DNA of 64,000 nucleotides, taken from IMG/VR virus record IMGVR_UViG_3300047322_001237, positions 1 to 64,000 of that record; one strand, 5' to 3'. This document shows positions 1 to 64,000 of the stretch, in pieces. Numbering within the stretch: the first letter of the stretch is position 1; each line of letters begins with the position of its first letter. The notes below the pieces were generated by a model. That model worked only from the letters and a program-made list of their open reading frames with translations. It made no database searches and had not been told where the DNA came from. The translations under genes were made by a program, and so were the position numbers.

Positions 1-2
1 GT

Positions 3-1652
3 GTAGGCGAGCATCACCTTATTGCTTCGCACGCACGTGTAGACCTTCGTCGGGTCCGTCGACCAAGTGAGCAGCGTCCCCACGACCGAGTACTGACTGC
101 TGTCGGTCACGTCTTCCCAGGCATAGGTCGGCTTGTCGGTGATCGGATTGATCGGGCACGTGTACATCCGGTAGTCGAGCGCAGGATTGAGGGTTTGCGT
201 CGTCATCCCGTACGTGTCGTCGAGCTGCTGGCCTGCTGTGCCGGCGTACATCTCAACGAGCGCGCAGTTGCTGTTCTGGCAGGTGTAGACGCCACCGCTC
301 GCGTGGTTATAGAAACCAAGGAGTGTGCCGTTGCTGTCGTACTCCCATGCTGACGAGTTGCTCTGCAGGTTGTACGGCAACGTGACAAGCAATTGACCAG
401 ATTGCTTGGTCGGGATGAGCGGACTGTTGCCGACGAGGACACTCGTGGCGTTGTAGCCGTACGCGTCTTCGACAAGTTGTCGCGTGACCTTGGTCGAGGG
501 TTGCGCGCCCATTACCTGCGCATACGCAGACGCTTCGAGCGTCGCTGCCTGCCAGTTTTCGAGCGTCGCGTTGGCGCCGGCCATGGCGCTGACGATACCG
601 GCATCCGGAAGCTTGTACAGCTCCATGATGCGGTTGTTCTCGTACGCAAGCGGACGTGCGAACCCGGCCTGACGAATGTGAAGCCGAATCGTGACCTTCG
701 CAGCTGCTACCCAATCGTCCTGATCCGCTACGAACCCTGCGACATAGGCCGTCGGAATCGAGTAGTCGCGGTGCGTGACGTTACGCAGTGCGTCCGGACG
801 ATTGTGATGGTAGAAGAGTCCCTTCGTGTATCCGCTCGGCAACGTGTAGTAGATCCACACGTCCACGTCGTCCTGGAAGTCGATCGTGTTGTCGCTCGGA
901 CCGTTGTAGTGCAGCAAATACTTGAACTTGCTGTCGAGCGTGCTGTTGAACGTCGGCAGATTCAAGAACGGAAAATCCACGACCTTATAGATCGAGCTGT
1001 CGTAGACGTACTCGATCACATCGCCGATTTGCGCGGTCAGCACGTTGACCTGGTCGGCCTTGTAGCCGTTGATGAACGCATATACCGCACCGGGCTTGGT
1101 CGAGAGCGCCGCGATCTTGTTCTGGATGTTCAGGATGTCGCTCTTGAAGACCGGAATCACACCGGCCGTCTCGATGTGGTTCTTCGTCGCGCTGAGCGTC
1201 GCCCGTGGGCTCTGGAAAAACGCGTTGCTGTACAGACGGAGAAAAAGCGCGTCCGTGTCCAGGTTGACCGCGATGGGCGATTCGAACTGGACTGCCACGA
1301 TGAGGTTCTTGTTCTTCGTGACCATGAAGTACGACTGGAACCGAGGCATCTGCAGGCCCTCGTTCGTGTACAGGTCCGCGATCAGATTGTTCGCGTTCAT
1401 GGCTGCAGAGAACGTGGTCCATGTCGTCGCCGACGAGAGCAGTCCGACCATATGCGGACCGATCTGACCAATCTGATACACGTGGAAGTACACGCCCTTG
1501 GACGGGAGATCGTATTGCTTCCAGCCCACCTGCACCGTGTTCATCACGCCACCATCGGGCGTCAATCTCGCCAGCTGGAAGATGTCCTGCCGGTCTTGCG
1601 CCGGCGCGCACCAGATATTTTTCAGTGCGTTATCGACGAGGTAATCAAACAT
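3..1652 (-). CDS. phiKZ gp27-like virion structural protein, 3-prime end runs off the window
   Basis: Absent from the ORF track because it has no stop in the window. Read by hand from ATG at 1652: MFDYLVDNALKNIWCAPAQDRQDIFQL. The last ~40 codons at the window edge are also open in this frame. Position matches the phiKZ gp27-gp28 / gp29-gp30 divergent block. Confidence 0.75.
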   Translation of the reverse strand, partial: MFDYLVDNALKNIWCAPAQDRQDIFQLARLTPDGGVMNTVQVGWKQYDLPSKGVYFHVYQIGQIGPHMVGLLSSATTWTTFSAAMNANNLIADLYTNEGLQMPRFQSYFMVTKNKNLIVAVQFESPIAVNLDTDALFLRLYSNAFFQSPRATLSATKNHIETAGVIPVFKSDILNIQNKIAALSTKPGAVYAFINGYKADQVNVLTAQIGDVIEYVYDSSIYKVVDFPFLNLPTFNSTLDSKFKYLLHYNGPSDNTIDFQDDVDVWIYYTLPSGYTKGLFYHHNRPDALRNVTHRDYSIPTAYVAGFVADQDDWVAAAKVTIRLHIRQAGFARPLAYENNRIMELYKLPDAGIVSAMAGANATLENWQAATLEASAYAQVMGAQPSTKVTRQLVEDAYGYNATSVLVGNSPLIPTKQSGQLLVTLPYNLQSNSSAWEYDSNGTLLGFYNHASGGVYTCQNSNCALVEMYAGTAGQQLDDTYGMTTQTLNPALDYRMYTCPINPITDKPTYAWEDVTDSSQYSVVGTLLTWSTDPTKVYTCVRSNKVMLAY

Positions 1653-1717
1653 GAGTCACCCAATGGCGAATACTCCTGGGGCCGGACAGCACCCCAGGAG
1701 TCTTTCTTGAAGAGGAT

Positions 1718-2632
1718 TTAGGCGGTTGCCAGTTGCGTGAGATTGAGCACCGCGCGCAGGAACTGCTTGTTCGGTTCCTTGTGCGCCTGACGCTCGACGA
1801 GCTTGGCAAGGCCCGAATTCTTGTAGGTGCGCTCCACGTGCGCAGCCATCAGGAGAGCAAGCCAGGTGGGCGGGTGCTCAAGGGCGACAGCGAGCATCTC
1901 CGCTGCGCCCGTGCCGAACCAGGTGCCCTTGATGATGCTCACGAGCACGCCCGGATTGAACGCCTGCAGACGCACACTTCCGGTCGCACCCGCGGCGAAC
2001 GAGCAAAAGTCGGCAATGCTGTGGCAGGGACGCGATTGATCGTCCAAAACCGAGAGCACGTCTTCGGCCGAGATACGCATACCGCGCGAGATCTGCGTTG
2101 CCATCTTCATGCGCATCGTGTCATCGAGGAAGGATGCATCGGTGAAGAGCGACAGGTAGTGGAACGCCGCCAAGATGGCGAGGTTGAGCTGCTCCTTCGG
2201 ATCCAATGCGAACCGACGAGCCACGTTCTCGCTTATCCAGCCCGCGAACAGATTCATCGCAACCGGCGAGACATCGCGCAAGAGCGCGGGGTCTTCGTTG
2301 ACCCAGACGTCGTTCAGTTGAGCACGCCGTAGCAGCAGTGCGTGTTCGATCGTGTTGCGAACCGTGAAGCTTCCCTTCAGACGGTCGAAGGAACCATACG
2401 GGCGAGCGTCGATAGCGATCAGTTTCTCGCCGTCGAACTCGAGCAGAAAGGGATGCTGGAACTCGGGCACCACCGCAGCGATGGATCCGTTGCCCTGAAT
2501 CTCGATGATGTTCGAGCCATTGTCACGGTGATATTGCCCGTGAATCAGCGCTGCTTTGAGGCTCGCCTCGAGCTTGTCCAACACGTAGCCGCCACACGCG
2601 GTCGTGTCGTATGCAGTGTAAAAGAGCTTCAT
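1718..2632 (-). CDS. phiKZ gp28-like virion structural protein
   Basis: Start reassigned to ATG 2632 (MKLFYTAYDTTACGGY). Lies next to and divergent from the tail sheath, as gp28 does in phiKZ. Confidence 0.7.
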   Translation of the reverse strand: MKLFYTAYDTTACGGYVLDKLEASLKAALIHGQYHRDNGSNIIEIQGNGSIAAVVPEFQHPFLLEFDGEKLIAIDARPYGSFDRLKGSFTVRNTIEHALLLRRAQLNDVWVNEDPALLRDVSPVAMNLFAGWISENVARRFALDPKEQLNLAILAAFHYLSLFTDASFLDDTMRMKMATQISRGMRISAEDVLSVLDDQSRPCHSIADFCSFAAGATGSVRLQAFNPGVLVSIIKGTWFGTGAAEMLAVALEHPPTWLALLMAAHVERTYKNSGLAKLVERQAHKEPNKQFLRAVLNLTQLATA

Positions 2633-2732
2633 CTTAGAGCCTCGTCGCGTCATGCCGTCGGGGGCGCCGACAGCATCCTATGTCTTAAAGAAATTCGTGC
2701 GTTTCTTGCACACCGGGTCTGTGTGCCGGGGT

Positions 2733-2770
2733 CATACACCTAAGTAGTGCGAAACGTCGGAATTAATATG
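2733..2770. promoter_or_regulatory. Divergent candidate late promoters (TATG at 2767-2770 on plus, 2733-2736 on minus)
   Basis: TATG is the published phiKZ late promoter core. Both copies sit in the AT-rich divergent gap upstream of structural operons. A 4-mer has weak specificity. Confidence 0.45.
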
Positions 2771-2820
2771 ATGCGGCGCATCGTCTTCGAACCCATACCA
2801 TTATTGACAGGAACTCAACC

Positions 2821-4923
2821 ATGACAACGGCACAGATTGTCAATGGCGCTCCGATGACCATCATGCAAGGCACTCAGGATCTGAGTACCCAGCAGGTCAC
2901 ACCGACGCCGGAGCAGATCCCGCAGCACCTCCCGGTGATCCCGCTGTACACGCAGAAGGGCCCATTGACGACCGAGCTGGCGTCTGGGGCTGACCTGCAA
3001 ACCATCTACGGCGCAGACTCTTTCGATCTGCGCAAGAAGTGGGCAAACCACGCCACCGTGTTGGCAAACACCGTCAACGCAGCAGGCAACGCCATCCAGG
3101 TGCGTCGCATGCAACCGACGGACGCGAATCCGCCGGCGTCGCTGCGCCTGTGGCTCGACGTGCTGCCCACGCAAGTCCAGCAGTACGAGCGCAATACCGA
3201 CGGTTCGTTCAAGACGGATGGCAGCGGCGCGAAGGTTCCCGTGACGGGCAATGGCGCAACGCTGGCCGGCTTCGTCGCAAAATGGGTGCTCTCGCAAGTC
3301 ACCTACACCGAGGGCGAAAGCGACTTCGGCACCGCGACGCAGAAGGCTGGCGACCAGACGTCTGGCACCTCCACCACCTCGACCCGCTTCCCGATTCTCG
3401 ACTTGCAAGTGCCGAGCTTCGGCGACTACGGCAACAATTGCGGTCTGCGCCTGTGGGCACCGACGGCAAACTCCAGCACGCCGGCCAACCCGAATTTCAT
3501 CGAAGACGATCTGGTCTACCCGTTCCGTGTCGCGTGCGTGCAGCGCAGCTCGTCCAATGCAACGGGCACCGTCGCCGCAACCATCGCTGGTTCGCAGTCG
3601 CTGGAAGTGACGTTCAAGCCGAACACGATCAACGTCGCGCTCGACAATCAGATCTCCATCCAGGACGTCTTCATCTCGGCCTACCAGAGCCTGAACGACC
3701 CGAGCGGCGCAGCCGACATCTTCGGCACGTTCGGTCAGCTGCACGTGTACGACGCGAACGTCGCACAGCTCGTGGCCGAGTTCTACGCGGCGGAAGTCCC
3801 CGCGATCAACCAGTTCTCCGACTTCACCGGCGCTGACGGCGAAGAGTGGCTCTTTAACTTCGTGAGCGGTGTGTCCTCGCAAGGCGCTCCGTACTCGACG
3901 TTCCAGATCGACTCGGAAGGCACGGACGCAGCCTACCTGGGCCAGTCGACGACCCTCTGGGCTTCCGGTGGCTCGGACGGCACGATGAGCGATGCGCTCT
4001 TCGCGGATCTGGTGTCGGACTTCATGTCGATTTACTCGGATCTCACGAACCCGGTTCAGGACATGGTCTTGGCACCCGAATCGATCTTCTGGGATTCGGG
4101 CTACCCGCTCCCCGCGAAGAAGGCGATCGCGCAGTTCATCTCGCAGCGCAAGGACACGTTCGTCGCGCTCTCCACGTTCTCGACGCTGTCGCCCCCGCTG
4201 ACCGCAGAAGAAGAATCGTCGATGGCGATCGCGCTGAAGGCCTACCTCCAGCAGTTCCCGGAATCGGACTACTTCGGCACGCCGACCATGCGCGGCATGA
4301 TCGTGCCGGGTTCGGGCACCCTCACGGGCAGCCAGTACACGAAGCCGCTCCCACTCACGATCGAACTGGCTTCGAAGGCCGCGGCCTACATGGGCGCGAG
4401 CAACGGCAAGTGGAAGTCGGGCAACGCGTTCGATACGACGCCGGGTTCGGAAATCGATCTGTTCTCGGATCTGAACTGCGTGTTCTGGCCGGCGAAGGTC
4501 CGCAACGTGGACTGGACCAACGGCATGGTGGGCGTGGAAGCGTTCGAGCGTCGGAAGGCTTACTTCCCGGCGCTGAAGACGATCTACGACAACGACACGT
4601 CGGTGCTGAATTCGTTCTTCAACGCGATGGCGATCTGCCAGCTCGAGAAGATCGGTGACAAGGCTCGTCGTACGTTCTCGGGCGACACGAAGCGCACGAG
4701 CGCCCAGCTCATCAAGGACGTCAACAAGTTCGTGACAGATCGCGTGTCGGGCATCTTCGACAACCGGTTCACGATCGTTCCGACGACGACCATCACGGGC
4801 GCCGACGCGCAGCGCGGCTACAGCTGGACCCTGGTGATCGCGATCTACGCGCCGAACATGAAGACCGTCGGCACGCTGTCGATCCAGTCGTATCGCCTGG
4901 ACGCACTCTCGTCGAGCAACTAA
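2821..4923 (+). CDS. Tail sheath protein (phiKZ gp29-like)
   Basis: 700 aa. N-terminal IPQHLPVIPLYTQKGP, WASGGSDGT, FWDSGYP and C-terminal GYSWTLVIAIYAPNMKTV are typical of phiKZ-like sheaths. Followed by the tube gene, with strong codon bias. Confidence 0.92.
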   Translation: MTTAQIVNGAPMTIMQGTQDLSTQQVTPTPEQIPQHLPVIPLYTQKGPLTTELASGADLQTIYGADSFDLRKKWANHATVLANTVNAAGNAIQVRRMQPTDANPPASLRLWLDVLPTQVQQYERNTDGSFKTDGSGAKVPVTGNGATLAGFVAKWVLSQVTYTEGESDFGTATQKAGDQTSGTSTTSTRFPILDLQVPSFGDYGNNCGLRLWAPTANSSTPANPNFIEDDLVYPFRVACVQRSSSNATGTVAATIAGSQSLEVTFKPNTINVALDNQISIQDVFISAYQSLNDPSGAADIFGTFGQLHVYDANVAQLVAEFYAAEVPAINQFSDFTGADGEEWLFNFVSGVSSQGAPYSTFQIDSEGTDAAYLGQSTTLWASGGSDGTMSDALFADLVSDFMSIYSDLTNPVQDMVLAPESIFWDSGYPLPAKKAIAQFISQRKDTFVALSTFSTLSPPLTAEEESSMAIALKAYLQQFPESDYFGTPTMRGMIVPGSGTLTGSQYTKPLPLTIELASKAAAYMGASNGKWKSGNAFDTTPGSEIDLFSDLNCVFWPAKVRNVDWTNGMVGVEAFERRKAYFPALKTIYDNDTSVLNSFFNAMAICQLEKIGDKARRTFSGDTKRTSAQLIKDVNKFVTDRVSGIFDNRFTIVPTTTITGADAQRGYSWTLVIAIYAPNMKTVGTLSIQSYRLDALSSSN

Positions 4924-4986
4924 CCACCCATGCCATGACCGGATCCGCGTGACCGTGGGTCCGGATGGCCTTCAGGAGAACGAAAC

Positions 4987-5961
4987 ATGGGTCGTATCGC
5001 AAACGCGATTCTGCAGAACACGACAGCGTTCGCGCAGGGTCACAACAACCCCATGCTGGACCTCCAGTATGGTGGTCAGATGGGCTTCACCCCGAACTAC
5101 ACGCAGTGGGTGAACAACCAGCAGTACATCCGTCGCAACCTGATCTGCTTGCTGATCGAAGCGCCGCTGGGCTTCCAGTATCTGCCGAATCCGGACGTCT
5201 GGGTGGGCACGCTGCGCTCGCTCGTCGAACTGCACGCTATTCGTATCGAGGGTTTGAACGCGCACCTCACGGTCGAAACGGCAGAAACTCCGGTCGGCGG
5301 TGGCGGGAACATGCAGCAGGACGTCGTGAACGTCACGCGCGAGCGTTCGCAGCCGCAGTTCACGTGGAACGAAAAGTACGGCATGCCCGTCACGATGTTC
5401 CACCAGGGCTGGATCACGAACCTGCTGATGGATCCGGACACGAAGTTCGCGAATGTCGCGACGCTGGGTTCGGGTTCGTCGTACGGTCCGCCGCCCGACA
5501 TGCTGGCCGACATGTATTCGGCAACGATGATCTTCATCGAACCGGATCCGACGCACACGCGCGTCGTGAAGTCGTGGCTCGTCACGAACATGTTCCCGTT
5601 GTCGACGGGCGACATCGTCGGCTCGCGTGACATCACGGCACAGGGCGACAAGCTCGATCTGAACATCACGTACGCGGGCATCGCCCAGTACGGCCTCGGC
5701 GTCGACGCATTCGCGCAACAGCTGCTCACCTCGATCAGCATCGCGAACGCGAACCCGTACACCGAGAACGCATTCGTTCAAGGCATCGATCCGAACGTCG
5801 CAGCGACGACGACCGGCTACCAGAACGAAGTCGCGCAGATCGCGGTGAACCAGGTCAGCGCCACCTCGGCGCTCGGCACCGGCATCAGCATCACGGCGGA
5901 TATGGTGATCTCGGCTCAGGACTCGGTCTCGGCCGTCCCGAACGAGACCATTCTCGCGTAA
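4987..5961 (+). CDS. Tail tube protein (phiKZ gp30-like)
   Basis: 324 aa directly after the sheath. Motifs LDLQYGGQMGFTPN, YIRRNLICLLIEAP and FIEPDPTH..VVKSWLVTNMFP. Confidence 0.88.
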   Translation: MGRIANAILQNTTAFAQGHNNPMLDLQYGGQMGFTPNYTQWVNNQQYIRRNLICLLIEAPLGFQYLPNPDVWVGTLRSLVELHAIRIEGLNAHLTVETAETPVGGGGNMQQDVVNVTRERSQPQFTWNEKYGMPVTMFHQGWITNLLMDPDTKFANVATLGSGSSYGPPPDMLADMYSATMIFIEPDPTHTRVVKSWLVTNMFPLSTGDIVGSRDITAQGDKLDLNITYAGIAQYGLGVDAFAQQLLTSISIANANPYTENAFVQGIDPNVAATTTGYQNEVAQIAVNQVSATSALGTGISITADMVISAQDSVSAVPNETILA

Positions 5962-5998
5962 GATCTTTTAGGCTTGAAACAGCCAAAAAAATAAGGAC

Positions 5999-6045
5999 CG
6001 TCATAAGGCCCAAGCCCCCGCAAGGAGGCTTGGGCTCTTATGCCG
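5999..6045. terminator. CATA-hairpin-TATG element at convergent junction (probable bidirectional terminator)
   Basis: cgtcataag-gcccaagcc-cccgcaagga-ggcttgggc-tcttatgccg between the tube gene (+) and ORF 6064 (-). Confidence 0.7.
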
Positions 6046-6063
6046 TTAAATGGATTACTCTAA

Positions 6064-6501
6064 TCAGTTCCTTGTCGACTGGCGCCAATTCTCCACATGG
6101 AGCTGATCCATTGGAACGCCGGAAATCTGGCGCAAAACAAGCCAAGTAGCATTGTTGAGTCTGATGTTCCGGTTGCGAAAATCAACGTAAAAGGCGTCTA
6201 GACCGTCGACTAGCTGGTTTGCCGTAACGCCGGTCATGTACCTGCGGGTCATCTCGTCGTACGAATTCGACACCAGCGTTGCGACCGCGTCTGCAGCCTT
6301 ATCCTTGTCGATTGTGTACTTCCAGACGGAAAAACTCTCTCCGAGATTCATACCATCGAAGAATCCGAGGATGTAGTCGACATGTGAAACGTTGTTATGC
6401 GTGCGCCACCAATTCCCATCTCTCGCCTGGTCTGCGTGCGCAAGTTGAGCGGAAAACGCGAGCGCGAGTGCAGCTCCGAGGACTGACGTAATTTTTTTCA
6501 T
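6064..6501 (-). CDS. Hypothetical secreted/periplasmic protein
   Basis: 145 aa with a Sec signal peptide (MKKITSVLGAALALAFSAQLAHA). More AT-rich codons than the flanking structural genes. Confidence 0.7.
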   Translation of the reverse strand: MKKITSVLGAALALAFSAQLAHADQARDGNWWRTHNNVSHVDYILGFFDGMNLGESFSVWKYTIDKDKAADAVATLVSNSYDEMTRRYMTGVTANQLVDGLDAFYVDFRNRNIRLNNATWLVLRQISGVPMDQLHVENWRQSTRN

Positions 6502-6603
6502 TTTCGTTAGCGTTCTTTTCGGTAGGGAGCAGCTGCCGACGGTGTTTCTATCGGGCAGTATTGATTCTTCTTAAGAGAGCGGGTCTTGTCAGTTACCCAG
6601 GCC

Positions 6604-6696
6604 TCACCTGAGTCGACCACTCCTTCTTGATTGGGGCAGACAAAGGAGATTCACCGAGGGTCGTTTGGCTCCAGGCGCAAACTACTTATAGACCAT
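6604..6696 (-). pseudogene. Decayed partial duplicate of the 3-prime end of ORF 7349-7579
   Basis: Minus strand reads MVYK*FAPGAKRPSVNLLCLPQS versus MVYKQFAPAAKKPSVNFACVPQS in the intact gene. 34 bp (6665-6698 vs 7401-7434) match with 2 mismatches, and CAG has become TAG. Confidence 0.75.
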
Positions 6697-6727
6697 CGAT
6701 CGGGCGGCTTCTCCGGCCTTTATGCCG

Positions 6728-7135
6728 TTAGTTTGGCAGAGCGGGATTGGAGGGGCGGGGTTTCGGCGTCAGCATCGCGACGACGTGTCTGACGATCCAG
6801 ATCACCTCATCATCAGATTGGTGCGGCTTCAAGATACCTCCAGCTTGACCGCCCTCGGAGCCCTTGACGATGTACGCGTACTGGACACCACCGAACGGCA
6901 GGCATTTCATCCGCAGATCAACATCGAGGTCGTCATCCTTGCGCACCCACTGCATGGAGACCGAGCCGTCAACGTTCGGAGCGATCTCGCCGTTCAACAT
7001 ACTGGCGGGCAGACGCGACAAGAGTCCCTGTGCACGCTGGAGGGCTGGCTGGGTGACAGCCATTCCACGCTGCGTGTCCAGTTTCAGAAGCAGTGGGAGT
7101 TGGCCGGGCAAGGCCGGGATTATCGGGTTGTTCAT
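6728..7135 (-). CDS. Hypothetical protein
   Basis: Start reassigned to ATG 7135 (MNNPIIPALP), 4 bp after the stop of the upstream gene. Confidence 0.6.
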   Translation of the reverse strand: MNNPIIPALPGQLPLLLKLDTQRGMAVTQPALQRAQGLLSRLPASMLNGEIAPNVDGSVSMQWVRKDDDLDVDLRMKCLPFGGVQYAYIVKGSEGGQAGGILKPHQSDDEVIWIVRHVVAMLTPKPRPSNPALPN

Positions 7136-7139
7136 GGCG

Positions 7140-7352
7140 TTAGCTCGCGTCCAGGAAGGTGAGACCGTGTCGCGCGATGACGCTTTGGACCTGCAGTGCA
7201 GCAGCGATCTCCTTCTTCGCATCGTGCCATGCCGGATAATAGAAGCCCCATTCGTTCATGCGATCCTCCTCGGGATCAATCCCGCGCGCCTTGCAAAGAT
7301 CGCGTGCAGCCTGCTCGATTTTGTTCACGACTTCAACTTTGACGTTGCTCAT
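7140..7352 (-). CDS. Small hypothetical protein
   Basis: 70 aa, ATGA overlap with the upstream gene. Confidence 0.65.
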   Translation of the reverse strand: MSNVKVEVVNKIEQAARDLCKARGIDPEEDRMNEWGFYYPAWHDAKKEIAAALQVQSVIARHGLTFLDAS

Positions 7353-7579
7353 TTCTTCGGACTGGATTGGGGGACGCAGGCGAAGTTCACGGAGGGCTTC
7401 TTGGCTGCAGGCGCAAACTGCTTATAGACCATCGCCCGAGCGACTTCCCCGGCTTTCATGCAGGCTTGGGCGTCTGCAAAGGTCGCGGTTGTATAGTTGC
7501 CGGCCGCTCCCCCTGTTGGCCCGCCTGTTGTGACGCTCCACAGAATCGAGAGGATGAGAACGAATCCGTCCATTTTCAA
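7349..7579 (-). CDS. Small exported or membrane-anchored protein
   Basis: 76 aa, hydrophobic N-terminus, two Cys, RBS (AAGGAG) upstream. Confidence 0.65.
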   Translation of the reverse strand: MKMDGFVLILSILWSVTTGGPTGGAAGNYTTATFADAQACMKAGEVARAMVYKQFAPAAKKPSVNFACVPQSSPKK

Positions 7580-7585
7580 ATCTCC

Positions 7586-7837
7586 TTAGCGTCGTGCGGC
7601 GCATTGTTCACGGGTGACCCGCAGGATACCGCGAATGTATGCGAGTCCGATGTAGATCGACCAGACGGGCCAGAGGATAGCCATGGCCATCGAGGAGATC
7701 AGGAAGACGATGTCGTTGTTGGCGGTTCGTCGGATGATGCGAACGACTTCAGGGTTACTGCGAAGCCAGAACAGACCGAGGACGAGATAGAAGGGGAGGA
7801 AGAAGCTGAGGCCTGCGAAAATCGCAACAGTATTCAT
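7586..7837 (-). CDS. Small membrane protein
   Basis: 83 aa with two hydrophobic segments, ATGA overlap with the upstream gene. Confidence 0.65.
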   Translation of the reverse strand: MNTVAIFAGLSFFLPFYLVLGLFWLRSNPEVVRIIRRTANNDIVFLISSMAMAILWPVWSIYIGLAYIRGILRVTREQCAARR

Positions 7838-8241
7838 GGTTGTTCTTTTACGTGGGGTGGAATAGCTGAACGGAGCTCGCCAGCGTAAGTGACCTCGAAC
7901 TTGGCGTCCTTGAGGTAGTCGGTGAGCAAGTCCCTGAACGGATGACGGTGGCAGAACGCGCCGTCTCGGCAGTAGCAGGCGACAGCAATCTTGTCAGAGA
8001 GCGTCTTGAGCTTTTCCCACTCGTCCGGGAACTTGCGGCGTGACTGACGCATGCGCATCAGGTAACGCTCGAGATACTCCTCTTCAGAGAGCTCTCCGCG
8101 CTTGTAGGCCATCACGTTATCGAAGAGCGGAGCGAAGGCGGGATTGCCGGACTTGGCAGTGACGTCGAGGAGGGTGATGCCCAACTCACGCACCAGTCGC
8201 CACTTGGAGAGCTGCACGGTGTAGAGCGTGACTTTCTTCAT
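7834..8241 (-). CDS. DUF488-like protein
   Basis: Start ATG 8241 (ATGA overlap). Contains LDVTAKSG..FAP, EEEYLERY and ACYC....FCHRH, resembling the DUF488 C...CHR motif. Confidence 0.6.
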   Translation of the reverse strand: MKKVTLYTVQLSKWRLVRELGITLLDVTAKSGNPAFAPLFDNVMAYKRGELSEEEYLERYLMRMRQSRRKFPDEWEKLKTLSDKIAVACYCRDGAFCHRHPFRDLLTDYLKDAKFEVTYAGELRSAIPPHVKEQP

Positions 8242-8441
8242 GATGCTTGATTGCACTTAGCCGCGGGATCCTTGCTGTGGCGTGAGGGGTAGGGACCATA
8301 CTTGCAGTCCTCGCAGGCAATGACGGTGTTGTAGCCGCACTCGTATTCATCGCCATCGAGAGCGAAGGAGCGACGGTATCCCTTGCACTTCGAGTTCTTC
8401 TTCGGCTGCGGTTCAAAGAGCTGGATCACTGCTGAGGTCAT
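8238..8441 (-). CDS. Small Cys-rich hypothetical protein
   Basis: 67 aa with five Cys including CEDC. Translationally coupled to the downstream gene. Confidence 0.55.
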   Translation of the reverse strand: MTSAVIQLFEPQPKKNSKCKGYRRSFALDGDEYECGYNTVIACEDCKYGPYPSRHSKDPAAKCNQAS

Positions 8442-8472
8442 GCGGTGTCCGAGAAAAAAAGAAGGGGGAAAT

Positions 8473-8502
8473 AAAAAACCCCCGCCCGAAGGCAGGGGTT
8501 TT
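8473..8502 (-). terminator. Intrinsic terminator
   Basis: aaaaaacccccgcc-cgaa-ggcaggggtttt. GC stem with a T tract on the minus strand, just downstream of ORF 8535-9071. Confidence 0.8.
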
Positions 8503-8534
8503 CTCGTCTTCGAATCGATACCGCTGACGGTTGC

Positions 8535-9071
8535 TTAGCTGCCGAACACCTTCGCAGCGTCGTTCGCGAGCTGCTCCTTGACCTTCAGGAGTTCGCCGCG
8601 GCTCTTCGTGCCGTAGGTCTTGTAGCCCACGCGCAGCGAACCGAACGCCGTCTTCGTGCCGGCCGTAACCGAGCCGTCCGCATTACGTTCCGGCGTTTGC
8701 ACCTGACGCGAGCGGTCGTACGTGAAGTCGAAGCCGTCCTTGCCGATCGTCGGCAGTTCGAGCGTCGAGCGCTCGAGTTCCTTGTTGGCCTGCATCGCGT
8801 CTTGCGACAGCTGACCGAACGCGAGGCCGGCGGCCGCAGCGACGACCGTGTTGTGATCTTGCACGCTCTTGATGATCGGCACCACGTCGTTCTCGATGCC
8901 GGGGTACTTCGCCTTGATGTCGTCCGGAACCGCACGACCCAGGTTGTTGACGTACCAGCCTTCGGTCACGCTGCCGACGCCGGTCTTCGGGTCGAGCTTC
9001 ATTTCCTTCTTGATCTCGGCGGACAGTTCCGTCGTGGTCGGCTTGAACTTGATGTCGGTGGTCGTGGTCAT
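8535..9071 (-). CDS. Hypothetical protein, probably highly expressed
   Basis: 178 aa, strong GC3 codon bias like the sheath gene, RBS (AAGGA) and its own terminator. Confidence 0.8.
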   Translation of the reverse strand: MTTTTDIKFKPTTTELSAEIKKEMKLDPKTGVGSVTEGWYVNNLGRAVPDDIKAKYPGIENDVVPIIKSVQDHNTVVAAAAGLAFGQLSQDAMQANKELERSTLELPTIGKDGFDFTYDRSRQVQTPERNADGSVTAGTKTAFGSLRVGYKTYGTKSRGELLKVKEQLANDAAKVFGS

Positions 9072-9163
9072 GATTACAGATTCCTTATTTTGCGTTTGTT
9101 AATGCTTAATGCCCCGGGAATCGGGGCGGTGGTTTTTGGGAGGCGAATTACGGACGGCAGCCA

Positions 9164-9697
9164 TTACGACTTGTGAAAGTCCCTCCGCGTGCTGGTGCCG
9201 TTTGAATTGGGGTTGTATCGATTGGAGTACGGACGCGCACCTTCCCGAGGCGATCGTTCGCTCCGATAGGGTCTATTGCCGTTGTCGCGCTTGTAAAACT
9301 CCGAACTGCGGATGTGTTGCGTGGATGGCACAGCCACTTCAATGGGAGAGCTGGTGGAGATCCGAATCTTCTTCAGCCCAGGCGAGGAAATCAGGCGGCC
9401 CTTGACGGTAGCTGCGCCTTGCTCGAACGCCTTCTGCACGGAACCCTTGCCAAGCAATACCGTGTACTTGCCTTCCTGCTTGAAGAAGGCGATTTCCCCG
9501 TATTGCAGCTCCGGTGCAGCAGGCGCGTAGCATACACCGAAATTCTGCACGTCGGCGCCTGTCGGATCGAGTGTGTTCAGATCTTCGGGTTTGACTTCGA
9601 TTACGGGAGCCTGACGCATCAGGCCAACCAGCGACTTCACGAGATACTCTTCGCCTTTGAATTGCAGGCGAATCTCATCGCGTTTTTCCATGTTCAT
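9164..9697 (-). CDS. Hypothetical protein with basic disordered C-terminus
   Basis: Likely start ATG 9697 or 9691 rather than GTG 9778. C-terminus is rich in R/S/N/P. Confidence 0.65.
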   Translation of the reverse strand: MNMEKRDEIRLQFKGEEYLVKSLVGLMRQAPVIEVKPEDLNTLDPTGADVQNFGVCYAPAAPELQYGEIAFFKQEGKYTVLLGKGSVQKAFEQGAATVKGRLISSPGLKKIRISTSSPIEVAVPSTQHIRSSEFYKRDNGNRPYRSERSPREGARPYSNRYNPNSNGTSTRRDFHKS

Positions 9698-9838
9698 AGA
9701 GCTATTTGGTTTCCGGTTTAGTTCTAGCCATAACAAGGGGTTAACCGCGTAAAAATTCCCCAGGTTCCTTGAGAACACTGAGGTACCAGGTTCAAGTTAG
9801 TGATATGTGTTTGTTTTCGGTTTCAATCAGGTAAGCAG

Positions 9839-9878
9839 ACGGCATAAGCGCCAGCCGGTTTCCCGGCTGGCGTATGCC
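9839..9878. terminator. CATA-hairpin-TATG element
   Basis: acggcataag-cgccagccgg-tttc-ccggctggcg-tatgcc, just downstream of the protease/microprotein operon. Confidence 0.7.
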
Positions 9879-9884
9879 AGTCGA

Positions 9885-9974
9885 TTAGTCTTTCCAATTG
9901 TTGCCACAGTGCATGCAACACCACCAACCGTCCTCATGCTCCGCGAGCATGAAGCTTCCGCATCGGGGACACAT
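9885..9974 (-). CDS. 29-aa zinc-ribbon microprotein
   Basis: Hand-translated as MCPRCGSFMLAEHEDGWWCCMHCGNNWKD*. AAGGA RBS overlaps the protease stop codon. Fills the gap between that stop and a terminator. Confidence 0.7.
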   Translation of the reverse strand: MCPRCGSFMLAEHEDGWWCCMHCGNNWKD

Positions 9975-9985
9975 CGGTTAGTTCC

Positions 9986-10744
9986 TTACCAGTTCAGGTA
10001 GGCAGGCTTGCTACCGTTGTCCGACGCCCATCCGAGCGAGGTGAACAGCTCCTGAACGTTCAGGCGAACGGATTCCTGAGCGATGCCCTGTGCGGACGCA
10101 CGGTGCGCGCCTTCCAGGTGGCGGCGGGAGAACATCGATTCGGCGATCTCCTCGAGGGCGGGCGACTTGAACTTGTTGGCGATCGCAATGCCCGGTTCGT
10201 TCACGTAGTCCCACGTCACGATGTTCTTCAGCACGCGGTGCGTCGTGCGGCCGACCTGATCGTCACGCGTGAAGGCCCGGATCGAGAAGCAGACGTTCTC
10301 GTTCTTGTTCTCGAGCGAGCGACGCAGCGCGTCACCCTTCGGGCCGCTCGGGCAAACTTTACCGACGATCGCGATGCACTTGCGACCCTGCGGATCACGG
10401 ATGCGATCGAAGTCCAGCGTGATCTCCCTGATGTGGTGGGAGACGTCGCCTTCGTAGATCGACAGGATGCGTTGAGCGTACGAATCGTAGCTCTGGCCCG
10501 GCACCATCTTGGGATGGCCGTATTCACCGCGCAACGCGCCGTTGGCCACGCGTCGCATGAGCTGGCTGGAGCTCGTGAAAAGCTCCTTGGCGGGCTCGTA
10601 CGGATAGAACTGGTCGGCGGAGTTGTACACGTCCAGTCCGCCCAGCACCACCTCGTAGTAGCCGTCTTCGTCCGGTCGGAGATCACCGGCCTTGTTCGTG
10701 CCGTTGAGCGCCGTGAAACCGAAACGGATGTAGTTGTTACCCAT
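9986..10744 (-). CDS. Prohead (head maturation) protease, phiKZ gp175-like
   Basis: GEYGHP (His), FSIRA (Ser) and TWDYVNEPG motifs, plus synteny with the virion RNAP block. Confidence 0.9.
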   Translation of the reverse strand: MGNNYIRFGFTALNGTNKAGDLRPDEDGYYEVVLGGLDVYNSADQFYPYEPAKELFTSSSQLMRRVANGALRGEYGHPKMVPGQSYDSYAQRILSIYEGDVSHHIREITLDFDRIRDPQGRKCIAIVGKVCPSGPKGDALRRSLENKNENVCFSIRAFTRDDQVGRTTHRVLKNIVTWDYVNEPGIAIANKFKSPALEEIAESMFSRRHLEGAHRASAQGIAQESVRLNVQELFTSLGWASDNGSKPAYLNW

Positions 10745-10770
10745 GATGCGGTTCTCGTTCTAAAAAGGGA

Positions 10771-11499
10771 TCACTGCGTGAGGAGTGCATCCAGTCGCTC
10801 GACGCGCTCAGACGGGGAGACCAGAGCACTGACGACGCCGCGACTGAAGTAGCTGCCTGCGAGCTTGCTGAGGGTGTTGCTTGCTGCGAATTCGACTGAG
10901 CGCAGCGGAATGAAGACGGGCTTGTTCGTGTCCAAGTCCTTCATCTCCTTGACCGTCGTGCGGTAGTACTCGTGGCGATTCGCAGGGTTGCGCGCGACAA
11001 TGGAGACAAGCAACTCGGTCACTTCGTGATTTCCACCCACGTTGGCGCCGGCGTGATAGCGGGCCGTGTCGAAGATCCGGGCCATCTCGTTGTAGCCCAT
11101 GTACCAAGGCGTGTGACCGCCCTCGATGATCTCCTTGTAGACGCGATAGACAAGCGTGTCGGTCTTCACGAGATCGAGCGTCGGTGTGATCACCGCACCC
11201 TTTTCGAATTCGAATTCGAAGTACTCGTCCTCGTCGATCATGATCTTCATCATCGACGTGGGTTCGATCCGGATGAGCGCGTTCACCAGGGACACTGCGT
11301 AATAGCTGTCTTCGACGGTCATCGCGTAGATGCCGTAGATGTACGTCTCAATCCCGATCGAGGCCAGCCCTCGCTCGGCGAACCGGGTCGGGATGTAGAT
11401 CTTCACCGGTTCCTTGGCGATGAGCTGACCATCTTCCGTTTCCCGGAGAGCGTTCTTGACCCGTTCCGGGTCTCTGATAAGAGTTTTCGGATCCATCAC
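10771..11499 (-). CDS. Virion structural protein, phiKZ gp176-like
   Basis: 242 aa, between the protease and the gp177-like gene. Confidence 0.7.
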   Translation of the reverse strand: MMDPKTLIRDPERVKNALRETEDGQLIAKEPVKIYIPTRFAERGLASIGIETYIYGIYAMTVEDSYYAVSLVNALIRIEPTSMMKIMIDEDEYFEFEFEKGAVITPTLDLVKTDTLVYRVYKEIIEGGHTPWYMGYNEMARIFDTARYHAGANVGGNHEVTELLVSIVARNPANRHEYYRTTVKEMKDLDTNKPVFIPLRSVEFAASNTLSKLAGSYFSRGVVSALVSPSERVERLDALLTQ

Positions 11500-11529
11500 G
11501 TCCTCACGGAGAAACAGAAAAGCTCGCGC

Positions 11530-12963
11530 TTAGCCGACGACCTTCAATTGGGTGCCGACCCAGTACGCGATGTAGTTGATGACACTGGCTGCTGCCGCTT
11601 CACGCACGGAGATGTCCGGGTTCTCGCGCTTCGCTTGCTCGATGCCGACGAGGATGCGTTCCGCATCCGTCTTGAAAAACCGGGCACGACACACGAGGAT
11701 CAGGCAGGCGCTGTACAGATCGTTCAGGTCGCTCTCGCGCAACTTGGCGAGGCAATCCTTGAACAGACGGAGCACGGTTTCGCGGTTGGACGCGGTCGCT
11801 TCTTCGCCGTCGGTCACTTCCGAGAGTTGTGCGCGGAAATGCAGATCGAGCAGATCCTTGGTGACGTTGAATCGCTTGTTCGATTCCGCGGTGCGGGTGA
11901 TCGATGCGTGTGTGTTCCAGCGCTTGGCGAGCACTTCGCGCTGCGCCATGATCGCGTCGATCGAGGTCGCAAACGGAATGGCGAGCGAGTTCGCGAAGAG
12001 CATCTCGTTCGTACCGCCTTCTTCGAGGAAGCGGCGATAGACCGGCTCGTACACCACCGTCTTCGTGCCGACCACGTCGCGCACCAACTGACCCGACTTG
12101 GCCGAGCGTTCGATCTTGTCCAGCGCACGGCACAGTGCAGCACCAGCTTGATTGCGGAACTCGACGATCGTGTTCTGGTAGCTCGAGAGCGACATCGTGG
12201 TGCCCGCGAGAGGTTTGCCGTCGCTCAGCTTGCGTGCGATCAGGAACACGGTCAGTGCCACGTCCACGCCCTGCGCGCGATCCGTGACCCATTCGCCGAA
12301 CGAACGCACGCGCTCGCCGTCACGCGGGAATGTCTGTTGGAACAGGCTTGCCCAGACGTAGCGGAAGAAGTCGTCGCCCTTTTCCGCCATCCATTCAGCG
12401 ATGTCAGCGTCCAATCCACCTGCACCAGAGTGCATGATTTCGCGGATCTCATCCATCGACAGATCCGGCAGACGCAGCGTGAGCGAAGGGTTGTCGAACG
12501 ACAGACCTTCGAATTTACGGACAGCGCTTTGGAGCGCGCCGTTATCGAGCGGCTTGGGTTCGCGCAGCACTTCGACTTCCATACCGAGCAGCGACTGCTG
12601 GTTGACTTCGGCCAGTGACGCCTTCACGCGGGAATACAAATCGTTGATCGCCGGTGCGACGACCGTACGCGCAAACGCGATGTGTCCTTTCACTGCGGAG
12701 ATCGCGGTTTCGGCGATCGAATCGAGCACAACGTCGTGCTCGGAGCACTGCATCAACGGGTCGGTCGTGTTGGCCATCGTGCAGATGCTGCCGATGAGTG
12801 CACGGGGATCGCCGTTGGCAGCGATGAAGAGAGCCGAGTCCGAACGGGTCGACGAGCACAGCGCGTCAAGCGGCGTACCCGAAACCGGATACACGGCGAA
12901 GCCGCGTGCGTCCAGTCGCTCGGTCAGCGGCAGCGAAGCCATCAGGACTTTTTCGTTCAACAT
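11530..12963 (-). CDS. Virion structural protein, phiKZ gp177-like
   Basis: 477 aa, MLNEKVLMASLPLTERLDARG N-terminus, plus synteny. Confidence 0.7.
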   Translation of the reverse strand: MLNEKVLMASLPLTERLDARGFAVYPVSGTPLDALCSSTRSDSALFIAANGDPRALIGSICTMANTTDPLMQCSEHDVVLDSIAETAISAVKGHIAFARTVVAPAINDLYSRVKASLAEVNQQSLLGMEVEVLREPKPLDNGALQSAVRKFEGLSFDNPSLTLRLPDLSMDEIREIMHSGAGGLDADIAEWMAEKGDDFFRYVWASLFQQTFPRDGERVRSFGEWVTDRAQGVDVALTVFLIARKLSDGKPLAGTTMSLSSYQNTIVEFRNQAGAALCRALDKIERSAKSGQLVRDVVGTKTVVYEPVYRRFLEEGGTNEMLFANSLAIPFATSIDAIMAQREVLAKRWNTHASITRTAESNKRFNVTKDLLDLHFRAQLSEVTDGEEATASNRETVLRLFKDCLAKLRESDLNDLYSACLILVCRARFFKTDAERILVGIEQAKRENPDISVREAAAASVINYIAYWVGTQLKVVG

Positions 12964-12977
12964 GGTCTTCGCGTCCT

Positions 12978-13166
12978 TTACAGGTAGGTCTGCAGCGCGG
13001 CCTGAAACTTGGCCTGTGCGATTTGGTTGATCACATCCGTCGTGAGCGGCGTGCCCCCGAGGGTGTCTGCGACGTCGTTGCCGAGGACGCCCTGAACGAT
13101 GGTGCGCACGAGAGTCGTGGCATTCGCGAGCGTCACGAGCGTCTTTTCAGATTCTCTGGATTTCAT
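12978..13166 (-). CDS. Small hypothetical protein
   Basis: 62 aa filling the gap between the RNAP beta gene and the gp177-like gene, RBS upstream. Confidence 0.6.
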   Translation of the reverse strand: MKSRESEKTLVTLANATTLVRTIVQGVLGNDVADTLGGTPLTTDVINQIAQAKFQAALQTYL

Positions 13167-13242
13167 GAAAATTCCTATCAGCAGGACTAAATAAAACTAG
13201 AACAAACAGCAGACCCGAGGGTCCGCCGTTTGTCCGTGAGAT

Positions 13243-16200
13243 TTACGACCGGTAGAGTTCCACGGCCTTCTGGCCAATCACATCGAGCAAGGTCGTTGTG
13301 GTCGCGATGAGTTCCGGAGACGACACGATCCGGTCTGCAACAGACTTCGCGCCAAAGATCGCATCGACCTTCAGTCCGGATTCCGTTCTCAGCTCACGCT
13401 CCATCACCTGACCGAACACCGTTTTCAACTGGTTGCCGAACACGCCCTTGTCACCCACGCCAGCCGGGACGTCCGCAGTGATGTAGATCTGAATCGCTGC
13501 GGTGTCCAACTGAAGCGGAGTGCCTTCGACGCGGAAGCTTTCATCCACGCTGCCGGTGTAGCCCTTCTTGCCCACGGAGCGCGAACGCTTGATCATGGCC
13601 GCATCGGATGTGGCCGCGAGTTTCTGGAGCGAAGGCGACATGTCCTCCAGCTCCCCGTGGTAAAAGACCTCAATGCGCTCAACGATGCCCGCGGATTTCG
13701 CCTTGGGTGTTTGCTCGCTCAGCACACGCAGTGTGTCAAGAGACTCCTCGTCGAACAGACGGTTGCCCGCTGTCACGGCGTCCTCGATGACGCATAAAAT
13801 ATCCTCGGAGCCCAGAACGGCGCCTGGCTTTGTGAGCTTGTGGATCTCCTGATCGAAGTTGACGACGATGGTTCGCACCTTCGTCATCTGCGTGGTCAGT
13901 AGTTCCGAGACCTCTCTCGAGATCGCCGAAGAGTCTTCCAGCGTCACCATCGCTTCCATGAACACGGTCTTCACCGTGATCCCGGCCTTCCACACGACGC
14001 TTTCCGGATTCAGGACATCCGGCTCGAAGAAGCCGTCGTTGTAGGAGAGCAGGGTACCGGGTTTGAACGCTTGACCGGCCTTCATGTTGGTGTTGACCTG
14101 ATGCGGTACCACGAGACCTGCTGCATTGCCGTAGCGACGTCCCAGCTCAATGCCCTGGATCTCGCCGTCTTCGTACTGCACTTGCATGCCGTGCTCGTTG
14201 ACAGAAAGCACCTTGCCGCCTTTCTTCGCCGTGACTGCAAACAGGTCGCCCGCGCGATGAGCAATGACGCCCTCGTAACCCGTGCGAAGAGAGGCCTGCT
14301 TGTAACCACGACACGCGATGCCGTGACTCTGCTGAATGCCGATGAAGTTCACCCGCTTCGGATCGTCACGGTCGGCAGCCGGCGACAGCAGCGCTGACGT
14401 CGAGAGCAAAGCCGTCGCACCCGTTTTCTTCACGTCGTAGGGGCGGGAGACACCGCGCAACGAAGTGAACTGCGGATCCGCGCTGGTGTACGTGTTGATC
14501 GCCACGTCCGAGGAGTCGACGGTCGATTCCGAGATCGTCCCCATGTCGTTCTGGTGATAAGCACGGGTCGACTTCGTCATACTGCGCGAGCCTCGGCCAC
14601 CCACACCCGAGTACGTCACGGCTTCCATCTCTTTCAGGTTCTGGATCGGATTGATTTCCGACACCTGGATCTTTGCGGGATCCTGGGTGATGTTTTTCCA
14701 GACCTGGAACGGATGCAGGTCGATCGGCAGGCGCGACTTGCCAGCCCGGCCGTTGTGCACGCGAATCGAACGCACGATTTCCGAGTACACAGCACCCGCC
14801 ATCCGCTCGTAGCCCTTGATCCGCATGTAACGCGAATCGAGTTCGTCCGGATGGTGGTCCGTGAGCAGCATCTCGCAAGCCTTGAGCAACAGGCTCTGAT
14901 AATCCGTCGGCTCCTTCATGTCCATGAGCAACTCGCGCGTGATCGGATCGATGAAAAGCTGATACTGCAGATCGATCTCGCGCAGATAGCGCTGTGATGC
15001 GCCACCCGACTCCAGGACGTTCAGGTACACGCCACGCCGATCGAACTCGTGCACGTTGTACGTGCGCAGGCTCCGGTGATACTCATTGAAGCCGGCGAGC
15101 ACCATCGAGGCGAATGTCTTGTCGCGCGGGAACACCAGCGTCTCATCCGAGAACACCAGGCTGTATTCGTTCGGTTGAAGGTTGACGCGCTGTCCAGCCG
15201 GCACCCGGCGCGGCTCGACCTTGAGCATCTTCATCAGACGCTCTAGTCCCATTTCGTAGCCAAGCACCACGCCCAACGGAATTGTCCGGCCCAACACCTT
15301 CACTTCCGCGAAGTCGACCGGAGCCTTGGCCGGTTCCAGCTGAAGCATCTCCTCGATCGAAGGCAGCACCTGGGGCAAGCGCTTCTCGCCGCGGGTCGCT
15401 TCATACAGCGCGCCGTTGCGGTCCATCAACAGGAACGTGTTCGGCTTCTTGAGCGACTTGCCGCAGACTTCCATGCCGTGCTCAGCCATCAGCTTCAACG
15501 TGTCTTCGCCGTATAGTGCTACGCGCTTCGTGTGGTCGAAGTTCCATTCGAACCCGGCCAGCGTGAAGCCACGGAAGGACATCGCCAAGATGCTGTACAG
15601 ACGCGGACACGGGAACAGGTTGTCGAACACGTCTGCCATGTGCATGTTCGCGAGCAGGCTGTTGCCTTTCTCCAGACCGATGGCCCGAATGGAGTTACAC
15701 AGCCACGTGCCGTAGTCGTTAACGCGCTTCGGCGAACGGGAGACGAACACCTTGCCGTAGTAGCTGGTGAGTGCCACAGTCTCCGGGTCGATCTTGCGGA
15801 TCGGTAGGTCGCCGCGCTGCTTACGAACACGGTACTTCACGCCATTGCTGGTGAACGTGCCATCTTCAGCCAGCGTCGGCAGACGGAAGCGGAACGTCGA
15901 TTGCGCTCCATCGACGGGCGTAACACGAACTGTGTAGATCTTGTATTCGCCCATGACGTCATCCACGTCCTCGACCTCGTAGCCGGTGACGCAGAGACCA
16001 GCCTGCTGAAGGTTGAGCACCATGCTGGCGACATCCTTCTGCATGACCTTCTTGATGTAGTGCGAGTCGAAGACCATCAACGACGACTTGAGCATCGTCT
16101 TGTCCGGTACCGTCGCAACGTCGGGAAGTGCGGGCGATTCAGGAATCTGCACATCTTCCTGAGCGACCTGCGAGAAGTCACCCAGCGTCGACTTCCCGTC

Positions 16201-17601
16201 CGGAGCCACGATCTTCTTGTACGCCTGAGACAGTGCCTGATAGCGACGGTGTTCACCCGCGCTCAACATGCCCTGTTCCGCGAGGCGATCGCAGATCTTC
16301 ATCACAGCGCCTTCGGGACTGAGCGTCACGGGTGCTTCGACGGTCACTTCCTTGCGCGTTTCTTCGTCCGGATCGCTCAGATTCGCGATGTGCTCCAGCT
16401 GGTCCAGGTCCGCGTCGATCTGCTTCTCGAGCTCTGCGTCACGATGGATGTCAGTACCGCGCTCATCCGGTGCGTCTTCTTCGTGCTTGAGTGAGGCGAC
16501 CACGCGCATTGTCTTGCTGCGGTTCGCCAACTCTTCATCGTCGAGATCATCGTCCAGCTGCTTCGGTGCCTGGAAGTAGGTCGGAGCCTCGGTCGGTTGC
16601 TGTACCGTCTTGGTGATTTCGCCCGTGGTCGGGTTGACCGAGTCCACCACGTTGGTCGGTTCCTGCGGGGTCTCGCCCGATGCGGGTACTGCGCTGTCGC
16701 TCTCGGCCATGACTTCAGGCGCGGCTGCCGTACGGACTTCCATCAGCGACATGAGCATGCGCAGGAAGAAACGCTGCAGTCGAATGGGCGGGTAGCCGTG
16801 CTGGTTCGCTTCGGGGTTGACTTCCAGTTCGGTCGGCGTCGCAATCCGCCAGCCGTTGAGCGTGGCGAGGTTCACCACGAACCAGCGGCCGCTCTCTTCG
16901 AACAGGAGGTTGACGCGACCGATGTGCGCATCGCTCACGTGGGAGAGCATCGACGACTTGCGGTTCTCACCGAGCCACTTCCAGATTTCGAGAATCATCA
17001 GCGCTTCGTGCGAATTGAAACGCTTGATGAGACGCTGGTTGATGCCGCCGGCTTCGCCGACCTTCAGATCGGCCAGACACGGCAGGATCTTGGGCAGGGT
17101 GATCGGGATGAACTGATTCCGGTTGGAGCGCGCGGCGATGTCACCGACCTGGCTCCAGAGCGTCTCCGCGACGTTGTGCCACTGGTAATAGTTGGCGAAC
17201 AGCGATCGCGGGTAGCGATACATCCGCCACAGGAACGCGTAGTTCATCACGGCGAGCGTGTTGTCGTCCCGTGTGCCAGTCTCGAAATTCACGAGCTTCT
17301 TGTAGCGGCGATGCTTCTGAAACCACTGCGAGGACAGCAACGGCGTCGACGTCGGTATCAGACGCGGGTTGCCCTGATTCGCAGCCTGCTGGAAAACGTG
17401 AGAGACGACGATCGGTCGGGTGATTCCCCGGAACTCGATCTGGTTCGAATCCGGACCACTGTCGAGCGGGCCGCCGCCCATGAAGTGAAACAGGCTGCGC
17501 TTGGGCAGCGCCATTTGATCCATACCCGGCAGGGGCGGCTGGATCAGCTGTGCGGTGCGGCGCACGCCGTATCGTCGATAGAAGTATTCGTACAGGAACA
17601 T
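13243..17601 (-). CDS. rpoB: Virion RNA polymerase beta subunit, large part (phiKZ gp178-like)
   Basis: 1452 aa with beta-like motifs: RAYHQNDMGTISESTVDSSDVAIN, DRDDPKRVNFIGIQQSH, EDSSAIS and GVGDKGVFGNQLKTV. Confidence 0.92.
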   Translation of the reverse strand: MFLYEYFYRRYGVRRTAQLIQPPLPGMDQMALPKRSLFHFMGGGPLDSGPDSNQIEFRGITRPIVVSHVFQQAANQGNPRLIPTSTPLLSSQWFQKHRRYKKLVNFETGTRDDNTLAVMNYAFLWRMYRYPRSLFANYYQWHNVAETLWSQVGDIAARSNRNQFIPITLPKILPCLADLKVGEAGGINQRLIKRFNSHEALMILEIWKWLGENRKSSMLSHVSDAHIGRVNLLFEESGRWFVVNLATLNGWRIATPTELEVNPEANQHGYPPIRLQRFFLRMLMSLMEVRTAAAPEVMAESDSAVPASGETPQEPTNVVDSVNPTTGEITKTVQQPTEAPTYFQAPKQLDDDLDDEELANRSKTMRVVASLKHEEDAPDERGTDIHRDAELEKQIDADLDQLEHIANLSDPDEETRKEVTVEAPVTLSPEGAVMKICDRLAEQGMLSAGEHRRYQALSQAYKKIVAPDGKSTLGDFSQVAQEDVQIPESPALPDVATVPDKTMLKSSLMVFDSHYIKKVMQKDVASMVLNLQQAGLCVTGYEVEDVDDVMGEYKIYTVRVTPVDGAQSTFRFRLPTLAEDGTFTSNGVKYRVRKQRGDLPIRKIDPETVALTSYYGKVFVSRSPKRVNDYGTWLCNSIRAIGLEKGNSLLANMHMADVFDNLFPCPRLYSILAMSFRGFTLAGFEWNFDHTKRVALYGEDTLKLMAEHGMEVCGKSLKKPNTFLLMDRNGALYEATRGEKRLPQVLPSIEEMLQLEPAKAPVDFAEVKVLGRTIPLGVVLGYEMGLERLMKMLKVEPRRVPAGQRVNLQPNEYSLVFSDETLVFPRDKTFASMVLAGFNEYHRSLRTYNVHEFDRRGVYLNVLESGGASQRYLREIDLQYQLFIDPITRELLMDMKEPTDYQSLLLKACEMLLTDHHPDELDSRYMRIKGYERMAGAVYSEIVRSIRVHNGRAGKSRLPIDLHPFQVWKNITQDPAKIQVSEINPIQNLKEMEAVTYSGVGGRGSRSMTKSTRAYHQNDMGTISESTVDSSDVAINTYTSADPQFTSLRGVSRPYDVKKTGATALLSTSALLSPAADRDDPKRVNFIGIQQSHGIACRGYKQASLRTGYEGVIAHRAGDLFAVTAKKGGKVLSVNEHGMQVQYEDGEIQGIELGRRYGNAAGLVVPHQVNTNMKAGQAFKPGTLLSYNDGFFEPDVLNPESVVWKAGITVKTVFMEAMVTLEDSSAISREVSELLTTQMTKVRTIVVNFDQEIHKLTKPGAVLGSEDILCVIEDAVTAGNRLFDEESLDTLRVLSEQTPKAKSAGIVERIEVFYHGELEDMSPSLQKLAATSDAAMIKRSRSVGKKGYTGSVDESFRVEGTPLQLDTAAIQIYITADVPAGVGDKGVFGNQLKTVFGQVMERELRTESGLKVDAIFGAKSVADRIVSSPELIATTTTLLDVIGQKAVELYRS

Positions 17602-17606
17602 CTTGT

Positions 17607-19232
17607 TTAATCCCCGGTCAGGTTGTGCAGCACCAGGTTCACTGTGGAGACTGCTACGCTTGCGAGTGCTCGTCCGTCCGTGCCCACGTAGGCGCGCCGG
17701 CTGGCGAGGAAGTCGTCAACTTCTTGAATGCTTTCGTCGGTGTAGGTGACGTTGCCCGAGGACGTGTCGCCGTCGAAGTCAGCGCCCATCAGACCCAGCT
17801 TCGAGCTGTGCGGAACCAGCGAGTTGATGAACGCGCCACCGTCGACAGGGAACTCGTAGGCGATATAGTCGTCACCAATCGGGTTCCAGTCCGGTCCCAG
17901 TTCCTTGCGACGCTCCGAGAGCACCGTCGTGCGAACGTGTGCCTTACTCGGTACGATCGAGCCGATACCCGTGATGGGGTAGCGGGTGACGAAGAGCGGC
18001 AGACGATCCATCTCCCGATAGGTCGAGAGGTAGAGCAACTGGCAGAACGTAATGGGCGAGACGTCTTTCTTGTCGCGACCCTCGGGCAACTCGTCGATGC
18101 CGTTCATCAATCGGAAAGTCATGTCGGGGCCGCGGTAGATGAGGCCCAAGTACTTGCCGTCGATCTCGATCGGTTTGTGCCGCAGATCTTCTTCGCCAAA
18201 CGCCGTTAGGATCTTCTCGATCCCTTCGCTCGTCATCCAGCGATCGAAGTAATCCATCGACAGCTGCGTTGGCTCAGTCTGCAGCGTCTTCTTGTTCACG
18301 AGCTTTGCAGCGATGCCCGCACCCGGGAAGACCTTCTGGAGAAAGCCGTTGCGGATGTGGTAGACGGCGACCGGTCGCGCGGCCTTGAGCATCTGGTACA
18401 GGCCGATCACGGTGTTGTTGAAGCCCACGTTGCCGGGCGCGCCGAGATAGGCAGCGGAAGTGTCCATCGCCGTGATCACGTTTCGCGTACCGTCAAACAC
18501 GCGGCGACTTGCCCACTTGCCCATCAGCAGCTTGCGCTTGCCTTCCACCATGCTCTCGAGCAGGTCATAGAGCTTGTTGAAGGTCATCTGCAGGCTGTAG
18601 CGAACCGTGTTGATGATCTCGGGGTTCGTGCGCAGCGCCGAATCGGTCACGCTGTTGGACTTGGCGATGAGCTCACGGTAGATCGTGTTGATCTCGTCCT
18701 CGCGCACCCGGCCATCCGGGCCGATTTCCAGATCGCGCATGCCCGCAGGCATCACCACGATCTTCGAGGTCATGCCTTTTTCCTTGAACTTCTCGATGAG
18801 CAGGATGTTCTGCTCACGCGTGTCGCTCTTCGTCTTCTCGAAGACGATGTTCTTCCAGTTCGACACAAAGAACTGAAAGCCCGTCTTTCCGTTCACCGGA
18901 TCGCTACGCTCGAAGTCGCGGATCTCCGGATTCCATACGGCGTACTCCGCGCCCGAGATGATGTCGCCGTATAGACGCTTCAGGCTCACGAGCGCACGGA
19001 AGATCACCGGGTGAAAGATCGGTACGCGGATATCGATGAAGGAAAAGCGTTGCGAGCGCTTCTCGTCGCCGACCTTGCCGAAGATGCTCACGGAGAACAG
19101 GCCGTCCTCAGCGAAGTTGTTGCTGTTGCCGTCGAAGAAGGCGAGTGAGGTCACAGGCTTCAGACCCTGCAACTTGGCTGGCGTCAAGTCCAGCAAGCTC
19201 AGATTGAAAGGAATCGCAGAACGCTGAGGCAT
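17607..19232 (-). CDS. rpoC: Virion RNA polymerase beta-prime subunit with catalytic motif (phiKZ gp180-like)
   Basis: Catalytic ADFDGD motif, plus DGLFSVSIFG, VVMPAGMRD, GKRKLLMGKWASRRV and TRYP. Confidence 0.93.
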   Translation of the reverse strand: MPQRSAIPFNLSLLDLTPAKLQGLKPVTSLAFFDGNSNNFAEDGLFSVSIFGKVGDEKRSQRFSFIDIRVPIFHPVIFRALVSLKRLYGDIISGAEYAVWNPEIRDFERSDPVNGKTGFQFFVSNWKNIVFEKTKSDTREQNILLIEKFKEKGMTSKIVVMPAGMRDLEIGPDGRVREDEINTIYRELIAKSNSVTDSALRTNPEIINTVRYSLQMTFNKLYDLLESMVEGKRKLLMGKWASRRVFDGTRNVITAMDTSAAYLGAPGNVGFNNTVIGLYQMLKAARPVAVYHIRNGFLQKVFPGAGIAAKLVNKKTLQTEPTQLSMDYFDRWMTSEGIEKILTAFGEEDLRHKPIEIDGKYLGLIYRGPDMTFRLMNGIDELPEGRDKKDVSPITFCQLLYLSTYREMDRLPLFVTRYPITGIGSIVPSKAHVRTTVLSERRKELGPDWNPIGDDYIAYEFPVDGGAFINSLVPHSSKLGLMGADFDGDTSSGNVTYTDESIQEVDDFLASRRAYVGTDGRALASVAVSTVNLVLHNLTGD

Positions 19233-19261
19233 TTAGTGTTCCTACTTAAAAACGGGAAATC

Positions 19262-19298
19262 TATGAGGGGTCGCGAAGTTCCGCGGCCCTATTTTTTT
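19262..19298 (+). promoter_or_regulatory. Candidate late promoter TATG followed by a leader hairpin and T tract
   Basis: ctatg-aggggtcgcg-aagttc-cgcggccct-attttttt in the divergent gap before the tape measure gene. Confidence 0.5.
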
Positions 19299-19308
19299 GG
19301 AGTCGCTT

Positions 19309-22300
19309 ATGGCCAAGAAAAAGAAGTTGTCCGCCGTCGACGACTTTGGCTTCGACGAAGATCTGGATTTCGCGTCGGATTGGAACGCTTCCGCACCGAA
19401 GGGTAAGAAGAAGGACGACCGGAAGCCCACGACCCAAGCGGCAATGGATTTTGGTAAGGGTGCAGTGAGCGGCGTCTGGGACTCGGCCCGGAGCAGCTCG
19501 TTCATCAAGAAGACCATCAAATCGGCCTTGCCGACGGGCTATGGAACAGCCCTCGACATGGCAGATCAGTCCTCTGCGTCCCTGCGGACTCTATACAATT
19601 CGTCCGTTAAAGAGGTTCGGCCGCTGCTCAACGACATGAAGCGGGCGACCAATAAGCTGCTTCCCACGACGGAAAAATTCCTGCCGAAAAAGGTTCAGGA
19701 ACGTCTCAAATCGTGGTCCGAGTCGAGCGACAATGGCTCGACCGGTATCTCGGAAGAAGCGTCTCGTCACGCCGCACTCCAGTCCACGCTGGGTGACATC
19801 TTCAAGTTTCAGGCTGAGACGAACGCCCAACAGCGCGCGGAAGACAAGGCCGAATCCGACATCCAGAAGACGATCGATAACGACCGCTCCAATAACCAGT
19901 TGGGGCAGCTGAACTCGATGCGAATCGCGCTGCAGCGACTGGCGGATTATCAAGACCGGGTGACGGTCAACTTCCAGCGCAAGTCGCTTGAGATCCAATA
20001 CCGTCACTACTTTGTCGCGATGGACTCGCTGGCGGAGCAAAAGGCACAGGGTGCGCGCAATAAGGAGCTGCTGGAGAACATCCAGAAGAACACCGCATTG
20101 CCGGACGTGCTCAAGATCAAGATGCGCGAAGACTGGCCGACCCTCGCGCGGAACAAGTTCTTCGGCAATGTGGGCGGCATGGTCCTTGGTCAGCGCTCCG
20201 CATTCATGCGCAACTTGACCGACCGTATCCAGAAGCAGGTTTCATCCAGCCTGTCGGGATTCGTGGGCGGTGCGCAGATGGCGCTGAGTGCTGCCGACAT
20301 GGCGGCCGACACGAGCGACATGTTGGGTGAAGGTGGCCCTAGCAAATCCCAGATGGCTGGCGAATTCGCTGGTGGTCTGGTGGCGGACTCGTTGGGGGCC
20401 AAGGCTGGGCGCTGGGTCGGGAAGAAACTCAAAGGCACACGCCTCGGAGACAAGATCGACAGGTACGGCAACAAGGCACAGTACTACGCCGGTAACGCTC
20501 CGCAGCACCTGACGGAATGGGCACACTCCGACCACCTCAATGACGTCCCGCTCGTGGGCGGTGGCATCCGCTGGCTGAAGGACCAGATCCGTGCGTCGAC
20601 CGGGGTTGAGACCGGAATGCACGTCGACAACCTGCGCAATCTTCAGGACCCGGCGCCGTTCAACGGAATAGCTCGCAAGTCGCTCACGGAAGTCATCCCG
20701 GGCTACCTCGCACGCATCTATCGTGAGCTGCAGATTCTGCGCACGGGCAACGCCAAAACCGAACTCACGACCTACGACTACACCAAGAACGCGTTCCATA
20801 GCCGAAGCGAGATGGCGAAGAATGCGTTCGGTTCACTCGTGCGAAAGGAGGACAAAGCCTGGGTGAGCGAGAAGGGCCGGAACCTGGTCGATCACCTCGA
20901 GAAGGAGAGCGGGGTCCAGCTCACGAAGAAGCAGCGCAAGGCACTGCTGCGCCGGATGATGCAGGACAACCTGATGAACCGGACGGGGTCGGCGAAGCGT
21001 TATAGCGACGTCTTCAGCTATGGCGGCGACGATGCCGAACACGCTGGGACGTTCGCGAAGCTGTTCGAGAATTACTTTAAGGACGACCACGACGGCCGCA
21101 AGCAGATGCGCTTCCAAGCGCGATTCGCCGACCTCGGGGCGGGCATGGGTGATCCGCGGGCCGCAATCCAGGACATGATGAACAGCGGCATGCTGGATGT
21201 AGTCATGCAGACCGGGCTGGTCAAGAGCGGTCGGCTGGATCTCGACAAGCTGATGGACTATTACCTGCACGACACGTTCAATCCGGCAGCGAGCTACGCC
21301 GGCGGCAACGTTCGTCCGATGGGTGGCGGTGGTAGTCACGGTATCCATGCGTCGATGGCCACACGCCATCGCGGTGCACAGCGCGTGAAGGGGCAGTCCC
21401 CGCGTAAGAAGCGCCGCCGCGCGTTTACACCGACTGCGCGCCATCGGCCGTCTGCGCAGGCCCTCGGAGCGATGAACTGGAACGCGGGGCAGCGCCACGT
21501 GCCTGACGGTATGGACGAATGGCTGCGTGCTCTGGACGAGCAACACGACGAACCGGCAGAAGCGACACAGCACCACCTGAACATCGGTGGCCGCACGACG
21601 ACGGAAACGGGTGTCAAAGACTGCTGCAATCAGACGCCGGTCATCGAGGCCATCAAGGCAAGCAGCAGCAAATCAATTTCGGAGAAGATCCATGAAACTC
21701 TACTCGCGATTCAAAAGAAGGTCGAAGAAGGTATTGATGTCCGTCATTATCGCTCGGGCGTTGGAAATCACGTGGATGAGGCCGGTGGAGGTGGCGTACG
21801 ACGCGCGAAGAATCTGCTGAAGTGGACGCTCGGTGATTTTGGCGGTGCCGTAGCCGACGCCGGCAAGTGGGGCGTCGATAAGGTCAAGGACGGCGTGAAG
21901 GGTGCGTGGGACTGGTGGAAGGGTCCGTCGCCCATGATGGACAAGGTCAAGGGCTGGGGCAAGTCCGGTCTCGGCGCGATCACAGGCGGTGGTAAGAAGG
22001 CACTGGCTTATGCCAAGAGCTTCGACGACATCTACGTGCCGGGATCGAAAGAGCCTGTCCTCCTCGCTTGGAAGATGCGTGCCGGTCACTACCGTGACAA
22101 GGCGACGGGCAAGATCATCAAGTCCTACAAGGACATCACCGGCGACGTCGAGGACATCTTCGACAACGACAACATCGTGCTCGAGGCCAAGGACATCGGC
22201 CGCGCCTACAGCAAGAGCAAGATGGGCGTGAAGGCGATCTCTGCATTGGGGTCGGCAGGGAAGGGAATCAGAGGCGCTTACGACAGTATCGCCGGCGGAA

Positions 22301-25300
22301 TCTTCAAGCTGGCACCCGGGGCACTTGAAGCGGGTATCAAGCTCGCACGCAAAGGTCTCGACCTGCTCGACCAGCCGATCGACATCTACGTTAGGGGCAA
22401 GAACGACCCGGTCATGCTGGCGATCATGATGCGCTCCGGTGCCTACCGGTCGCAGATCAGCGGGAAGCCGATCACGCGCCCGAGCCTCATTGATGGTCCG
22501 GTCGAAGACATCAGCGACGCGAACAATCCGGTTCTCGTTGTGACGAAGGAAGATCTCGTCAAGGGCCTCGTCGATCGGAACGGAGAACCGCTCAAGACGC
22601 CGCTCGCCAAGGCATTCGCCCTAGCGAAGAAGCCATTCGCAATGGCGGGGCGCGCGCTGTCGAAGGGCTTCCAGATGGCGAAGACCTTCGTCTCTGCACC
22701 GTTCAAGGCACTGGGTAACTGGTTCGAGAACTGGTTGGGCAAGGACGGCATCGTCTTTGCCGGCTCCCGCACCATGATCGATCGCCTCACGGAGATCCGC
22801 GACATCCTCACTGAGCGTTTGCCGCGCCCGAAGAAACGCCTCTTGGGGGACGATGGCGAAGGCTTCGTCAAGGGTTCCTGGCAAGAGAAGGAGCACGAGA
22901 AGGAACACGCCGGTGACGGTAAGGCTGGCGAGACCGGAATGGGCGCTGCTCTGTCCAAAATTAAGGACGCGATCAAGGGTTTGTCGGATCGCTTCAAGAA
23001 GAAGGACGAGCAGGAGGCCGAGGAGGCAGACGAAGCGACTGCAGGTAAGGGCTTCTTCCGGAAGGCGATCGGCAAGATTGCGCCTGGCTTGTCACGAGCG
23101 GGCAATATGCTTGGCGGGATGGCCAGTTCCCTCGGTATGAATCGTGTCGCCAAATTCCTGAGTGGTTCGTCGTTGCCACCTGAGTTGGCGAAGGACGGCA
23201 AGATCGCAGGCATGTACGCTGCGATGAAGGCTGCGATTCAGGACTCAGAGAGCGACGGTCTCGACGGCGGTGGAAAGGGGTTGTTTGGGAATGCCAAGCG
23301 GTTGCTGAAGCGCATTCCCGGCGCTGGCCGCGTAGGCAGGATGCTTGGGGGCGCGAAGAGCCTTGTCCGGAGCGGCATGGGTCGTCTTCTTGGCCGTGGC
23401 GCAATGGCGGCCGGTGAAGCTGGACTGGAAGGTGCGGCAGCTGTTGGCGCAGAAGGTGCGGCCGCGGCCACTGGTCTTGGCGCAGCAGAAGCAGGTTTGG
23501 GCGCGGCTGCACTGACCGGTGCCGAAGGTGCCGGCCTTCTTGCCGGTGCGACCGGAGGAGGTGCGCTTGTTGCCGGAGGCGCGACAGTGTTGTCCGGTAT
23601 CGCCACCGGTGCCGGCATGCTGGGCGCTGCGTTGCTTACTCCGGTTGGCCTTGGCATCGCGGGTGCTGCTTTGTTGGGCTATGGTCTCTACAAGGGCTAC
23701 AAAGCGCTGACGAAGAAAAGGCTGGACTCGCTGTCGACCTTGCGTTTCGCGCAGTACGGTTTCACGAAGGAGCAGGAGAAATCGTATCTGCAGGCCGTCT
23801 TCGGTCTTGAAGACAAACTGATGAAGGGCGTCGTCTTCCAAAACGGCCAAGCCAGTATCGACGCGAAGAAGGTGCCCGAGCTGCAGAAACCGAAGGAGAT
23901 CGCCGAAGGGTTCGATCTGGAGCTGAAGGACCAGCAGCAGTGTGCGAACTTTGCGCAGTGGTTCAGAGGTCGTTTCTGTCCGGTCTTCTTGAAGCACATG
24001 ACGGCCCTTCAGATGGCGAATGCCAACGTGAAGCTCGATGAGGTCGACTCGAAGCTCAAGTCCGACGAAAAGAAAAAGTACTTCGAGGGGGCGAAGTGGC
24101 CGCAGGGTCCGTACTACATCTCCGTCTCACCGTTCTGGGATCAGGCGAGCCTGCAGGCCGGGCCGGCATACGTCCAGAAGATCACACAGGAAGTTGCTGC
24201 TGAAATCGATAAGGACGCGGGGAAGAGGGACGGCGAGAAGGGAACCGCCGGCGTGGTTGCGAGTGCTGCTGCAGCTGCCGCATTGGCTGGGAAGACGCTG
24301 GATTCGGTGACGCCGAAGGACGCCGGGCAGGACAAGGCGAAAGCACTCGTTGCGCAGGCTCTGGGTATCAGCACCGCCAAGCCCAGCGAAACAGGGGTTG
24401 GTGGCAAGCCGATTGCGTCTTACGCGATCGATCCATCGCTCGCAAAGCCAGGCCAAAGACCGGACAAGGTCGAAACGCTCACGGGCGTGCGTTACCGGAC
24501 GTACGGCTTGAAGGACCTCGATGCCGACAAGTGCGCGCTGCTGCGGGCGCTCGAAGCGGAGACCTTCAAGTTCGTTCGCGTGACGAACGACGCCGCGCAG
24601 TTCAACGGCGATCCGGCACAGCTTCAGGAGAAGTTCGGTGCGCAGTTTGGTATTGCGGGTCACCACAATAACCAGGCGTACACCTGGAACGCATGGTTCA
24701 ACATGCGCTTCCTGCCCGTCTACCTGAACTACCTTGGCACGATGTCCAGGCTGAGCGGCGGACCCACCATGGTCGGTAAGCTCACCGGCCGGTCGGAGGA
24801 CATGCTTGAGCCGTTCCTTGCAGCACAAATCGCAAAGGCGATCGTGGGGACGCGTACACCGGATAGCAAGTCGGTGTGGGAGGTCACGCAATCCCCGTGG
24901 CCGGGCTACGCGATGAACACGGATCAAAAGTCCGTGCAAGGCGCGCTCGACTTCCTCGATGGCAAAAGCAAGGACAAGGTCAAGACGCTGAAGGATGGAA
25001 CGGGCGTGTCGAAGGACAAGCCGAAGGCCGATCCGAAGAAGTCCGACGATAAAAAGGAGGGCGACGGCGGGAAGGGCTGGACCAACTACTTGGCTGATAA
25101 GGCTGGGGAAGGTTGGAAGAGCGTCAAGGATTGGGCGAGCAATGCGTTCAACTCGGCGAAGAACGTGGTCAGCAACGTCGCGTCTTCGATTGGGAATGCT
25201 GCGGGCAAGGCATACGACTCCTTCAAGAACACGAAGGTCGGCGGTGCCATTGTCTCGGGCGTCAAGTCCGCTGGCAACTGGGTTGAGAAGAAGTATTCAG

Positions 25301-26442
25301 CGAGCGCTCAAGCAATCAAGAATGCTCTTCTCAAAGCGATGGTCGCGGCTGGCATTACGAAGCCCGAAGAGCAGGCAATGCTGATGGCGCAGTGCGATCA
25401 CGAGAGCGGAGGATTCAAGTCGCTCACGGAGAACCTGCACTATAGTGCGAGCAACCTGATGAAGGTGTTCGGTCCGAAGCATTTCCCGACCATGCAGGCC
25501 GCGCAGGAGGCAGTCGCCGGAGGCGAGCGAGGAATCGCTGACGCCGCCTACGGCGGTCGTCTGGGGAACAGCGATGCCGACGATGGGTACAAGTATCGTG
25601 GCCGAGGCATGATCCAGCTCACGGGCAAGGCGAACTACGCTCACTTCGGAAAGAAGATCGGGGTTGACCTGATCAACAACCCGGACCTCGCTTCCGAGCC
25701 GAATACCGCAGCAAAACTCGCTATTGCCTTCTGGCAAGAGAACGTGAAGGCGGCGGGTAAGAACGGTGACGTGCGAACGGCGACGCTTGGTGTCAACGGC
25801 GGTCTCAACGGCTTGAACGATCGTGCGTCGAAGTATCAGTTCTACCTCAAGCAGGCGCAGGACGGAAAGCTCGTCCCGGCCGACATTGCGGGCAAGACGG
25901 ACGGTAAGACGGATGGCGCCTCGGCAGCGCAGACTCCGGCAGCTGGCGGTTCGGCTCCGGCATCCGGCTCTGGCGCTCCGGCGACCGCACCTGCTTCGGA
26001 CGCGTCCAGCGGTTCGACCGGTGGTAGCGCGCCGTCGACGGCTTCCACTGCTCCTGCCACGTCTGGTTCAGCGGCGCCGTCAGCTCCTGCCGCTTCCACA
26101 GCGAGCAGTCCGGTAGACTCGCCGTTCGGCTTCGGAGGCTCGTCCGCCAAGCCCGTCGGCACCGGAAGTCGCAACATCGCGGCGGTTCAGCAAGCTCAGC
26201 ATGACGAGCACATGGACGCCTTAGGCGGTGTGGGCGACACGCTCGGCAAGTCGTTGAAGGTTCACGAGGAAAGCCTTGGCACGCTAAAGGCAATCCTTGC
26301 CCTGATGCAATCAACCGCGAAACCGAGCGATCAGGGCGCGGCACCTGCTCCTGCGAAGCCGATCGCGGGCACAGGAACGATTCAGTCCGGACCGGCTCAG
26401 CAGATGCCGACGCCGCCGGTGTCAATGCGGAAGATGGTCTGA
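19309..26442 (+). CDS. Tape measure protein (phiKZ gp181-like) with C-terminal GH19 glycoside hydrolase domain
   Basis: About 2377 aa from ATG 19309 (GGAG RBS). Ala/Gly-rich helical body. At ~25310-25860: AQCDHESGGF, ENLHYS, GYKYRGRGMIQLTGKANY and NPDL, the GH19 signature. Confidence 0.9.
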   Translation: MAKKKKLSAVDDFGFDEDLDFASDWNASAPKGKKKDDRKPTTQAAMDFGKGAVSGVWDSARSSSFIKKTIKSALPTGYGTALDMADQSSASLRTLYNSSVKEVRPLLNDMKRATNKLLPTTEKFLPKKVQERLKSWSESSDNGSTGISEEASRHAALQSTLGDIFKFQAETNAQQRAEDKAESDIQKTIDNDRSNNQLGQLNSMRIALQRLADYQDRVTVNFQRKSLEIQYRHYFVAMDSLAEQKAQGARNKELLENIQKNTALPDVLKIKMREDWPTLARNKFFGNVGGMVLGQRSAFMRNLTDRIQKQVSSSLSGFVGGAQMALSAADMAADTSDMLGEGGPSKSQMAGEFAGGLVADSLGAKAGRWVGKKLKGTRLGDKIDRYGNKAQYYAGNAPQHLTEWAHSDHLNDVPLVGGGIRWLKDQIRASTGVETGMHVDNLRNLQDPAPFNGIARKSLTEVIPGYLARIYRELQILRTGNAKTELTTYDYTKNAFHSRSEMAKNAFGSLVRKEDKAWVSEKGRNLVDHLEKESGVQLTKKQRKALLRRMMQDNLMNRTGSAKRYSDVFSYGGDDAEHAGTFAKLFENYFKDDHDGRKQMRFQARFADLGAGMGDPRAAIQDMMNSGMLDVVMQTGLVKSGRLDLDKLMDYYLHDTFNPAASYAGGNVRPMGGGGSHGIHASMATRHRGAQRVKGQSPRKKRRRAFTPTARHRPSAQALGAMNWNAGQRHVPDGMDEWLRALDEQHDEPAEATQHHLNIGGRTTTETGVKDCCNQTPVIEAIKASSSKSISEKIHETLLAIQKKVEEGIDVRHYRSGVGNHVDEAGGGGVRRAKNLLKWTLGDFGGAVADAGKWGVDKVKDGVKGAWDWWKGPSPMMDKVKGWGKSGLGAITGGGKKALAYAKSFDDIYVPGSKEPVLLAWKMRAGHYRDKATGKIIKSYKDITGDVEDIFDNDNIVLEAKDIGRAYSKSKMGVKAISALGSAGKGIRGAYDSIAGGIFKLAPGALEAGIKLARKGLDLLDQPIDIYVRGKNDPVMLAIMMRSGAYRSQISGKPITRPSLIDGPVEDISDANNPVLVVTKEDLVKGLVDRNGEPLKTPLAKAFALAKKPFAMAGRALSKGFQMAKTFVSAPFKALGNWFENWLGKDGIVFAGSRTMIDRLTEIRDILTERLPRPKKRLLGDDGEGFVKGSWQEKEHEKEHAGDGKAGETGMGAALSKIKDAIKGLSDRFKKKDEQEAEEADEATAGKGFFRKAIGKIAPGLSRAGNMLGGMASSLGMNRVAKFLSGSSLPPELAKDGKIAGMYAAMKAAIQDSESDGLDGGGKGLFGNAKRLLKRIPGAGRVGRMLGGAKSLVRSGMGRLLGRGAMAAGEAGLEGAAAVGAEGAAAATGLGAAEAGLGAAALTGAEGAGLLAGATGGGALVAGGATVLSGIATGAGMLGAALLTPVGLGIAGAALLGYGLYKGYKALTKKRLDSLSTLRFAQYGFTKEQEKSYLQAVFGLEDKLMKGVVFQNGQASIDAKKVPELQKPKEIAEGFDLELKDQQQCANFAQWFRGRFCPVFLKHMTALQMANANVKLDEVDSKLKSDEKKKYFEGAKWPQGPYYISVSPFWDQASLQAGPAYVQKITQEVAAEIDKDAGKRDGEKGTAGVVASAAAAAALAGKTLDSVTPKDAGQDKAKALVAQALGISTAKPSETGVGGKPIASYAIDPSLAKPGQRPDKVETLTGVRYRTYGLKDLDADKCALLRALEAETFKFVRVTNDAAQFNGDPAQLQEKFGAQFGIAGHHNNQAYTWNAWFNMRFLPVYLNYLGTMSRLSGGPTMVGKLTGRSEDMLEPFLAAQIAKAIVGTRTPDSKSVWEVTQSPWPGYAMNTDQKSVQGALDFLDGKSKDKVKTLKDGTGVSKDKPKADPKKSDDKKEGDGGKGWTNYLADKAGEGWKSVKDWASNAFNSAKNVVSNVASSIGNAAGKAYDSFKNTKVGGAIVSGVKSAGNWVEKKYSASAQAIKNALLKAMVAAGITKPEEQAMLMAQCDHESGGFKSLTENLHYSASNLMKVFGPKHFPTMQAAQEAVAGGERGIADAAYGGRLGNSDADDGYKYRGRGMIQLTGKANYAHFGKKIGVDLINNPDLASEPNTAAKLAIAFWQENVKAAGKNGDVRTATLGVNGGLNGLNDRASKYQFYLKQAQDGKLVPADIAGKTDGKTDGASAAQTPAAGGSAPASGSGAPATAPASDASSGSTGGSAPSTASTAPATSGSAAPSAPAASTASSPVDSPFGFGGSSAKPVGTGSRNIAAVQQAQHDEHMDALGGVGDTLGKSLKVHEESLGTLKAILALMQSTAKPSDQGAAPAPAKPIAGTGTIQSGPAQQMPTPPVSMRKMV
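22027..22512 (+). repeat. Two-copy internal protein repeat in the tape measure
   Basis: DIYVPGSKEPVLLAWKMRAGHYRDKATGKII...DVEDI (22027) and DIYVRGKNDPVMLAIMMRSGAYRSQISGKPI...PVEDI (22381), period 118 codons. Confidence 0.8.
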
Positions 26443-26464
26443 TCCGTTTAATCTTGTAGTCCAG

Positions 26465-26502
26465 GCGAGGGAGGAGCTTCGGCTCTTCCTTCGCTTTTTT
26501 TT
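26465..26502 (+). terminator. Intrinsic terminator with UUCG loop
   Basis: gcgagggaggagc-ttcg-gctcttccttcgc-tttttttt after the tape measure stop. Confidence 0.85.
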
Positions 26503-26523
26503 CGCATCGTTTAGGAGTCCAAC

Positions 26524-28644
26524 GTGGCAGCTCCATTAACAAGTGTGCCTGATGTCAGTTGGGTCAGAAACTCGTTTCTCGTGCAGAGCAGCGACCTCGA
26601 CAACATCGACAAGCAAAATCGGTTCTACACCACCGCCATCCTCAAATACACGGACACAACGCCCGGCGGAAACATCGCAATCAACCCGCCGCCTCAGTTC
26701 ACCGCCTTTGCTGATCCGAAAGCACCTTCGCGAAAGAGCGGTGGAAAGGGAATGGGCATCTACTACTCCGAGGCGATCGACGACCACTCGCAAGTGATCC
26801 ACATGCGCTTCGGCATGCCCGAGTTCAATTCGCTCACCCAGTTCTTCACGCATTTTTACAACAGCGGCGCTGGGATGGTGGCACGCACCGGCCGTGCACC
26901 GAGCGTCCTTTATCAGATCGGTAAAGCAGCCGGGTTCGTCGTTTCGGTGATGAACTGGAAACTGCTCGGCTTTATGATGCTCGGCGTCGGTTTGCGCTTC
27001 ATGATGAACAAGCCTTCGTCGAAGTTCTACTATCTGAAGCCCGCGATGCCGGTCTACTGGCAGGTGGTGCAGACGATCGTGAACCAGATTGCGGTGAACA
27101 AAGGCGTCATCCCGCGCGCCGGCGGCGCTGTTGCTGACCCGACCGTGAACAGAACGATCGCGGACAACTACGCGTTCGACGACGGCGGGAATCAGCGTCT
27201 GCATGACCTTCTGCCCGACATCTTTTTTGAGAAGGGCGGCATCGACGTCTATGCACTCGCCACCCGGGCCAAGCGTCTCCAGCGCAAGCAGCATCAGCTC
27301 GAAATGCAGACCTTGGGCAACTCGTCGGTCAACCTGAATACGGCCATCCAGTCGCTGTTCAGCCCGCAGAACAAGTTGACAGACGATAAGCGTCCCAACT
27401 TCCCTGACTACCAGAAGAAGTGGTTCGACACGGCCAACTCGAAACCCAAGCCTTCAACTGGTGACTCGGGTAATACGCCGGACGCGGGCTCCGAAGCGCT
27501 GGACACGACGGAGGCGGGGAATGCAGGACTGTTCGACTTCTTCAAAGCGGAATTGGACGACGGATCCGCCTTCGTCAGCTTTCGCGTTGATCCTACTGGT
27601 CCGGTGAGCGAGTCGTTCTCGAACCAGGCCGGAGACTCGCCACTTGCCAGCAAAATCAACAGCATGTCGAGTCAGTCGCGGGAGACGCGGTTTGATATGG
27701 CAGATGGGAATGTGAGCAGCAACGCGATCGCACAAGCAGTTCAGGGGATAGTTGGTGACGTTGCCAGCTTCGTTGGCGGTCTCGGCGACGGGCTGGGGTT
27801 TTCGGGCGTGGCCGCGCTCGGCGGGTCCGCGTTTGTTGACATTCCGAAACACTGGACGTCGGCGTCAGCAGAACTTGGTCGGTCGACATACACGATCCAG
27901 CTGAGAAGCCCCTATGGAAATCCCGTGTCGCAGCTGCTCAATCTCTACCTGCCGCTCGCCATGTTGCTTGCCGGCGCGCTCCCTTTGGCAACCGGTCCGC
28001 AATCCTACACGTCGCCATTCATTTGTGAGTTGTATGACCGCGGCCGTCGTCAGGTTCGCCTGGGTATTATCGACAGTCTGCAGATCACGCGCGGCACGGG
28101 CAATCTCGGCTTCGACGAGCAAGGCAACGCGATGGGAATCGACGTCTCGTTTAGCGTGCTCGATCTGTCGAATCTGATCTACCTGCCGATCTCGCAGGGT
28201 TTGACGCAGTCGGCGTCGCAGCAGCTCGGGGAGCTTGGCTTTGATATTGGCGCGGCAGCTGGTGGTGTCGCCGGCGGCGTCGCCGGCAGTGCGGCAGGTC
28301 CGGTCGGTACTGTGGCGGGGGTAGCGGGTGGCGCTGCTGCTGGCGGCACGGTCGGTGCAGCGGCTTTGGGTGCAGTGGGCGTGGGCGTGGACGCGATCAA
28401 TAATGTCCAGGATTCACTCAACGGTCTGTTTGACGGCGACAACCCTTTCGCTGACTACATGGCGGTATTGGGTGGCATGGGACTGGCGGATCAGATTTAC
28501 ATGATGCGTCGGTTGAAGTTGAACCTGACCATGCAGATGGCACAGTGGCGCAGCTGGCTCACACCGGCACACTTTGCAAGCATGGCGGGCGATCTGCTTC
28601 CGGCACGATTGGTCGGCATGTTCTTCAAGGGGACCAACAAGTAA
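26524..28644 (+). CDS. Tail/baseplate structural protein (phiKZ gp182-like)
   Basis: 706 aa, GTG start with GGAG RBS, directly after the tape measure. Motifs IHMRFGMPEFNSL and LRSPYGNP..YTSPFICELYDRGR. Confidence 0.75.
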   Translation: MAAPLTSVPDVSWVRNSFLVQSSDLDNIDKQNRFYTTAILKYTDTTPGGNIAINPPPQFTAFADPKAPSRKSGGKGMGIYYSEAIDDHSQVIHMRFGMPEFNSLTQFFTHFYNSGAGMVARTGRAPSVLYQIGKAAGFVVSVMNWKLLGFMMLGVGLRFMMNKPSSKFYYLKPAMPVYWQVVQTIVNQIAVNKGVIPRAGGAVADPTVNRTIADNYAFDDGGNQRLHDLLPDIFFEKGGIDVYALATRAKRLQRKQHQLEMQTLGNSSVNLNTAIQSLFSPQNKLTDDKRPNFPDYQKKWFDTANSKPKPSTGDSGNTPDAGSEALDTTEAGNAGLFDFFKAELDDGSAFVSFRVDPTGPVSESFSNQAGDSPLASKINSMSSQSRETRFDMADGNVSSNAIAQAVQGIVGDVASFVGGLGDGLGFSGVAALGGSAFVDIPKHWTSASAELGRSTYTIQLRSPYGNPVSQLLNLYLPLAMLLAGALPLATGPQSYTSPFICELYDRGRRQVRLGIIDSLQITRGTGNLGFDEQGNAMGIDVSFSVLDLSNLIYLPISQGLTQSASQQLGELGFDIGAAAGGVAGGVAGSAAGPVGTVAGVAGGAAAGGTVGAAALGAVGVGVDAINNVQDSLNGLFDGDNPFADYMAVLGGMGLADQIYMMRRLKLNLTMQMAQWRSWLTPAHFASMAGDLLPARLVGMFFKGTNK

Positions 28645-28652
28645 GCGACGTA

Positions 28653-28689
28653 ACGGCATAAGAGCCCGGGATGACCCGGGCGATTATGC
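28653..28689. terminator. CATA-hairpin-TATG element at convergent junction
   Basis: acggcataag-agcccggg-atga-cccgggc-gattatgc. Confidence 0.7.
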
Positions 28690-28696
28690 TGTCAGT

Positions 28697-30271
28697 TTAG
28701 CCGCTGTTCGTGAGACGCTGCAACGTTACCGGATCCACTGCAAAGTAGTTGTCCGTCCCGTCGCCGTGATCCACCCCACCGAAGTTGATGCCGGTGCTGG
28801 TCCATGCCTGGCCGTTACCTTCGCCCTTCGCGACGAGGTAAGTCTCCGTGCCGCCATATTCGTTCTTGACCGTTTGATACGTCTGGCCGTTGACTACCTT
28901 GTAGGTACCGGGGTTCGGCTGACTCCCTACCTTGTCGCTGGCGGGAGGGGTTGCGGGCGTGGCCTCGCCGCTACTCACCGGGTAGTAATTATTCGTACCG
29001 TCCCCGTGCGCAACACCGTCCCCGACGTTGATGGCGTTGGACCTCCAGCCCTCTCCATTTCCGTCGTTCGTCACGCGATAAGTCGTGCCACCGATATTCT
29101 GGTAGGTGGGCGGCGCAGGCACAGCGGTCGTGCTTGTCGCGGCGTCGACAGCCGGCGTTGCGGCCGCGGCCTGCTCAGGTTCCACTGAAACGGGAGTGGA
29201 CCGCAGAGCCGGGTCAATGTAGGTCGTCGGATACATTGCCTTGAGATCACTGTCCACGTCGCTCGGCTGGTAGACCGTGGCGAGGCCGTTCATCTGTTCC
29301 ACCGGATCGCTCGAGTTCATTACCCCTGAAGCGAGGACCCCCGTGAAGTCATCGGTTCCACCCAGAAGACTCGATATGTCCACTGCATCGTCGTCCTCTC
29401 CGCCGCTACTACGGGTCGAGACGTTCCATGTCGGATCGGCCGTGTTGAACGTGTCCATCATCTGCACATAGGTCGCGCCGTCCTGATACGGCGTGCGCTG
29501 AATCGCGCTTCCAATCAATGACCGGTTGTACGACTGCACAAAGCTCGGCAGCAGGCTCGGATTCACCGCGGAGATACCGACACTGCTTGCGATCATTGAA
29601 AGGCTCTGGAGGCTCGTCAAGTCGCCAGTGCGGATCAGACTCGGCAGTGTTTGAGCCACGATGGAGTTCAGCACGTACGGGTTGGTGATGTTCTTCACCA
29701 TGTGTTCGAACGCGCCCGAGATCCCGTATGTTGCGCACTGGTTGATGACACCCGCGGCCATGCCAGCGAGGGCATGCGTGTCGACCATCAGAAACGCACC
29801 CGCATCGTTAGCGAATCCGTTGATGACTGCCCCGAGCGCCTGAATGTCACCGACTGCGCCGTTCACGATGGTGTTGACGACGCCACCGACCGTTGCCTCG
29901 ACTTGACCCAGCACCTGACCAGCTTCACCGATCGCGCTCTGCACGCCCGAGGAGAGGGCGCTGAAGGCGCTGTTGAGATTCGCACCGCCCACGGCAGAGA
30001 CAAGTCGATTGGAGGCCGTCAAGAGCCGCGCAAGAGCTGCCTGGGGGTTCATCAGCAGCTTGCCGTTAGCGATGCCTTCAATGACGGGCACAAGCTGTGC
30101 CGCGGCCGCGCCAGCGCGCAGCATGCCGATCAGATCGACGTTGTACTTCGCTTCCAGGCTCTTGATCGAGTTGACAATACCGCCGGAGGTGCCGGTGTAG
30201 ACGTCAACGGTGACCAGGTTGTCTTGCGGTCCCGTTAGAAAACTTGGGGATGCCAACACGTTCACAGGCAT
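28697..30271 (-). CDS. Probable virion structural protein with C-terminal repeats
   Basis: 524 aa. N-terminal FLTGPQDNLVTVDVY, helical middle, Pro/Ala linker, then two GNG..W...IN...HGDGT.NY repeats. Confidence 0.65.
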   Translation of the reverse strand: MPVNVLASPSFLTGPQDNLVTVDVYTGTSGGIVNSIKSLEAKYNVDLIGMLRAGAAAAQLVPVIEGIANGKLLMNPQAALARLLTASNRLVSAVGGANLNSAFSALSSGVQSAIGEAGQVLGQVEATVGGVVNTIVNGAVGDIQALGAVINGFANDAGAFLMVDTHALAGMAAGVINQCATYGISGAFEHMVKNITNPYVLNSIVAQTLPSLIRTGDLTSLQSLSMIASSVGISAVNPSLLPSFVQSYNRSLIGSAIQRTPYQDGATYVQMMDTFNTADPTWNVSTRSSGGEDDDAVDISSLLGGTDDFTGVLASGVMNSSDPVEQMNGLATVYQPSDVDSDLKAMYPTTYIDPALRSTPVSVEPEQAAAATPAVDAATSTTAVPAPPTYQNIGGTTYRVTNDGNGEGWRSNAINVGDGVAHGDGTNNYYPVSSGEATPATPPASDKVGSQPNPGTYKVVNGQTYQTVKNEYGGTETYLVAKGEGNGQAWTSTGINFGGVDHGDGTDNYFAVDPVTLQRLTNSG

Positions 30272-30288
30272 GAAACACTCCTACGGGC

Positions 30289-30319
30289 AAAAAAAAAGAG
30301 GACACTCGAAAGTGTCCTC
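30289..30319 (-). terminator. Intrinsic terminator
   Basis: A9-gaggacac-tcgaaa-gtgtcctc, giving a T tract on the minus strand after ORF 30343-30897. Confidence 0.8.
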
Positions 30320-30342
30320 GTTGCATGGGTGAGCAGCTTCGC

Positions 30343-30897
30343 TTAGGCCGTAGCCTGCTGCGGTTCCACGAATTCAACCGTGGGCGCCGCCGGCATCGTC
30401 TTGCCTTCTTTCAGCAACTCGCGGATCTGCTGGAAACCAGCGCACAGCCACGGAGCCTGCTGGGGAAAGATCTGGAGCTGCTTCGGACCGAACATGTAGT
30501 AGTACGCGAACGGCAGCTCGGACTCGATCATCGCTTGCTTGATGTCTTCGTGCTGAACGATCTTGTGGAAGTTCCCCTCGTTGATGACCTCGACGAAGTG
30601 CTCGCGCCACACCATCTTCTTCGTCTTCGCATACGCCTTGGCGCGGCTGGCGGTCAGCGTGCGGAAGTTGTCGTCTTTCTCCTCACACTTCGTGAAGTGC
30701 CAGAAGCCTTCCATGGACTTGAACGGTCCGTAGATAGGGTGGATGAAGGGCGTGACGGCGAAGTGCGCGAGCTTACGGCCAAGCTCGGTCTTGCCATTCG
30801 TCGACACGTTGATGTGGGTTTCCCCATCTTTCTCGGGGTCGAATACCGTCCGCGGAATCAGCAGGGCGGGGAGCCGGTTATTGGCGCTCGTGTTCAT
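30343..30897 (-). CDS. T4 gp30.3-like NADAR-family protein
   Basis: DGETHINVSTNGKTELGRKLAHFAVTPF...FKSMEGFWHF matches the recalled gp30.3-like pattern DG.DHIN...GKT.LGR.LSNF...F.S.EG.W. Confidence 0.6.
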   Translation of the reverse strand: MNTSANNRLPALLIPRTVFDPEKDGETHINVSTNGKTELGRKLAHFAVTPFIHPIYGPFKSMEGFWHFTKCEEKDDNFRTLTASRAKAYAKTKKMVWREHFVEVINEGNFHKIVQHEDIKQAMIESELPFAYYYMFGPKQLQIFPQQAPWLCAGFQQIRELLKEGKTMPAAPTVEFVEPQQATA

Positions 30898-31597
30898 GAT
30901 TGGTATTTCCGTTGTTTTTGTCCGCCAGGTAACGCCGATACATCTGATCGGCTTCCATCTGGACGGCGCCGAGCGCGTGAATGCTTTCGTCGAGACGCTC
31001 GCTCTGGAGCGTGCGGGCTTCGTAGAGATCAGCCGTGAGAATCACGGGTTGCGCTTTACCGGCGTTGGCGTTGTTTCCGGTCGGGTGTTCAGTCTCCGAT
31101 TCGAAGGGGAACATGACGCTCTGGGCGATGACGCCGCAGAATTCGTGCACCTGTTCGTCCTCGATCTCGGGCGAGGTCGGGGGAGTCACTTGCAGCTCTT
31201 CCAGAAACTGGTTGATCTGCGGTCGGCTCCCGAAGTCCACCGTCGTGCCGTGCGTGGTCGTACGGCCGTTAGCGTAATGGCACTTGATCGCGAATTCGAC
31301 TTTGACGACTTGCAGAAAACGCAACGCCTTCATAAAGACCTTCCAGGTCATCTGAGGCCGAGCGAATTCCTTGGTGATATTGCCGCGCGCGCTCGTCTGG
31401 TCTTTACGCGTCGGCGCAATGCCGTTGCGAATGTCGGTGACGAAATCGCGCATGAGGTCGCCGTAACGAGCGGGACCGATATTCAAATCCAATAACATCT
31501 GTCGCCACAGACGCGAGAGAACCCCGTTCGCGCCCGAAGTCTTGCTAACGCCTTTATCCTCGGAATGCAGGATGCGTTGGAAAGGGTTGCGTGCCAT
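30878..31597 (-). CDS. Hypothetical protein
   Basis: 239 aa with RBS, overlapping the downstream gene by 20 bp. Confidence 0.7.
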   Translation of the reverse strand: MARNPFQRILHSEDKGVSKTSGANGVLSRLWRQMLLDLNIGPARYGDLMRDFVTDIRNGIAPTRKDQTSARGNITKEFARPQMTWKVFMKALRFLQVVKVEFAIKCHYANGRTTTHGTTVDFGSRPQINQFLEELQVTPPTSPEIEDEQVHEFCGVIAQSVMFPFESETEHPTGNNANAGKAQPVILTADLYEARTLQSERLDESIHALGAVQMEADQMYRRYLADKNNGNTNHEHERQ

Positions 31598-31663
31598 ATT
31601 AGCTTCCTTGTGGACCTGCTTGATTGACCTGCTTGATTAGACTGCTTTATTGGGGTCGTGCCC

Positions 31664-32206
31664 TCATTCATCGATTTCGAAGCTGACATCGATGAGAGTC
31701 ACTACCAGTTGACGGAGGTTGACCATGATTCGGGTCAGCATCCGGAGATTGTGTTCGTCGATACCGAGGGCGGCATTATCGCTGGTTTCCATCAACGTAC
31801 ATAGGATCAACGCGTCTCTTTTGAACGCCGTTAGCGTTTCCGCCACATTCAAATAGAAACCCTCGGACGAGGTGAAGAACTGGTCTAGTCCAATGGAGCG
31901 ACTGTCAAGGGTCGCCCATGTCGTCGGAAGGGCGACGCCTCTCGCCAGATGGGAGTTGATGATCTTGATCTCCCGATGATACGCATCGACGGTCGCGAAA
32001 AAGGGGCTGATCGTGACGCCGACCGAATGGGAGTTTCGATAGTGATCAAACTTGCTCACATCGAGCGTATTCAGTAACGCAGCCAGGATGCCCCGGCTGG
32101 GATTATGGTTCGAGAGAGAAAAGGCCTGCACTTTCAACACGGCGTATTCGCTTCGGAGACGTCGCGCTCTCCGTCTGTTTTGGAGCTGCGTAAACCAACG
32201 CCACAT
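31664..32206 (-). CDS. Hypothetical protein
   Basis: Likely start ATG 32206 (MWRWFTQLQNRRRARRL). Confidence 0.6.
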   Translation of the reverse strand: MWRWFTQLQNRRRARRLRSEYAVLKVQAFSLSNHNPSRGILAALLNTLDVSKFDHYRNSHSVGVTISPFFATVDAYHREIKIINSHLARGVALPTTWATLDSRSIGLDQFFTSSEGFYLNVAETLTAFKRDALILCTLMETSDNAALGIDEHNLRMLTRIMVNLRQLVVTLIDVSFEIDE

Positions 32207-32331
32207 TTTCTTTACCCCCGATTTGTGAAACGTCTTGTGGAGATGCTTGATAAACGAATACCCCCTCGTAAATCGCTCATGAAAATAATATGTACCCAAG
32301 ATTCTTTTGAGCTTTTTACCGGAGGTGGACT

Positions 32332-32838
32332 ATGTCCGACCAGTACGAACAGGATGAACATGACCGCTTCCCTGAAACCAGTAGTCCGGATGCGGCGATT
32401 CAAAACATAGAGGTCATCGAGAACGAGGATCAGGTTCTCAATTTCACGCAGAGAAAGCGTCAGCAAATCATCACGCAGATGATGGGTACCAACGGCGAGA
32501 AGCTGAAGGAACTCGAACGGGGCGACAAGATGGTGCTGCTCCAGGCATTGGATGGCATGGATCGATCAGCGCTCGGCAAGAAGCGCTTGAAGACGGACGA
32601 AAAGACTGCGGCATCCGCCGCGGCCGCCGCTGCGCTCATTGCACAGGTGCTCACCGCACCGGGCGTCAGTCAGGCTGGCAGAAGCGACGCTCCGCGCGCA
32701 TCGGTCCCAACCTTGCCGACGAACATACCGGATCCCCAGTTGGTACCCGGGGAAATCGCGACAGACGCTCCACAAATGGACGTCGACAGCTTTATGGCCC
32801 AATCCTGTGTCGAGGGACTGGGCCAGCAAGACGTGTGA
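32332..32838 (+). CDS. Hypothetical protein
   Basis: 168 aa, GGAGG RBS, TATG at 32289-32292 upstream, hairpin downstream. Confidence 0.7.
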   Translation: MSDQYEQDEHDRFPETSSPDAAIQNIEVIENEDQVLNFTQRKRQQIITQMMGTNGEKLKELERGDKMVLLQALDGMDRSALGKKRLKTDEKTAASAAAAAALIAQVLTAPGVSQAGRSDAPRASVPTLPTNIPDPQLVPGEIATDAPQMDVDSFMAQSCVEGLGQQDV

Positions 32839-32850
32839 CCGCGCGTCTTA

Positions 32851-32909
32851 CCTCCTCCCACACCCTGCCCAGAAAGATTAGGCGGGGAGTGGGAGGGGGT
32901 TTTATGCCG
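32851..32909. terminator. Long hairpin ending in TTATGCCG at convergent junction
   Basis: cctcctcccacaccctgcc-cagaaagatta-ggcggggagtgggaggggg-ttttatgccg. Confidence 0.65.
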
Positions 32910-32915
32910 GTCGTC

Positions 32916-33626
32916 TTACGGAGCTGCAACGATGCTGAAATACCTGATGTCGATGAGTTCGAGCCCGACAAGTGGAGAGGCGAGCATGGTCATCGCGATG
33001 AAGGGATGAGCCGCGTCGCGGACGAGTGACTTCAGGGTTTTCTCGTCCGGTTTTTCATTGAAGTACAGCGCAGGGGCGATAAGGTGGACCTCATTGAGCC
33101 GAGTATCCTTGAATGCCTCCGCGTGCATGTTCATCCAGGCTTCGTACTCGTACATGAACAGCATTGCGTAATGCGTCTTCACGACTGCGGGCGTCAGTTG
33201 CTCAGGGCGGATAGAGACGAGTTCGACGGGGACATTGCCCCCAATCCAAGCCGTCACAGCTTTGCCAATCGCGTCTGCCGTCACTGCATCGAGGACGTAC
33301 GGAAACGTATTTACAGCAATCTGGACCCCATCGAAATAGGGACGCTCGATCGCCATCTCAGTCAGGAACGTGGTGAGTTCCCGAAACCGAGTTGTTAGCG
33401 CCGTAACCTTCGAGTGCTTCAGCGTTTCCACATCACGGGCTTGATAGAGTTGCCGGTAGGCTTCCCGATCGATTCCGTCAAAGACGTCATGCTCCCTGGC
33501 CAGGTAAGCAGGCGTCAGAACGCGGGCTGCGTGTTCCTCACCCATGCGTTCGATTGTTCCCAGACGTGTATCCAGCAAGCAGTCAAGCTCAACTAGAATC
33601 GTCTCGATCTTTTTAGTTCCTGCCAT
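32916..33626 (-). CDS. Hypothetical protein, possibly degenerate HAD-like fold
   Basis: N-terminal ILVELDCLLDTRLG resembles the HAD motif I strand (hhhDhDxTL), with E at the nucleophile position. Confidence 0.6.
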   Translation of the reverse strand: MAGTKKIETILVELDCLLDTRLGTIERMGEEHAARVLTPAYLAREHDVFDGIDREAYRQLYQARDVETLKHSKVTALTTRFRELTTFLTEMAIERPYFDGVQIAVNTFPYVLDAVTADAIGKAVTAWIGGNVPVELVSIRPEQLTPAVVKTHYAMLFMYEYEAWMNMHAEAFKDTRLNEVHLIAPALYFNEKPDEKTLKSLVRDAAHPFIAMTMLASPLVGLELIDIRYFSIVAAP

Positions 33627-33637
33627 CTTCGCACGCT

Positions 33638-34177
33638 CTACTGGTTAGCCGTATCGCGCGCTTGGTCTTGCACGTTGTTGCGTTTGCTCGTTTGCCTCGG
33701 AGGCTCCGGCACGAGAACAAACAACTGGATCATCAACAGCGTCACCAGCCATTTGTTTTGTTGAAGGAGGTCCAGTACGCCATCGGGATCCGGCAGGAGA
33801 TCCGCGATGTCGACGGGCATCATGACGAGCGAGTCCTGTCCTCGAACAGGATTGCCGTCCCCACTTACTGCAAATGCAAGGGCTTGCACCAACTCGACGT
33901 ACCGGCCAGAACCGCCCCAGCGCGCGAGGAAGGTGAATCCCAACGTGAAGACGAAGTCGCGGATTACTTCATCTTCCATAACGAGTTCGATCGCGTGTTG
34001 CACGCCCTTCGGACTTGCGATCATGTACGGCTTTTCAGCCAACACCATCGAGTACAGGAACTTCGAGAGCTTGGCATAGCGTTCTTCGCTCATGCGTTTG
34101 CTGTTCGCAAGGACGTGCTCGATGCTTGCCACAAAGACTTCGCCTGTTTCGATCAGTTCGTTAGGTAGGAGACTCAT
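33638..34177 (-). CDS. Hypothetical protein
   Basis: 179 aa with RBS, in the same minus-strand operon. Confidence 0.65.
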   Translation of the reverse strand: MSLLPNELIETGEVFVASIEHVLANSKRMSEERYAKLSKFLYSMVLAEKPYMIASPKGVQHAIELVMEDEVIRDFVFTLGFTFLARWGGSGRYVELVQALAFAVSGDGNPVRGQDSLVMMPVDIADLLPDPDGVLDLLQQNKWLVTLLMIQLFVLVPEPPRQTSKRNNVQDQARDTANQ

Positions 34178-34193
34178 GCTCCATCTCCTTGGG

Positions 34194-34880
34194 TTATACG
34201 AGGCCGCTGACTTGATAGTGCATCGAAGTCAGAATCGTGTTCAGGGCCTGCGTTGACTTCACGCCACCGCGCAGATGCTCGATGGCCTTCTGTGACGCCC
34301 CGCCCGTGCGAGCGAAGCTGTCGTTCATTGCGTTGAAGCCTTGCGTGTCGCCACCGCGCAAGCTGATCATCTCCGCAATGTTCTTGTCGAGCTTCAGTGC
34401 CGACAGAACCTGCGTTTCCGGGTAGGAGATCTTGCTTGCTTCCGACTTGCCCGAAGGCTGGCCGGTCATGTCGTCGACGCTGCGGTTGTCCTCAGGGATC
34501 GAGATCTTCTTAACAAGCAGCTGTGCCTGACGACGCAGCGTGATGTCGCCGACGAGGTACTTCACCGGCGAGAGATACGGCGGGATGTCGTTGCCGTTAT
34601 CGATCCAGAGCCGCTCGAAGAAGTTGTGTCCCAACTCGTCGCCGATCGCGAGGTTGTTGGGGATCGTCACCTTCTCCTTCGAGAGGTTAGGCGCGATGAT
34701 CGCCAGTCGGATTTCCTTGCGAGCGATCTTGCCCATCCAGTCGTCGAACGCCTTGTCATCCATCCGGGCGAACAAGTCCTTATACAACTGGACGTTCGTA
34801 GAAGACCCCGGAATGAGCTTCTGAATATACTTCAGGATGAACGCTTCGGTTTCGGCTCTCTTTCCAAGCGGTTTGGTCAT
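34194..34880 (-). CDS. rpoB: Virion RNA polymerase beta subunit, C-terminal part (phiKZ gp149-like)
   Basis: LRRQAQLLVKKISIP...DDMTGQPSGKSEASKISYPE corresponds to the C-terminal beta region missing from the 1452-aa subunit. Confidence 0.8.
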   Translation of the reverse strand: MTKPLGKRAETEAFILKYIQKLIPGSSTNVQLYKDLFARMDDKAFDDWMGKIARKEIRLAIIAPNLSKEKVTIPNNLAIGDELGHNFFERLWIDNGNDIPPYLSPVKYLVGDITLRRQAQLLVKKISIPEDNRSVDDMTGQPSGKSEASKISYPETQVLSALKLDKNIAEMISLRGGDTQGFNAMNDSFARTGGASQKAIEHLRGGVKSTQALNTILTSMHYQVSGLV

Positions 34881-35355
34881 TGCTTTCTTTCCTATCAGGA
34901 TCGATCAAGAAGATCTTGGGCTCGATCTGACAGCGCCGCGCCTCGTCGATCATGTTCCGAGTGCCGGGTGAGCGGCCATCCCAGAAGGTAACGACGCGTG
35001 TAGCGTGTTGAGCCATGAGGCGGTTGCGGAAATGACCTGCCGCAGCGTTGTAACGCTTTCCACTGCGATTGACTCGAATCACGGCACCAGGCACTGTCAG
35101 ATCATCCCAATCAGCCGGGAACTCGGTCCAGGCGCGGCCGTTCTCACGGCACCAACGGATAATCATAGAATCTGGACCGCGACTGGCTTTACCCGAGATG
35201 AAGATCGGGCGAGCCGTGGGAAGCTCCATGCAGAGATACGCTTCGAGGTGGTTCACGAACTGCGGGTAGTCGTTGAAGTTCCGACCACCAGCCACGACGA
35301 TCGCCTCATCAAAATCGCGTATCGCTGCATGCGATAGCGCGACGTGCTCGATCAT
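34780..35355 (-). CDS. YspA/DUF2493-like SLOG-family protein
   Basis: Start ATG 35355 (ATGA overlap). Motifs IVVAGGRNFNDY, ISGKASRGPD, FPADWD, AAGHFRNRLMA and FWDGRSPGTRNMI. Its 3-prime end overlaps the RNAP gene by 101 bp. Confidence 0.8.
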   Translation of the reverse strand: MIEHVALSHAAIRDFDEAIVVAGGRNFNDYPQFVNHLEAYLCMELPTARPIFISGKASRGPDSMIIRWCRENGRAWTEFPADWDDLTVPGAVIRVNRSGKRYNAAAGHFRNRLMAQHATRVVTFWDGRSPGTRNMIDEARRCQIEPKIFLIDPDRKESNDQTAWKESRNRSVHPEVYSEAHSGVFYERPVV

Positions 35356-35708
35356 TCCGAGAGGGGCAGCGAGTGCTCGATGATGCAAGGCAGGACTCCC
35401 ATTTCGAACAGACGTTTCCAGTTCTCCACCGAACCCTTCTGATCGATCAGGCAGTAGCGCACGTCCATCGTGTCGACGCCCTTTGCCTCGTTGAGCTTGC
35501 CGAAGATCACGCGCCATGCACGATTGATCGCGAACTGCTGATAGTCCGGATCGGGCAGGGTATCCACGCCGGGCTGGAGATACTGTTTCCATGCTTCCGG
35601 ATTCGGATGGCCCTTGCCGATGAGCAAGTTGGTCACGTGGCCGACGAGATTCTCGATGGCTTCACCTGCGGGTACCTCGGTGGAGGTTTCTTCTACATCA
35701 TGAGTCAT
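35352..35708 (-). CDS. Hypothetical protein
   Basis: 118 aa, acidic, translationally coupled to the SLOG gene. Confidence 0.65.
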   Translation of the reverse strand: MTHDVEETSTEVPAGEAIENLVGHVTNLLIGKGHPNPEAWKQYLQPGVDTLPDPDYQQFAINRAWRVIFGKLNEAKGVDTMDVRYCLIDQKGSVENWKRLFEMGVLPCIIEHSLPLSE

Positions 35709-35776
35709 GGCAGTAAAAAATCTCTAGTAATCTTATTAACGTGCGCTACCGCACACAGCGAAGTAGCGCCTTGAAA

Positions 35777-36199
35777 TCACTTCCAGCCGTACTGGCCGAG
35801 TGCATCATTCAGACCGACCTTCTCGTCTTCGGTCCACTCGCGATCCATCCCTTCGAAGGGCGCGGTAGCCATCGGCTTCTCAGTCGCTTCTTTCTCGGCG
35901 ACGTAGGCGCGCGCTGTTCCTTCTGGAACCGATTCAAAGCGACCGTCTTCCATCTCTGCCTGCGAACGAACGCAGATGCGACCGTCGGCCATCATGTACG
36001 CGTAGGCAGGTTCACGAGAATGCTCGAGCACATATTCACTCGGCAAACCTGTGATGATGTAAACGCCGCCCTTGGTGTGGCGCACTTCTTCGCCGACACG
36101 GAACTTGAAGGTGCCATTGACCGCACCAATCGTGACGGCGAGGTTCGCTTGCAGGTACGGATGCACCTGGCTGATCTTCTCTTGCTTGTCTGCGTCCAT
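35777..36199 (-). CDS. DUF1653-like domain protein
   Basis: Start ATG 36199 with GAGG RBS. VRHTKGGVYII...Y....VRS..EM..GRF resembles the DUF1653 pattern. Confidence 0.55.
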   Translation of the reverse strand: MDADKQEKISQVHPYLQANLAVTIGAVNGTFKFRVGEEVRHTKGGVYIITGLPSEYVLEHSREPAYAYMMADGRICVRSQAEMEDGRFESVPEGTARAYVAEKEATEKPMATAPFEGMDREWTEDEKVGLNDALGQYGWK

Positions 36200-36212
36200 A
36201 GGGACCTCGTGT

Positions 36213-37718
36213 TTAAGCTGCCATCGCGTGCAGAAGACCGTCACGCTCGGCAATGCGTTGAATCAGTTCCTGATACTGCGGCAGCGGCTTCTTGTCCTCG
36301 CCCATCCAGTACGGGAAGTAGTGCTCCGGGTGTTCCTTCGGCAGCGTCATGCGCAGCAAATCCATCGTCGAGAGGAACGGCAGCTCATGCGCTTCGCCCA
36401 GTTCGTGCGTCCACCAGCCACGCGTCGTCAGCAGCACATTCCAGTCGAAGCCCAAGGCCTTCAGGCTGTCGTACAGTTGCTTCGGGCTGAGCTTGAGCTC
36501 GGGCGCCATGGTGTGCCACAGGTAGCTCATCTGGCACATCTCGCTCGTGATGTTGAGCGCACGGCGCAGCATCGGATCGTTGTCGATCTTGCGGCGAACC
36601 GTCGTGCGTTGCAGCTTGACATCAGGGTACAGGGCGAGGCTGTAGTTGATGTTGTTGCCTTCCAGACCGTAGCGACCCTGTTCCTTGATGTGGTGGAACT
36701 CGGTGAGCGACGGCAGCACACCTTCGCTCTGCGAGACGATCAGCGTGAACGCCATGCCCGATGCACCCGACTTCGAACGCAGATTGCGCAGCTGCACGGT
36801 GTTCAGATCCGTGTCGAGCTTAAGCGTGTCTTCTTGGTTGCGCGGGTACTCCGGCGCACGGTTGCCGTCGAGCAGCGGGGCCGAGTTGTAGCAGTGCCAG
36901 CAATTGTGCGTAATGAACGTGAACTTGTCGGTCGTGCCCTTGATCTTGTCGCCGTTCTTCAGGTGCTTGAGCTTCTGAATCGGTACGGAACCGGCGGGAC
37001 CCGCGTTCTGCATCGTCGACTCTTTGCCGAGGTGGGCAGTCATCAGCAGGTAGTCGTAGGCCTGACCGTGTAGACGCGGTGCTTCCATCAGGATACGCAA
37101 CTTGGCGAGACCCTGACGCATGTGAATCGTGTTGCCGCCGGATTCGCCCAGATCGTTCTTGTCCTGCATCTCGATCACGTCCGACGTCTCGAACTCGGTG
37201 AACGAGTCGATTTCGGTGAACGTCGGGATCAGCATGGTAAATGCCCCCGTGCGCTCGCGGTTGTGGAAGGGCGTATTGACGATGATGTCCTTCCGCTTGG
37301 TCTTCTCTTCCAGCTCGTTCTTGTGGTTCTTGTACCACTCGTCGCCGACATAAACCGTCTTGTCGGTGATCGACCAGCGTTGCGACTCCAGCACATCCTC
37401 GCCGTGGAACGCTTCCGTACGAGCGACGAACTCGCGGTAGTGCCATTCGTGAATGTTGACTTCGGTGTCGTACGTCTTGGCGGCCGAGTACAGCATGCGT
37501 GACATGGCGGTCAGCATCATGTAGTGCTCGGTCGTGGATTTGAAGTTGTTGCCGATACCCGTAATCCCGGTCAGCGGTGCCAATCCACCGTTCAGGATCG
37601 ACTCATTACGACGACCCTTGATGTAGTGGCCAGTCGGAATGTCGAAGCCTGCCCCGATATTGATCATCACCTTGACATTCGGTGCTGGTGTCAGCTTTGT
37701 TCTTAAGTCAATCGTCAT
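36213..37718 (-). CDS. uvsX: UvsX/RecA-like recombinase (phiKZ gp152-like)
   Basis: Walker A GIGNNFKST, YDTE, Walker B EIDSFTEF and MTAHLG. Size and location match phiKZ-like phages. Confidence 0.85.
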   Translation of the reverse strand: MTIDLRTKLTPAPNVKVMINIGAGFDIPTGHYIKGRRNESILNGGLAPLTGITGIGNNFKSTTEHYMMLTAMSRMLYSAAKTYDTEVNIHEWHYREFVARTEAFHGEDVLESQRWSITDKTVYVGDEWYKNHKNELEEKTKRKDIIVNTPFHNRERTGAFTMLIPTFTEIDSFTEFETSDVIEMQDKNDLGESGGNTIHMRQGLAKLRILMEAPRLHGQAYDYLLMTAHLGKESTMQNAGPAGSVPIQKLKHLKNGDKIKGTTDKFTFITHNCWHCYNSAPLLDGNRAPEYPRNQEDTLKLDTDLNTVQLRNLRSKSGASGMAFTLIVSQSEGVLPSLTEFHHIKEQGRYGLEGNNINYSLALYPDVKLQRTTVRRKIDNDPMLRRALNITSEMCQMSYLWHTMAPELKLSPKQLYDSLKALGFDWNVLLTTRGWWTHELGEAHELPFLSTMDLLRMTLPKEHPEHYFPYWMGEDKKPLPQYQELIQRIAERDGLLHAMAA

Positions 37719-37831
37719 CTTCTGCTCGTTCGTAAGGACGTCTATGTTCGATAACTAACGCTTGCGCAAAAGATGGATTTGACTTCGTACATTTTTATGA
37801 ACTGCCCTATTGATTTCTCAACGGACCCCCT

Positions 37832-38650
37832 ATGACGACCCTGCTCGAGAACCAACGCGCCGTGGTGGCGCTTGAAGCCTTCACCCTGCCGGATACCGGG
37901 AGCCTCCTGCATCGGGTCTTCCCGGCGATTCAGGCAGGTTTCCGCGATCTCTACAACCTCGTGTCGACCAACGACAAGCCGGCGGCGCCGATCACGAGTC
38001 AGCAGAAGGAGTTTCTGGAAGCCATCGCAAACCGGAACTACGTGTCGATCTCGCCGCTGCCGGCGCGCGTGCCGGAAGGCCTGAAGGTTCCCTATCTCGT
38101 CTATGGCGAGGCACTGTCGCAGGCGGTGGAAAATGCCACAAAGATTGTGGATCAGCTCTCGCTCTACACCCTGTTCTTGGGTCAGCTCGTCACCAACCAC
38201 GATCACCAGTTCAGTTCCGAGTTCAATCCCAGCTACTACAAGAAGCTGCAGGCAACCCGCGACATGGACAATCAGCAACTGGGCGCCTGCTTTCAGGCGG
38301 GCTCCACGAAAGCCGATCGGACCTTCGGGGACGTGGTAGCGCGCAACGCTGACTGGAAGAGCGTCTTCAACCTGACCAACGCCGTGAGCGAACAGGTCGA
38401 CGCGGTCAACCGTCGCACGCTCAAGAAGAAAATCGAGGAAGCAGGCCAACTGCTCGATACGATCGAGAAGAAGCTCGAACGAAAGGAGCTCGAAGACGTC
38501 TCGCCGCAGGTGGTGACGGAGCTCTCCGAAGGCGCGTATCAGATCGCCTCGCAGCTCGAGATGTACAGCGCCGTGTACTACAAAGTGCAGGCGTTCGTGA
38601 CGGCCGTGAATTATTCGATGGGTGTTGCGATCCGTGCATTCGGGAAGTAA
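37832..38650 (+). CDS. Probable head protein (phiKZ gp153-like)
   Basis: 272 aa divergent from uvsX. N-terminal VALEAF contains a gp175-type (S/A/G)-X-E site. TATG at 37796-37799 upstream. Confidence 0.65.
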   Translation: MTTLLENQRAVVALEAFTLPDTGSLLHRVFPAIQAGFRDLYNLVSTNDKPAAPITSQQKEFLEAIANRNYVSISPLPARVPEGLKVPYLVYGEALSQAVENATKIVDQLSLYTLFLGQLVTNHDHQFSSEFNPSYYKKLQATRDMDNQQLGACFQAGSTKADRTFGDVVARNADWKSVFNLTNAVSEQVDAVNRRTLKKKIEEAGQLLDTIEKKLERKELEDVSPQVVTELSEGAYQIASQLEMYSAVYYKVQAFVTAVNYSMGVAIRAFGK

Positions 38651-38655
38651 GCAAG

Positions 38656-38705
38656 CGGCATAAGAGCCAGAGGGGACCGAGAGGCCCTCTCTGGCTTCTA
38701 TGACG
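38656..38705. terminator. CATA-hairpin-TATG element at convergent junction
   Basis: cggcataag-agccagagggg-accgagagg-ccctctctggct-tctatgacg. Confidence 0.7.
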
Positions 38706-38712
38706 TTCGTCG

Positions 38713-39156
38713 CTATGCACCCACGTGTTGCCAGTTGCGCAGCAGTCGCTCGACATCGCCCAACATCCGGCCATCGTCGCCGTAACGTAGCCACTTTGGC
38801 ATGGCCGATACGATCCGCATCCCCAGTCCCCGCACATCCGTCTGATCTTGCAGCGTTCTGGTGTCGATTCGTGTGCCCGCTTCGAACGGACGGTTTCGCC
38901 AGATGGCACCGCTGATATGGATGGGGAACTTGAGAGCCGCGTCGTCCGCCGACAAGTCCAGCATCTTGTTCAGCTTGTGCAACATCTCGCGGTTGAACTC
39001 CTGCGGCGCTTTCAGCTGGGCTGAGAACGAAGCGAGGAACAACAACCGTTTGGTGCGCTCGGGCAGATGACGATCGAGCATGCTTGAAAACCGAACTCGC
39101 ATGCCGACGGTGACACCCGAGAACCGGCCTCGAATGACGTCTGTGACACGATTCAT
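38713..39156 (-). CDS. Hypothetical protein
   Basis: 147 aa downstream of RNase H, ends at the hairpin. Confidence 0.6.
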   Translation of the reverse strand: MNRVTDVIRGRFSGVTVGMRVRFSSMLDRHLPERTKRLLFLASFSAQLKAPQEFNREMLHKLNKMLDLSADDAALKFPIHISGAIWRNRPFEAGTRIDTRTLQDQTDVRGLGMRIVSAMPKWLRYGDDGRMLGDVERLLRNWQHVGA

Positions 39157-39240
39157 TGAAAGAAACTCCTGAATGGCTTGGCAACCAGAACGGACCTGCG
39201 TTGCTCTGGGAGTGCCGTGCCTTAAAAGGAATGGAAAGGG

Positions 39241-40836
39241 TTATGCGACCATGCGCAGGTTCGAGTACACGCCCGCCCAGATTCCTACGTCACCGTCTGC
39301 TTCCACCACGGTCGCGTAACGGAACGCCGTGGGGGACTCCAGCCAGGTAAGGAGGGTGACCTTGGGTCGAGCCTTCTCCAGACGCTTGAGCGAATTGCGG
39401 TTAAGCAAGTCGATGCCCAGCGTCAGAGTCACCGGAACCTGTGCAATCCCGTCTCCGACTCGGTAGTTTGCTTGAACCTCGAGTGCTGCAAAGCCAACCA
39501 CAAACTGCGGACGCAGCTCCATGGCCGAGACCGTTTCAGCCTTCTTCCCGACAGACTTTTCACGTGTCTCATAAAGTATCTCGGTCAGGTCCGTCGCGGT
39601 GACGAGCGGATCGTTCGCTTGATACATCTCCAGCTTGATGATCAGCTCGGAGAGTGCTTCCACAGCGCGCATGGCGAGCTTGGGAGGACGGCATTCGCGC
39701 GTCAGAGGCTTTCGCTTGTGGCCCGGCCCCGGTTCCTCGTCCAAGCAGTTCAGATCGAGCCGCGAGTTGCTGGCCCGCGGCATCGCGATCGTTCCGTAGC
39801 GCATGACTTCCTTGTGGGTGCCAGCGCTGAACAGTTGATCAAGTCGGATCATGACGATGGAGTCCATCCCGCAGGCGAGATCCGTCGTATGGTTGCGCAC
39901 GAACTCGATCGAGTCGTCCACTTCTTTCAAGCGCACGACCGAGTACGCACCGTCGCTGATGCGCTTGCCGAGTAGATCATCTTCGGTACCGTGCTCGCCG
40001 AGATAGTATTCGCCCGACTTCTGATACTCCTTGACCGTGTTGAAGTACATCCGGCGATTCGCCAGCATCGGATGGCGCTCGCTGTCGTACTTCCAGTAGC
40101 CTTCGGCGATCGATGTCGTCACATCGCTCTTGAGGATGTCTTGTTGTGCGAGGAGGACACCGAGCGTGGCGTGCTTGTCGGCGATGTCGTTGCCCAGATG
40201 CCCGTCGTGTCCCTTCACCCACGCGAAGTTCACTTCGACACCACGGTCAACGAGCCGCTGCTTGGCCGCGAGCAATTCTTTCCAGAGTGCCTCGTTCGCA
40301 ACGGGCTTACCGTCCCGCGTCACCCAGCCGTTGCGTTGCCAGCCCTGGATCCATTCCTCCATACCCTTACGCACGTACTGCGAATCGGTGGTGACGAGCA
40401 CGCGCTTGATTTCGTAGTTGATCGCGTGCTCGAGTGCACGCGTCGCTGCCATCAACTCGCCAACGTTGTTCGTCGGCTTTTTCAGCGGATTGGTCACGGG
40501 AATCGACCCGTAGCCATCCACGTAATGAATCGGAGTTACTTCGGCCACGCCGCCCTTCTGGACCGCGTCAGCCTTCGAGACGTAGCCGCGCTGGGTCAGC
40601 AGCCAGCCACCGTTACCTGTTCCCTTCTTTGGCTTCTCGTCCGAGTAGAGGAAGCCGTGAATGCCCCAACCACTGGGACCCGGATTCGGATTCGCCCCGC
40701 CGTCAGCATAGATCATCATGCCATGCGTGACGGTTACTGCTGCCTCTGCGGAGGCTTCTTGTTGAACTTCTACTGTTTCACTCACGATTGCTGATCCTAA
40801 GTCTTCTTGAACTACACCATGGGCACCGTGCGTCAA
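39241..40836 (-). CDS. rnhA: Ribonuclease HI with C-terminal extension (phiKZ gp155-like)
   Basis: YADGGANPNPGPSGWG, TNNVGELMA, TDSQYV, WVKGHDGHLGNDIAD. True start may be GTG 40785 (AGGA RBS). Confidence 0.92.
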   Translation of the reverse strand: MTHGAHGVVQEDLGSAIVSETVEVQQEASAEAAVTVTHGMMIYADGGANPNPGPSGWGIHGFLYSDEKPKKGTGNGGWLLTQRGYVSKADAVQKGGVAEVTPIHYVDGYGSIPVTNPLKKPTNNVGELMAATRALEHAINYEIKRVLVTTDSQYVRKGMEEWIQGWQRNGWVTRDGKPVANEALWKELLAAKQRLVDRGVEVNFAWVKGHDGHLGNDIADKHATLGVLLAQQDILKSDVTTSIAEGYWKYDSERHPMLANRRMYFNTVKEYQKSGEYYLGEHGTEDDLLGKRISDGAYSVVRLKEVDDSIEFVRNHTTDLACGMDSIVMIRLDQLFSAGTHKEVMRYGTIAMPRASNSRLDLNCLDEEPGPGHKRKPLTRECRPPKLAMRAVEALSELIIKLEMYQANDPLVTATDLTEILYETREKSVGKKAETVSAMELRPQFVVGFAALEVQANYRVGDGIAQVPVTLTLGIDLLNRNSLKRLEKARPKVTLLTWLESPTAFRYATVVEADGDVGIWAGVYSNLRMVA

Positions 40837-40848
40837 AAATGCCTGTGC

Positions 40849-41328
40849 TCACGATCTAGCGCGATGTTCGATGCGCTTCTTGTTCGTCTCGCAACGCCGG
40901 ACGTAGTCCTGGTACGACTTCTTCAGGATGCTTTGCGTCTGGTCTATGTACTTGTGCAACTCCACGATGTGTGCGCGCGCAAGCGCGTCCACAGCCGCAT
41001 CGTCGGAGGGCTTGATGGCATCGAGCTGTTTGATCGGAACCTCAGGCGCGCGCGGTAGGGCAGGCATGCGGTAGGCAGGGCACAGACCTTTGGTCACGAC
41101 ACTCGGTTCATCGGGCGGTGCCGGAGGCGGCGTTTTAGCGATGGTCGGGTCGACACGCGTGTCCGGAATGATCACGACGAGTCCACTGATTTGCGACGCC
41201 GGATGGTCGGCCGCCGCCGCGCGAATCGTGTCCGGGTTTATTTCCAGGTAGGTGCTCTTGTTGAAGCTGTTGCATCCGGCCAAAGCGAGGCCCAGCGCGA
41301 GTCCCGCGCCAAAAAGGAACTTGAACAT
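40849..41328 (-). CDS. Lipoprotein, candidate o-spanin
   Basis: Start ATG 41328: MFKFLFGAGLALGLALAGC (lipobox LAGC). Pro-rich segment, CP motif, C-terminal helix with Cys. Confidence 0.65.
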   Translation of the reverse strand: MFKFLFGAGLALGLALAGCNSFNKSTYLEINPDTIRAAAADHPASQISGLVVIIPDTRVDPTIAKTPPPAPPDEPSVVTKGLCPAYRMPALPRAPEVPIKQLDAIKPSDDAAVDALARAHIVELHKYIDQTQSILKKSYQDYVRRCETNKKRIEHRARS

Positions 41329-41347
41329 GATGGACTTCCTGGGAGAG

Positions 41348-41764
41348 TTAGCGGTGCGCAGCTTGCAGACCGGCGAATGTGTTTTTGAGCGCTTGATAGC
41401 TGTCAAGCGGGGCCGCGTGCGGCGGCTCGGGAGGCGTGGCGCTCGCTGCGGGCAGCGGTGCGTCAGCAAGCTCGGGCGGCAGGCATTCGTGCTCGATGCG
41501 TGCCTTTAGGCGAATGATTTCGGCGCGTGACGATTTGTATTGCTTCTCGACCTCGACGTACTTCGCGAGAATCGAGACGAGTCGAACGTCTGCACTCAGA
41601 TTCACTAAGTTGAGCGTGAAGCTCGCCATTACCACGATGCTGAAGATGGCGCGGCGCTTATTGTTTTTGAAGGCATAGGCGAGGCTTTTGCCGTCCAAAA
41701 CCATTTCCTTGACGAATGGCCAAGCGCTCCATACGAGCTTTCCAATGAATTCAATCGGGCTCAA
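41348..41764 (-). CDS. Membrane protein, candidate i-spanin
   Basis: Hydrophobic segment (AIFSIVVMASFTLNLV) followed by a coiled-coil-like region and a Cys. Directly upstream of the lipoprotein. Confidence 0.55.
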   Translation of the reverse strand: MSPIEFIGKLVWSAWPFVKEMVLDGKSLAYAFKNNKRRAIFSIVVMASFTLNLVNLSADVRLVSILAKYVEVEKQYKSSRAEIIRLKARIEHECLPPELADAPLPAASATPPEPPHAAPLDSYQALKNTFAGLQAAHR

Positions 41765-41865
41765 GGTGAATCCCCTTTAGCTAATTTTATAGTCTGAGTA
41801 GTTATTCCAGAGAAGGGCTGGCCATGCCCTTTTCGTCGCCGCGATGTCATGGGAGAGGGAACGCG

Positions 41866-43230
41866 ATGTACTCGCTTAAAGGCTTTATCAGTAACGATGT
41901 GTTTGCGGACAACGCCCCGGGAGCGATCGCAACCATCGGCGAACTGTCGACACAATCGAGCACCTATTCGCTCGACAAGATTTACTACACTCAGGAGGCT
42001 TATCCGGACCTCACGTTCGTGAGCTTCCTCAGCCAGGATCCGGACAATGGACCTGTCGGTGTCCCGGCAAACCTCGTCACACAGGTAATGCAGGTTGCTG
42101 CGTGGGTGTTTGCTCAAACCCAAGCCGTGCCGAACCCCGGGCAGATTGCGGCAAGCACGATCCTCTCGGGCGTGCTCAACCAGTTCCAGACGAGCGCGAA
42201 GAACTTCACCTGCGGCGACATGGTCAGCGACGGCACGTACTGGGTGCCCGAATGGATGCAGTGGGAGAACACGACCGATTCGACCTACGGTTCGATCGCG
42301 ACGGGCAAGGACAACCTGATCAAGATCTGGTTCGTCGATGCTTCGTTCAAGGCGGAATACGACGAGTATTCGATCGTCGTCGTGCCGCCGATGGCACAGC
42401 TCGACAACTTCTTCACCACGTCGTCGAATGTGCAGGCGGAGCTCAATGCTCAGACCTTCGTCAACACGATGACGCTCGTTCAGGCGGCAAAGGGCGACAA
42501 CCCAGAATCGATCCTCGACGCGCTGAGCTTCGACTACATTGATCCGGCACTGCCCACGAATACGATCCCGACGAACTGGACCGTGCTGATCTATGGTCAG
42601 GCTGGTAACAACATCGACGCGATCGCGAACGCCATCATCGACTACGTGCTCGCGAACAGCACGCACACGCAAGCCGAGTGGACCGAGATCCTTCCGGACC
42701 TCTTCAAGCGGACGGAATTCACGCTGATCCCGATGTACGACCAGTACGGGATTCCGAACCGCAACCAAGTGAGCGGCATTTACTCACCCGTTGCAAATCC
42801 GACCCGCGTCCTCGCGATGATGACGCAGGTGGCGACCGCTTATCCGCAGGCTCATATTAATTCCAACTGCTGCGTTCAGACCTATCCGTATAAGTCGGTT
42901 GCTCTGATCAGCTGCGGTTCGCCGAACAACAAGAATTCTGCGTTCCAAATCGAGCAGGTGTTCCCGGACATCCTGTCGGTCCCGTCGCAAAGCTTGGACT
43001 TTGCTCGCATGTCGACGGACACGCAGAACTTCATGCTTCTGTTGGGGAAGATGCTGGCTGCGGCTGAGGCGCTCACGCAATACGGCAACGTGCCCGCGGG
43101 CATGACGAAGCTCACCCGCAACGGCGTTCTGTACCTGGTCGCGACCTACGAGGGCATCAACTACCTCATGGTCGCGAAATCCAATTTTCCGCTCGCGAAT
43201 GTCCCGGTGTTTCCCGTGAACAACTCGTAA
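41866..43230 (+). CDS. Virion structural protein (phiKZ gp157-like)
   Basis: Start ATG 41866 (MYSLKGFISN). Motifs IATIGELSTQSSTYS and PDLFKRTEFTLIP. Confidence 0.7.
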   Translation: MYSLKGFISNDVFADNAPGAIATIGELSTQSSTYSLDKIYYTQEAYPDLTFVSFLSQDPDNGPVGVPANLVTQVMQVAAWVFAQTQAVPNPGQIAASTILSGVLNQFQTSAKNFTCGDMVSDGTYWVPEWMQWENTTDSTYGSIATGKDNLIKIWFVDASFKAEYDEYSIVVVPPMAQLDNFFTTSSNVQAELNAQTFVNTMTLVQAAKGDNPESILDALSFDYIDPALPTNTIPTNWTVLIYGQAGNNIDAIANAIIDYVLANSTHTQAEWTEILPDLFKRTEFTLIPMYDQYGIPNRNQVSGIYSPVANPTRVLAMMTQVATAYPQAHINSNCCVQTYPYKSVALISCGSPNNKNSAFQIEQVFPDILSVPSQSLDFARMSTDTQNFMLLLGKMLAAAEALTQYGNVPAGMTKLTRNGVLYLVATYEGINYLMVAKSNFPLANVPVFPVNNS

Positions 43231-43257
43231 GTCGACAAGGAATAAACAAGGAGCATC

Positions 43258-45216
43258 ATGACCACCCCTCTGAATCCGAATATCGGATCGTCGGGCCTCT
43301 GGACGCTAGCCAGTCCGTTCGATGCGAAGCTGCAGGCAGGCGTCTCGTACAGCTGCGTCGCGGTCCGGCTGCTGAGCGACATCATCGGGAACGGAGGGGA
43401 TCCGTTCACGCTGTACTATTCGCCGAACGGTCTCACGCAGACCGATTTCCAGAATGACGTTTCGGCGGGCGCATCGATCGTTTCGCTGCAGGCGACGGGC
43501 GGTACGTGGCTGTATCTGCCAAACACGTACATCACGCAGATGCCGAGTCAGAACAATGTTCCCTACACGAGCATCGTGCTCGGGGTTCATTGCGGGGCAC
43601 TGCCTGATTTGCTCGACCTCACCTACGTGAAGTCAAAGGTGTCGCTGGCCGTGCAGGACGCGATTGGCGTGACGCCCACGATCAAGTCTCTGGCGGTTTC
43701 GGCGAAAACACTGATCAGTCAGACGGAGCACGCTGCGATCACATCGACGCGCAATGCTGCGATCAGCCAGGCGGGCACGCCGACGGCGCAACTCATCACG
43801 GTGAAGGGTCAGTTGACCAGCTGCCAGCAACAGGTGACGTCACTCACCTCGTACATCTCGTCGCTGGTCTCCGCGGGACTCATCGATGAGAACGGCAACA
43901 TCGTCTCCGGCGGTGGTGGCGGTGTGACAAACACGCTCGATCCGCAAAGCCTTCCGGACGGGCTCGTGTTGGTGGACGACAATCTCTCGGTAGCGGCTCC
44001 GCTCGGCTTCGGTGCAGCGCGTTCGATCATTGCCCATAACAGCGGCCTGTATTACGTTGAGGCGACGGTCGTAAATCTGAACACCGCTGCTGGCGTTGGA
44101 CTCGTGAACGGCCGGGAGGACCTGACCGGAGTAGGCAGCGATGCGAACGGGATCATGGCGTTCTGCGGTCTCGACTCCGGCAATGGCGTGTTCACCAACA
44201 ACGCCTTCCTCGCGGGAACCAGTCAACAGTTCACTCTGTCGGCCGGTGATATTGTCGGGATGGCGATCAATCTCGATGCGAAGTTGATCTGGTTCTATCA
44301 CCCGATGACGAGGCTTTGGAACGCAAGCGCGTCCGCGAATCCGGTCGGCAACGTCGGCGGTATCGACATCAGCGGGATCTTGTCCGGTGGCTATAACGGA
44401 TACGTCTATCCGTGCGCGATGGTTGAAATGACTGGAGACGGTGGTGTGGTCGAAACGGCCGACACGGTGACGGTCAATCTCGGCGATCAGCCGTTCATCA
44501 ACGTAGTCCCGGCGGGATACAGTGTCTGGGGTCATTCGACGTCGTCTGGCGGCTCGGGCGGTGACAATGGCGGTGGTACCGTCACGAATCCGACTGTGAA
44601 TGCGACCTTCGATTCAGCGGTGCTCCCGTCTGGCATGGTGCTGCAGAATGCCAGCATGACGGTGGTGGGCACGAAGAACGAATGGCAGACCGCACGCACG
44701 ACCTATGGTCAATCCTCGGGCTTGCTGTACGCGGAAGCGACCATCAACCGTCTGACGGGTGCGGTGGGCTTCGGTATCTGTAATCAACTCGAGGCGCCGA
44801 GCGGCGAGCTGGGCGCGGACGCCAACGGCATCATGATGTACACCAACATGTCGAAGGTGACGAGTGGTGTCTTCTACCTGGGTGCCACGGTGAACGCCAT
44901 CGGCTCGCAGGCACCGATGCAGGGCAGTACGGTTGGTATTGCGGTGAACCTCTCGCGCAAGCTGATCTGGTTCTACAACCCGATCACGCAGCAGTGGAAC
45001 GGTGGCACTCCGACCGAGCAGAACCCGGACGGCAATATCGGCGGTATCTCGATCGCCAGCATCTGCACAGAGGGCGGCCTGCCGGCGCAGGTCTTCCCGG
45101 CCGTGTCGACGTGGCAGGTCTCCGACTCGGTGACGTACAACCCGGGCAGCAACACGTTCGTGAATCCGGTTCCGGCGGGCTACAGCGCCTGGAATACGGA
45201 AGTCGTATCGTCCTAA
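43258..45216 (+). CDS. Virion protein with two C-terminal SPRY/B30.2-like domains
   Basis: N-terminal ~180 aa domain, coiled segment and Gly linker, then two homologous beta-rich domains with SGL.Y.EAT, G.DANG, GD.VG.A.NL..KLIWFY.P and YP/FP motifs. Confidence 0.7.
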   Translation: MTTPLNPNIGSSGLWTLASPFDAKLQAGVSYSCVAVRLLSDIIGNGGDPFTLYYSPNGLTQTDFQNDVSAGASIVSLQATGGTWLYLPNTYITQMPSQNNVPYTSIVLGVHCGALPDLLDLTYVKSKVSLAVQDAIGVTPTIKSLAVSAKTLISQTEHAAITSTRNAAISQAGTPTAQLITVKGQLTSCQQQVTSLTSYISSLVSAGLIDENGNIVSGGGGGVTNTLDPQSLPDGLVLVDDNLSVAAPLGFGAARSIIAHNSGLYYVEATVVNLNTAAGVGLVNGREDLTGVGSDANGIMAFCGLDSGNGVFTNNAFLAGTSQQFTLSAGDIVGMAINLDAKLIWFYHPMTRLWNASASANPVGNVGGIDISGILSGGYNGYVYPCAMVEMTGDGGVVETADTVTVNLGDQPFINVVPAGYSVWGHSTSSGGSGGDNGGGTVTNPTVNATFDSAVLPSGMVLQNASMTVVGTKNEWQTARTTYGQSSGLLYAEATINRLTGAVGFGICNQLEAPSGELGADANGIMMYTNMSKVTSGVFYLGATVNAIGSQAPMQGSTVGIAVNLSRKLIWFYNPITQQWNGGTPTEQNPDGNIGGISIASICTEGGLPAQVFPAVSTWQVSDSVTYNPGSNTFVNPVPAGYSAWNTEVVSS

Positions 45217-45220
45217 TCAG

Positions 45221-45262
45221 ACGGCATAAGCGCCCAGGGGGAGACCCCTGGGCTTTATGTCG
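45221..45262. terminator. CATA-hairpin-TATG element at convergent junction
   Basis: acggcataag-cgcccagggg-gaga-cccctgggc-tttatgtcg. Confidence 0.7.
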
Positions 45263-45263
45263 C

Positions 45264-46238
45264 TTAGTTGTATTTCAGGTTCGGTGCCGTGATCGACTGC
45301 GTTGCGGCGATCGTGACCGCAGACACGTTCCCCTTGACATCCATACTGCCGAGCAACTCAGTCTGTCCAGCAATGGTGATCTTGCCTGTGCCAGCTGTAC
45401 CACCGTTGCCGCCACCGCCTGCGGAGGTGGTCATGTCGCCATTCAGCCCCATCGCACCGTTTTCGGTGAAGTCGCCGTTGTGAGTGGTCGTCGCCTTGAT
45501 GCCGAGCGTGTTCGACGTGATGTTCGACGTTTCGGATTCGAGGTTCCAGTGCTTGGTCTTCATGGAGATCGAATCCTGCGTCTCCAGCGCGATCTTCTGC
45601 CGCATCATCTGCAAAAGCGACTGGTCACCGTTCCCCATCTCGAAGTGGTTCTGCGTCGAGTCGAGGATCAGGTAGTTCCCGACGTCATCCTGCATGCGGA
45701 AGTAGCCTTCCTTCGTGTTGAGCTGGATGTCATAGCCGTAAGGCTCGCTATTCGCCTTCGACGTATGTAGCGTGATCAATCCCGAATGCGTCGAGACTTC
45801 GATGTAGTAGCTGTTCGATGCGTCCGTGCCTTTCGATTCGTCGCTCGTTCCACTGAAGGCCCAGACGACCGTTTCCAGCTTCCGCAGCGCTGAGTCATCC
45901 GTCAGCGTAGTCCACCAGTATTTGTCCTCGTCCGCGAACTGATAGATCGCCACCGTGGCGCCCCGGCGCACGTCCGGTGCCGTCATGCGGTTGCCCGTCC
46001 CCAGTTTGAGCCAAGTTGCCTTGATCGTGTTCGACGACGCGACCTGAGTCTTGTAGGCCGAGCCGGTGTTATCGGCACCCGACGCGGTGATCTGGCTTCC
46101 CATGTCGGAGAGTTCGCCGTTCAGGAACGGCAGCTTCTCGATGGGGGTGACTTCGATTTCGTTGCTCGAAAGGAGCTTGTTTGCGGCGACGATGCCGTTG
46201 CTGAAAAACTTGAGTTGAGAGGGCTTGTTGCCATCCAT
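45264..46238 (-). CDS. Baseplate central spike / tail tip protein (phiKZ gp164-like)
   Basis: OB-like N-terminus (NRMTAPDVRRGATVAIYQFAD), then repetitive short beta strands typical of gp5/VgrG-type beta-helix spikes. Confidence 0.75.
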   Translation of the reverse strand: MDGNKPSQLKFFSNGIVAANKLLSSNEIEVTPIEKLPFLNGELSDMGSQITASGADNTGSAYKTQVASSNTIKATWLKLGTGNRMTAPDVRRGATVAIYQFADEDKYWWTTLTDDSALRKLETVVWAFSGTSDESKGTDASNSYYIEVSTHSGLITLHTSKANSEPYGYDIQLNTKEGYFRMQDDVGNYLILDSTQNHFEMGNGDQSLLQMMRQKIALETQDSISMKTKHWNLESETSNITSNTLGIKATTTHNGDFTENGAMGLNGDMTTSAGGGGNGGTAGTGKITIAGQTELLGSMDVKGNVSAVTIAATQSITAPNLKYN

Positions 46239-46307
46239 TTCTGACTCGCTTGGTAAAAGTTACGCCATAGGATCATCGTCTGTGGAACAACAAAGAAGGG
46301 GACCGCG

Positions 46308-48830
46308 ATGCGCTACACGGCACTGAAACTCACTGGCTATAAGCGGTTCAAGCTCAACCAGATTGAAACGTTCGAGATCCGTCCGACCGAGCTGATCCAG
46401 CTCATCCTCGGCACCAACGGCTCGGGCAAGTCCTCGCTGATCGAGGAACTCACGCCGTTGCCGGCGAACCCTGCCTACTTCACGAAGGAGGGCAGCAAAG
46501 AGATCCATATCGTCGATCGCGGGCATCAGTTCGTCTTGACGAGCACCTTTGCGTCGGGCAACAAGCACAGCTTCATGAAGGACGGTGAGGAGCAGAACCC
46601 GGGCGGGACGGGGGCCGTGCAAAAGGAATTGGTCAGGCAGGAGTTCGGGATCACGGGAGAAACCCATGATCTGGCGACTGGCGTGGAAAAGTTCACCAGC
46701 ATGGGTCCGGCTCGCCGCCGTGAATGGTTCACCCGGCTAGCGGAAACCAACTTCGACTATGCGATCGGTGTGTACAACAAGTTGCGGGAGGAATTCCGGA
46801 ACGTGTCGGGCGCACTGAAGCTGGACAAGAAGCAGCTCGTGATTGAGCAGGCGAAGATCATTTCGGAAGAGGAGCAGCAGCAGCTCATCAGGGACGTGAA
46901 GGATCTGCACGTCGAGCTGACCCGTCTGATCGAAATGCGCGCACCGATCGAGCGGCCGCTGTCGCAGGTCGATTCCGCACGGATGGCAACGGAAGCACAG
47001 CTCCGGTCGCTGAGTGAGCGCCTGCTGAATCTTCGCGTCGAGTCGCCCGCCCGCGCCTACCGGAACGAATGGTACGAGCTGGTTACGCCCGTGTTCAACT
47101 CGGTCGACGATGTGGATCGGCACATGGACCTGATCCGGCACCGAATTACCGCGCAGGAGGCTGTGCTCACGAAGAGTGTGACCGATCACGAGAAGTTGAA
47201 GGAGACGGTTGAGATTCTGAAGAAACGCGGCACTGAGGGGGTCAAGTCGGTTCAGCTCCGAATCCAGCAAGCACGCGACGCCCGCGACGCACTGTTGAAA
47301 GGTCGACAATTGAAATTGGAAGGCTTTGACCCGACCGCAGCGATGCAGTCGTTCGAGTCGATCCACGAGGCAATGTTCGACTTGCTCAACCGCCTTCCGG
47401 AGAACCAAGATGAACGGTTCAGCCGTGCCAAGTTAGATGAAACGCGCGCCACGCTGCTAACGTTCAAAGAGCAGCGGACAAAAAAGGGACAGGAGCTCGC
47501 TCACTTCCAAGCGAAGAAGCAGCACCTCGAACAGCACAAGGCAAATGGCGCGACAACGTGCCCCAAATGCCAGCACACGTTCACCCAAGGCGTGAGTCCG
47601 GAAGCACTCGATGTGCTCACCCGTCAGGTCGTCAGGAATCAGGCGGAGCTGGCCACGCTTGAAGCCTTGGTCGGGAAGACCGAGGAAACCATCGCGCAGA
47701 TTCAGTCCTACGGTGAGCTTTTCCGGGAGGTGCATCAGACGATCCGGGGCACGCCGGCACTGCGGCCGTTTTGGGATCACCTGCTGGAGACCGACTACCT
47801 GAAGACCGCACCTAAGGTTGCGGCCAACATGCTCGTTGGGGTACTTCGGGAAGATCTCGAGTTGGAGGTCAAGGCGAAGCGCCACGTCGACGACATTGAG
47901 GAACTAACTAAGCTTCTTGTGCAGTCGGAAGAGCTCGGTGATCAGAACCTGGCCGAGGTCTCCGTGAAGCTCGGCGAGTCCAGTTTGCAGATCGAGGCGT
48001 TGACCAAAACGCTTTCGGAAGCCCGACAGGATCTCAACGCGTTCGCCCTGTACCGGCGCCAGCTCATGGAGGCGATCGACCTGTCCCATCAGATCGAGGT
48101 TGCCCGAAGGAGCTTCCACGACCTCACCGAAATGCAGGTCGAGACGCTGCGCCGGATGACGGTCCAGCAATGCATCCAGCACACGCAAAGCACGCTCGCC
48201 CGCAAGGAAGAGATTCTGAACGCCCTCAACCAGCAAAAGGCAATCGTCGAAAGCCTCAACAAGACGATCGCTCGCCGGACGCTGGAAGAGGAGGCGCTGC
48301 GTGTGAGCGTTCGCGGACTGTCGCCCACGGACGGGCTGATTGCAGACGGACTGCTGGGGTCGATCAGAAGTTTTACCCACCAGATGAATCAGTTGATCCG
48401 CAAGATCTGGTCGTACCCGCTGGAAGTCTTGCCGTGCGGGATGTCGAGCGAACGCGGCGCGGAACTGGACTACAAGTTCCCGCTTCTCGTCGGTAATCGG
48501 GACAACATCGTTGCGGACGTGAGCCGTGGCAGCAGCGGCATGCAGGAAATTGTCGATTTGGCTTTCAAGGTCGTCGCCCTGAACCGCCTGCATCTCGACC
48601 ACGGTCCGTTGACGCTCGACGAGTTCGGAAAGACGCTCGACCTCGAACATCAGCACGCGGCCGTCATGGCCATCAAGACGCTGATGGACACGAAGCCTTT
48701 CACGCAGCTTTTCATGATCTCGCACTTCGAGGCCCACTACGGCGCCTTCACGAACGCGGAGGTCTGCGTGCTGGACGCCCGGAACATCGCGGTGCCGAAG
48801 GTCTACAACACACACGTCACCATGCATTAA
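46308..48830 (+). CDS. sbcC: SbcC/Rad50-like SMC ATPase (phiKZ gp165-like)
   Basis: Walker A GTNGSGKSS, zinc hook CPKC, signature SSGMQE, Walker B LTLDEFG, ISH, and long coiled coils. Confidence 0.92.
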   Translation: MRYTALKLTGYKRFKLNQIETFEIRPTELIQLILGTNGSGKSSLIEELTPLPANPAYFTKEGSKEIHIVDRGHQFVLTSTFASGNKHSFMKDGEEQNPGGTGAVQKELVRQEFGITGETHDLATGVEKFTSMGPARRREWFTRLAETNFDYAIGVYNKLREEFRNVSGALKLDKKQLVIEQAKIISEEEQQQLIRDVKDLHVELTRLIEMRAPIERPLSQVDSARMATEAQLRSLSERLLNLRVESPARAYRNEWYELVTPVFNSVDDVDRHMDLIRHRITAQEAVLTKSVTDHEKLKETVEILKKRGTEGVKSVQLRIQQARDARDALLKGRQLKLEGFDPTAAMQSFESIHEAMFDLLNRLPENQDERFSRAKLDETRATLLTFKEQRTKKGQELAHFQAKKQHLEQHKANGATTCPKCQHTFTQGVSPEALDVLTRQVVRNQAELATLEALVGKTEETIAQIQSYGELFREVHQTIRGTPALRPFWDHLLETDYLKTAPKVAANMLVGVLREDLELEVKAKRHVDDIEELTKLLVQSEELGDQNLAEVSVKLGESSLQIEALTKTLSEARQDLNAFALYRRQLMEAIDLSHQIEVARRSFHDLTEMQVETLRRMTVQQCIQHTQSTLARKEEILNALNQQKAIVESLNKTIARRTLEEEALRVSVRGLSPTDGLIADGLLGSIRSFTHQMNQLIRKIWSYPLEVLPCGMSSERGAELDYKFPLLVGNRDNIVADVSRGSSGMQEIVDLAFKVVALNRLHLDHGPLTLDEFGKTLDLEHQHAAVMAIKTLMDTKPFTQLFMISHFEAHYGAFTNAEVCVLDARNIAVPKVYNTHVTMH

Positions 48831-48844
48831 AAGGAAACAAGAAG

Positions 48845-49759
48845 ATGGAAGTCAAAGACATCATCGACACGCTGACCGCGGTCAACCAGCATCTCACCAG
48901 CGCCCAGCGCGAGCTTTTGCAACTAACGCTCCGTCTCCAGAACGTCGCCGAAGATCAACTGAACCTAGCTGCGGTTGAGCAGACCGCTGGGAACCTGCAG
49001 GCGACTGCGCAGGCCGTGCAAGAGACGGCGCAGCGCTGGACGATGCCCTCGGCTGAGAATCCGGTCGTTCCGGGCGTCCACCGGATCCACGTCGGAGCCG
49101 ATTATCAGGCCCGGCGCTTCACGGGAGACGAAGTCAATCCCGCGGCGGCCGCGCCGTCGATGTCAGATGCGCTGCAAACCGCGAAGACCGTGCTGAAAGA
49201 TGCGCTCCGTGCCGCCGGTCAGTCGCAACTCGTGGACATGGTCGACCACGTGAGCGAAGCCGATCTGAAGCGCGTTCAGTCAGTGGCCGAGCAACCGACA
49301 CCGGCCGATGGCCCGACGCCGGTAACATCGACGGAGTCGCACGAGGCCAAGCGCGATCGCGAGTCGCTGGCAGCGTTCGCTGGCCCCGGCAGCATCTTCG
49401 TCACGCATCTCAACGCAGACACGGTGCAGGGTGGCCGCGGCCAGCTCGGGAAGGGCATCGCGGGTCTCAGCCGCTGGCAAGAGGACGCGCGCTGGATCGA
49501 CGAAACGCGTCTGAAGGGTTGGCCGTCCGGCTTCTATCAGAATCGGGATACGAAGGCGACGCAGCTGCTCATCAACACGGCACGCGCTGCCATCCTCGTC
49601 GATGGCTTGCCTAACCCGGGCGCTCAGGTTTTCGTGTTGCGATACGACATGAAGGCTGGCTTCGAACCCGCGGAGGTGCTCCCGCTGCTCGAGCGCACGC
49701 GTGTGCTTTCGTACATCCAGACGGCATTCAATAAGATGTTGCTGGAGGCTGCAGCGTAA
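48845..49759 (+). CDS. Hypothetical protein
   Basis: 304 aa with RBS. N-terminal coiled coil, Pro/Ala linkers and a C-terminal globular region. Confidence 0.7.
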   Translation: MEVKDIIDTLTAVNQHLTSAQRELLQLTLRLQNVAEDQLNLAAVEQTAGNLQATAQAVQETAQRWTMPSAENPVVPGVHRIHVGADYQARRFTGDEVNPAAAAPSMSDALQTAKTVLKDALRAAGQSQLVDMVDHVSEADLKRVQSVAEQPTPADGPTPVTSTESHEAKRDRESLAAFAGPGSIFVTHLNADTVQGGRGQLGKGIAGLSRWQEDARWIDETRLKGWPSGFYQNRDTKATQLLINTARAAILVDGLPNPGAQVFVLRYDMKAGFEPAEVLPLLERTRVLSYIQTAFNKMLLEAAA

Positions 49760-49766
49760 GTAACAG

Positions 49767-49816
49767 ACGTCATAGAAGCCAGAGAGGACGCAAAGTCCTC
49801 TCTGGCCTTTATGCCG
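49767..49816. terminator. CATA-hairpin-TATG element at convergent junction
   Basis: acgtcatag-aagccagagaggac-gcaa-agtcctctctggc-ctttatgccg. Confidence 0.7.
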
Positions 49817-49832
49817 TTCGCTTGCTACGGAG

Positions 49833-50438
49833 TCAGATCGGGGACAGAAGTTGATCCCTGAGCCGGCTGTATTCTCGATGAACGACCTGATACCTTGACT
49901 GAATCCCATCCAGCGTTCTATAGAGAGAACGCTTCGCCTGGCTTCGCTTTTCGTCATCAGCAGATGACTTTCCGGTTATTTTGGAAAGGTCATTGTGGGC
50001 TTTAAGGCCGCCCGGGTTCATTGCAAACCGATTGGGCGAGACACCCGGATCGTTGATGACATCGGGAAAACGGTCGGGGTCGTAGACGACCTCAAAGTAC
50101 AAAGCGATGGCTATTGTGAAGTTAATGAATTCTTCCCTTCGGGCTGGAGTCCGTAGGATTCCGAGCGCCTTTGCATGAAGATGCCTGGACAATGCGCTGT
50201 CGCGTTCAAGCTCTTCGAACAACGGGTGGTCGCTTGTGACCTCAACTGATCGATCGTCGAGAAGTCTTAGGTACCGGCCAAATCTTTCCATGTAGTTTTG
50301 ATGGACCGCCTCCAGGTCATTCATCACCGGAACCACAAAGTCCGAAAAGCTGTTGCGATTGACTTTCTCTCGCCGATCAATCAACTGGGCGAGTCGGTCA
50401 AGTACAGCAACGAGCGACAAAATGGTCTCAGCGATCAT
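49833..50438 (-). CDS. Orphan hypothetical protein with atypical, AT-richer codon usage
   Basis: 201 aa, predicted helical, with many A/T-ending codons compared with its neighbours. Confidence 0.6.
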   Translation of the reverse strand: MIAETILSLVAVLDRLAQLIDRREKVNRNSFSDFVVPVMNDLEAVHQNYMERFGRYLRLLDDRSVEVTSDHPLFEELERDSALSRHLHAKALGILRTPARREEFINFTIAIALYFEVVYDPDRFPDVINDPGVSPNRFAMNPGGLKAHNDLSKITGKSSADDEKRSQAKRSLYRTLDGIQSRYQVVHREYSRLRDQLLSPI

Positions 50439-50465
50439 GCCGGGCTCCGAGACGATCTAGTCTAA

Positions 50466-50493
50466 GCAATATACGCCTCCGCCACGGAGGCGA
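50466..50493 (-). promoter_or_regulatory. Hairpin followed by TATATTGC, candidate early-type promoter
   Basis: Minus strand reads cgcctccg-tgg-cggaggcg-TATATTGC, 28 bp before ATG 50438. The phiKZ early consensus is TATATTAC (one mismatch). Confidence 0.35.
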
Positions 50494-50514
50494 GGACGGT
50501 CATCGAATCGCGTG

Positions 50515-51768
50515 TTAGCTACCGCTCACACTTAAATCACAGCCAATCCGTAAGAAGAATGCAGGACTGATGTCCCGCGCGTTCATCGGATTGCGTGAAT
50601 CAGTGAGCGTTACTTGTGCTTTCGATTCCACCGTATTGAAGAGATAGTTGTCGCGCAATGTGTCTTCCGTCGTCAGTGCCCACTGGCCGTCTTCTTTGAT
50701 CGACCAGTATTCCGACACCTTCCCGTATCCGGCGACGAGCGGCCACTCAGGCTCAACATAGCTCACGTACAGGTTCGGAAACTTCGCAGCCCGTACCCGC
50801 ACCAGATCCGTCCAGAGCTCGGTGTTGTTGACCAACACGACAAACGACTGAGACAGGGTGAGATACGCCTCGATGAAGTCGTCCGAGAGCATGTCGTCCA
50901 CCGAGAAGGCTTCCGAATTGTTCGGGTAGCTCGTGAGCGGCAAACTGGACAGATCGATGAACGGCTTCGACTCGAAGTAGCGCTCAAACAGCGGCAGGTT
51001 ATTGAAGTCGATCATGATCGAGTTCTTGCCCACCATCCGGACCGTCTTCGAATCGAGGACGTGCAGGTACCCGCCGACCACCACCATCACGGTGTAGTTG
51101 GTTAGGTCCCGCCCCAAATTCAGATATGCGTGGTTGGCGTAGGACTGCGTGTCCTTCTGCTTGAACAGCATGCTGCTCGTGATCGGGATGTGGGTGAGCT
51201 TGCCGAGATCTTGGAAGCTCACGACGCCGAGCTTGTTCTTCTTCGAATGGATGCAGGACTTCATCCCGTCCGTCACCCAGACGCCCGTCTGCTTGTCCGT
51301 GTCGATCAGATGGAAGAAACCGTTCACCGACACGAGACAGCTCTCGTAGAAGGTCTCGTAGTTGATGTCCGAACGCGTCAGGAGCAGGTCGGTCTTTTCC
51401 GAGGTTGGCAGGGGGGCGGTGACCGACGCACGATGGCTGATAGGCGTGATGCTGTAACCCGCGCGGAAGCCGTCCTGATAGCGCGCGTACTTTGTCGACA
51501 GCGTGGGGATCGTGGTGGTGGTCGGAAGTGCCTTGTTCCCGAGGCCAGCCAGATACGCATTGAACGTCTGAAACTGGTTCGTGATCTTGGGGAGAATCTT
51601 GTTCAGATTCAGGCTGACGTTGCCTGCCAAGAAGGTGTTCGAAAGGACCGCGTACACGGTCGAATAGTTCTGAATAACCGTGGCAAACGTCATGTTGCCA
51701 AGGTCAATGGCGCTCCATTTTTCGCCGTTTGTGAGCGACTTGCCAATGGCACTTACCAAGGTATACAT
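50515..51768 (-). CDS. Virion structural protein, probably baseplate
   Basis: 417 aa, MYTLVSAIGK N-terminus, CLVSVNGFFH, divergent from the fibre cluster. Confidence 0.65.
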   Translation of the reverse strand: MYTLVSAIGKSLTNGEKWSAIDLGNMTFATVIQNYSTVYAVLSNTFLAGNVSLNLNKILPKITNQFQTFNAYLAGLGNKALPTTTTIPTLSTKYARYQDGFRAGYSITPISHRASVTAPLPTSEKTDLLLTRSDINYETFYESCLVSVNGFFHLIDTDKQTGVWVTDGMKSCIHSKKNKLGVVSFQDLGKLTHIPITSSMLFKQKDTQSYANHAYLNLGRDLTNYTVMVVVGGYLHVLDSKTVRMVGKNSIMIDFNNLPLFERYFESKPFIDLSSLPLTSYPNNSEAFSVDDMLSDDFIEAYLTLSQSFVVLVNNTELWTDLVRVRAAKFPNLYVSYVEPEWPLVAGYGKVSEYWSIKEDGQWALTTEDTLRDNYLFNTVESKAQVTLTDSRNPMNARDISPAFFLRIGCDLSVSGS

Positions 51769-51798
51769 GCGTCTCTCCGAGCAACCGAATCGTAATCG

Positions 51799-51821
51799 TA
51801 TGTCAAGTTGACCTAACCATA
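51799..51821. promoter_or_regulatory. Divergent candidate late promoters (TATG plus 51799-51802, minus 51818-51821) around a GTCAAGTTGAC palindrome
   Basis: Located in the 86-bp gap between divergent structural genes. Confidence 0.45.
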
Positions 51822-51854
51822 CGATGAGCTTTCCGGCGTTCGGGAGTCTTCAGC

Positions 51855-54122
51855 ATGTCCACATCCACTCTTTCGTATCCGTTCGATCCGACGGGTTCGC
51901 TGGCATCGAACCTGATCAAGGGCGAGCAACAACAGCTGGTAGCTCAGAATTTTCGGGACCAGCATCTCATCATTCCGGCCGCCGCGCCGTTCTTCGCTGA
52001 CACCGTCCAGATCACGTATAAAGACACGTCGGGTCAGATCAGCACGCTTCACGAAGGCGTCGACTTTTACTTCACGCACTGGTTCATCTCCGCAAGCCGT
52101 GCTTGCGCGAAACGGGTGTATGGCTCGATCAGTTTCATCGACACCGCACTCGCCGGTATTGTATCCCTTCAATATCAGACGGTCGGTGGTGTCTGGACCC
52201 TGAGCGCGCAGCAGATCGCAACGCTGCTGGCGAACACGCTGGACAACGCACGCGTCACGTCGTGGGAAGAAATCAGCGGCACGCCTTATGCCTTCCCGCC
52301 CGAAGCGCATAGCTGGGACATCACCGATCTTGTCGGCATGACCGAAGTGGTCGATGCGCTTTCCGGCATCCAGACCGTTCTCCAGCAGACTGGCGGCACG
52401 GGTCTGGCCGCGCACATCGCGGACCACGGTAACCCGCACGTCGTGACCGCGACTCAAGTGGGTCTCGGCAAAGTCCAGAACTACGCGACAGCGGCGAACA
52501 GTGACGGGGTAGCGGGTACGTCGACCACCCTGTACATGACGCCAGCAACCACCGCTGCGGCAATCCAGTCGCAGGTGCTGGGTCCGATGAATTCGCACAT
52601 CGCGAACTACTCGAACCCCCACCACGTCACGGCTGCACAGGTGGGCTTGGGCAACGTTCAGAACTACGGCGTGGCCACACCTGCGGATGCTGCAGCTGGC
52701 GTCTCGACGTCGCTCTACATGACGCCTGCCACGACGATGGCTGCGATCAACAACTCGCTGGGCTCGTCACTCAACGCTCACTTGCTCGACTTCAACAACC
52801 CTCACGAAGTCAGCGCGGCACAGGTGGGTCTCGGCAACGTCCGCAACCTGTCGACGGCCACAACCGCCGATGCGATCGCTGGCACGAGCAACGATCTGTA
52901 CATGACGCCTGCCGCCACGGCCGCCGCCCTCAATGCGAGCGGGGCAATGGGTCTGATCACGGCGCACGAGGCGGATTTCACGAATCCGCACCACACGACC
53001 GCTGCTCAGGTCGGCGCTTATTCGAGTGCCCAGATCGATTCCATGTTGCTGGGCTATCTGACGACAACAGGCAAGGCCGCGGACACTTCGCTGTTCAACG
53101 GACTGACCCTGGCGCAAGTGACCTCGCAGATCCTGTCAGGCACGGCCAACAACGCGACCATGCTCGGCGGTATGACGCCCGCGCAGTTTCAGTCGTATGT
53201 GTCCGGCGGCACGGCGAACGACTCCGAAATGTTCGGTGGCATGTCGCCTGCCGACTGGGACACGTATATCGCGAACGCGACGGTGGCAAATGCGAATCTG
53301 GTCTATGGCCTCACGCAAGCGGCGCTCACCTCCGCAATCCTGTCTGGCACCGCCGCCAATGCGTTGGAACTCGGCGGTCAGAACGTCTCTCAGCTAACGG
53401 CCTCCATCCTCGCAGGCACGGCGGCGAATTCGACGCAGCTCAACGGGTTGACGCAGGCCCAGCTGACCTCGGCAATCCTTGCCGGAACGGCGGCGAATGC
53501 GACCGCTCTTGGCGGTCAGTCAGCATCGCAGCTGCAGGCAGCGACCATTGCGGCAAGCAACGCTCAGATGTGGACCGCGGGCACGGTCGCTGCACAAGAA
53601 TCGGTACCTTCGAACACGAGCGCGGCGGCGAACGTCTGGACGCCGATCGGCAAGCTGAATATGCCGGGCAGCGCGCAAACGCAGACGGTGTTTCCGGATG
53701 TTCAATGGCTCGTCGCCGGCGGCGATGCGACCAGCGATACCCAGAGCGGCGCCTGGTTCCTGCGAATCTCGGTGCGTGACACGACGCAGACCAACAACGT
53801 CGCGCTGCAGGCAATTAGCTTGAGTGGCATCAACGTGACCTCGGCTGTTTTTGGCTACACGATCGACAGCACGAACGCGAACGCACCGGTTCTGACGGTC
53901 TGGATGAAAACGCCGGGCCATACGAACCAGATCTCGGTGACTTCGCTCTCGGAAAACACCAGCCAGTTCCTCTCGACGATCGCGCAAGTCACGACGGAGC
54001 CGACCGGCATCGTCTACACGACGACAGACACGTTTGCCCTGGCTTCCGAGATGAGCAACATGCTCACGCAGTTGACCACTGCCTTCACCACGCTCGCCAA
54101 CGCGGTGAACGGTACCTCCTAA
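51855..54122 (+). CDS. Tail fibre protein 1
   Basis: YPFDPTG..ASN N-terminal attachment domain, NPHxVTAAQVGLG repeats, A.NA..L.G repeats and a beta-rich C-terminal domain. Confidence 0.8.
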   Translation: MSTSTLSYPFDPTGSLASNLIKGEQQQLVAQNFRDQHLIIPAAAPFFADTVQITYKDTSGQISTLHEGVDFYFTHWFISASRACAKRVYGSISFIDTALAGIVSLQYQTVGGVWTLSAQQIATLLANTLDNARVTSWEEISGTPYAFPPEAHSWDITDLVGMTEVVDALSGIQTVLQQTGGTGLAAHIADHGNPHVVTATQVGLGKVQNYATAANSDGVAGTSTTLYMTPATTAAAIQSQVLGPMNSHIANYSNPHHVTAAQVGLGNVQNYGVATPADAAAGVSTSLYMTPATTMAAINNSLGSSLNAHLLDFNNPHEVSAAQVGLGNVRNLSTATTADAIAGTSNDLYMTPAATAAALNASGAMGLITAHEADFTNPHHTTAAQVGAYSSAQIDSMLLGYLTTTGKAADTSLFNGLTLAQVTSQILSGTANNATMLGGMTPAQFQSYVSGGTANDSEMFGGMSPADWDTYIANATVANANLVYGLTQAALTSAILSGTAANALELGGQNVSQLTASILAGTAANSTQLNGLTQAQLTSAILAGTAANATALGGQSASQLQAATIAASNAQMWTAGTVAAQESVPSNTSAAANVWTPIGKLNMPGSAQTQTVFPDVQWLVAGGDATSDTQSGAWFLRISVRDTTQTNNVALQAISLSGINVTSAVFGYTIDSTNANAPVLTVWMKTPGHTNQISVTSLSENTSQFLSTIAQVTTEPTGIVYTTTDTFALASEMSNMLTQLTTAFTTLANAVNGTS
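52431..53010 (+). repeat. Coding tandem repeats (NPH motif)
   Basis: NPH codons at 52431, 52614, 52797 and 52983, periods 183, 183 and 186 bp. Confidence 0.85.
53090..53530 (+). repeat. Coding tandem repeats of about 24 aa (A.N...L.G.T..Q)
   Basis: ANNATMLGGMTPAQ, ANDSEMFGGMSPAD, ANANLVYGLTQAA, ANALELGGQNVSQ, ANSTQLNGLTQAQ, ANATALGGQSASQ. Confidence 0.8.
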
Positions 54123-54242
54123 CGACTTTCCCGACCCTCCTCAAGACCCACGTTAGGCGGCAGGTGCGCCCGGCGTGGGCTTGGGCATGGTCGCCGTATG
54201 TATTCAAGCCGGGCATTCGTGCTCTGGCCGGAGTCAACCCTT

Positions 54243-55649
54243 ATGTCTACGCCACCGCTTACGCTACCTTTGGACCCAACCGGTAGCGCAGCCAGCAATC
54301 TCATCACGGCTGAGGTCCAAACGATCGGAACGCGCGGCACGCGGGCGTTTCCGGTCAACTACGGTCTTTTTTTCCGGAAGTCTTTGGTCGTTAAAGACAC
54401 GACCACGAACAAGGTTCTCGTTCAGGGGACGCAGTACTACGCCACGCAGATGGACGTCGAAGCCTCGATGCGGTACGGACAGGAGATCGACGCGAGCATC
54501 GTCATCACCGATTCGACCGTGGGCTCGAGCGTCAGCGTCACGTACCAGGCGCTGGGTGGTGTCAACAGCATTTCGCAGGCTGCGGTGACCACAGCGGTCA
54601 CGGCTTTGCAGATCGACGACGCGCCCGCAACCTGGGCGAGCATTACGAACAAGCCAAGCAAATACCCGGTCGCGCCTCACCAGCACATCGCTGATGACAT
54701 GTACGGCATGGAGTTTGTCGTTGTTGCATTGAATCGTCTCGGAAGCGCGATCCAGTTGGGGCAGGGTACAGCACAGGCTGAGTTGCAAGCATACGCCGAG
54801 GCGGTCATTCAGGAGCTCATCGGTCAGATCGCCGCTGCAAACGCGGCGCTCAACGCGCACACGACGAATTTTGGCAACCCGCACCAGGTGACGGCGCATC
54901 AGATCGGATCGTACACGACCGAGGAAACGACGGCGGCTCTTGCGACAGAGACTACGAACCGGACCAACGGCGACTCGTCGATCCAGAGTCAGCTCAATAC
55001 GCATACGGCCGATCACACCAATCCGCACAAGGTCACAACCGCGCAGCTCGGGGCATTCAGCGCGACGCAGTCAGATTCGGCGATGACGGCCATGCAGACC
55101 GCACTGCAAAGCACGATTACGGCGAACGAGACGACCCAGAACGCGCACATTGCGAACTACAGCAACCCTCACCAAGTCACCGCTGCGCAGATCGGGACGT
55201 GGACCACGGGACAGATTGCGAGCGCCGTGGCCTCCTCGCAAGCGACGTTGCAAACGCAGGTGACTGCATTCGAAAGCTCGCTCAACGCGCACACGTCGAA
55301 CAAAAGCAACCCGCACAGCGACACCGCGGCCAACATCGGAACGTGGACGTACACGACGATCCAGAACTCGATCGTGAGTCCATACACGTCGCACGTCAAC
55401 AATAAGAGCAATCCGCATGGGGTGACGATCGCGCAGCTCGGCACGTATGCCGCCACGGACATCAACAACAATATCGCCGCGTATTACGGGAATGTCGTGA
55501 ACGAAGTCAATGCGCTAAACGGCACGATCAACGCCCACGTCAGCAATCAGAACAACCCACACGGGGACAACGTGAACAACACCGGCGGTGCGTACACCGG
55601 CGCGTACCTGCAGAACCTTATCAACACCACGTTGCATTCCCCAGGTTGA
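54243..55649 (+). CDS. Tail fibre protein 2
   Basis: Start ATG 54243 (LPLDPTGSAASN), GGAG RBS, many NPH repeats. Confidence 0.8.
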   Translation: MSTPPLTLPLDPTGSAASNLITAEVQTIGTRGTRAFPVNYGLFFRKSLVVKDTTTNKVLVQGTQYYATQMDVEASMRYGQEIDASIVITDSTVGSSVSVTYQALGGVNSISQAAVTTAVTALQIDDAPATWASITNKPSKYPVAPHQHIADDMYGMEFVVVALNRLGSAIQLGQGTAQAELQAYAEAVIQELIGQIAAANAALNAHTTNFGNPHQVTAHQIGSYTTEETTAALATETTNRTNGDSSIQSQLNTHTADHTNPHKVTTAQLGAFSATQSDSAMTAMQTALQSTITANETTQNAHIANYSNPHQVTAAQIGTWTTGQIASAVASSQATLQTQVTAFESSLNAHTSNKSNPHSDTAANIGTWTYTTIQNSIVSPYTSHVNNKSNPHGVTIAQLGTYAATDINNNIAAYYGNVVNEVNALNGTINAHVSNQNNPHGDNVNNTGGAYTGAYLQNLINTTLHSPG

Positions 55650-55668
55650 TCGACGGAGTAAAGGAAAC

Positions 55669-57078
55669 ATGACACCGAATCTCTATCGGTATCCGCTGGA
55701 TAAGACCGGTCAAAGTAAGGATAACTACGTGACGGGCGACGCCCACGCGATCGGGACGGATCCAGTCAGAGCCATTGCGCCTAACTACGGCGCGTTCTTC
55801 GCAGCGTCGATGGAGATCGTCGACAGCTTCACCCAGAAGACGCTAGACGGCACGCAGTACGAATTCCAGTTTCTGCACGAAGGAGCATCGCGCCTGGTCG
55901 GGCAGGAGATCTACGGCGTCGTGGTGATTACCGACCCGACGGTGGGTCCGAATGTCGAGTTGAGCTATCAGGCGCTCGGTGGCGAATACAGTCGCCCGAT
56001 TGCAGCGATTGCGACTGAAGTCGCGACGTTGGCGAACGACAATCGGAGCGTGAAGTTCTCGAACATCACGGATCTGCCGGATACGTTCCCTCCCGTTTTG
56101 CATATGCATGCGGTGGGCGACACGTACAACTGGGACTACGTGGTAAGCGCGCTCGAGATGATTTTGAATGCGATGACGCTCATCAAGGCGTCCTCGTACG
56201 ACTCGACGCTGAACTACGTCGACCAGCAGGCCGCCCTTCGCAACGCAGACATCGCGAACTTGGCCCAGGCGCTCGCGGCACACATCGCGAACAAGAACAA
56301 TCCTCACCAGGTCACCCTCGCTCAGGTCGATGTGTGCTCGTCAACCCAAGTGAACGGCCTGATCGCAATCGAGGCAAGTGCTCGCACGGCCGGTGACGCG
56401 ACGCTGACGACGAACATCACGGCGCACGCGACCCGTACGGATAATCCGCATCAGGTGACCGCTGCGCAAGCAGGCGGTTACACCACGACGCAGGCCGACG
56501 CGAACCTGAACGCCATCACCACGGCGCTCAACGCGACGCTCACGACCGACGCGGCCGCGATGAGTGCGCACATCGCGAACAAGAACAACCCGCACCGGGT
56601 CACGCTCACGCAGATCAACGGACAGACGACGGCGCAGATCAATACCACGATCAGCAACGCGATGTCGCCTGTCACGACGCAGCTGAACGCTGATGAAGCG
56701 ACGATGAGCGCGCACATTGCGAACACGAGCAATCCGCACGGTGTGACGCTCACACAGATCAACGGGTGGGACAGCGCCAGTATCGGGAACGTCAATAGCG
56801 GTGTGGCGAGCCACATCGCCAGTACGAACAACCCGCACCAGGTGACGACGGCGCAAATCGGCACGCTCACCGCGACGCAGATCAACAACAACATCGCCAA
56901 CAACTTCACGACGCCTGCGCAGGTCTCGTACCTGAACCCACAGACGAACTGGATCAACAGTCACATCTACAACTACAGCAACCCCCACAACGTGACGGTC
57001 GCTCAGTTGGGTGGCTGGACGTACGCCCAATGGCAATCGGCCTTGGCAACGGCGGTCTACAACCTTTCGTATCACTAA
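55669..57078 (+). CDS. Tail fibre protein 3
   Basis: Start ATG 55669 (YPLDKTG), AAGGA RBS, many NPH repeats. Confidence 0.8.
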   Translation: MTPNLYRYPLDKTGQSKDNYVTGDAHAIGTDPVRAIAPNYGAFFAASMEIVDSFTQKTLDGTQYEFQFLHEGASRLVGQEIYGVVVITDPTVGPNVELSYQALGGEYSRPIAAIATEVATLANDNRSVKFSNITDLPDTFPPVLHMHAVGDTYNWDYVVSALEMILNAMTLIKASSYDSTLNYVDQQAALRNADIANLAQALAAHIANKNNPHQVTLAQVDVCSSTQVNGLIAIEASARTAGDATLTTNITAHATRTDNPHQVTAAQAGGYTTTQADANLNAITTALNATLTTDAAAMSAHIANKNNPHRVTLTQINGQTTAQINTTISNAMSPVTTQLNADEATMSAHIANTSNPHGVTLTQINGWDSASIGNVNSGVASHIASTNNPHQVTTAQIGTLTATQINNNIANNFTTPAQVSYLNPQTNWINSHIYNYSNPHNVTVAQLGGWTYAQWQSALATAVYNLSYH

Positions 57079-57105
57079 GCGGTGCTTGGTGGGAGGAAAT
57101 ACATC

Positions 57106-59628
57106 ATGTCAGAAGTCTTGACTTTGCCGCTGGATCCCACGGCTAAGGCACCGACCAATCACATTACGTCGGAGAACCACAGTATCGGATCCGGACTGAT
57201 TCGTGCGTTCGCGCCGGCCTATGGCGGCTTCTACGAATCGAGCCTGAAGATAACTGATGTCGCGACGGGCCGGCCCGTCACTGCATCGCAGTACTTCACC
57301 ACCGGGCTGATGGACCTCGCAACGACGAAGTATGGCACGCCGAACAACACCAATGTCGTGTCGCTCGTCGTCGTGACCGATGCGAGCGTGTCCGGCAACC
57401 TCGTGATCGAGTACCAGGCCCTGGGTGCTGGGTTTGCTACGCCCCAGACAGTGCTTGCATCCGAAGTCGACACGTTCGAACCGGCGACGCGTCCGTCGAC
57501 GTGGCCGTCGGTGGTTGACCGCACGGCCGATGTGCCGCCATCGCAAGCAATGCATGATGAGGGGCAGGCGGGTCTCATCACATTCGAGTATGTCGTGCAT
57601 GCCATCGACCGCATTGCACAACTCGCGATCATGGGCGACCCGCTCGCGCAGTCGCGCGTTCGTGCGTACGCCGACGCGATGGAGAACGGCGAACTTCAGA
57701 TCGTCTCAGGTCAGAACACATCACTCGCTGCGCACATCGCGAACCACAGCAACCCGCACCAGGTGACGTCCGCGCAGCTCGGCGCGATGACGGAGGCGCA
57801 GCAGGACGCAGCTATTCTTGTTGAGACGCAGGCACGACAGGCAGGGGATGTGAATGCCACGCAGACGTTGACCAGCCACACCTCCAACCAGAATAACCCG
57901 CACAACGTCACGCTGACCCAGGTGGGGATGTACTCAGTATCGCAGGCGAATGGGAAGATCAGTGCTGCCCAAACGAGCGTCAACGCGACCATCAGCGCGA
58001 ACGCGGCCGCGATGACCGCGCACCTGAACGATACCAACAATCCTCACCAGGTGACGGTCACCCAGTTAGGCACGGAAAGCGTATCGGCGATCCAAGCAGC
58101 GATCTCGGCTGCGGCAGCCACGGTGTCGAGCAGTGCTAGCAGTGCAAGTTCAACGCTGAGCACGCACGTGTCCAACACGAACAACCCCCACGCCGTCACC
58201 CCGGCGCAATTGGGTACGTGGACGTCGGCTGCGTTGACGACGTTGATGAACACGCTTAACAGCCATATCGCCAACAAGAGCAATCCGCATAACGTGACGA
58301 TCGGACAGCTAGGAGGGATGACGCAGGCGCAGTACTCCGCGGCCATCACCGCTGCGTCGAACTGGATGGCGGGAATCTTCAACTCGAATTCGTCGAGCAT
58401 CAACAACCATATCGGGAACTACAACAACCCGCATGGCGTTAATGCGCAAGCCCTCGGCGCGGTTGGACCGTGGAATAACCTCGGTGGCGATCTGGCCAAC
58501 GCGCAGGCTCAGATCAACGCAAGTGGTCACCAGGTCACGGAAACGGGCACGCAGTACTACAACATCAACTACTCCGGTGCGATGGCTGCCAACTTTGGAC
58601 GCCAGTTGGAGATTTGCTATGCGATCACGGATTCGGCGTATTGGCGACCCACCGGCGGTGACACTACCGTAACAGGAAGCTTCCCCTGGTTCAGCGCGCC
58701 CGGCGGGGCGCAACTCCAGGGCTTCTTCCGGTCGGGCAACATCATCACGATCATTGTTCTGAATGGCAGCCTGGACGGGATGGTGTTCCACTCGTCGCTT
58801 GGCGAGAATCTGGCCCTGTCCAACGATCGGTCGTATACGTTCATGCAAACGGGGGCCGGACTCTACACGGCATACTCCGCCGTCTCGAACGTCGGTCAGA
58901 CCGGCTCGCCGCGCAGCTACGCAGTAATCATTCAGGGCTGGCCGAGCCGCGGTCAACCACCGCTGTACTACGTTAACAATGCTGCGCCGCCGCCGGACAA
59001 CTCAGGTGGTGGTGGTGGCGATGTGTCAGTCTGCTGCTTCACGGCAGGCAGTCTGGTGCTCATGGCGGATCAGAGCTGGAAGCCGATCGAAACCGTCCGC
59101 AAGGGCGATTGGGTCATGGGTGCGACGGGACCGGAAGAAGTTCAGCGTCTCCACGTCTCCCGCCTGGGCCATCGTCACCTGATGGGGTTCGCCGGCGAGC
59201 GGTTGCGTTGGAGCGAGGAGCATTCGTTCTGGGCTCGCAAGGACGGCCGTCAGTGGTGGTGGTCAGCCAATCCTGCCATGTGGCGAAAGGAAGTCGAGCT
59301 CGGCGTGGTCAAGGGATTGAAGGATCTTTACAGCCACTTCGATGGAGACGTTGATTTCGCCCATCTCGACGGTTTCGTCAGACGCAAAGTTGAAGTGATG
59401 CCGTCGACGCCGGACACGCTGGTGTATCTTCCGGTGACGAAGGGATCCCCGATCATTGTGGATGGTTACGTGGTCGGAGCCTCAGTCAACGAGTTCATGT
59501 ACGACTATGCGTCGCTCGATTGGCTCGAGCACGTGCGCAGTCACAGGAAGGCTGCTGTCGGTCTGGAAAAGAAGTCGCGGGTACGTCGCTGGAAGGACGG
59601 CCTCAAACGCCTGCTCTGGATGAAGTAA
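57106..59628 (+). CDS. Tail fibre protein 4 with C-terminal Hint autoprocessing domain
   Basis: Start ATG 57106 (LPLDPTAK), NPH repeats, a beta-rich domain and PPP/GGGGG linker. Then CFTAGSLVLMAD (59035), SEEH and VYLPVTKGSPIIVDGYVV. Confidence 0.82.
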   Translation: MSEVLTLPLDPTAKAPTNHITSENHSIGSGLIRAFAPAYGGFYESSLKITDVATGRPVTASQYFTTGLMDLATTKYGTPNNTNVVSLVVVTDASVSGNLVIEYQALGAGFATPQTVLASEVDTFEPATRPSTWPSVVDRTADVPPSQAMHDEGQAGLITFEYVVHAIDRIAQLAIMGDPLAQSRVRAYADAMENGELQIVSGQNTSLAAHIANHSNPHQVTSAQLGAMTEAQQDAAILVETQARQAGDVNATQTLTSHTSNQNNPHNVTLTQVGMYSVSQANGKISAAQTSVNATISANAAAMTAHLNDTNNPHQVTVTQLGTESVSAIQAAISAAAATVSSSASSASSTLSTHVSNTNNPHAVTPAQLGTWTSAALTTLMNTLNSHIANKSNPHNVTIGQLGGMTQAQYSAAITAASNWMAGIFNSNSSSINNHIGNYNNPHGVNAQALGAVGPWNNLGGDLANAQAQINASGHQVTETGTQYYNINYSGAMAANFGRQLEICYAITDSAYWRPTGGDTTVTGSFPWFSAPGGAQLQGFFRSGNIITIIVLNGSLDGMVFHSSLGENLALSNDRSYTFMQTGAGLYTAYSAVSNVGQTGSPRSYAVIIQGWPSRGQPPLYYVNNAAPPPDNSGGGGGDVSVCCFTAGSLVLMADQSWKPIETVRKGDWVMGATGPEEVQRLHVSRLGHRHLMGFAGERLRWSEEHSFWARKDGRQWWWSANPAMWRKEVELGVVKGLKDLYSHFDGDVDFAHLDGFVRRKVEVMPSTPDTLVYLPVTKGSPIIVDGYVVGASVNEFMYDYASLDWLEHVRSHRKAAVGLEKKSRVRRWKDGLKRLLWMK

Positions 59629-59650
59629 GAGGGTGGTGAGCTACACGCGT

Positions 59651-59696
59651 ACGGCCGGGCGGGAAACCGCTCCGGCTTTATGCCGTGATTTCTATG
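59651..59696 (+). terminator. Hairpin-TTATGCCG element followed by a second TATG
   Basis: gccgggcgg-gaaa-ccgctccggc-tttatgccg, then tctatgaggg upstream of ORF 59746. Confidence 0.6.
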
Positions 59697-59745
59697 AGGG
59701 AAATACACAACGAACCCTCGTAACGCTCATCCATAAGGCCCTAGC

Positions 59746-60231
59746 ATGCCGACTCCCCTCTGCGACTACAGCAAGAAGTCCCAGGACATCATTCGGGACC
59801 TCATCTACGCGAGCAACGGTTTCATGTTGCCTGCGACCGGCGTGCTGTTTGGCAATCCAACTAGCACCACCCCGCTCGTTGCCGACGCCTATCAGCGCGA
59901 CACATTCGTCCGGTTGTCGATGGACCCGAACGTGTTTCCTCGTCGCTATCGCGGCTCCCGCACCTTCCTTTACAAGCGAATCGATCTGAGCACCTTGAAG
60001 GCGTCTGCATCAACGCCAACACCGATCCAGGTCATCAGCTTGCCGACGGACACGTACACCTTGCTCAACCAGATCAACGCCTACTATGGCCTGCAACTGG
60101 CACAGGCAGACGTGCAGAACATCACCTACGGATCTGTCAACGGTGCTGTCCTGGCGGCCGACGTTACCTCTCTTGCCTTTCAGGGATACCTCACACTGAA
60201 CCTTCAGTTGGCCACCCCTGTTCAGGCATAG
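59746..60231 (+). CDS. Small virion/fibre-associated structural protein
   Basis: 161 aa with the FLYKRIDLSTL (Y.R.DL) motif recurrent in phiKZ-like tail-associated proteins. Confidence 0.6.
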   Translation: MPTPLCDYSKKSQDIIRDLIYASNGFMLPATGVLFGNPTSTTPLVADAYQRDTFVRLSMDPNVFPRRYRGSRTFLYKRIDLSTLKASASTPTPIQVISLPTDTYTLLNQINAYYGLQLAQADVQNITYGSVNGAVLAADVTSLAFQGYLTLNLQLATPVQA

Positions 60232-60262
60232 CTAGTCCGCCTTCGGGGATAGGGGCGACTAG

Positions 60263-60308
60263 ACGTCATAAAAGCCAGAGTGGACCCAGTCCACTCTGGC
60301 CTTATGTC
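60263..60308. terminator. CATA-hairpin-TATG element at convergent junction
   Basis: acgtcataaa-agccagagtggac-cca-gtccactctggc-cttatgtc. A second hairpin lies just before it (60232-60262). Confidence 0.7.
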
Positions 60309-60323
60309 CGTCACGGCATCCAT

Positions 60324-61313
60324 TCAGACGATATTCCCGCCTGTCGCGGATTGAGGGAAAATCGACGCGCTGACCTTCTGCGCACCAAAACTCGCCACAA
60401 CACTGCCTTGCTCGGCGGGGTTGGGCACTTGATAAAAGTGTCCCTCCAACTCAACAGGCGTGGTCGCAGCAGCGTTAGGATCGGCCATCGCTAGCACCTC
60501 TTCGCGGTTAGGAAAGCCCAGTCCTTCAGGCATCGGTACAAAGCGCGCACCCATCGAGAGTGCCGTCTGTTCGGCCTTCGACATGTTCGCATTCGGAGCA
60601 GGAAGTCCGCTCGATCCGTCCTCTGCGTTGGCGCCTGGCTCCGGAGCGAGTCGCGCAAAACGGTTCTTCGCAAGGAACATGGTGTCGTAGAGCCCGCGCA
60701 GCTTGGCTTCTTCCTCTGCATCGCGCTCCCCGGTCTGCCGAAGGATCCACTCCTCAGCCTCGAACGGAAACGGCGGTAAGTCCGACAGGTCCGACACTCG
60801 CTTCCGCACTTCAAGATCAATCTTGACCCATGGGAAGAACGTACCATCAGGTTTCAGGAAGAAGTCCACTTCCCACTTCAGTCCCTTGCCAAGCCCTGCC
60901 GGAACTGCGCCGTCGTCGATCACGTACTCGTAGCGGTTCTTGACCATTCCACGATCCGAGAGGACACGAAACTGTTCGAAGTTGTCTTCCGTGGTCGGCA
61001 CGGCCACTTCGGTGTTGCTGCCGTCGGGCTTCCGCACCTTTGTCGTGATCACATACTCGGGAGCAACTTTGCCGCGGATGTTGATGAGCTGCGTTTTCCG
61101 GATGCGGATGCCGCCTTGTCCACCGTTTTGATCGGTCTTCGGGATCTTGAATTCCCACTGCTCCTGATGCTCCGAAAAGCCCCAGCCAGTCGGCACCTTG
61201 ACGGGTTCCGGGAGACGAGCATAGAAAACGTATTCGATTTCCTCGAATGCCTCGCCAGTTGCCTGTTCTTCAAGCGCCACGTCTTCCAGCGCCCGTTTCA
61301 TTAAGCTTGTCAT
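60324..61313 (-). CDS. CYTH-like (triphosphate tunnel) domain protein, possibly head-packaged
   Basis: EIEYVF, IRIRK, YVITTK, KNRY, WEVDFF and KIDLEV follow the CYTH motif order. N-terminal RALE and VALE sites. Confidence 0.65.
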   Translation of the reverse strand: MTSLMKRALEDVALEEQATGEAFEEIEYVFYARLPEPVKVPTGWGFSEHQEQWEFKIPKTDQNGGQGGIRIRKTQLINIRGKVAPEYVITTKVRKPDGSNTEVAVPTTEDNFEQFRVLSDRGMVKNRYEYVIDDGAVPAGLGKGLKWEVDFFLKPDGTFFPWVKIDLEVRKRVSDLSDLPPFPFEAEEWILRQTGERDAEEEAKLRGLYDTMFLAKNRFARLAPEPGANAEDGSSGLPAPNANMSKAEQTALSMGARFVPMPEGLGFPNREEVLAMADPNAAATTPVELEGHFYQVPNPAEQGSVVASFGAQKVSASIFPQSATGGNIV

Positions 61314-61318
61314 GATTC

Positions 61319-61579
61319 TTATTCGGCCTCGAGAAAGAGCGTGACGATTTCCTTGGCCATGTCCAAAAGGTTGTGAAGGCAGGCGCCCGCGGTGATGACG
61401 CCCATGTGCACCGCAGTGGTGAGCACCGCACCGAGCAGCACGGCGACCATGAAGGCAAGGAGAACGCCAGCCAGAATGTAGACTTGCGTCTGCAGGCTGC
61501 GCGTCTCCCGTGTCAGCTCCTTCGTGTCATGCTCGGCGATCGGATCTTGATCTTTGTCCGCGTCGAGATGCTCGCTCAT
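61319..61579 (-). CDS. Candidate holin
   Basis: Start ATG 61579 (1-bp TGATG overlap with the o-spanin stop). 86 aa, acidic N-terminus, long hydrophobic stretch. Confidence 0.5.
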   Translation of the reverse strand: MSEHLDADKDQDPIAEHDTKELTRETRSLQTQVYILAGVLLAFMVAVLLGAVLTTAVHMGVITAGACLHNLLDMAKEIVTLFLEAE

Positions 61580-61923
61580 CACTTCGCTCCCGCGGGCGCG
61601 CTTGCTGCGTTGGCCTTGGCGACGAGCGCTTTCTGCTGCTTGTACCAGGTGCGAATTCCAGCCTTGTCCTGGTTGCAGCTGCCGAGGTTGTTCGTCTGCG
61701 CCTGATAGGCAGCCGAGAGCAACTGTTCCTTGGTCTCCGTGTCCGCTGCGGCGTAAACGTCTCGCTGCGGCGGAGGAGTAACAGGACAATCCGCCACCAG
61801 GATGGCGGGCAGCTCCGGAAGGAACGTCTGATAGCGTGTTTCCAAAGTCGGCTGGCTACCACATCCGGCAATCATTGCGGCAGCCACGACAGCTGCCAGA
61901 CAGCGAAGTCGTTTCATTTTCAT
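61579..61923 (-). CDS. o-spanin (Rz1-like lipoprotein)
   Basis: MKMKRLRCLAAVVAAAMIAGC lipobox, Pro-rich DCPVTPPP and helix with CNQDKAGIRTW. Confidence 0.8.
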   Translation of the reverse strand: MKMKRLRCLAAVVAAAMIAGCGSQPTLETRYQTFLPELPAILVADCPVTPPPQRDVYAAADTETKEQLLSAAYQAQTNNLGSCNQDKAGIRTWYKQQKALVAKANAASAPAGAK

Positions 61924-61961
61924 CCCCGAAAGGTCTTTGCTTCTATTCTTGTTAGTCCGTT

Positions 61962-62459
61962 CTAGACGGACGGATCGCTCGCGGGCGAAGTCGGAACCGC
62001 AGCGCATCCGGTTGTGGACGCCGGGACGTTGTTGCAATAGGTGTCCCAGAGGCTGTTCACACGGATGCGACTGATCGCATTGGATTCGGCTTGTGCTGCG
62101 CTGGCGGAAACGGGTTGACCTGCTACCGGCTCGTACTTCTTCTTGACGACTGCGATCTGAGCGTCCGCTTTGACGTCGACGGCGACCTGCGACGCCGCGG
62201 TCGCAGCCTTCGCCTGGACATCGTCGGTCACAACCTGGTCGTTGACCTTCTCGGATTTCTTGGCGACGTCGAGCTGGCCCTTGAGGTTGTCGTTGGCGGA
62301 CGTCAGGTCTTTGATCTGCTGCGTGGACTTGCCGGCCGCCTCAGTCAAGGACTTCACCTGGTGCGCCTCGTAGACACCAAAGGCGATCAGTCCCGCAACG
62401 ACGACAGCGATGGCGGTACCGATGATGGCGGTTGCGTATTCCTTCACTTGGTCAAGCAT
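61962..62459 (-). CDS. i-spanin (Rz-like)
   Basis: Single N-terminal TM helix, coiled coil and two C-terminal Cys, directly upstream of the lipoprotein. Confidence 0.78.
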   Translation of the reverse strand: MLDQVKEYATAIIGTAIAVVVAGLIAFGVYEAHQVKSLTEAAGKSTQQIKDLTSANDNLKGQLDVAKKSEKVNDQVVTDDVQAKAATAASQVAVDVKADAQIAVVKKKYEPVAGQPVSASAAQAESNAISRIRVNSLWDTYCNNVPASTTGCAAVPTSPASDPSV

Positions 62460-63031
62460 AGTTCCTCCAGATGGGCTCGCCAGCGGCCGTACGCCACTGC
62501 CAGTGCATCGACAGAGTGTTCGTCGAGACGAGCGATTGGGATGTCCCCGTTGTATTGCAGATCGGGAAGTTTCATGAGCGCTTCCTTGACCTTCTCCTTA
62601 TCCGCATTGCCGGATGCGCCGACTGCTTTTTTCACGGACGGGGGATCAATCAGGTACAGGGGCTTCCACATGTCGTAACGCATGACCGCACTACGAATCG
62701 CGCAGATGACTTCGGTCAGTGCGCCGTATGCCTGTGGACGCCGCATGCTCATGAACGGGGACTCGGACGCGATCATGTACGGACTCACATTCACGAAGAG
62801 ACGAAGCAGCTCGTCCTCCAATGATGAAATGCGGCCGATACGATCGCCGAACAACTCGGCTGTCCACAACTCTTTGGAGAGTCGATCGCCGTGATAGGTC
62901 TTCGCGGAACTCGCGATGATCTTCATGATGGACAGATCGACCCAGAGAATCGAAGTACCCAGGCAGTTGCTGCCCGGGTCGATTCCGATGATGGAGATGA
63001 TGGATGCCGAATGCGCGGGCATTCTGAGCAT
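62444..63031 (-). CDS. ruvC: Holliday junction resolvase RuvC-like
   Basis: IIGIDPGS, ASESPF, PPSVKKAVGASGNADKEKV and DEHSVDALAVA. Confidence 0.9.
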   Translation of the reverse strand: MLRMPAHSASIISIIGIDPGSNCLGTSILWVDLSIMKIIASSAKTYHGDRLSKELWTAELFGDRIGRISSLEDELLRLFVNVSPYMIASESPFMSMRRPQAYGALTEVICAIRSAVMRYDMWKPLYLIDPPSVKKAVGASGNADKEKVKEALMKLPDLQYNGDIPIARLDEHSVDALAVAYGRWRAHLEELCLTK

Positions 63032-63045
63032 CGTGACTCCAGTGC

Positions 63046-63891
63046 TTACGCCGAGACCAGGTTGAACAGCGGCTCGGTCGAACCCACGTTCAGGTTGATC
63101 GTCGTGCCGTTGTTCTGATAGTTCATCGGCACGAAGGTATCGATGAACGAGCAGATCTGGGCGCAGATGACTTCGTTCATGTTGAACGAGCCACCGCTTG
63201 CCGGGACCGACACCACATCGTCCACGCCCGAGACCATGCCGATCTCCGAGATGATGGCGTAGCGCGGATCACCGTAGATAATGTTCGCGCAGTTCACCAG
63301 CTCGGCCGCGTCCTGAGCGCTGAACGACAGACCCACGACAGCGGCCGCCGACAGGTAGTCACCTGACACTACGTTGACGGAGCCGTTCGCCACCGTGGGC
63401 GCCGTCGGGTTCAAGTTCGACGAGTTCGCGCTGTACGGCGTCGTGGTCGTGTTGCCACCCGAGACCGTGTTCAGGTTGATCTGCGCAGCCACACCCGTAT
63501 AGTCGATGCGGCGCAGGAAGTAGCACGCGTAAGCGATGCCACCGTACGTGATCACCTGACGCAGTGCGTACTGAGCCATCTGGCTCGCCGACAGGTCCGA
63601 GCTCACCGGACGCATGATGAACGGCAGGTGATTGTAGAGCGCTGCGTCCGTTGCTTCGTGCTGAATCGGGGAGGGTGCCGCGATGCCGTCGGAGCCAGCC
63701 GTGATGGTGTGTCCGCCGTTGCCGATGCAGTAGTAGCGTTGCGCCGGCAGGACGCTTGAAGCGGGTGCGACGCCCGCCTGAATCCCAAACTTCTCGTTAA
63801 GCGTCGAGTTCGGCATCATGGTGAAGGGCAGCTTCTGCAGCAGACACGTTTGCAGATACGCGCCCCAAGCGGTGCGAGTGGAGTTCTCCAT
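63046..63891 (-). CDS. Virion structural protein
   Basis: 281 aa. NSTLNEKFGI, YYCIGNGGH, LYNHLPFIMR and AIISEIGMVSGVD, recalled as a conserved phiKZ-like structural family. Confidence 0.7.
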   Translation of the reverse strand: MENSTRTAWGAYLQTCLLQKLPFTMMPNSTLNEKFGIQAGVAPASSVLPAQRYYCIGNGGHTITAGSDGIAAPSPIQHEATDAALYNHLPFIMRPVSSDLSASQMAQYALRQVITYGGIAYACYFLRRIDYTGVAAQINLNTVSGGNTTTTPYSANSSNLNPTAPTVANGSVNVVSGDYLSAAAVVGLSFSAQDAAELVNCANIIYGDPRYAIISEIGMVSGVDDVVSVPASGGSFNMNEVICAQICSFIDTFVPMNYQNNGTTINLNVGSTEPLFNLVSA

Positions 63892-64000
63892 TTGGAATCC
63901 TTAATTAATCAGAAAATGACTTAGACTGAATCCCTCACAGGATTCGTTTTCGGACGATCAATTTTTTAATGTCAACTCGTCGGAGGCGAGTAAACAAGTC

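What the first reader, a model, noticed from the sequence alone, without database searches (positions are those of the whole stretch)
9885..9974. Unannotated 29-aa zinc-ribbon microprotein resembling eS31/S27ae, behind the prohead protease
Seen: MCPRCGSFMLAEHEDGWWCCMHCGNNWKD. It has an AAGGA RBS overlapping the protease stop and is followed by a hairpin terminator. It is below the ORF-track cutoff. The CPxCG...CxxCG spacing is a zinc ribbon. From memory, the string CPRCG..FM.AEH.D.W.C..CG...WK is close to archaeal ribosomal protein S27ae (CPRCG..FMAEHKDR..CGKCG). It also fits RNAP/TFIIB-type ribbons. Inference: a stand-alone ribbon at the end of the virion RNAP-protease operon could be a small vRNAP accessory subunit or a ribosome-binding factor.
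Basis: partly seen in the sequence, partly recalled or inferred. Interest (0 to 1): 0.7.

Follow-up and report, generated by a model that had tools for sequence, protein, structure and literature searches.

The report
Borrowed 29-residue zinc-ribbon phage microgene
The 29-codon reading frame is a real gene for a tiny zinc-binding protein that a giant (phiKZ-like) phage of Caballeronia appears to have picked up from ordinary temperate phages of the same host. It is an optional accessory gene, not a ribosomal-protein relative or a polymerase subunit.

Summary
The ORF is real: window 9885-9974, minus strand, 29 aa. AAGGA lies 8 nt before the ATG and overlaps the protease stop, and a strong hairpin follows.

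It is a bona fide gene. Alleles within the jumbo-phage clade differ by 7 synonymous and 3 non-synonymous changes (dN/dS about 0.1). Homologues 55-83% identical to one another (66-76% to the window protein) occur in at least eight temperate-phage or prophage contexts, mostly in Caballeronia. There the gene is always translationally coupled and sits just upstream of xis/int. AlphaFold2 gives a confident three-stranded zinc ribbon (pLDDT 93.6).

It is lineage-specific in the jumbo phage:
- A relative with 96% protease identity lacks it, as do relatives at 82, 74 and 73%.
- FLC9 and RP12 also lack it; all of these run from the protease stop straight to the conserved hairpin.
- One isolate copy (C. 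arationis) has a private TGA at codon 4.

The eS31 resemblance exists for the single sequence (PDB best hit, E 0.001) but fades with the family profile (E 0.07-0.7) and is below Pfam thresholds. The family is acidic, so it reads as generic ribbon likeness.

The vRNAP-subunit and ribosome-factor ideas are not supported. The most likely role is a horizontally acquired, host-directed protein-binding microprotein with an unknown target. Interest is modest.

The parts
9885..9974 (-). 29-codon microgene (stop included) encoding a 4-Cys zinc ribbon. The ligands are C2, C5, C20 and C23; C19 is not conserved.
   Evidence: Searches give the sequence. One search gives dN/dS of about 0.1. Searches give the homologues and the alignment. 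One search gives the AF2 model at pLDDT 93.6.
9983..9987 (-). Shine-Dalgarno AAGGA, overlapping the protease stop codon (9986-9988) and 8 nt before the ATG.
   Evidence: One search gives the sequence. One search gives the SD core frequency: 41% of long ORFs against 7% background.
9986..10744 (-). Prohead (head-maturation) protease, Peptidase_S80. It is the upstream gene of the same transcription unit.
   Evidence: E 5.9e-76.
9841..9878 (-). Conserved GC-rich hairpin ending the protease unit. It is present directly after the protease stop in all relatives. The microgene lies between the stop and this hairpin.
   Evidence: -38.3 kcal/mol, z -7.55. Compensatory stem changes are shown.
9840..9848 (-). 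CTTATGCCG motif at the 3' foot of the hairpin. It contains TATG (9846-9843), the phiKZ late-promoter consensus with the start at G. It is the putative start of the downstream gene's transcript.
   Evidence: TTATGCCG occurs 34 times against about 7.6 expected, mostly right after strong hairpins. PMC4666361.
9164..9697 (-). Next gene (177 aa, function unknown), syntenic in all relatives. The JGI start is the ATG at 9697.
13243..19232 (-). Two phage multisubunit RNAP beta-type subunit genes (13243-17601 and 17607-19232) heading the same gene block.
   Evidence: phrog_3148 with E reported as 0; phrog_2986 with E 7.5e-203.

Best explanation
The ORF is a functional, horizontally acquired accessory microgene.

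How it is expressed: it sits between the protease stop codon and the pre-existing hairpin that ends the vRNAP-protease unit. It is therefore transcribed as the last cistron of that middle/late unit and translated from its own AAGGA site.

What it makes: a 29-residue Zn(Cys)4 zinc ribbon with two CxxCG knuckles and a three-stranded sheet. The family is acidic and carries invariant or nearly invariant exposed residues (R4, S7, G16, W17, N25, W27). The most likely action is stoichiometric binding to a protein rather than to nucleic acid.

Likely target: the same gene family sits in temperate phages of the same host genus, at the xis/int-proximal end of their early-left operons. The jumbo phage and those phages share the host but, as far as seen, not this operon. 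The target is therefore most likely a Caballeronia host protein (host take-over, anti-defence or inter-phage competition), not the phage's own polymerase, protease or virion.

Shown: the gene is real, under purifying selection, optional, and shared with temperate phages; the fold is predicted with confidence.
Inferred: zinc binding, protein binding, host target, and timing of expression.
For: Coding and selection:
- Window versus the L004-type allele shows 6 synonymous and 3 non-synonymous changes over S=12.5 and N=74.5 sites (dN/dS about 0.1; binomial P 5e-4). Counting the X25 allele gives 7 of 10 synonymous (P 1e-4).
- All four ligand Cys are invariant, and two ligand Cys codons (C20 unchanged; C19 and C23) carry synonymous changes.

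Family:
- Homologues occur in Caballeronia genomes G173, G727 (C. telluris SAL26279.1) and G722.
- They also occur in five IMG/VR contigs of 33-48 kb and in P0121-P0125.
- In almost all temperate contexts the start and stop overlap or abut neighbouring genes (TAATG, TGATG, ATGA).

Context:
- Lambda-type integrase, YqaJ and RecT are present.
- The gene lies 0-3 genes upstream of xis/int.

Optional in the jumbo phage:
- It is absent at 96, 82, 74 and 73% protease identity.
- It is absent in FLC9, RP12, FLC1-1B and the metagenomic relatives.

Fold and charge:
- AF2 pLDDT 93.6.
- Foldseek TM 0.7-0.8 to many zinc ribbons.
- Acidic charge.
Against: - No expression data cover the ORF. The one RNA-library contig stops at 9990.
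- One isolate copy has a nonsense codon at position 4 and a close relative lacks the gene, so it is dispensable at least under some conditions.
- An antisense frame with coincident wobble positions (9898-9981, plus strand) shows the same 6:3 substitution pattern. However, it lacks an SD and uses TTG in the window.
- No partner was identified, and all fold and profile matches are generic.
- The direction of transfer is inferred from distribution only.
Confidence: 0.55

Rival explanations
1. Small accessory subunit or cofactor of the virion RNA polymerase, or of the prohead protease or virion, encoded with them.
For: It is the last cistron of the block that holds the RNAP beta-type subunits, structural proteins and the protease. 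Zinc ribbons are common RNAP-binding modules. Weak profile likeness to the TFIIB, RPB9 and RpoM-2 ribbons was seen.
Against: It is absent from a relative with 96% identical protease and from every other relative with the same operon. Homologues occur in temperate phages in whose loci no vRNAP or S80 protease was seen. A nonsense allele persists in an isolate.
Confidence: 0.05
2. Ribosome-binding factor that mimics or derives from archaeal/eukaryotic eS31 (S27ae).
For: The best single-sequence PDB hit is S27ae, E 0.0011, with shared CPRCG, AEH.D.W and WK. IMG auto-annotation of P0121 is 'ribosomal protein S27AE'.
Against: Ribosomal_S27 scores 17.0 bits, below its 22.3 cut-off and not above the generic ribbons. 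The family profile lowers eS31 to E 0.07-0.7. The G173 homologue does not hit Ribosomal_S27 at E 0.01 or better. The best structural matches are eL43, RPA12 and TFIIB ribbons, all at E above 0.3. The family is acidic, and basic charge would be expected of an rRNA-binding ribbon. From general knowledge, bacterial ribosomes have no eS31.
Confidence: 0.05
3. Modulator of host RNA polymerase or another transcription component. This would be analogous to small zinc proteins of the lambdoid exo-xis region, such as the TraR-like Orf73.
For: It sits in the exo-xis-equivalent position in temperate phages. Lambda's exo-xis region encodes the Zn-binding Ea8.5 and the RNAP-binding C4-zinc Orf73 (PMC8614690). 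The top weak profile hits are transcription-type ribbons. The beta1-beta2 loop is acidic.
Against: All likenesses are sub-threshold and generic. The protein lacks the helices of TraR/DksA. phiKZ-type infection is independent of host RNAP (PMC4666361 abstract), so the benefit to the jumbo phage is unclear.
Confidence: 0.12
4. Neutral passenger: a recently inserted fragment that is decaying and has no function in the jumbo phage.
For: There is a private TGA at codon 4 in the C. arationis assembly. A close relative lacks it, and its spacer shows a possible remnant (GCGAAAGCTTC against GCGGAAGCTTC in the ORF; P about 0.04).
Against: Three intact alleles were found in independent metagenomes with 7:3 synonymous to non-synonymous changes. 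The SD and start are retained, and the L004-type allele is intact in the environment.
Confidence: 0.1
5. The real gene is the antisense small ORF (9898-9981, plus strand), and the zinc-ribbon frame is its shadow.
For: The same 6:3 substitution pattern holds in that frame. It is open in both the window and L004.
Against: It has no SD, and it starts with TTG in the window but with an ATG further upstream in L004. It runs against all neighbouring genes. The sense frame has a canonical Cys4 motif, hits ribbon profiles, and is start/stop-coupled to same-strand neighbours in eight other contexts.
Confidence: 0.02

Closest known systems
Archaeal/eukaryotic ribosomal protein eS31 (S27ae), Pfam PF01599
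   Same: It has a Cys4 zinc ribbon with similar knuckle spacing. The window sequence shares CPRCG, AEH.D.W and WK with Thermococcus-type S27ae.
   Different: It scores below the Pfam cut-off, and the similarity fades at family level. It is 29 aa against roughly 50-75 aa for the matched S27ae/eS31 chains, acidic rather than basic, and found in bacterial viruses, whose hosts have no eS31.
Generic stand-alone zinc ribbons: TFIIB-type PF08271, Zn_ribbon_3 PF13248, RPB9/TFS, eL43, PhnA, and haloarchaeal small CPxCG zinc-finger proteins
   Same: It shares the fold class, with two CxxC(G) knuckles and a three-stranded sheet, and the size class of microproteins.
   Different: No family threshold is reached. 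It has its own conserved signature, roughly MCxRCGSxMLxEHxxGWWxCMxCGNxW[KR][DE], and it is confined so far to Caballeronia-associated phages.
Small zinc-binding proteins of the lambdoid exo-xis region (lambda Ea8.5, TraR-like Orf73)
   Same: In temperate phages the family occupies the same kind of position, in the early-left operon next to xis/int. Its members are small, zinc-binding and accessory.
   Different: There is no sequence or fold relation. Ea8.5 is a homeodomain/zinc-finger hybrid and Orf73 is a helical TraR-like protein. The microprotein here is a bare ribbon.
Phage 'morons' / accessory genes
   Same: It shows presence/absence polymorphism among near-identical phages and was inserted between two conserved elements. 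The likely donor pool is other phages of the same host.
   Different: A classical moron brings its own promoter and terminator. This one uses the host operon's transcript and the pre-existing hairpin.

Membership tests
Ribosomal_S27 / eS31 (PF01599) | Profile score at or above the Pfam gathering threshold (22.3 bits) | tested here: not met
   17.0 bits, E 0.0054. It is outranked by Zn_Ribbon_TF and Zn_ribbon_3. The G173 homologue gives no hit at E 0.01 or better.
Ribosomal_S27 / eS31 (PF01599) | The similarity is a property of the whole family, not of one sequence | tested here: not met
   The family profile against PDB places eS31 at E 0.067-0.69, behind LIM, the RNAP-B ribbon, rubredoxin and RpoM-2.
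Ribosomal_S27 / eS31 (PF01599) | Basic, rRNA-binding protein of the small subunit | tested here: not met
   Net charge is -0.4 to -3.5 for the 28-31-aa members. Ribosome binding itself is not testable here.
Zinc ribbon fold (generic) | Two conserved CxxC knuckles supplying four ligands | tested here: met
   C2, C5, C20 and C23 are invariant in 12 sequences, and G6 and G24 are invariant.
Zinc ribbon fold (generic) | Three-stranded antiparallel sheet between and after the knuckles | tested here: met
   AF2 pLDDT 93.6 with strands at 10-13, 17-20 and 26-28. Foldseek gives TMq 0.7-0.8 and rmsd 1.3-1.6 A to eL43, RPA12, TFIIB and PhnA ribbons.
Zinc ribbon fold (generic) | Binds one zinc ion | not testable with these tools
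   The complex-prediction job with Zn was not folded, so it gives no evidence either way.
TFIIB-type zinc ribbon (PF08271) | Profile score at or above the gathering threshold (29 bits) | tested here: not met
   18.1 bits for the window protein and 19.1 bits for the G173 homologue.
phiKZ-type virion RNAP subunit set | Conserved with the vRNAP genes across phiKZ-like phages | tested here: not met
   It is absent next to the protease in relatives at 96, 82, 74 and 73% protease identity, in FLC9, RP12 and FLC1-1B, and in six metagenomic loci. tblastn found no hit in 50,697 phage records.
Protein-coding gene (as opposed to a chance ORF) | Purifying selection in frame, and homologues in independent contexts | tested here: met
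   dN/dS is about 0.1, P 1e-4 to 1e-3. At least eight independent temperate-phage contexts have coupled starts and stops.
Protein-coding gene (as opposed to a chance ORF) | Direct evidence of translation | not testable with these tools
   No RNA or ribosome data cover the ORF. The RNA-library contig ends at 9990.
Moron / accessory gene | Present or absent among otherwise near-identical genomes | tested here: met
   Variant C (L018; X2, X3 and X5 contigs) replaces 167 nt with 84 nt and runs from the protease stop through 27 nt to the hairpin.
Moron / accessory gene | Own promoter and terminator | tested here: inconclusive
   Only 11 nt separate it from the protease stop, and no sigma-70-like site was found. 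It uses the pre-existing hairpin. Phage-RNAP promoters inside the protease gene cannot be excluded.

The most novel reading that the evidence does not exclude
A previously undescribed family of 28-31-residue zinc-ribbon microproteins circulates among Caballeronia phages of unrelated types: lambdoid temperate phages and a phiKZ-like jumbo phage. It would act as a compact inhibitor or modulator of one conserved host protein, such as a defence, division or proteolysis component. That would make it a portable 'host-handle' usable both early in temperate development and late in jumbo-phage infection.
Probability: 0.35. Interest if true: 0.5.

Novelty: new member of a known kind. Interest (0 to 1): 0.3.

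Why it matters
- Genes at the 90-nt limit are systematically missed or misnamed. Here the JGI caller skipped the gene, and IMG named a homologue 'ribosomal protein S27AE'.
- The case shows with natural alleles that such a microgene is real and selected.
- It also shows that the gene moves between temperate and jumbo phages that share a host.
- It gives a clean natural experiment for finding the target: intact, nonsense and absent variants in otherwise near-identical phages.
- It removes a tempting but unsupported claim that a phage encodes a relative of an archaeal ribosomal protein.

Tried and rejected
The protease was used instead to reach graded relatives.
- tblastn of the peptide and of the G173 homologue against INPHARED phages gave only chance hits (E 0.5 or worse) or none.
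- PHROGs gave nothing below E 0.07.
- A sample of 400 Burkholderiales genomes gave no further hit.
- The exhaustive profile search found only five small members plus locally similar eukaryotic RanBP2-type finger repeats. I regard the latter as convergent.
- ESM Atlas returned only generic small ribbons.
- Complex prediction with Zn was not folded, so it is not evidence.
- The upstream partners in two prophages are unrelated to each other, so there is no conserved two-gene module.
- Frameshift or readthrough fusion to the protease was rejected because of an in-frame TAA two codons before the ATG.
- TGA recoding was rejected because 77 of 230 long ORFs end in TGA.
- The test of whether variant C's spacer is a deletion remnant of the ORF was borderline (P about 0.04; others not significant). 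Gain versus loss on that one branch is therefore left open.

Full report
**1.

The ORF lies on the minus strand at 9885-9974 and encodes 29 residues with CPRCG at positions 2-6 and C-M-H-C-G at 20-24. The upstream gene, 9986-10744(-), is a Peptidase_S80 prohead protease (E 6e-76). Further upstream lie a virion structural protein (phrog_2926), phrog_3841, and two RNAP beta-type subunit genes.

AAGGA (9987-9983) overlaps the protease TAA and sits 8 nt before the ATG. An SD core in that position is found before 41% of long ORFs of this genome against 7% at random.

Eleven nucleotides after the stop begins a strong hairpin (9841-9878; -38.3 kcal/mol, z -7.55). It is followed by CUUAUGCCG rather than a U tract.

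A TAA two codons before the ATG, in the ORF's own frame, excludes a frameshift or readthrough fusion to the protease. The genome is a 278,988-bp IMG/VR record with terminal repeats, assembled from a rhizosphere metagenome. The JGI gene caller did not call this ORF.

**2. It is a real gene**

*(a) Alleles within the jumbo-phage clade.*
- Two other JGI metagenome contigs (L015, L016) carry the ORF with only D15G.
- A soil-metagenome contig (X25) adds two synonymous changes.
- The copy in the Caballeronia arationis LMG 29324 assembly (L004 = L012; protease 98% identical) differs at 10 positions in the 29 codons: 6 synonymous, 3 non-synonymous and one CGA>TGA at codon 4. The stop codon also differs, TAA>TAG.
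- A rhizosphere contig (X2 record 5) carries all of that copy's other changes but not the nonsense one, so the stop is private to the isolate.
- With S=12.5 and N=74.5 sites, dN/dS is about 0.1. The excess of synonymous changes has binomial P 5e-4, or 1e-4 with the X25 allele.
- Caveat: the antisense frame with coincident wobble positions shows the same 6:3 pattern. It has no SD and starts with TTG in the window.

*(b) Homologues elsewhere.*
- A scan of 301 Burkholderiaceae genomes found one clear homologue (G173, E 2e-10, 66% identical).
- All 69 genomes of that genus, which is the genus of C. arationis, gave two more: G727 and G722. G727 is the C. telluris protein SAL26279.1, annotated 'hypothetical'.
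- An exhaustive profile search of 1.84 billion representatives found five small members.
- A degenerate DNA pattern found five IMG/VR contigs of 33-48 kb.
- In almost all of these the gene is 28-31 codons long, and its start and stop overlap or abut same-strand neighbours (TAATG, TGATG, ATGA).
- In the 12-sequence alignment, C2, C5, G6, G16, W17, C20, C23 and G24 are invariant. M1, R4, S7, N25 and W27 are nearly so. C19 of the window protein is V, L or I in others, so it is not a ligand.

*(c) Predicted fold.* AlphaFold2 on this alignment gives pLDDT 93.6 with three strands, a classical zinc ribbon.

**3. Where the family lives**

In G173 the gene lies between a lambda-type integrase (Arm-binding domain) and YqaJ/RecT recombination genes. 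In the other contexts it is 0-3 genes upstream of an excisionase-like gene and an integrase. It is therefore a gene of the xis/int-proximal end of the early-left operon of temperate phages. This is the position that in lambda holds the little-understood exo-xis genes, among them the zinc-binding Ea8.5 and the TraR-like Orf73 (PMC8614690).

**4. In the jumbo phage it is a lineage-specific insertion**

Relatives were ordered by protease identity:
- 96% (L018, which is the 'variant C' contigs in three metagenomes);
- 82% (L019);
- 74% (L020);
- 73% (L021, Paraburkholderia sp. BCC1886);
- 52% (FLC9) and 46% (RP12, FLC1-1B).

All of these go from the protease stop through 15-40 nt to the hairpin and the YTTATGCC motif, with no room for the ORF. 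No CxxC...CxxC small ORF occurs within 2.5-3 kb of the protease in any distant relative.

The nearest temperate-phage copy, from C. telluris, is 80% identical in DNA over the ORF only; the flanks are unrelated. The simplest history is capture of the bare cistron from a temperate phage of the same host. Whether variant C never had it or lost it is open. An 11-mer in variant C's spacer matches the ORF at 10 of 11 positions (P about 0.04).

**5. The eS31 lead**

phmmer against PDB does put archaeal S27ae first (6tmf_Z, E 0.0011), with RpoM-2 second (0.0019). Four results argue against a real relation:
- Pfam places Ribosomal_S27 (17.0 bits; cut-off 22.3) below the TFIIB ribbon and Zn_ribbon_3.
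- The G173 homologue hits the TFIIB and RPB9 ribbons only.
- The family profile moves eS31 to E 0.07-0.7, behind LIM, the archaeal RNAP-B ribbon, rubredoxins and RpoM-2.
- Foldseek ranks eL43, RPA12, Brf1/TFIIB and PhnA ribbons, all at E above 0.3.

IMG names family members inconsistently, as S27AE and as UPF0148. All 28-31-aa members are acidic, with net charge -0.4 to -3.5.

**6. Most likely mechanism**

The following points are shown:
- it is a selected microgene;
- it is optional;
- it is shared between phage types whose evident common factor is the host genus;
- a ribbon fold is predicted with confidence;
- it is placed as the last cistron before a conserved hairpin.

The following points are inferred:
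- It binds one zinc through C2, C5, C20 and C23.
- With almost no buried core, the conserved Trp, Met and Leu residues, plus R4, E12, H13 and N25, would form an exposed binding face.
- Being acidic, it binds a protein rather than nucleic acid.
- The target is a Caballeronia protein rather than vRNAP, protease or virion.

In phiKZ the vRNAP genes are middle genes and late promoters are TATG with the start at G (PMC4666361). By analogy, the microprotein would be made in the middle/late period. The downstream gene would start at G 9843, inside the CTTATGCCG motif.

My confidence is about 0.85 that it is a real translated gene, about 0.8 that it is an acquired accessory gene, and about 0.5 that it is a host-directed protein binder. 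No specific target can be named.

**7. Rivals**
- vRNAP, protease or virion cofactor: 0.05.
- eS31-like ribosome factor: 0.05.
- Host-RNAP or transcription modulator in the manner of exo-xis zinc proteins: 0.12.
- Decaying neutral passenger: 0.10.
- Antisense ORF: 0.02.

**8. Novelty and interest**

The fold and the kind of gene are ordinary: a stand-alone zinc-ribbon phage microprotein that is an accessory gene. The family itself is undescribed and narrowly distributed. The case is a tidy example of microgene exchange between temperate and jumbo phages, and of an automatic misannotation. Interest is modest (0.3).

Noticed in passing
window 9840-9878, and about 30 further sites across G000 (e.g. 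6038+, 28661-, 38663-, 45229-, 49809+, 59678+; G000 69411-/69443+): A genome-wide punctuation element: a strong GC-rich hairpin immediately followed by YTTATGCCG. TTATGCCG occurs 34 times against about 7.6 expected, while TTATG overall is depleted. A GGCATAA arm often sits upstream, so the element reads the same on both strands. The same hairpin plus TATGCC follows the protease in relatives down to 46% identity (FLC9, RP12). It contains the phiKZ late-promoter consensus TATG, so it is possibly a combined terminator and late-promoter junction.
   Followed up: partly
window 9780-9847 (minus strand), against L004: About 70 nt downstream of the hairpin, the leader of the next gene, are 100% identical between the window and the C. 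arationis copy. The microgene just upstream differs at 11% of positions. This is an unusually conserved non-coding stretch.
   Followed up: no
L012/L004 (NZ_FCOG02000011.1, 143,740 bp): A large contig of a closely related phiKZ-like jumbo phage sits in the genome assembly of the isolate Caballeronia arationis LMG 29324. This points to Caballeronia as the host and to a carrier or pseudolysogenic state in that culture. Related S80 proteases are also annotated in Paraburkholderia assemblies.
   Followed up: partly
L037:1308-1496(-) and L038:8500-8832(+): In two prophage contexts the gene immediately after the microgene encodes a small protein with a ClpX N-terminal zinc-binding-domain-like motif (CxFCGK...CxxC). 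It could be a decoy for ClpX adaptors. An upstream lipoprotein-like gene with an LAGC lipobox is also shared by these two contexts.
   Followed up: no
G000 254950-255084 (-): Another possibly real small Cys-containing ORF (44 aa, ATG, AGGAG upstream, CxxC...CxxC) outside the window.
   Followed up: no
window 7834-8256 (-) and 8238-8441 (-): A DUF488-N3a-like protein (E 8e-8) and an overlapping 67-aa Cys-rich ORF of unknown function lie about 1.5 kb downstream of the finding.
   Followed up: no
P0121 (IMG contig of 45,969 bp; L042): IMG's automatic name for this family member is 'ribosomal protein S27AE', while other members are named 'UPF0148 Zn finger'. This is a propagating misannotation of a phage microprotein.
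   Followed up: yes
window 9164-9778 (-): The mechanical ORF starts at GTG 9778. The JGI call and the alignment with relatives place the real start at ATG 9697 (177 aa). The intergenic region is therefore about 290 nt, not about 200.
   Followed up: yes

What the first reader, a model, noticed from the sequence alone, without database searches (positions are those of the whole stretch)
59035..59628. Tail fibre ends in a Hedgehog-type Hint domain plus a basic amphipathic tail: possible self-cleaving or self-ligating fibre system
Seen: after a PPP-DNS-GGGGG linker, fibre 4 continues VSVC-CFTAGSLVLMADQSWKPIETVRKGDWVMG (Hint block A, putative Cys1 at 59035). It has SEEH as block B and ends the fold with VYLPVTKGSPIIVDGYVVGA. 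The intein/BIL-type terminal HN is absent. The last motif instead parallels the Hedgehog pattern V.APLT.EGTIVV. About 48 aa follow, ending in a Lys/Arg/Trp-rich helix (SRVRRWKDGLKRLLWMK). Known: Hedgehog Hint domains cleave only at their N-terminal Cys via a thioester and use a downstream segment to recruit a hydrophobic nucleophile (sterol). Phage fibres usually use S74 autochaperones instead. Inference: this fibre may release its C-terminal 197 aa and leave a thioester-activated tip ending ...VSVC. That tip could hydrolyse or be coupled to a lipid, small molecule or host-surface nucleophile. Only one of the four paralogues has the module.
Basis: partly seen in the sequence, partly recalled or inferred. 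Interest (0 to 1): 0.82.

Follow-up and report, generated by a model that had tools for sequence, protein, structure and literature searches.

The report
Self-cleaving Hint cap on phage fibre
The fourth tail-fibre gene of this phiKZ-like jumbo phage ends in a genuine Hint (hedgehog/intein-fold) self-cleaving domain from a large, undescribed family found at the far end of many phage fibres, which most likely cuts itself off the finished fibre; nothing supports a Hedgehog-style lipid-coupling device.

Summary
Fibre 4 (ORF 57082-59628) runs through a Pro/Gly linker into a 163-residue Hint fold (Cys652-Trp814, nt 59035-59523) plus a 34-residue basic helix. AlphaFold gives pLDDT 96. The best structural matches are bacterial/ciliate intein-like (BIL) domains, then inteins and Hedgehog.

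The module belongs to a family of at least 420 clusters (50% identity). It is almost always the last domain of phage tail fibres, and sometimes of PilV-like pilus adhesins. Across 124 representatives:
- Cys1 is invariant and the block-B His is present in 123.
- Intein HN, a +1 nucleophile and a C-extein are absent.

The chemistry expected is therefore N-terminal cleavage only, as in type-B BIL and Hedgehog Hint domains. My best reading (0.5) is a self-removing maturation or capping pro-domain, a functional analogue of the S74 intramolecular chaperone.

- It is not Hedgehog-type: Pfam Hint scores below threshold, and there is no Cys400 equivalent and no sterol-recognition region.
- The basic tail is confined to the window's own clade.
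- Ligation through the thioester is untested.

No cleavage has been shown.

Side finding: relatives with Cys-X repeat linkers always sit next to a radical SAM/SPASM maturase gene.

Novelty: new variant of a known kind. Interest 0.55.

The parts
57082..59628 (+). Fibre 4 gene, the fourth of four tandem paralogous fibre genes. The ORF runs from GTG 57082; the probable start is ATG 57106.
   Evidence: ORF listed. PHROG hits: phrog_2163 virion structural protein 2.4e-67 and phrog_8147 tail fiber 2.5e-31. tblastn matches phiKZ-like jumbo phage fibre/virion proteins over aa 1-520 only. Paralogy with 51855-54122, 54198-55649 and 55588-57078 shown. Homologues start at MSEV.
58402..58986 (+). Distal (tip) region of the mature fibre, about aa 441-635; presumed receptor-binding part.
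   Evidence: It diverges faster than the Hint: 80% against 94% aa identity to the Caballeronia relative, dN/dS 0.106 against 0.050. No family hit. The AF2 model with 8 sequences was poor overall (pLDDT 41; best blocks 56-72 for window aa 541-630), so it was not interpreted.
58987..59034 (+). Pro/Gly-rich linker PPPDNSGGGGGDVSVC, ending in the -1 residue Cys651. The predicted scissile bond is Cys651-Cys652.
   Evidence: Sequence read. It is the least constrained segment (dN/dS 0.51). Family linkers are either Gly/Pro-rich or Cys-X repeats, and the -1 residue is T48/S39/C26 of 124.
59035..59523 (+). Hint-fold autoprocessing module, Cys652 to Trp814.
   Evidence: AF2 pLDDT 96.2, all-beta core with one helix. 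Foldseek PDB hits: BIL2 6y75 (E 2.3e-6), BIL 2lwy, Prp8 inteins, Hedgehog 6tyy and mini-inteins. Foldseek viral hits: 'Hint domain containing protein' of uncultured Caudovirales and Providencia phage PSTNGR1. phmmer finds 420 clusters at E<=1e-3. dN/dS 0.050.
59035..59037 (+). Cys1 (Cys652), the predicted nucleophile for the N-to-S acyl shift.
   Evidence: Invariant in 124/124 family modules and followed by Phe in 123/124. Aligns with Cys1 of PI-SceI.
59212..59223 (+). Block B, S-E-E-H (Ser711...His714), equivalent to the intein/Hedgehog TxxH motif.
   Evidence: S117/T6, E114 and H123 of 124. The role of TxxH in the acyl shift is taken from PMC4695875 and PMC8616854.
59230..59325 (+). Family-specific Trp-rich insert (W..R..G.QWWWS.N...W..E...G...GL.D) between block B and the C-terminal Hint strands.
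   Evidence: W69, W77-79, W86, E89, G93, G97, L98 and D100 are conserved in 70-98% of 124 modules. It is modelled as a beta-hairpin plus helix 83-91. Function unknown.
59422..59481 (+). Block F/G-equivalent strands VYLPVTKGSPIIVDGYVVGA, with no block-F His and no terminal His-Asn.
   Evidence: Family consensus is LYLP.T.G.PIIVNGYVVGAG.NE. Asn at query position 155 (Asn803, codon 59488-59490) is N64/D43/S5 of 124, so it is not a conserved cyclising Asn.
59524..59625 (+). Clade-specific C-terminal tail LEHVRSHRKAAVGLEKKSRVRRWKDGLKRLLWMK: 34 aa, net +9, predicted as one helix.
   Evidence: Helix 166-199, pLDDT 90-93. Present only in P0001-P0006; other long tails in the family are neutral or acidic. 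dN/dS 0.10 within the clade, but 23% identity and truncated in L025/P0007. The hydrophobic moment is not above shuffles.

Best explanation
Fibre 4 is made as a precursor. Its last 197 residues are a self-removing Hint pro-domain.

- **Shown.** The fold is Hint. The family is large and sits at the extreme C-terminus of phage fibres of many architectures. Cys1 and the block-B S/T-x-x-His are essentially invariant. The residues needed for C-terminal cleavage or splicing are missing.
- **Inferred mechanism.**
  1. After the fibre folds or trimerises, Cys652 attacks the Cys651 carbonyl in an N-to-S acyl shift assisted by His714/Ser711.
  2. The resulting thioester is resolved by water.
  3. This leaves a mature fibre ending ...GGGGGDVSVC-COOH and a free 197-aa Hint-plus-helix by-product.
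- **Inferred biology.** The module serves as a C-terminal assembly aid and/or transient cap of the receptor-binding tip. In this it would be a functional analogue, not a homologue, of the peptidase-S74 intramolecular chaperone of T5 pb1 and K1F endosialidase.
- **The basic helix.** It is a clade-specific appendage of the discarded part, not a general component of the mechanism.
For: - **Fold.** AF2 pLDDT 96.2. Foldseek returns Hint-fold hits only, with BIL domains first.
- **Family.**
  - 420 clusters at E<=1e-3 and 180 at <=1e-10.
  - In 123 full modules the median distance from the end of the module to the protein's C-terminus is 9 residues.
- **Catalytic set.** Cys1 124/124, His 123/124, S/T 123/124. 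Asn155 is only 64/124 and there is no HN.
- **Selection.** The Hint is the most constrained part of the gene, with dN/dS 0.050 against 0.095-0.106 for the fibre body and 0.51 for the linker. This rules out a decaying remnant.
- **Context.**
  - N-terminal partners include collagen-like, tail-collar, gp38-adhesin and GpJ-type fibre domains, and many PHROG tail-fibre families.
  - In Achromobacter phage JWF it ends the fibre gene next to the J-like tail protein. In the T7-like Providencia phage PSTNGR1 it ends the protein encoded just upstream of a run of small ORFs and the large terminase gene, which I read from gene order as the T7 tail-fibre position.
  - The window, the Caballeronia relative and P0007 share the same four-fibre synteny, with the Hint on the fourth fibre only.
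- **Linker.** A flexible Gly/Pro linker precedes Cys1, as expected for an accessible scissile bond.
- **Precedents.** Type-B BILs lack block G and perform cleavage uncoupled from splicing (PMC4031507). C-terminal intramolecular chaperones of fibres are removed by autoproteolysis (PMC10579305).
Against: - No cleavage has been observed for any member. I found no proteomics or biochemistry in the held literature.
- A chaperone or trimerisation role is pure analogy. No multimer model could be made, and the tip+Hint monomer model failed (pLDDT 41).
- The module also ends PilV-like and type IV pilin-like proteins, which are not trimeric fibres. At least one stand-alone copy has only a 5-residue N-terminal peptide. 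A fibre-trimerisation role therefore cannot be the whole story.
- A conserved Trp-rich insert and the near-invariant Arg50, Glu65 and Glu89 are unexplained. They could form a binding site for a nucleophile other than water.
Confidence: 0.5

Rival explanations
1. Thioester capture. The Cys651 thioester is resolved not by water but by a specific nucleophile. Candidates are a Lys of a neighbouring chain (covalent stapling of the tip), a small molecule or lipid, or an amine or hydroxyl on the host surface, which would make adsorption covalent.
For: - The best structural match, Tetrahymena BIL2, resolves its thioester onto a Lys to form an isopeptide (PMC8616854). Hedgehog transfers to cholesterol (PMC4695875).
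- The conserved Trp-rich insert and conserved charged residues have no assigned role.
- The strong T/S/C preference at position -1 and the Cys-X repeat linkers hint at chemistry at the junction.
Against: - There is no conserved adaptor region. The family median after the module is 9 residues, and the basic tail is clade-specific and hydrophilic.
- Fibres assemble in the cytoplasm, so capture of a host-surface nucleophile would need the precursor to survive uncleaved in the virion.
- No candidate acceptor is identifiable in the sequence.
Confidence: 0.15
2. Retained distal domain. The Hint is not cleaved and forms the outermost knob of the fibre, for example as a glycan-binding domain through its Trp cluster. 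Cys and His would be conserved for structural or other reasons.
For: - The Trp-rich conserved surface could bind carbohydrate.
- The module is more conserved than the tip domain upstream.
- A stand-alone copy with almost no N-extein exists.
Against: - A receptor-binding knob should evolve fast, as the upstream tip does. This is the slowest-evolving segment, and it is shared at 45-60% identity by fibres of unrelated phages that presumably have different hosts.
- Invariance of the very first residue after a floppy linker (Cys 124/124), together with the block-B His (123/124), is the signature of catalysis, not of folding.
Confidence: 0.12
3. Self-removing follower domain for a maturase (RiPP-like logic). 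The Hint docks a modifying enzyme that acts on the residues just upstream, then excises itself.
For: - In related loci every fibre with a Cys-X repeat linker before the Hint (L006, L007, L015, L017, L018, L020, L021/JWF, L022, L023) has a homologous radical SAM/SPASM peptide-maturase-like gene 0-3 kb downstream.
- P0007, in the window's own clade, has CHCVC before Cys1.
Against: - The window fibre has a Gly/Pro linker with only one extra Cys.
- No ORF of 150 aa or more with a CxxxCxxC motif exists in the 64-kb window.
- No radical SAM gene lies near the homologous genes in L003, L025 and the other Gly/Pro-linker loci.
- For this locus the idea has no partner enzyme in view.
Confidence: 0.05
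4. PT-HINT-like release of a payload. Cleavage at Cys652 releases Hint plus the basic helix as an active product, for example one that acts on membranes or binds nucleic acid.
For: - In polymorphic toxins a HINT peptidase sits just upstream of the C-terminal toxin and releases it (PMC3482391).
- The tail has net charge +9 and is under purifying selection within its clade (dN/dS 0.10).
Against: - There was no PT-HINT (PF07591) hit at E<=1.
- 34 residues is not a toxin domain.
- The tail is absent from most of the family and from P0007.
- Amphipathicity is not significant.
Confidence: 0.04
5. Degenerate intein or mobile-element remnant fused by accident to the fibre's end.
For: The Pfam best hit is Hom_end_hint, block A only.
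Against: - There is no C-extein and no endonuclease domain.
- The location is always C-terminal, across at least 420 clusters.
- dN/dS is 0.05.
Confidence: 0.02

Closest known systems
Type-B bacterial intein-like (BIL) domains (Amitai et al. 2003, as summarised in PMC4031507); solved BIL structures 2LWY (C. thermocellum) and 6Y75/6TMM (Tetrahymena BIL2)
   Same: - Hint fold; these are the top Foldseek hits (TM normalised by target 0.69-0.72).
- Cys1 plus a block-B His.
- No +1 nucleophile.
- For type B, no block-G similarity and cleavage uncoupled from splicing.
- They occur in variable surface or secreted proteins (the last point is from my own knowledge of the BIL literature).
   Different: - Sequence similarity is marginal: 13-17% identity, and the profile against 2LWY gives E 0.012 over blocks A-B only.
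- This family is strictly C-terminal with nothing downstream.
- It has a Trp-rich insert and a conserved D-Y-x4-W extension.
- The two solved BILs are A-type or splicing-competent, with a C-terminal Asn.
Hedgehog C-terminal autoprocessing domain (Hog Hint + SRR)
   Same: - N-terminal-only cleavage logic.
- Cys-Phe start and a TxxH-type block B.
- Block F/G strands without His or His-Asn.
- Foldseek rank 9, TM 0.68.
   Different: - Pfam Hint scores 19.8 bits against a gathering score of 29.7, and covers block A only.
- The -1 residue is T/S/C, not Gly.
- There is no equivalent of Cys400.
- There is no ~70-residue hydrophobic sterol-recognition region. The tail is 34 aa, +9, and clade-specific (PMC4695875).
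Peptidase S74 intramolecular chaperone domains of phage fibres and spikes (T5 pb1, K1F endosialidase)
   Same: Same position (extreme C-terminus of a receptor-binding fibre) and the same proposed logic: it helps or caps the fibre and is then removed by autoproteolysis (PMC10579305).
   Different: The fold and chemistry are unrelated: S74 is an alpha-helical core with a Ser-Lys dyad, whereas this is a beta-rich Hint with a Cys thioester. There was no Pfam S74 hit. A chaperone function for the Hint is not shown.
Pretoxin HINT (PT-HINT, PF07591) of polymorphic toxins
   Same: A bacterial or phage Hint used as an autoprotease at the distal end of a filamentous protein (PMC3482391).
   Different: PT-HINT precedes a toxin domain, and here nothing follows but 9-34 residues. 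There was no PF07591 hit at E<=1.
Inteins (PI-SceI and Prp8 mini-inteins)
   Same: Best sequence matches: block A to PI-SceI at 2.4e-9, and full-length alignment of the profile to Prp8 inteins at about 1e-5.
   Different: There is no C-extein, no terminal Asn/His-Asn, no +1 Cys/Ser/Thr, no homing endonuclease, and the module is not inserted in a conserved host protein.

Membership tests
HINT superfamily (fold level) | Hint beta-fold | tested here: met
   AF2 pLDDT 96.2 and pTM 0.91. All listed Foldseek PDB hits (50 shown, E <= 0.018) are Hint-fold proteins, nearly all at probability 0.96-1.00.
HINT superfamily (fold level) | N-terminal nucleophile (Cys/Ser) and block B T/S-x-x-H | tested here: met
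   Cys 124/124; S117/T6 and H123 of 124.
Intein | C-terminal Asn (usually His-Asn) followed by a C-extein with a +1 Cys/Ser/Thr | tested here: not met
   The domain ends ...GYVVGASVNEF... and there is no C-extein. The Asn position is N64/D43 of 124 and there is no preceding His.
Intein | Insertion inside a conserved host protein whose halves are ligated | tested here: not met
   The module is terminal in 123/123 full copies, with a median of 9 residues after it.
Hedgehog Hog domain | Pfam Hint (PF01079) at or above the gathering score | tested here: not met
   19.8 bits against 29.7, block A only.
Hedgehog Hog domain | Gly-Cys-Phe junction | tested here: not met
   Cys-Phe is present, but -1 is Cys here and T48/S39/C26 of 124 in the family.
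Hedgehog Hog domain | [quoted passage not shown] | tested here: inconclusive
   There is no Cys in the last strands (GYVVGAS), so the Cys400 equivalent is absent. An Asp303 equivalent could not be assigned without model coordinates. Features taken from PMC4695875.
Hedgehog Hog domain | Sterol-recognition region: about 70 hydrophobic residues after the Hint, required for transfer | tested here: not met
   The tail is 34 aa, net +9, mean Eisenberg hydrophobicity -0.3 to -0.7, and confined to one clade.
Type-B BIL | Hint with Cys1 and block B, no similarity to intein block G, no +1 nucleophile | tested here: met
   definition taken from PMC4031507.
Type-B BIL | Sequence membership in the described BIL-B family | tested here: inconclusive
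   No BIL-B model or sequence was at hand. The solved BILs match by fold (TM 0.69-0.72, 13-17% identity) and weakly by profile (2LWY E 0.012).
Type-B BIL | Demonstrated autocleavage | not testable with these tools
   Needs expression of the precursor with C652A and H714A controls.
PT-HINT (PF07591) | Match to PF07591 and a toxin domain downstream | tested here: not met
   No hit at E<=1. Only a 34-aa helix follows.
Vint (PF14623) / Hint_2 (PF13403) | Pfam score at or above the gathering score | tested here: not met
   Vint 20.0 against 27; Hint_2 15.0 against 28.4.
Peptidase S74 intramolecular chaperone | S74 fold and Ser-Lys dyad at the fibre C-terminus | tested here: not met
   No Pfam hit and the fold is Hint. 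The resemblance is functional analogy only.

The most novel reading that the evidence does not exclude
The fibre would be a chemically armed adhesin. The Hint would stay poised on the virion and, on docking, transfer the fibre's C-terminal acyl group from the Cys652 thioester to a nucleophile on the host envelope, or to a neighbouring chain. Adsorption or the fibre tip would then be covalently locked. The conserved Trp-rich insert would be the acceptor-binding site. This would be a phage counterpart of Hedgehog cholesteroylation or BIL2 isopeptide formation.
Probability: 0.08. Interest if true: 0.9.

Novelty: new variant of a known kind. Interest (0 to 1): 0.55.

Why it matters
Phage fibres are known to mature with separate chaperones or with the S74 self-cleaving chaperone. 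A second, chemically different self-processing terminus would add a new maturation route for receptor-binding proteins. Here that terminus is a Cys-thioester Hint domain, found on at least 420 sequence clusters of fibres from jumbo, T7-like and siphophage backgrounds, and on some pilus adhesins.

It also matters for three practical reasons:
- **Annotation.** The last ~165-200 residues of such 'fibres' are probably not part of the virion.
- **Fibre engineering.** Constructs must keep or deliberately remove the module.
- **Protein chemistry.** It may be a natural, compact generator of a C-terminal thioester.

The linked observation that Cys-X repeat versions always travel with a radical SAM/SPASM maturase suggests post-translationally cross-linked fibre tips, which as far as I could find have not been described.

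Tried and rejected
- **Megablast** of the gene against 50,697 phage records gave no match. tblastn matched only the N-terminal 520 aa to jumbo phages.
- **PHROGs** had no family for the 200-aa module. **NCBIfam** gave only a trivial intein block-A hit.
- **The search for related loci** with the 122-sequence alignment failed because no conserved stretch was found. It worked with 25 sequences.
- **Genome contigs** gave almost only the Caballeronia contig. The family is therefore rare in species-representative bacterial genomes, at least at this pattern sensitivity.
- **AF2 of tip+linker+Hint** (408 aa, 8 sequences) gave pLDDT 41 and was discarded. The tip fold, linker flexibility and any tip-Hint docking are therefore unknown.
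- **Model coordinates** are not exposed, so active-site geometry and the Asp303 equivalent could not be checked.
- **Amphipathic-helix claim.** The hydrophobic moment of the last 18 residues is reached by 25% of shuffles. I kept 'basic helix' and dropped 'amphipathic'.
- **C-terminal cleavage at Asn803** (query position 155) was considered because it is invariant among nine close sequences. I rejected it because it is only N64/D43 across the family and is followed by conserved structural residues.
- **Promoter/terminator scan** of 51500-60400 was at chance level.
- **Literature.** Eight searches and several papers gave no description of a Hint-terminated tail fibre. The hits were inteins in terminase, RNR or helicase genes, or PT-HINT. 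Most subscription journals are not in the library, so prior description cannot be excluded.
- **L017 aminotransferase.** The class-V aminotransferase gene in L017 is SerC, not a cysteine desulfurase, so it is not part of any system.


Full report
**1. What is in the sequence**

The window belongs to a phiKZ-like jumbo phage.
- It encodes a tail sheath, two multisubunit RNA-polymerase beta-type proteins and a 2381-aa gp181-like tail protein with a lysozyme domain.
- Its source contig is IMGVR_UViG_3300047322_001237, 278,988 bp.
- A near relative, at 85-92% protein identity over this gene, lies on a 143.7-kb contig in the Caballeronia arationis LMG 29324 assembly.

Four tandem genes encode paralogous fibres: 51855-54122, 54198-55649, 55588-57078 and 57082-59628.
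- They share an N-terminal ~450 aa at 25-36% identity, E 1e-21 to 1e-80.
- They match PHROG virion-structural and tail-fibre families.
- They match fibre or virion proteins of Goslar, RP12, 2050HW and similar jumbo phages, but only over residues 1-520.

Fibre 4 alone continues past the shared part. It has a ~200-aa tip region, then the linker PPPDNSGGGGGDVSVC, then CFTAGSLVLMADQSWKPIETVRKGDWVMG.... The likely start codon is ATG 57106 rather than GTG 57082.

**2. Is it a Hint domain?**

Yes.
- Pfam sees only block A and only below its gathering scores: Hom_end_hint 25.4, Vint 20.0, Hint 19.8 and Hint_2 15.0 bits.
- A phmmer scan of 1.84 billion cluster representatives found 420 clusters at E<=1e-3, 180 at <=1e-10 and 72 at <=1e-30.
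- A profile of 122 of these hits PI-SceI block A at 2.4e-9. It aligns over its whole length with Prp8 mini-inteins at about 1e-5, with weaker hits to Tetrahymena BIL2, the gp41-1 intein, the C. thermocellum BIL and Hedgehog.
- With that alignment AlphaFold2 gives pLDDT 96.2 and pTM 0.91.
- Foldseek against the PDB returns only Hint-fold proteins. In order:
  - BIL2 (6Y75/6TMM; E 2e-6; TM by target 0.72);
  - the C. thermocellum BIL (2LWY);
  - Prp8 inteins and the PhoCDC21-1 intein;
  - Hedgehog (6TYY, rank 9);
  - many further inteins and mini-inteins.
- Against predicted viral structures, the top hits are 'Hint domain containing protein' of uncultured Caudovirales and the Providencia phage PSTNGR1 protein.

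**3. Anatomy of the family**

In 123 full-length modules the domain spans query residues 3/4-166 (Cys652-Trp814 of the window protein). It is the last domain of the protein, with a median of 9 residues after the end of the match and a maximum of 67.

Column counts over 124 sequences:

| Feature | Count |
|---|---|
| Cys1 | 124/124 |
| Phe2 | 123 |
| -1 residue | T48 / S39 / C26 |
| Block B (W-S-x-E-H) | S117/T6, E114, H123 |
| Arg50 | 121 |
| Asn after the last strands (the only plausible C-terminal cleavage residue) | N64 / D43 / S5 |

- A Trp-rich insert (W69, W77-W79, W86, E89, G93, G97, L98, D100) is conserved.
- The last strands read LYLP.T.G.PIIVNGYVVG, with no block-F His and no terminal His-Asn.
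- The Asn position is followed by a conserved D-Y-x4-W segment that is part of the fold.

So the N-terminal catalytic apparatus is under absolute conservation, and the C-terminal splice apparatus is absent. Against the Caballeronia relative, dN/dS by segment is 0.050 for the Hint, 0.095 for the fibre body, 0.106 for the tip, 0.51 for the linker and 0.10 for the tail.

**4. What carries it**

- Pfam and PHROG scans of 89 full-length members found these partners:
  - collagen repeats;
  - tail-collar domains;
  - gp38 adhesin;
  - GpJ FNIII;
  - PA14 and CBM domains;
  - dozens of PHROG tail-fibre families.
- In Achromobacter phage JWF the module ends gp28, a T4 gp36-like fibre protein next to the J-like tail protein.
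- In the T7-like Providencia phage PSTNGR1 it ends the protein encoded just upstream of a run of small ORFs and the large terminase gene, which by gene order I read as the T7 tail-fibre slot.
- Twenty-one IMG/VR loci carry it, including other contigs of 159-282 kb.
- It also ends a PilV-like shufflon protein (P0060) and a type IV pilin-like protein (P0098).
- The window, L003 (Caballeronia) and L025 (P0007) share the same four-fibre synteny, with the Hint on the fourth fibre.

**5. The tail**

- The 34 residues after Trp814 form a predicted single helix with net charge +9.
- The tail is present only in P0001-P0006, which are 71-93% identical relatives over this region.
- It is replaced by an unrelated 22-residue end in P0007, whose Hint is 67% identical. 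Other long tails in the family are neutral or acidic.
- Its amphipathicity is not above shuffles.
- It is constrained within its clade (dN/dS 0.10), so it is probably functional there. It is not a family feature, and it does not resemble the ~70-residue hydrophobic sterol-recognition region that Hedgehog needs for transfer (PMC4695875).

**6. Mechanism**

- *Established knowledge.* In Hint domains the first Cys performs an N-to-S acyl shift assisted by the block-B Thr and His. Without a +1 nucleophile and a terminal Asn, the thioester can only be resolved by an external nucleophile. That nucleophile is water in type-B BILs (PMC4031507), cholesterol in Hedgehog (PMC4695875) and a Lys in Tetrahymena BIL2 (PMC8616854).
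- *Shown here.* The window domain has exactly this residue set and fold.
- *Inferred.* The Cys651-Cys652 bond is cleaved, releasing a 197-aa by-product and a fibre ending ...VSVC.
- *Further inference.* By position and by analogy with S74 intramolecular chaperones and 'transient caps' (PMC10579305), the module aids or caps the fibre tip during assembly, and water is the nucleophile.

I put 0.5 on this whole statement. I put about 0.75 on 'catalytically competent N-terminal autocleavage' alone. The rivals are:

| Rival | Confidence |
|---|---|
| Thioester capture or ligation | 0.15 |
| Uncleaved distal binding domain | 0.12 |
| Follower domain for a maturase | 0.05 |
| Payload release | 0.04 |
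| Intein remnant | 0.02 |

**7. Comparison with known families**

It works like a type-B BIL or a Hog Hint. It cannot be filed as a Hedgehog-type domain, an intein, PT-HINT or Vint, because defining features were tested and not met (see the membership table). Membership in the published BIL-B family could not be tested for lack of reference sequences. The resemblance to the S74 chaperone is functional only. I found no paper describing a Hint-terminated phage fibre in the held library. Automatic annotations such as 'Hint domain containing protein' do exist for phage proteins.

**8. Side finding**

Immediately before Cys1 the family uses one of two linker types. One is Gly/Pro-rich, as in the window. 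The other is alternating Cys-X repeats such as NCNCDCNCS, with up to 10 Cys in 24 residues; 32 of 123 representatives have three or more Cys there.
- Every IMG/VR locus with a Cys-X linker has a homologous radical SAM/SPASM gene just downstream on the same strand. These loci are L006, L007, L015, L017, L018, L020, L021 (JWF), L022 and L023.
  - The gene carries the motif GL[SQ]CNY[SA]C[ES]YC.
  - It hits Pfam Radical_SAM and Fer4_12.
  - In NCBIfam it hits the SPASM domain.
  - It is nearest to the PapB ranthipeptide, QhpD and CcpM maturases, all below their cut-offs.
- Among the Gly/Pro-linker loci only L013/L014, which hold other radical SAM genes, have any.
- The 64-kb window has no CxxxCxxC ORF of 150 aa or more.

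This suggests enzymatically modified Cys-rich fibre tips in that subfamily, with the Hint possibly acting as a self-removing recognition domain. It does not apply visibly to the window locus.

**9. Verdict**

- The feature is a new variant of a known kind: the Hint autoprocessing domain deployed as a fibre terminus.
- Interest is 0.55. It remains substantial because the family is large, appears undescribed, and is directly testable.

Noticed in passing
Related loci L006, L007, L015, L017, L018, L020, L021 (Achromobacter phage JWF), L022, L023: about 25 aa before the Hint Cys1 and 0-3 kb downstream: Fibres whose linker before the Hint is an alternating Cys-X repeat (e.g. NCNCDCNCS|CF) are always followed by a homologous radical SAM/SPASM peptide-maturase-like gene (motif GL[SQ]CNY[SA]C[ES]YC). 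Nearly all Gly/Pro-linker loci, including the window, have none. This looks like a RiPP-style modification of a fibre tip. I found no description of it.
   Followed up: partly
L013/L014 7599-11661: A Hint-ended fibre with a non-repeat linker is followed by three radical-SAM-like ORFs of other families. The first scores 124.7 bits to the PapB ranthipeptide maturase model, below its cut-off.
   Followed up: no
Proteins P0060 (691 aa) and P0098 (660 aa): The same Hint module ends a PilV-like shufflon protein (Shufflon_N 1.2e-32) and a type IV pilin-like protein (N_methyl motif). The module is therefore not restricted to trimeric phage fibres.
   Followed up: partly
L036 1247-2469: A stand-alone 179-aa Hint (P0052) has only MNCNT before Cys1. 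It overlaps by 4 nt the end of a 228-aa gene with an SGGxDS PP-loop motif and a C-terminal Cys cluster. I read this as QueC-like from the motifs; no family search was run. It may generate a short peptide thioester.
   Followed up: partly
Proteins P0057 (4119 aa), P0118, P0128, P0108, P0136: These proteins have 4-7 tandem partial matches to the Hint N-terminal half at ~150-aa spacing. This is reminiscent of BIL/ubiquitin-like polyproteins. Their origin was not examined.
   Followed up: no
window 57082-57108: The listed ORF starts at GTG 57082, but the homologues and the paralogues' conserved N-terminus (M..L.LPLDPTG) point to ATG 57106 as the start. Fibres 2 and 3 likewise probably start downstream of the listed ORF starts: the conserved N-termini (MSTPPLTLPLDPTG, MTPNLYRYPLDKTG) begin at about 54243 and 55669.
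   Followed up: partly
window 57700-58450 and the other three fibre genes: There are repeated H..N..NPH.V..[AT]Q.G motifs. Three are strict and about six are looser copies in fibre 4, and they are also present in fibres 1-3. The four fibres are almost Cys-free (1, 0, 1 and 3 Cys), and two of fibre 4's three Cys form the Hint junction.
   Followed up: partly
window 59230-59325: A conserved Trp-rich insert (QWWW, W86, E89, GL.D) lies inside the Hint and has no counterpart in the named Hint families. Its function is unknown; it may be a docking or acceptor-binding surface.
   Followed up: no
window 1-64000; L003/L026: The window is part of a phiKZ-like (multisubunit RNAP) jumbo phage of about 279 kb. 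A close relative sits as a 143.7-kb contig in the Caballeronia arationis LMG 29324 genome assembly, which suggests a Burkholderiaceae host and phage DNA carried in that culture.
   Followed up: partly
L007 6504-8384 and L006/L007 on one 109-kb contig: One viral contig carries at least three Hint-ended collagen-like fibre genes. Two are adjacent in L007 and a third is in L006, each near a radical SAM gene.
   Followed up: no

Follow-up and report, generated by a model that had tools for sequence, protein, structure and literature searches.

The gene considered here lies on the minus strand of a 64,000-nt stretch of DNA, referred to below as the window, from the 279-kb genome of a phiKZ-like jumbo phage. 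According to the list of open reading frames and the translation, it occupies 60324..61313 with the stop codon (60324-60326) included, and it encodes a CYTH/TTM-like protein of 329 aa, P0001, that matches phrog_14791 (E 3e-35). The database gene call begins at M5 (P0002, 325 aa) instead of M1, and the M1 start is favored because the N-termini of the homologues read M-T/S-S-L-L-K. A megablast search of the region against phage records gave no match. There are 24 homologues, and every one of them comes from jumbo-phage-sized contigs or from phiKZ-like phages.

The protein can be divided into three parts. Residues 1-15 (61269..61313, minus strand) are a predicted leader or propeptide; this assignment draws on low model confidence, a conserved [A/S]-x-E-E motif, a profile alignment to the SPN3US protein gp225, and the occurrence of the same leader in an unrelated family, each of which is discussed below. 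Residues 22-215 (60669..61250, minus strand) form an eight-strand triphosphate-tunnel barrel with a C-terminal plug helix (aa 199-213), as indicated by the AlphaFold2 model, VIA-align and residue conservation. Residues 216-329 (60327..60668, minus strand) are a C-terminal extension that varies from phage to phage in the alignments and is modeled with low confidence (pLDDT 35-65). Within the extension, a module of ~60 aa recurs only in the nearest relatives, those of the Paraburkholderia type; Pfam and PHROG gave no lead on the extension, and the Atlas feature and structure search with aa 236-329 returned nothing above noise. It is absent from RP12, RP31 and SPN3US, the RP12 and RP31 proteins having no tail at all, while RSL2 (~290 aa) and FLC9 (~400 acidic aa) carry other tails in its place.

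Downstream of the gene, a perfect 12-bp hairpin with a 3-nt loop (60274..60300), read directly from the sequence, lies between convergent genes. On the minus strand TTTT follows, so this hairpin probably terminates the TTM gene; the T-run is short, and for this reason the consensus scan for terminators passed over it. Gene order is shared among RP12, RSL2, FLC9 and SURPRISE13: a virion protein, RuvC, the spanins and a small ORF, followed by the TTM gene. In Goslar, the corresponding gene (gp163) has a different setting and follows an RNAP-beta-like gene and a helicase.

With regard to the fold, the AlphaFold2 model of P0001 is a confident eight-strand barrel over aa 22-215, with pLDDT mostly >90 and the eight long strands placed between aa 26 and 169. 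The best matches in the PDB are all triphosphate tunnel metalloenzymes (Foldseek probability 1.00), and VIA-align over aa 21-213 gave Z 10.1 for AtTTM3, 9.2 for SaTTM and 8.4 for NeuTTM, with rmsd values to the small-molecule TTMs of 3.3-3.8 A over ~150 residues. The earlier note on this DNA had called the protein CYTH-like and had proposed fold prediction as a check; the predicted structure is indeed a CYTH/TTM barrel. The non-enzymatic Mediator barrels Med18 and Med20 match nearly as well, at Z 7.6-8.0. Sequence methods, in turn, do not recognize the domain: Pfam, including PF01928, gave no match on P0001 at E up to 1, the 24 homologues yielded no usable CYTH match (only 2/24 reach E 0.024), a PF01928 search across the whole genome found nothing, and the sequence and profile search of the PDB returned only chance matches to chalcone synthase.

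The residues expected to face the tunnel are E25, E27, R70, R72, K92, E102, K125, R127, E148, D150, K164, D166 and E168. Of the 24 sequences, 23-24 keep RxR, K92, E102, KxR, ExD and K-x-D-x-E unchanged, and R70, R72, K92, K125, R127, E148, D150, D166 and E168 fall in the same phase along the predicted strands. The basic triphosphate-binding residues (RxR, Lys, KxR) and the acidic pair of strand 8 are thus all present. The strand-1 motif is only partly so: E25-x-E27 is invariant, and V29 stands where the lysine of ExExK would be, so that the hallmark itself is missing. The structural alignment, which pairs residue 25 of the model with residue 4 of NeuTTM, confirms the register of this comparison. 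The earlier note had already seen that this lysine is replaced, and the replacement extends to the family, where the position is Val in 20, Thr in 1 and Glu in 1 of 22 homologues, and never Lys. An extra invariant lysine, K164, is found two residues before the acidic pair of strand 8; as this strand neighbors strand 1 in antiparallel orientation, K164 may stand in for the lost residue.

Which activity do these residues suggest? Under the rules set out in PMC8233210, a class IV adenylyl cyclase carries HFxxxxExExK, replaces the central arginine of RxR with a small residue, and has Ala for the second Glu of strand 8. P0001 has T19-G20 in the place of HF, keeps R70 and R72, and reads D166-L-E168 in strand 8, a signature that fits a hydrolase and not such a cyclase. 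The motif of the thiamine triphosphatase branch, W/Y-x-R-x-R (PMC8233210), is also absent, since the RxR of P0001, in the context G-I-R-I-R, is not preceded by an aromatic residue. The branch of Cet1, mimivirus and poxvirus D1 is found among the structural matches at Z 5.4-6.2, below the Z 8-10 of the CYTH branch. As the acidic motifs and the basic residues are kept, the protein is most likely an active metal-dependent triphosphohydrolase rather than a cyclase. The idea of the earlier note that it might make nucleotide signals is accordingly disfavored by the PMC8233210 rules. A cyclase of class IV (CyaB-like), adenylyl or nucleotidyl, that produces a cyclic nucleotide signal after injection is extremely unlikely in our judgment: YpAC-IV and plant "AC" TTMs do occur among the structural matches (Z 7-9), but all three determinants are missing, namely the HF four residues before ExE, the loss of an arginine at R70/R72, and Ala in place of E168.

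Another set of observations concerns the N-terminus, which begins M-T-S-L-M-K-R-A-L-E. It contains A8-L9-E10, A13-L14-E15 and A22-F23-E24, the last of which is followed at once by E25-I-E27-Y-V29-F; the translation of the minus strand, a strand that the earlier note did not give, reproduces what that note had quoted, ALE twice and AFE before EIEYVF. In the AlphaFold2 model, aa 1-15 have pLDDT <50, with a short helix at aa 4-10. PMC10052503 and PMC5694885 give (S/A/G)-X-E as the motif of prohead proteases of the gp175/gp245 type. The earlier note had invoked such an enzyme from phiKZ, and its homologue is encoded in the same window, at 9986..10744 on the minus strand: a tblastn comparison with phiKZ gp175 gave 36.6% identity over 246 aa (E 6e-33), and the gene matches phrog_3014, "head maturation protease" (E 7e-78). 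This is the proposed processing enzyme, so that P0001 combines the two features of a gp175/gp245-type substrate, N-terminal (S/A/G)-X-E sites and a protease encoded by the phage.

The motif is short, and its number alone says little. In the proteome of the phage, [SAG]-x-E has a background of 0.0118 per residue; the first 24 residues of P0001 contain 3, against a mean of 1.25 after shuffling that kept their Ala/Glu-rich composition, and with P = 0.078 against its own composition the count alone is not significant. The weight for a real site comes instead from conservation in the alignment: of the 22 homologues whose N-terminus is intact, 21 keep [A/S]-x-E-E at residues 13-16, and none lacks E15, E16 or G20. 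AFE-24 is not conserved, as the homologues carry F-H-E, K-K-E or F-D-E. On this evidence, the likely cleavage site is ALE-15, and perhaps ALE-10 is used as well.

A remote relative provides a mapped cut for comparison. Gp225 of SPN3US (phrog_7768; YP_009153519) is recorded in PMC10052503 as "Head, low abundance", with its function unassigned; there, the protein was detected in tailless heads and its cut mapped, the SPN3US prohead protease gp245 acting at ARE-24 to shorten it from 25.1 to 22.3 kDa. A comparison of the two families by hhalign gave a probability of 88.5% (E 2.7e-6, 168 columns), and in a search of the whole SPN3US genome with the P0001-family profile gp225 was the only match (E 3.7e-4). 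P0001 itself matches phrog_7768 weakly (E 0.097), and the reverse search, with the gp225-family profile on the genome of P0001, gave no match; the relation is therefore one of remote homology and not of membership in the same PHROG. In the hhalign alignment V-A-L-E-E of P0001 stands opposite V-A-R-E-S of gp225, so that A13-L14-E15 aligns with ARE-24, with only moderate confidence in this N-terminal stretch. The cleavage sites suggested by the earlier note thus divide: A13-L14-E15 gains from conservation and from this alignment, and AFE-24 is not supported.

A TTM fold is also predicted for the gp225 family (Z 10.5), and its cleavage site falls in a disordered linker shortly ahead of the barrel. 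In gp225, cleavage takes away the counterpart of E15 along with the propeptide, so this residue does not belong to the enzyme itself. The two proteins resemble each other in the lost ExExK lysine (Cys35 in gp225), in a W-V-K-x-[D/E]-L-E-V strand, and in an A-x-E site just upstream of strand 1. They differ in that identity is only ~23%, gp225 has 219 aa against 329 aa with no C-terminal extension, and its propeptide of 24 residues has a longer helix and is not of the M-x-S-L-L-K-x-A-L-E type. The available portion of PMC10052503 describes gp225 without a fold assignment.

Closer relatives are found in virions as well. Goslar gp163, RP31 ORF78, RP12 ORF082 and RSL2 ORF085 are direct members of phrog_14791, with 29-39% identity to P0001 over the barrel, and all are annotated only as "hypothetical". 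RP31 ORF78, an orthologue of P0001 at 35.9% identity, is listed in the virion proteome of that phage (Table S3 of PMC5468394); its gel position of 23 kDa against a predicted 22.9 kDa neither shows nor excludes a loss of ~2.5 kDa. Goslar gp163 (33,931 Da, its identity matched by mass) was recovered from CsCl-purified virions in the published proteome with 47.8% coverage and 13 peptides, at ~45 copies per virion. Together with SPN3US, family members are thus present in purified virions of three phages, in line with the packaging supposed in the earlier note; among these relatives, the ARE-24 cut of gp225 is the only one mapped. A profile search of the whole phiKZ genome did not find the family gene, and phiKZ gp143, which fills the syntenic slot, was rejected as a counterpart (hhalign probability 0.1%). 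The proteomics of phiKZ and 201phi2-1 can therefore not be transferred to P0001, and the absence from phiKZ itself indicates that phiKZ-like phages can complete their life cycle without the function of the family. The SURPRISE13 paper contains no proteomics.

The leader is not confined to the TTM proteins. M-x-S-L-L-x-x-A-L-E also opens an unrelated family of the same phage group, where it is invariant, and in this genome a leader of this form occurs only at the N-termini of P0001 and of the second-family protein. The second family has no PHROG or Pfam match, and a pattern scan of IMG/VR returned no relatives; the only matches, weak ones, came from RP12 and RSL2, and in RP12 the leader is missing. 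The presumed RP31 counterpart, assigned by gene order, is missing from the RP31 virion list. A comparison with gp53, an internal head protein of SPN3US, showed no relationship to the second family. A looser N-terminal pattern, run over the whole proteome, gave mostly spurious matches, and a 421-aa protein without a PHROG (genome 89110-90375) was among those retrieved.

Short propeptides resembling capsid targeting sequences have been discussed for giant phages (PMC5694885), and the closest precedent is T4. Its internal proteins and Alt carry a capsid targeting sequence of 10-20 residues that gp21 removes after Glu. Like the leader of P0001, this sequence is short and conserved, ends in (hydrophobic/A)-x-E, is common to unrelated proteins of one phage group, and is served by a protease of the same lineage; the sequences differ, and the targeting role is putative in the present case. 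As for the barrel, AtTTM3, SaTTM, NeuTTM and YgiF (CYTH, PF01928) share with P0001 the eight-strand tunnel with its C-terminal plug helix and the set of strand-1 ExE, RxR, K, KxR and strand-8 acidic pair. P0001 departs from them in its lack of a Pfam match, in the Val that takes the place of the ExExK lysine, in the additional invariant K164 ahead of the acidic pair of strand 8, in its viral leader, and in capsid packaging, the last as seen in its relatives. The poxvirus capping enzyme D1 offers a further parallel, as a TTM-type RNA triphosphatase held in the virion beside a multisubunit viral RNA polymerase, although its structural match is much weaker (Z 5.4-6.1) and neither a fused nor a neighboring guanylyltransferase/methyltransferase was seen with P0001.

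Taken together, the data are best accounted for by a low-copy internal head protein with a TTM (CYTH-fold) barrel core that is packaged by its leader, trimmed, and probably enters the cell as an active hydrolase; we put the probability of this reading at roughly 0.6. By analogy with its relatives, P0001 is probably a low-copy packaged enzyme. It would be expressed late, at the end of an operon that comprises a phiKZ-gp139-like virion protein, RuvC, the spanins and a small membrane protein, as a precursor of 36.4 kDa with a short amphipathic leader at its N-terminus. The leader would carry the precursor into the prohead as the T4 capsid-targeting sequence does, a role that we infer from the analogy with T4, and the gp175-type protease of the phage would then remove it after the Glu of A-x-E, most probably at A13-L14-E15 and perhaps also at A8-L9-E10. 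The mature protein of ~34.7 kDa would stay inside the DNA-filled head. Its barrel would use the acidic metal motifs E25/E27 (strand 1) and D166/E168 (strand 8) with the basic residues except the ExExK lysine, which the invariant K164 may replace. On infection, the mature protein would probably be delivered together with the DNA and the virion RNA polymerase; the substrate cleaved in the cell could be NTP/dNTP, inorganic tri- or polyphosphate, or the 5'-ppp ends of RNA. Catalysis, ejection and substrate are all put forward here as suppositions. Of the proposal made in the earlier note, the fold, the protease and the virion presence of relatives thus stand; the AFE-24 site is not supported, the cyclase option is disfavored, and nothing found here ties the protein to CBASS, Pycsar or type III CRISPR signals.

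Does the barrel catalyze anything at all? With no Pfam CYTH match and the hallmark lysine missing, P0001 could be inactive, and a packaged pseudoenzyme, in which the TTM-derived barrel is a scaffold or a module for binding phosphate or nucleic acid, agrees with the loss of that lysine in both the phrog_14791 and gp225 families, with the scores of Med18 and Med20, and with the long, variable C-terminal tails. We hold it to be unlikely, because two families with only ~23% identity keep both acidic metal-binding pairs and five basic residues of the tunnel without exception, which makes a triphosphate/metal site hard to deny, and because the invariant K164/K171 is placed where the lost lysine could be replaced. 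A non-virion triphosphatase acting on the NTP/dNTP pool would make the virion detections incidental and the N-terminal motif purely structural. Jumbo-phage MazG-like and CYTH triphosphatases have been proposed to degrade nucleotides (PMC7824862), and the [SAG]-x-E count is compatible with such a role; against it, family members appear in three independent virion proteomes, one of which concerns tailless heads with a mapped cleavage, and the residue aligned with E15 lies outside the enzyme. This option is very unlikely.

A more specific version of the preferred reading, that of a packaged hydrolase, would make the protein an RNA 5'-triphosphatase that partners the injected vRNAP and processes the 5' ends of early transcripts. 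Packaging in heads that also hold the multisubunit vRNAP, the presence of the Cet1, mimivirus and vaccinia D1 triphosphatases among the structural matches, and the place of the Goslar gene after those for an RNAP beta-like protein and a helicase all lean this way, but the Cet1 branch matches less well than the small-molecule TTMs, no guanylyltransferase or methyltransferase partner was identified, and phiKZ pursues the same vRNAP strategy without the gene. Removal of 5'-ppp, moreover, normally destabilizes bacterial mRNA. We give this version a slender chance. The broadest extension of the packaged-hydrolase reading is distinctly unlikely as a whole: a leader-loaded TTM family, co-injected with the genome and vRNAP, that would within minutes of infection hydrolyze either the 5' ends of early transcripts or a nucleotide or polyphosphate of host defense or stress signaling, with the leader, common to one or more further cargo families, serving as a portable capsid-targeting tag for chimalliviruses.

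Nucleus-forming jumbo phages depend on injected proteins for the time before their own genes are expressed, and most such cargo has no assigned function. The present analysis links the "hypothetical" virion proteins SPN3US gp225, Goslar gp163 and RP31 ORF78, together with P0001, to one enzyme fold, and the intact metal/triphosphate site gives a packaged protein a candidate activity that can be assayed directly. For TTM enzymology, it is also of interest that the ExExK lysine has been lost and that a lysine on strand 8 may compensate for it. A 10-residue leader in two unrelated families is a candidate capsid-targeting signal; if true, it would account for the selection of low-copy cargo and could serve, in laboratory strains, to bring foreign proteins into the heads of jumbo phages. 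In the same way, a co-injected triphosphatase, if true, would be the phage counterpart of the triphosphatase that poxviruses package in their virions.

The minus-strand gene at window 60324-61313 encodes a 329-aa product, here called the TTM protein because its predicted fold is that of the triphosphate tunnel metalloenzymes (TTMs). At the level of sequence families there is little to suggest this. Pfam gives no match, a PF01928 search of the whole genome is also empty, and the PHROGs assignment is phrog_14791, function unknown; by Pfam's own threshold the protein is no member of the CYTH family, nor does it have a full ExExK, the CYTH hallmark motif. Still, it has the look of a TTM hydrolase and probably works as one. 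All of the structural statements made here concern predicted models. AlphaFold2, run on a 24-sequence alignment, gives a confident core at residues 22-215 (pLDDT mostly above 90), built of eight long strands together with one internal helix and one at the C-terminal end; order is poor in residues 1-15 and in the last 100. An earlier note had proposed a CYTH-like fold from the sequence, and the prediction bears it out: all top Foldseek matches are TTMs. With VIA-align (residues 21-213), the Z scores are 10.1 for AtTTM3, 9.2 for SaTTM, 8.9 for BH2851, 8.4 for NeuTTM and 7.9 for YgiF, 7.6-8.0 for the Mediator Med18/20 barrels, and 5.4-6.0 for Cet1 and the mimivirus and vaccinia RNA triphosphatases, so that the model appears closer to the small-molecule TTMs than to the RNA triphosphatases.

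As for the active site, the structural register places E25 opposite NeuTTM residue 4; therefore E25 and E27 are the hallmark ExE, and V29 occupies the place of the lysine, which the same note had rightly described as replaced. None of the other tunnel residues varies, and all sit at same-phase positions of the predicted strands: the RxR pair R70 and R72, K92, E102, K125 with R127, E148 with D150, and K164-x-D166-x-E168. In TTMs, the acidic pairs of strands 1 and 8 form the metal site side by side. In an antiparallel pairing of these strands, invariant K164 would lie next to V29 and could stand in for the lost lysine. Would such an enzyme make nucleotide signals or destroy triphosphates? Under the discrimination rules of PMC8233210, the signature is that of a hydrolase, because the HF motif is missing and the central arginine and both strand-8 acidic residues are kept; it is not that of a class IV cyclase, and a cyclase is thus disfavoured. 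Nor does the protein have the aromatic residue by which thiamine triphosphatases are recognised.

Members of the family are present in three published virion proteomes, those of RP31, Goslar and SPN3US. The RP31 orthologue, ORF78 (35.9% identity, E 8e-20), was identified by LC-MS/MS among the proteins of purified particles, with a predicted mass of 22.9 kDa, a 23-kDa band and six peptides (PMC5468394, Table S3). Goslar gp163 (Goslar_00163), whose mass, computed as 33,931 Da, agrees with table entry YP_009820848.1, was detected in CsCl-purified virions with 47.8% coverage and 13 peptides, at an estimated 45 or so copies per virion (range 30-71; bioRxiv 10.64898/2026.04.21.720040, Table S4). The third, SPN3US gp225, is listed in Table 2 of PMC10052503 as a "head, low abundance" protein with no assigned function that sheds a 24-residue N-terminal propeptide through the prohead protease gp245 at ARE-24, which takes it from 25.1 to 22.3 kDa. 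The Discussion of that paper gives propeptides of "20 and 24 residues in gp225 and gp45", with the figures swapped: its Results and Table 2 have ARE-24 for gp225 and ASE-20 for gp45, and the gp225 sequence, A22-R23-E24, agrees with the table. Packaging and cleavage of the TTM protein are transferred from these relatives, at 23-36% identity.

Several comparisons of sequence and model identify gp225 as a remote homologue. The two family alignments, compared profile to profile, match over 168 columns and nearly the whole of both proteins (probability 88.5%, E 2.7e-6), and, searched against all of the SPN3US genome, the TTM-family profile matches only once, within gp225 (E 3.7e-4); the TTM protein matches the PHROG of gp225 weakly (E 0.097). 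Modelled with AlphaFold2 (pLDDT 83.5), the gp225 family likewise takes the TTM fold, and its PDB neighbours are those of the TTM protein (Z 10.5). Both families are without the ExExK lysine (Cys35 in gp225), and they have in common a strand-8 W-V-K-x-[D/E]-L-E-V followed by P-F-x-x-E. Within the gp225 family A22, E24 and S25 are invariant, and the modelled cut site falls in a disordered linker from an N-terminal helix to strand 1. With moderate confidence, hhalign places V-A-R-E-S of gp225 opposite V12-A13-L14-E15-E16, so that the homologous cut would come after E15. Because the residue aligned with E15 is absent from mature gp225, the alignment argues that this glutamate is a processing determinant rather than part of the enzyme.

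The N-terminus is exactly as first described: E10 and E15 each close an A-L-E and E24 an A-F-E, after which comes E25-I-E27-Y-V29-F. By counting, these sites are only mildly unusual and not beyond chance: the proteome-wide rate of [SAG]-x-E is 0.0118 per residue, and the Ala/Glu-rich first 24 residues hold three sites against a shuffle mean of 1.25 (P = 0.078). The real signal is conservation across homologues. Of those with intact N-termini, 21/22 have [A/S]-x-E-E where the TTM protein has residues 13-16, and E15, E16 and G20 are kept in 22/22. The A-F-E at residue 24, which the earlier note had stressed, is not conserved. Most relatives simply begin M-x-S-L-L-K-L-A-L-E-E, and in the TTM protein and a few others a 5-13-residue insertion duplicates the A-L-E element. 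The public database call begins at Met5 and gives 325 aa, which cuts into the leader (window 61299-61313, minus strand); as homologue N-termini (M-T/S-S-L-L-K) show, the predicted true start is Met1 at 61313. RP12 ORF082 exceeds RP31 ORF78 by 10 annotated residues, and in both an L-L-x-V-A-L-E element sits 20-36 residues from the annotated start, so the annotation of their starts or leaders may be wrong, or the leaders may exceed those of Burkholderia-type phages in length.

The leader is not confined to one protein. A search of the whole proteome with the N-terminal pattern returned exactly one other match, also at the extreme N-terminus: an unrelated 262-aa acidic protein (genome 269979-270767, plus strand, outside the window) that opens M-S-L-L-K-A-A-L-E-G-E and has no Pfam or PHROG match. 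M-x-S-L-L-x-x-A-L-E-G is kept in all 26 homologues that have a complete N-terminus, and the next 20-50 residues are hypervariable; in FLC9 both proteins have a similar leader. Two unrelated families of one phage group thus share a ten-residue opening that ends in A-L-E; such sharing is known for the capsid-targeting sequences of T4, and the SPN3US authors raised the capsid-targeting idea for the short propeptides of giant phages (PMC5694885). By this analogy, the 262-aa protein may be a second cargo. A 421-aa protein (genome 89110-90375, plus strand; no PHROG match) begins M-E-I-I-K-D-S-T-E-Y-L-A-L-E-S, a looser leader ending in A-L-E and followed by Ser, the P1' residue that the SPN3US protease favours; this protein too may be a protease substrate.

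The source record is a 278,988-bp virus with direct terminal repeats, rated 100% complete, and the window is its first 64 kb. The phage is phiKZ-like, and the window encodes the gp175 head maturation protease (9986-10744; 36.6% identity, E 6e-33; phrog_3014, E 7e-78) and, by gene order and size, homologues of the phiKZ virion RNA-polymerase subunits gp178 and gp180 and of the giant gp181 tail lysin. The TTM gene is the last of a minus-strand operon headed by a DUF7208 protein, homologous to phiKZ gp139, and a RuvC-like resolvase. Between the resolvase and the TTM gene lies a lysis-type cassette (61319-62459, minus) of an i-spanin (61962-62459), an overlapping o-spanin with a lipobox (about 61579-61902) and an 86-aa membrane protein with one long hydrophobic segment and no family match (about 61322-61579); phiKZ gp142, in the slot matching this last, is annotated as a virion structural protein. 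A perfect 12-bp hairpin and then TTTT (60274-60300) lie directly downstream of the TTM gene, which is convergent with a plus-strand block of fibre-like genes (51855-60231). These paralogues (51855-54122, 54198-55649, about 55588-57078 and 57082-59628) have in common phrog_2163 N-termini and N-N-P-H repeat units, and a small DUF7941 protein follows (59746-60231, plus), of a family proposed in a 2026 Goslar structure preprint to form baseplate-anchored host-recognition filaments. The last fibre-like protein (57082-59628, 848 aa) has a weak Hint/intein-like match, below cut-off (PF05203, E 5.6e-5; residues about 652-690, from a Cys-Phe-Thr-Ala-Gly-Ser motif near the C-terminus), and could hold a self-cleaving or intein-derived module. 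RP12, RSL2, FLC9 and SURPRISE13 have the same gene order around the TTM gene; the corresponding phiKZ slot holds an unrelated gene, and no homologue was found anywhere in the phiKZ genome.

Iyer et al. noted CYTH triphosphatases scattered in jumbo phages and suggested, in general terms, a role in nucleotide pools (PMC7824862), and a few family members are auto-annotated as "CYTH domain-containing". A full-text literature search found no paper tying CYTH to a virion protein of these phages; ORF78 is "Unknown" in the RP31 table (PMC5468394), gp163 is only a hypothetical protein in that of Goslar (bioRxiv 10.64898/2026.04.21.720040), and gp225 is likewise listed without a function. What seems new, therefore, is the combination of a TTM fold, an altered hallmark motif and a probable role as processed cargo of the capsid, to which a candidate targeting leader is added.

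In the most likely mechanism, the TTM protein would be made late as a precursor, which its leader would steer into the prohead, where the gp175-type protease would clip it after A-L-E, at E15 and perhaps at E10 too. What is left, a mature protein computed at about 34.7 kDa, would stay in the head at tens of copies with its predicted two-metal triphosphate site intact. Its C-terminal tail, of 114 residues here, about 290 in RSL2 and about 400 in FLC9, and absent from the RP12/RP31 and SPN3US proteins, may be a docking or spacer element. Other internal head proteins of such phages suggest by analogy that the mature protein would probably be ejected along with the phage DNA and virion RNA polymerase; it would most likely act as a triphosphohydrolase.
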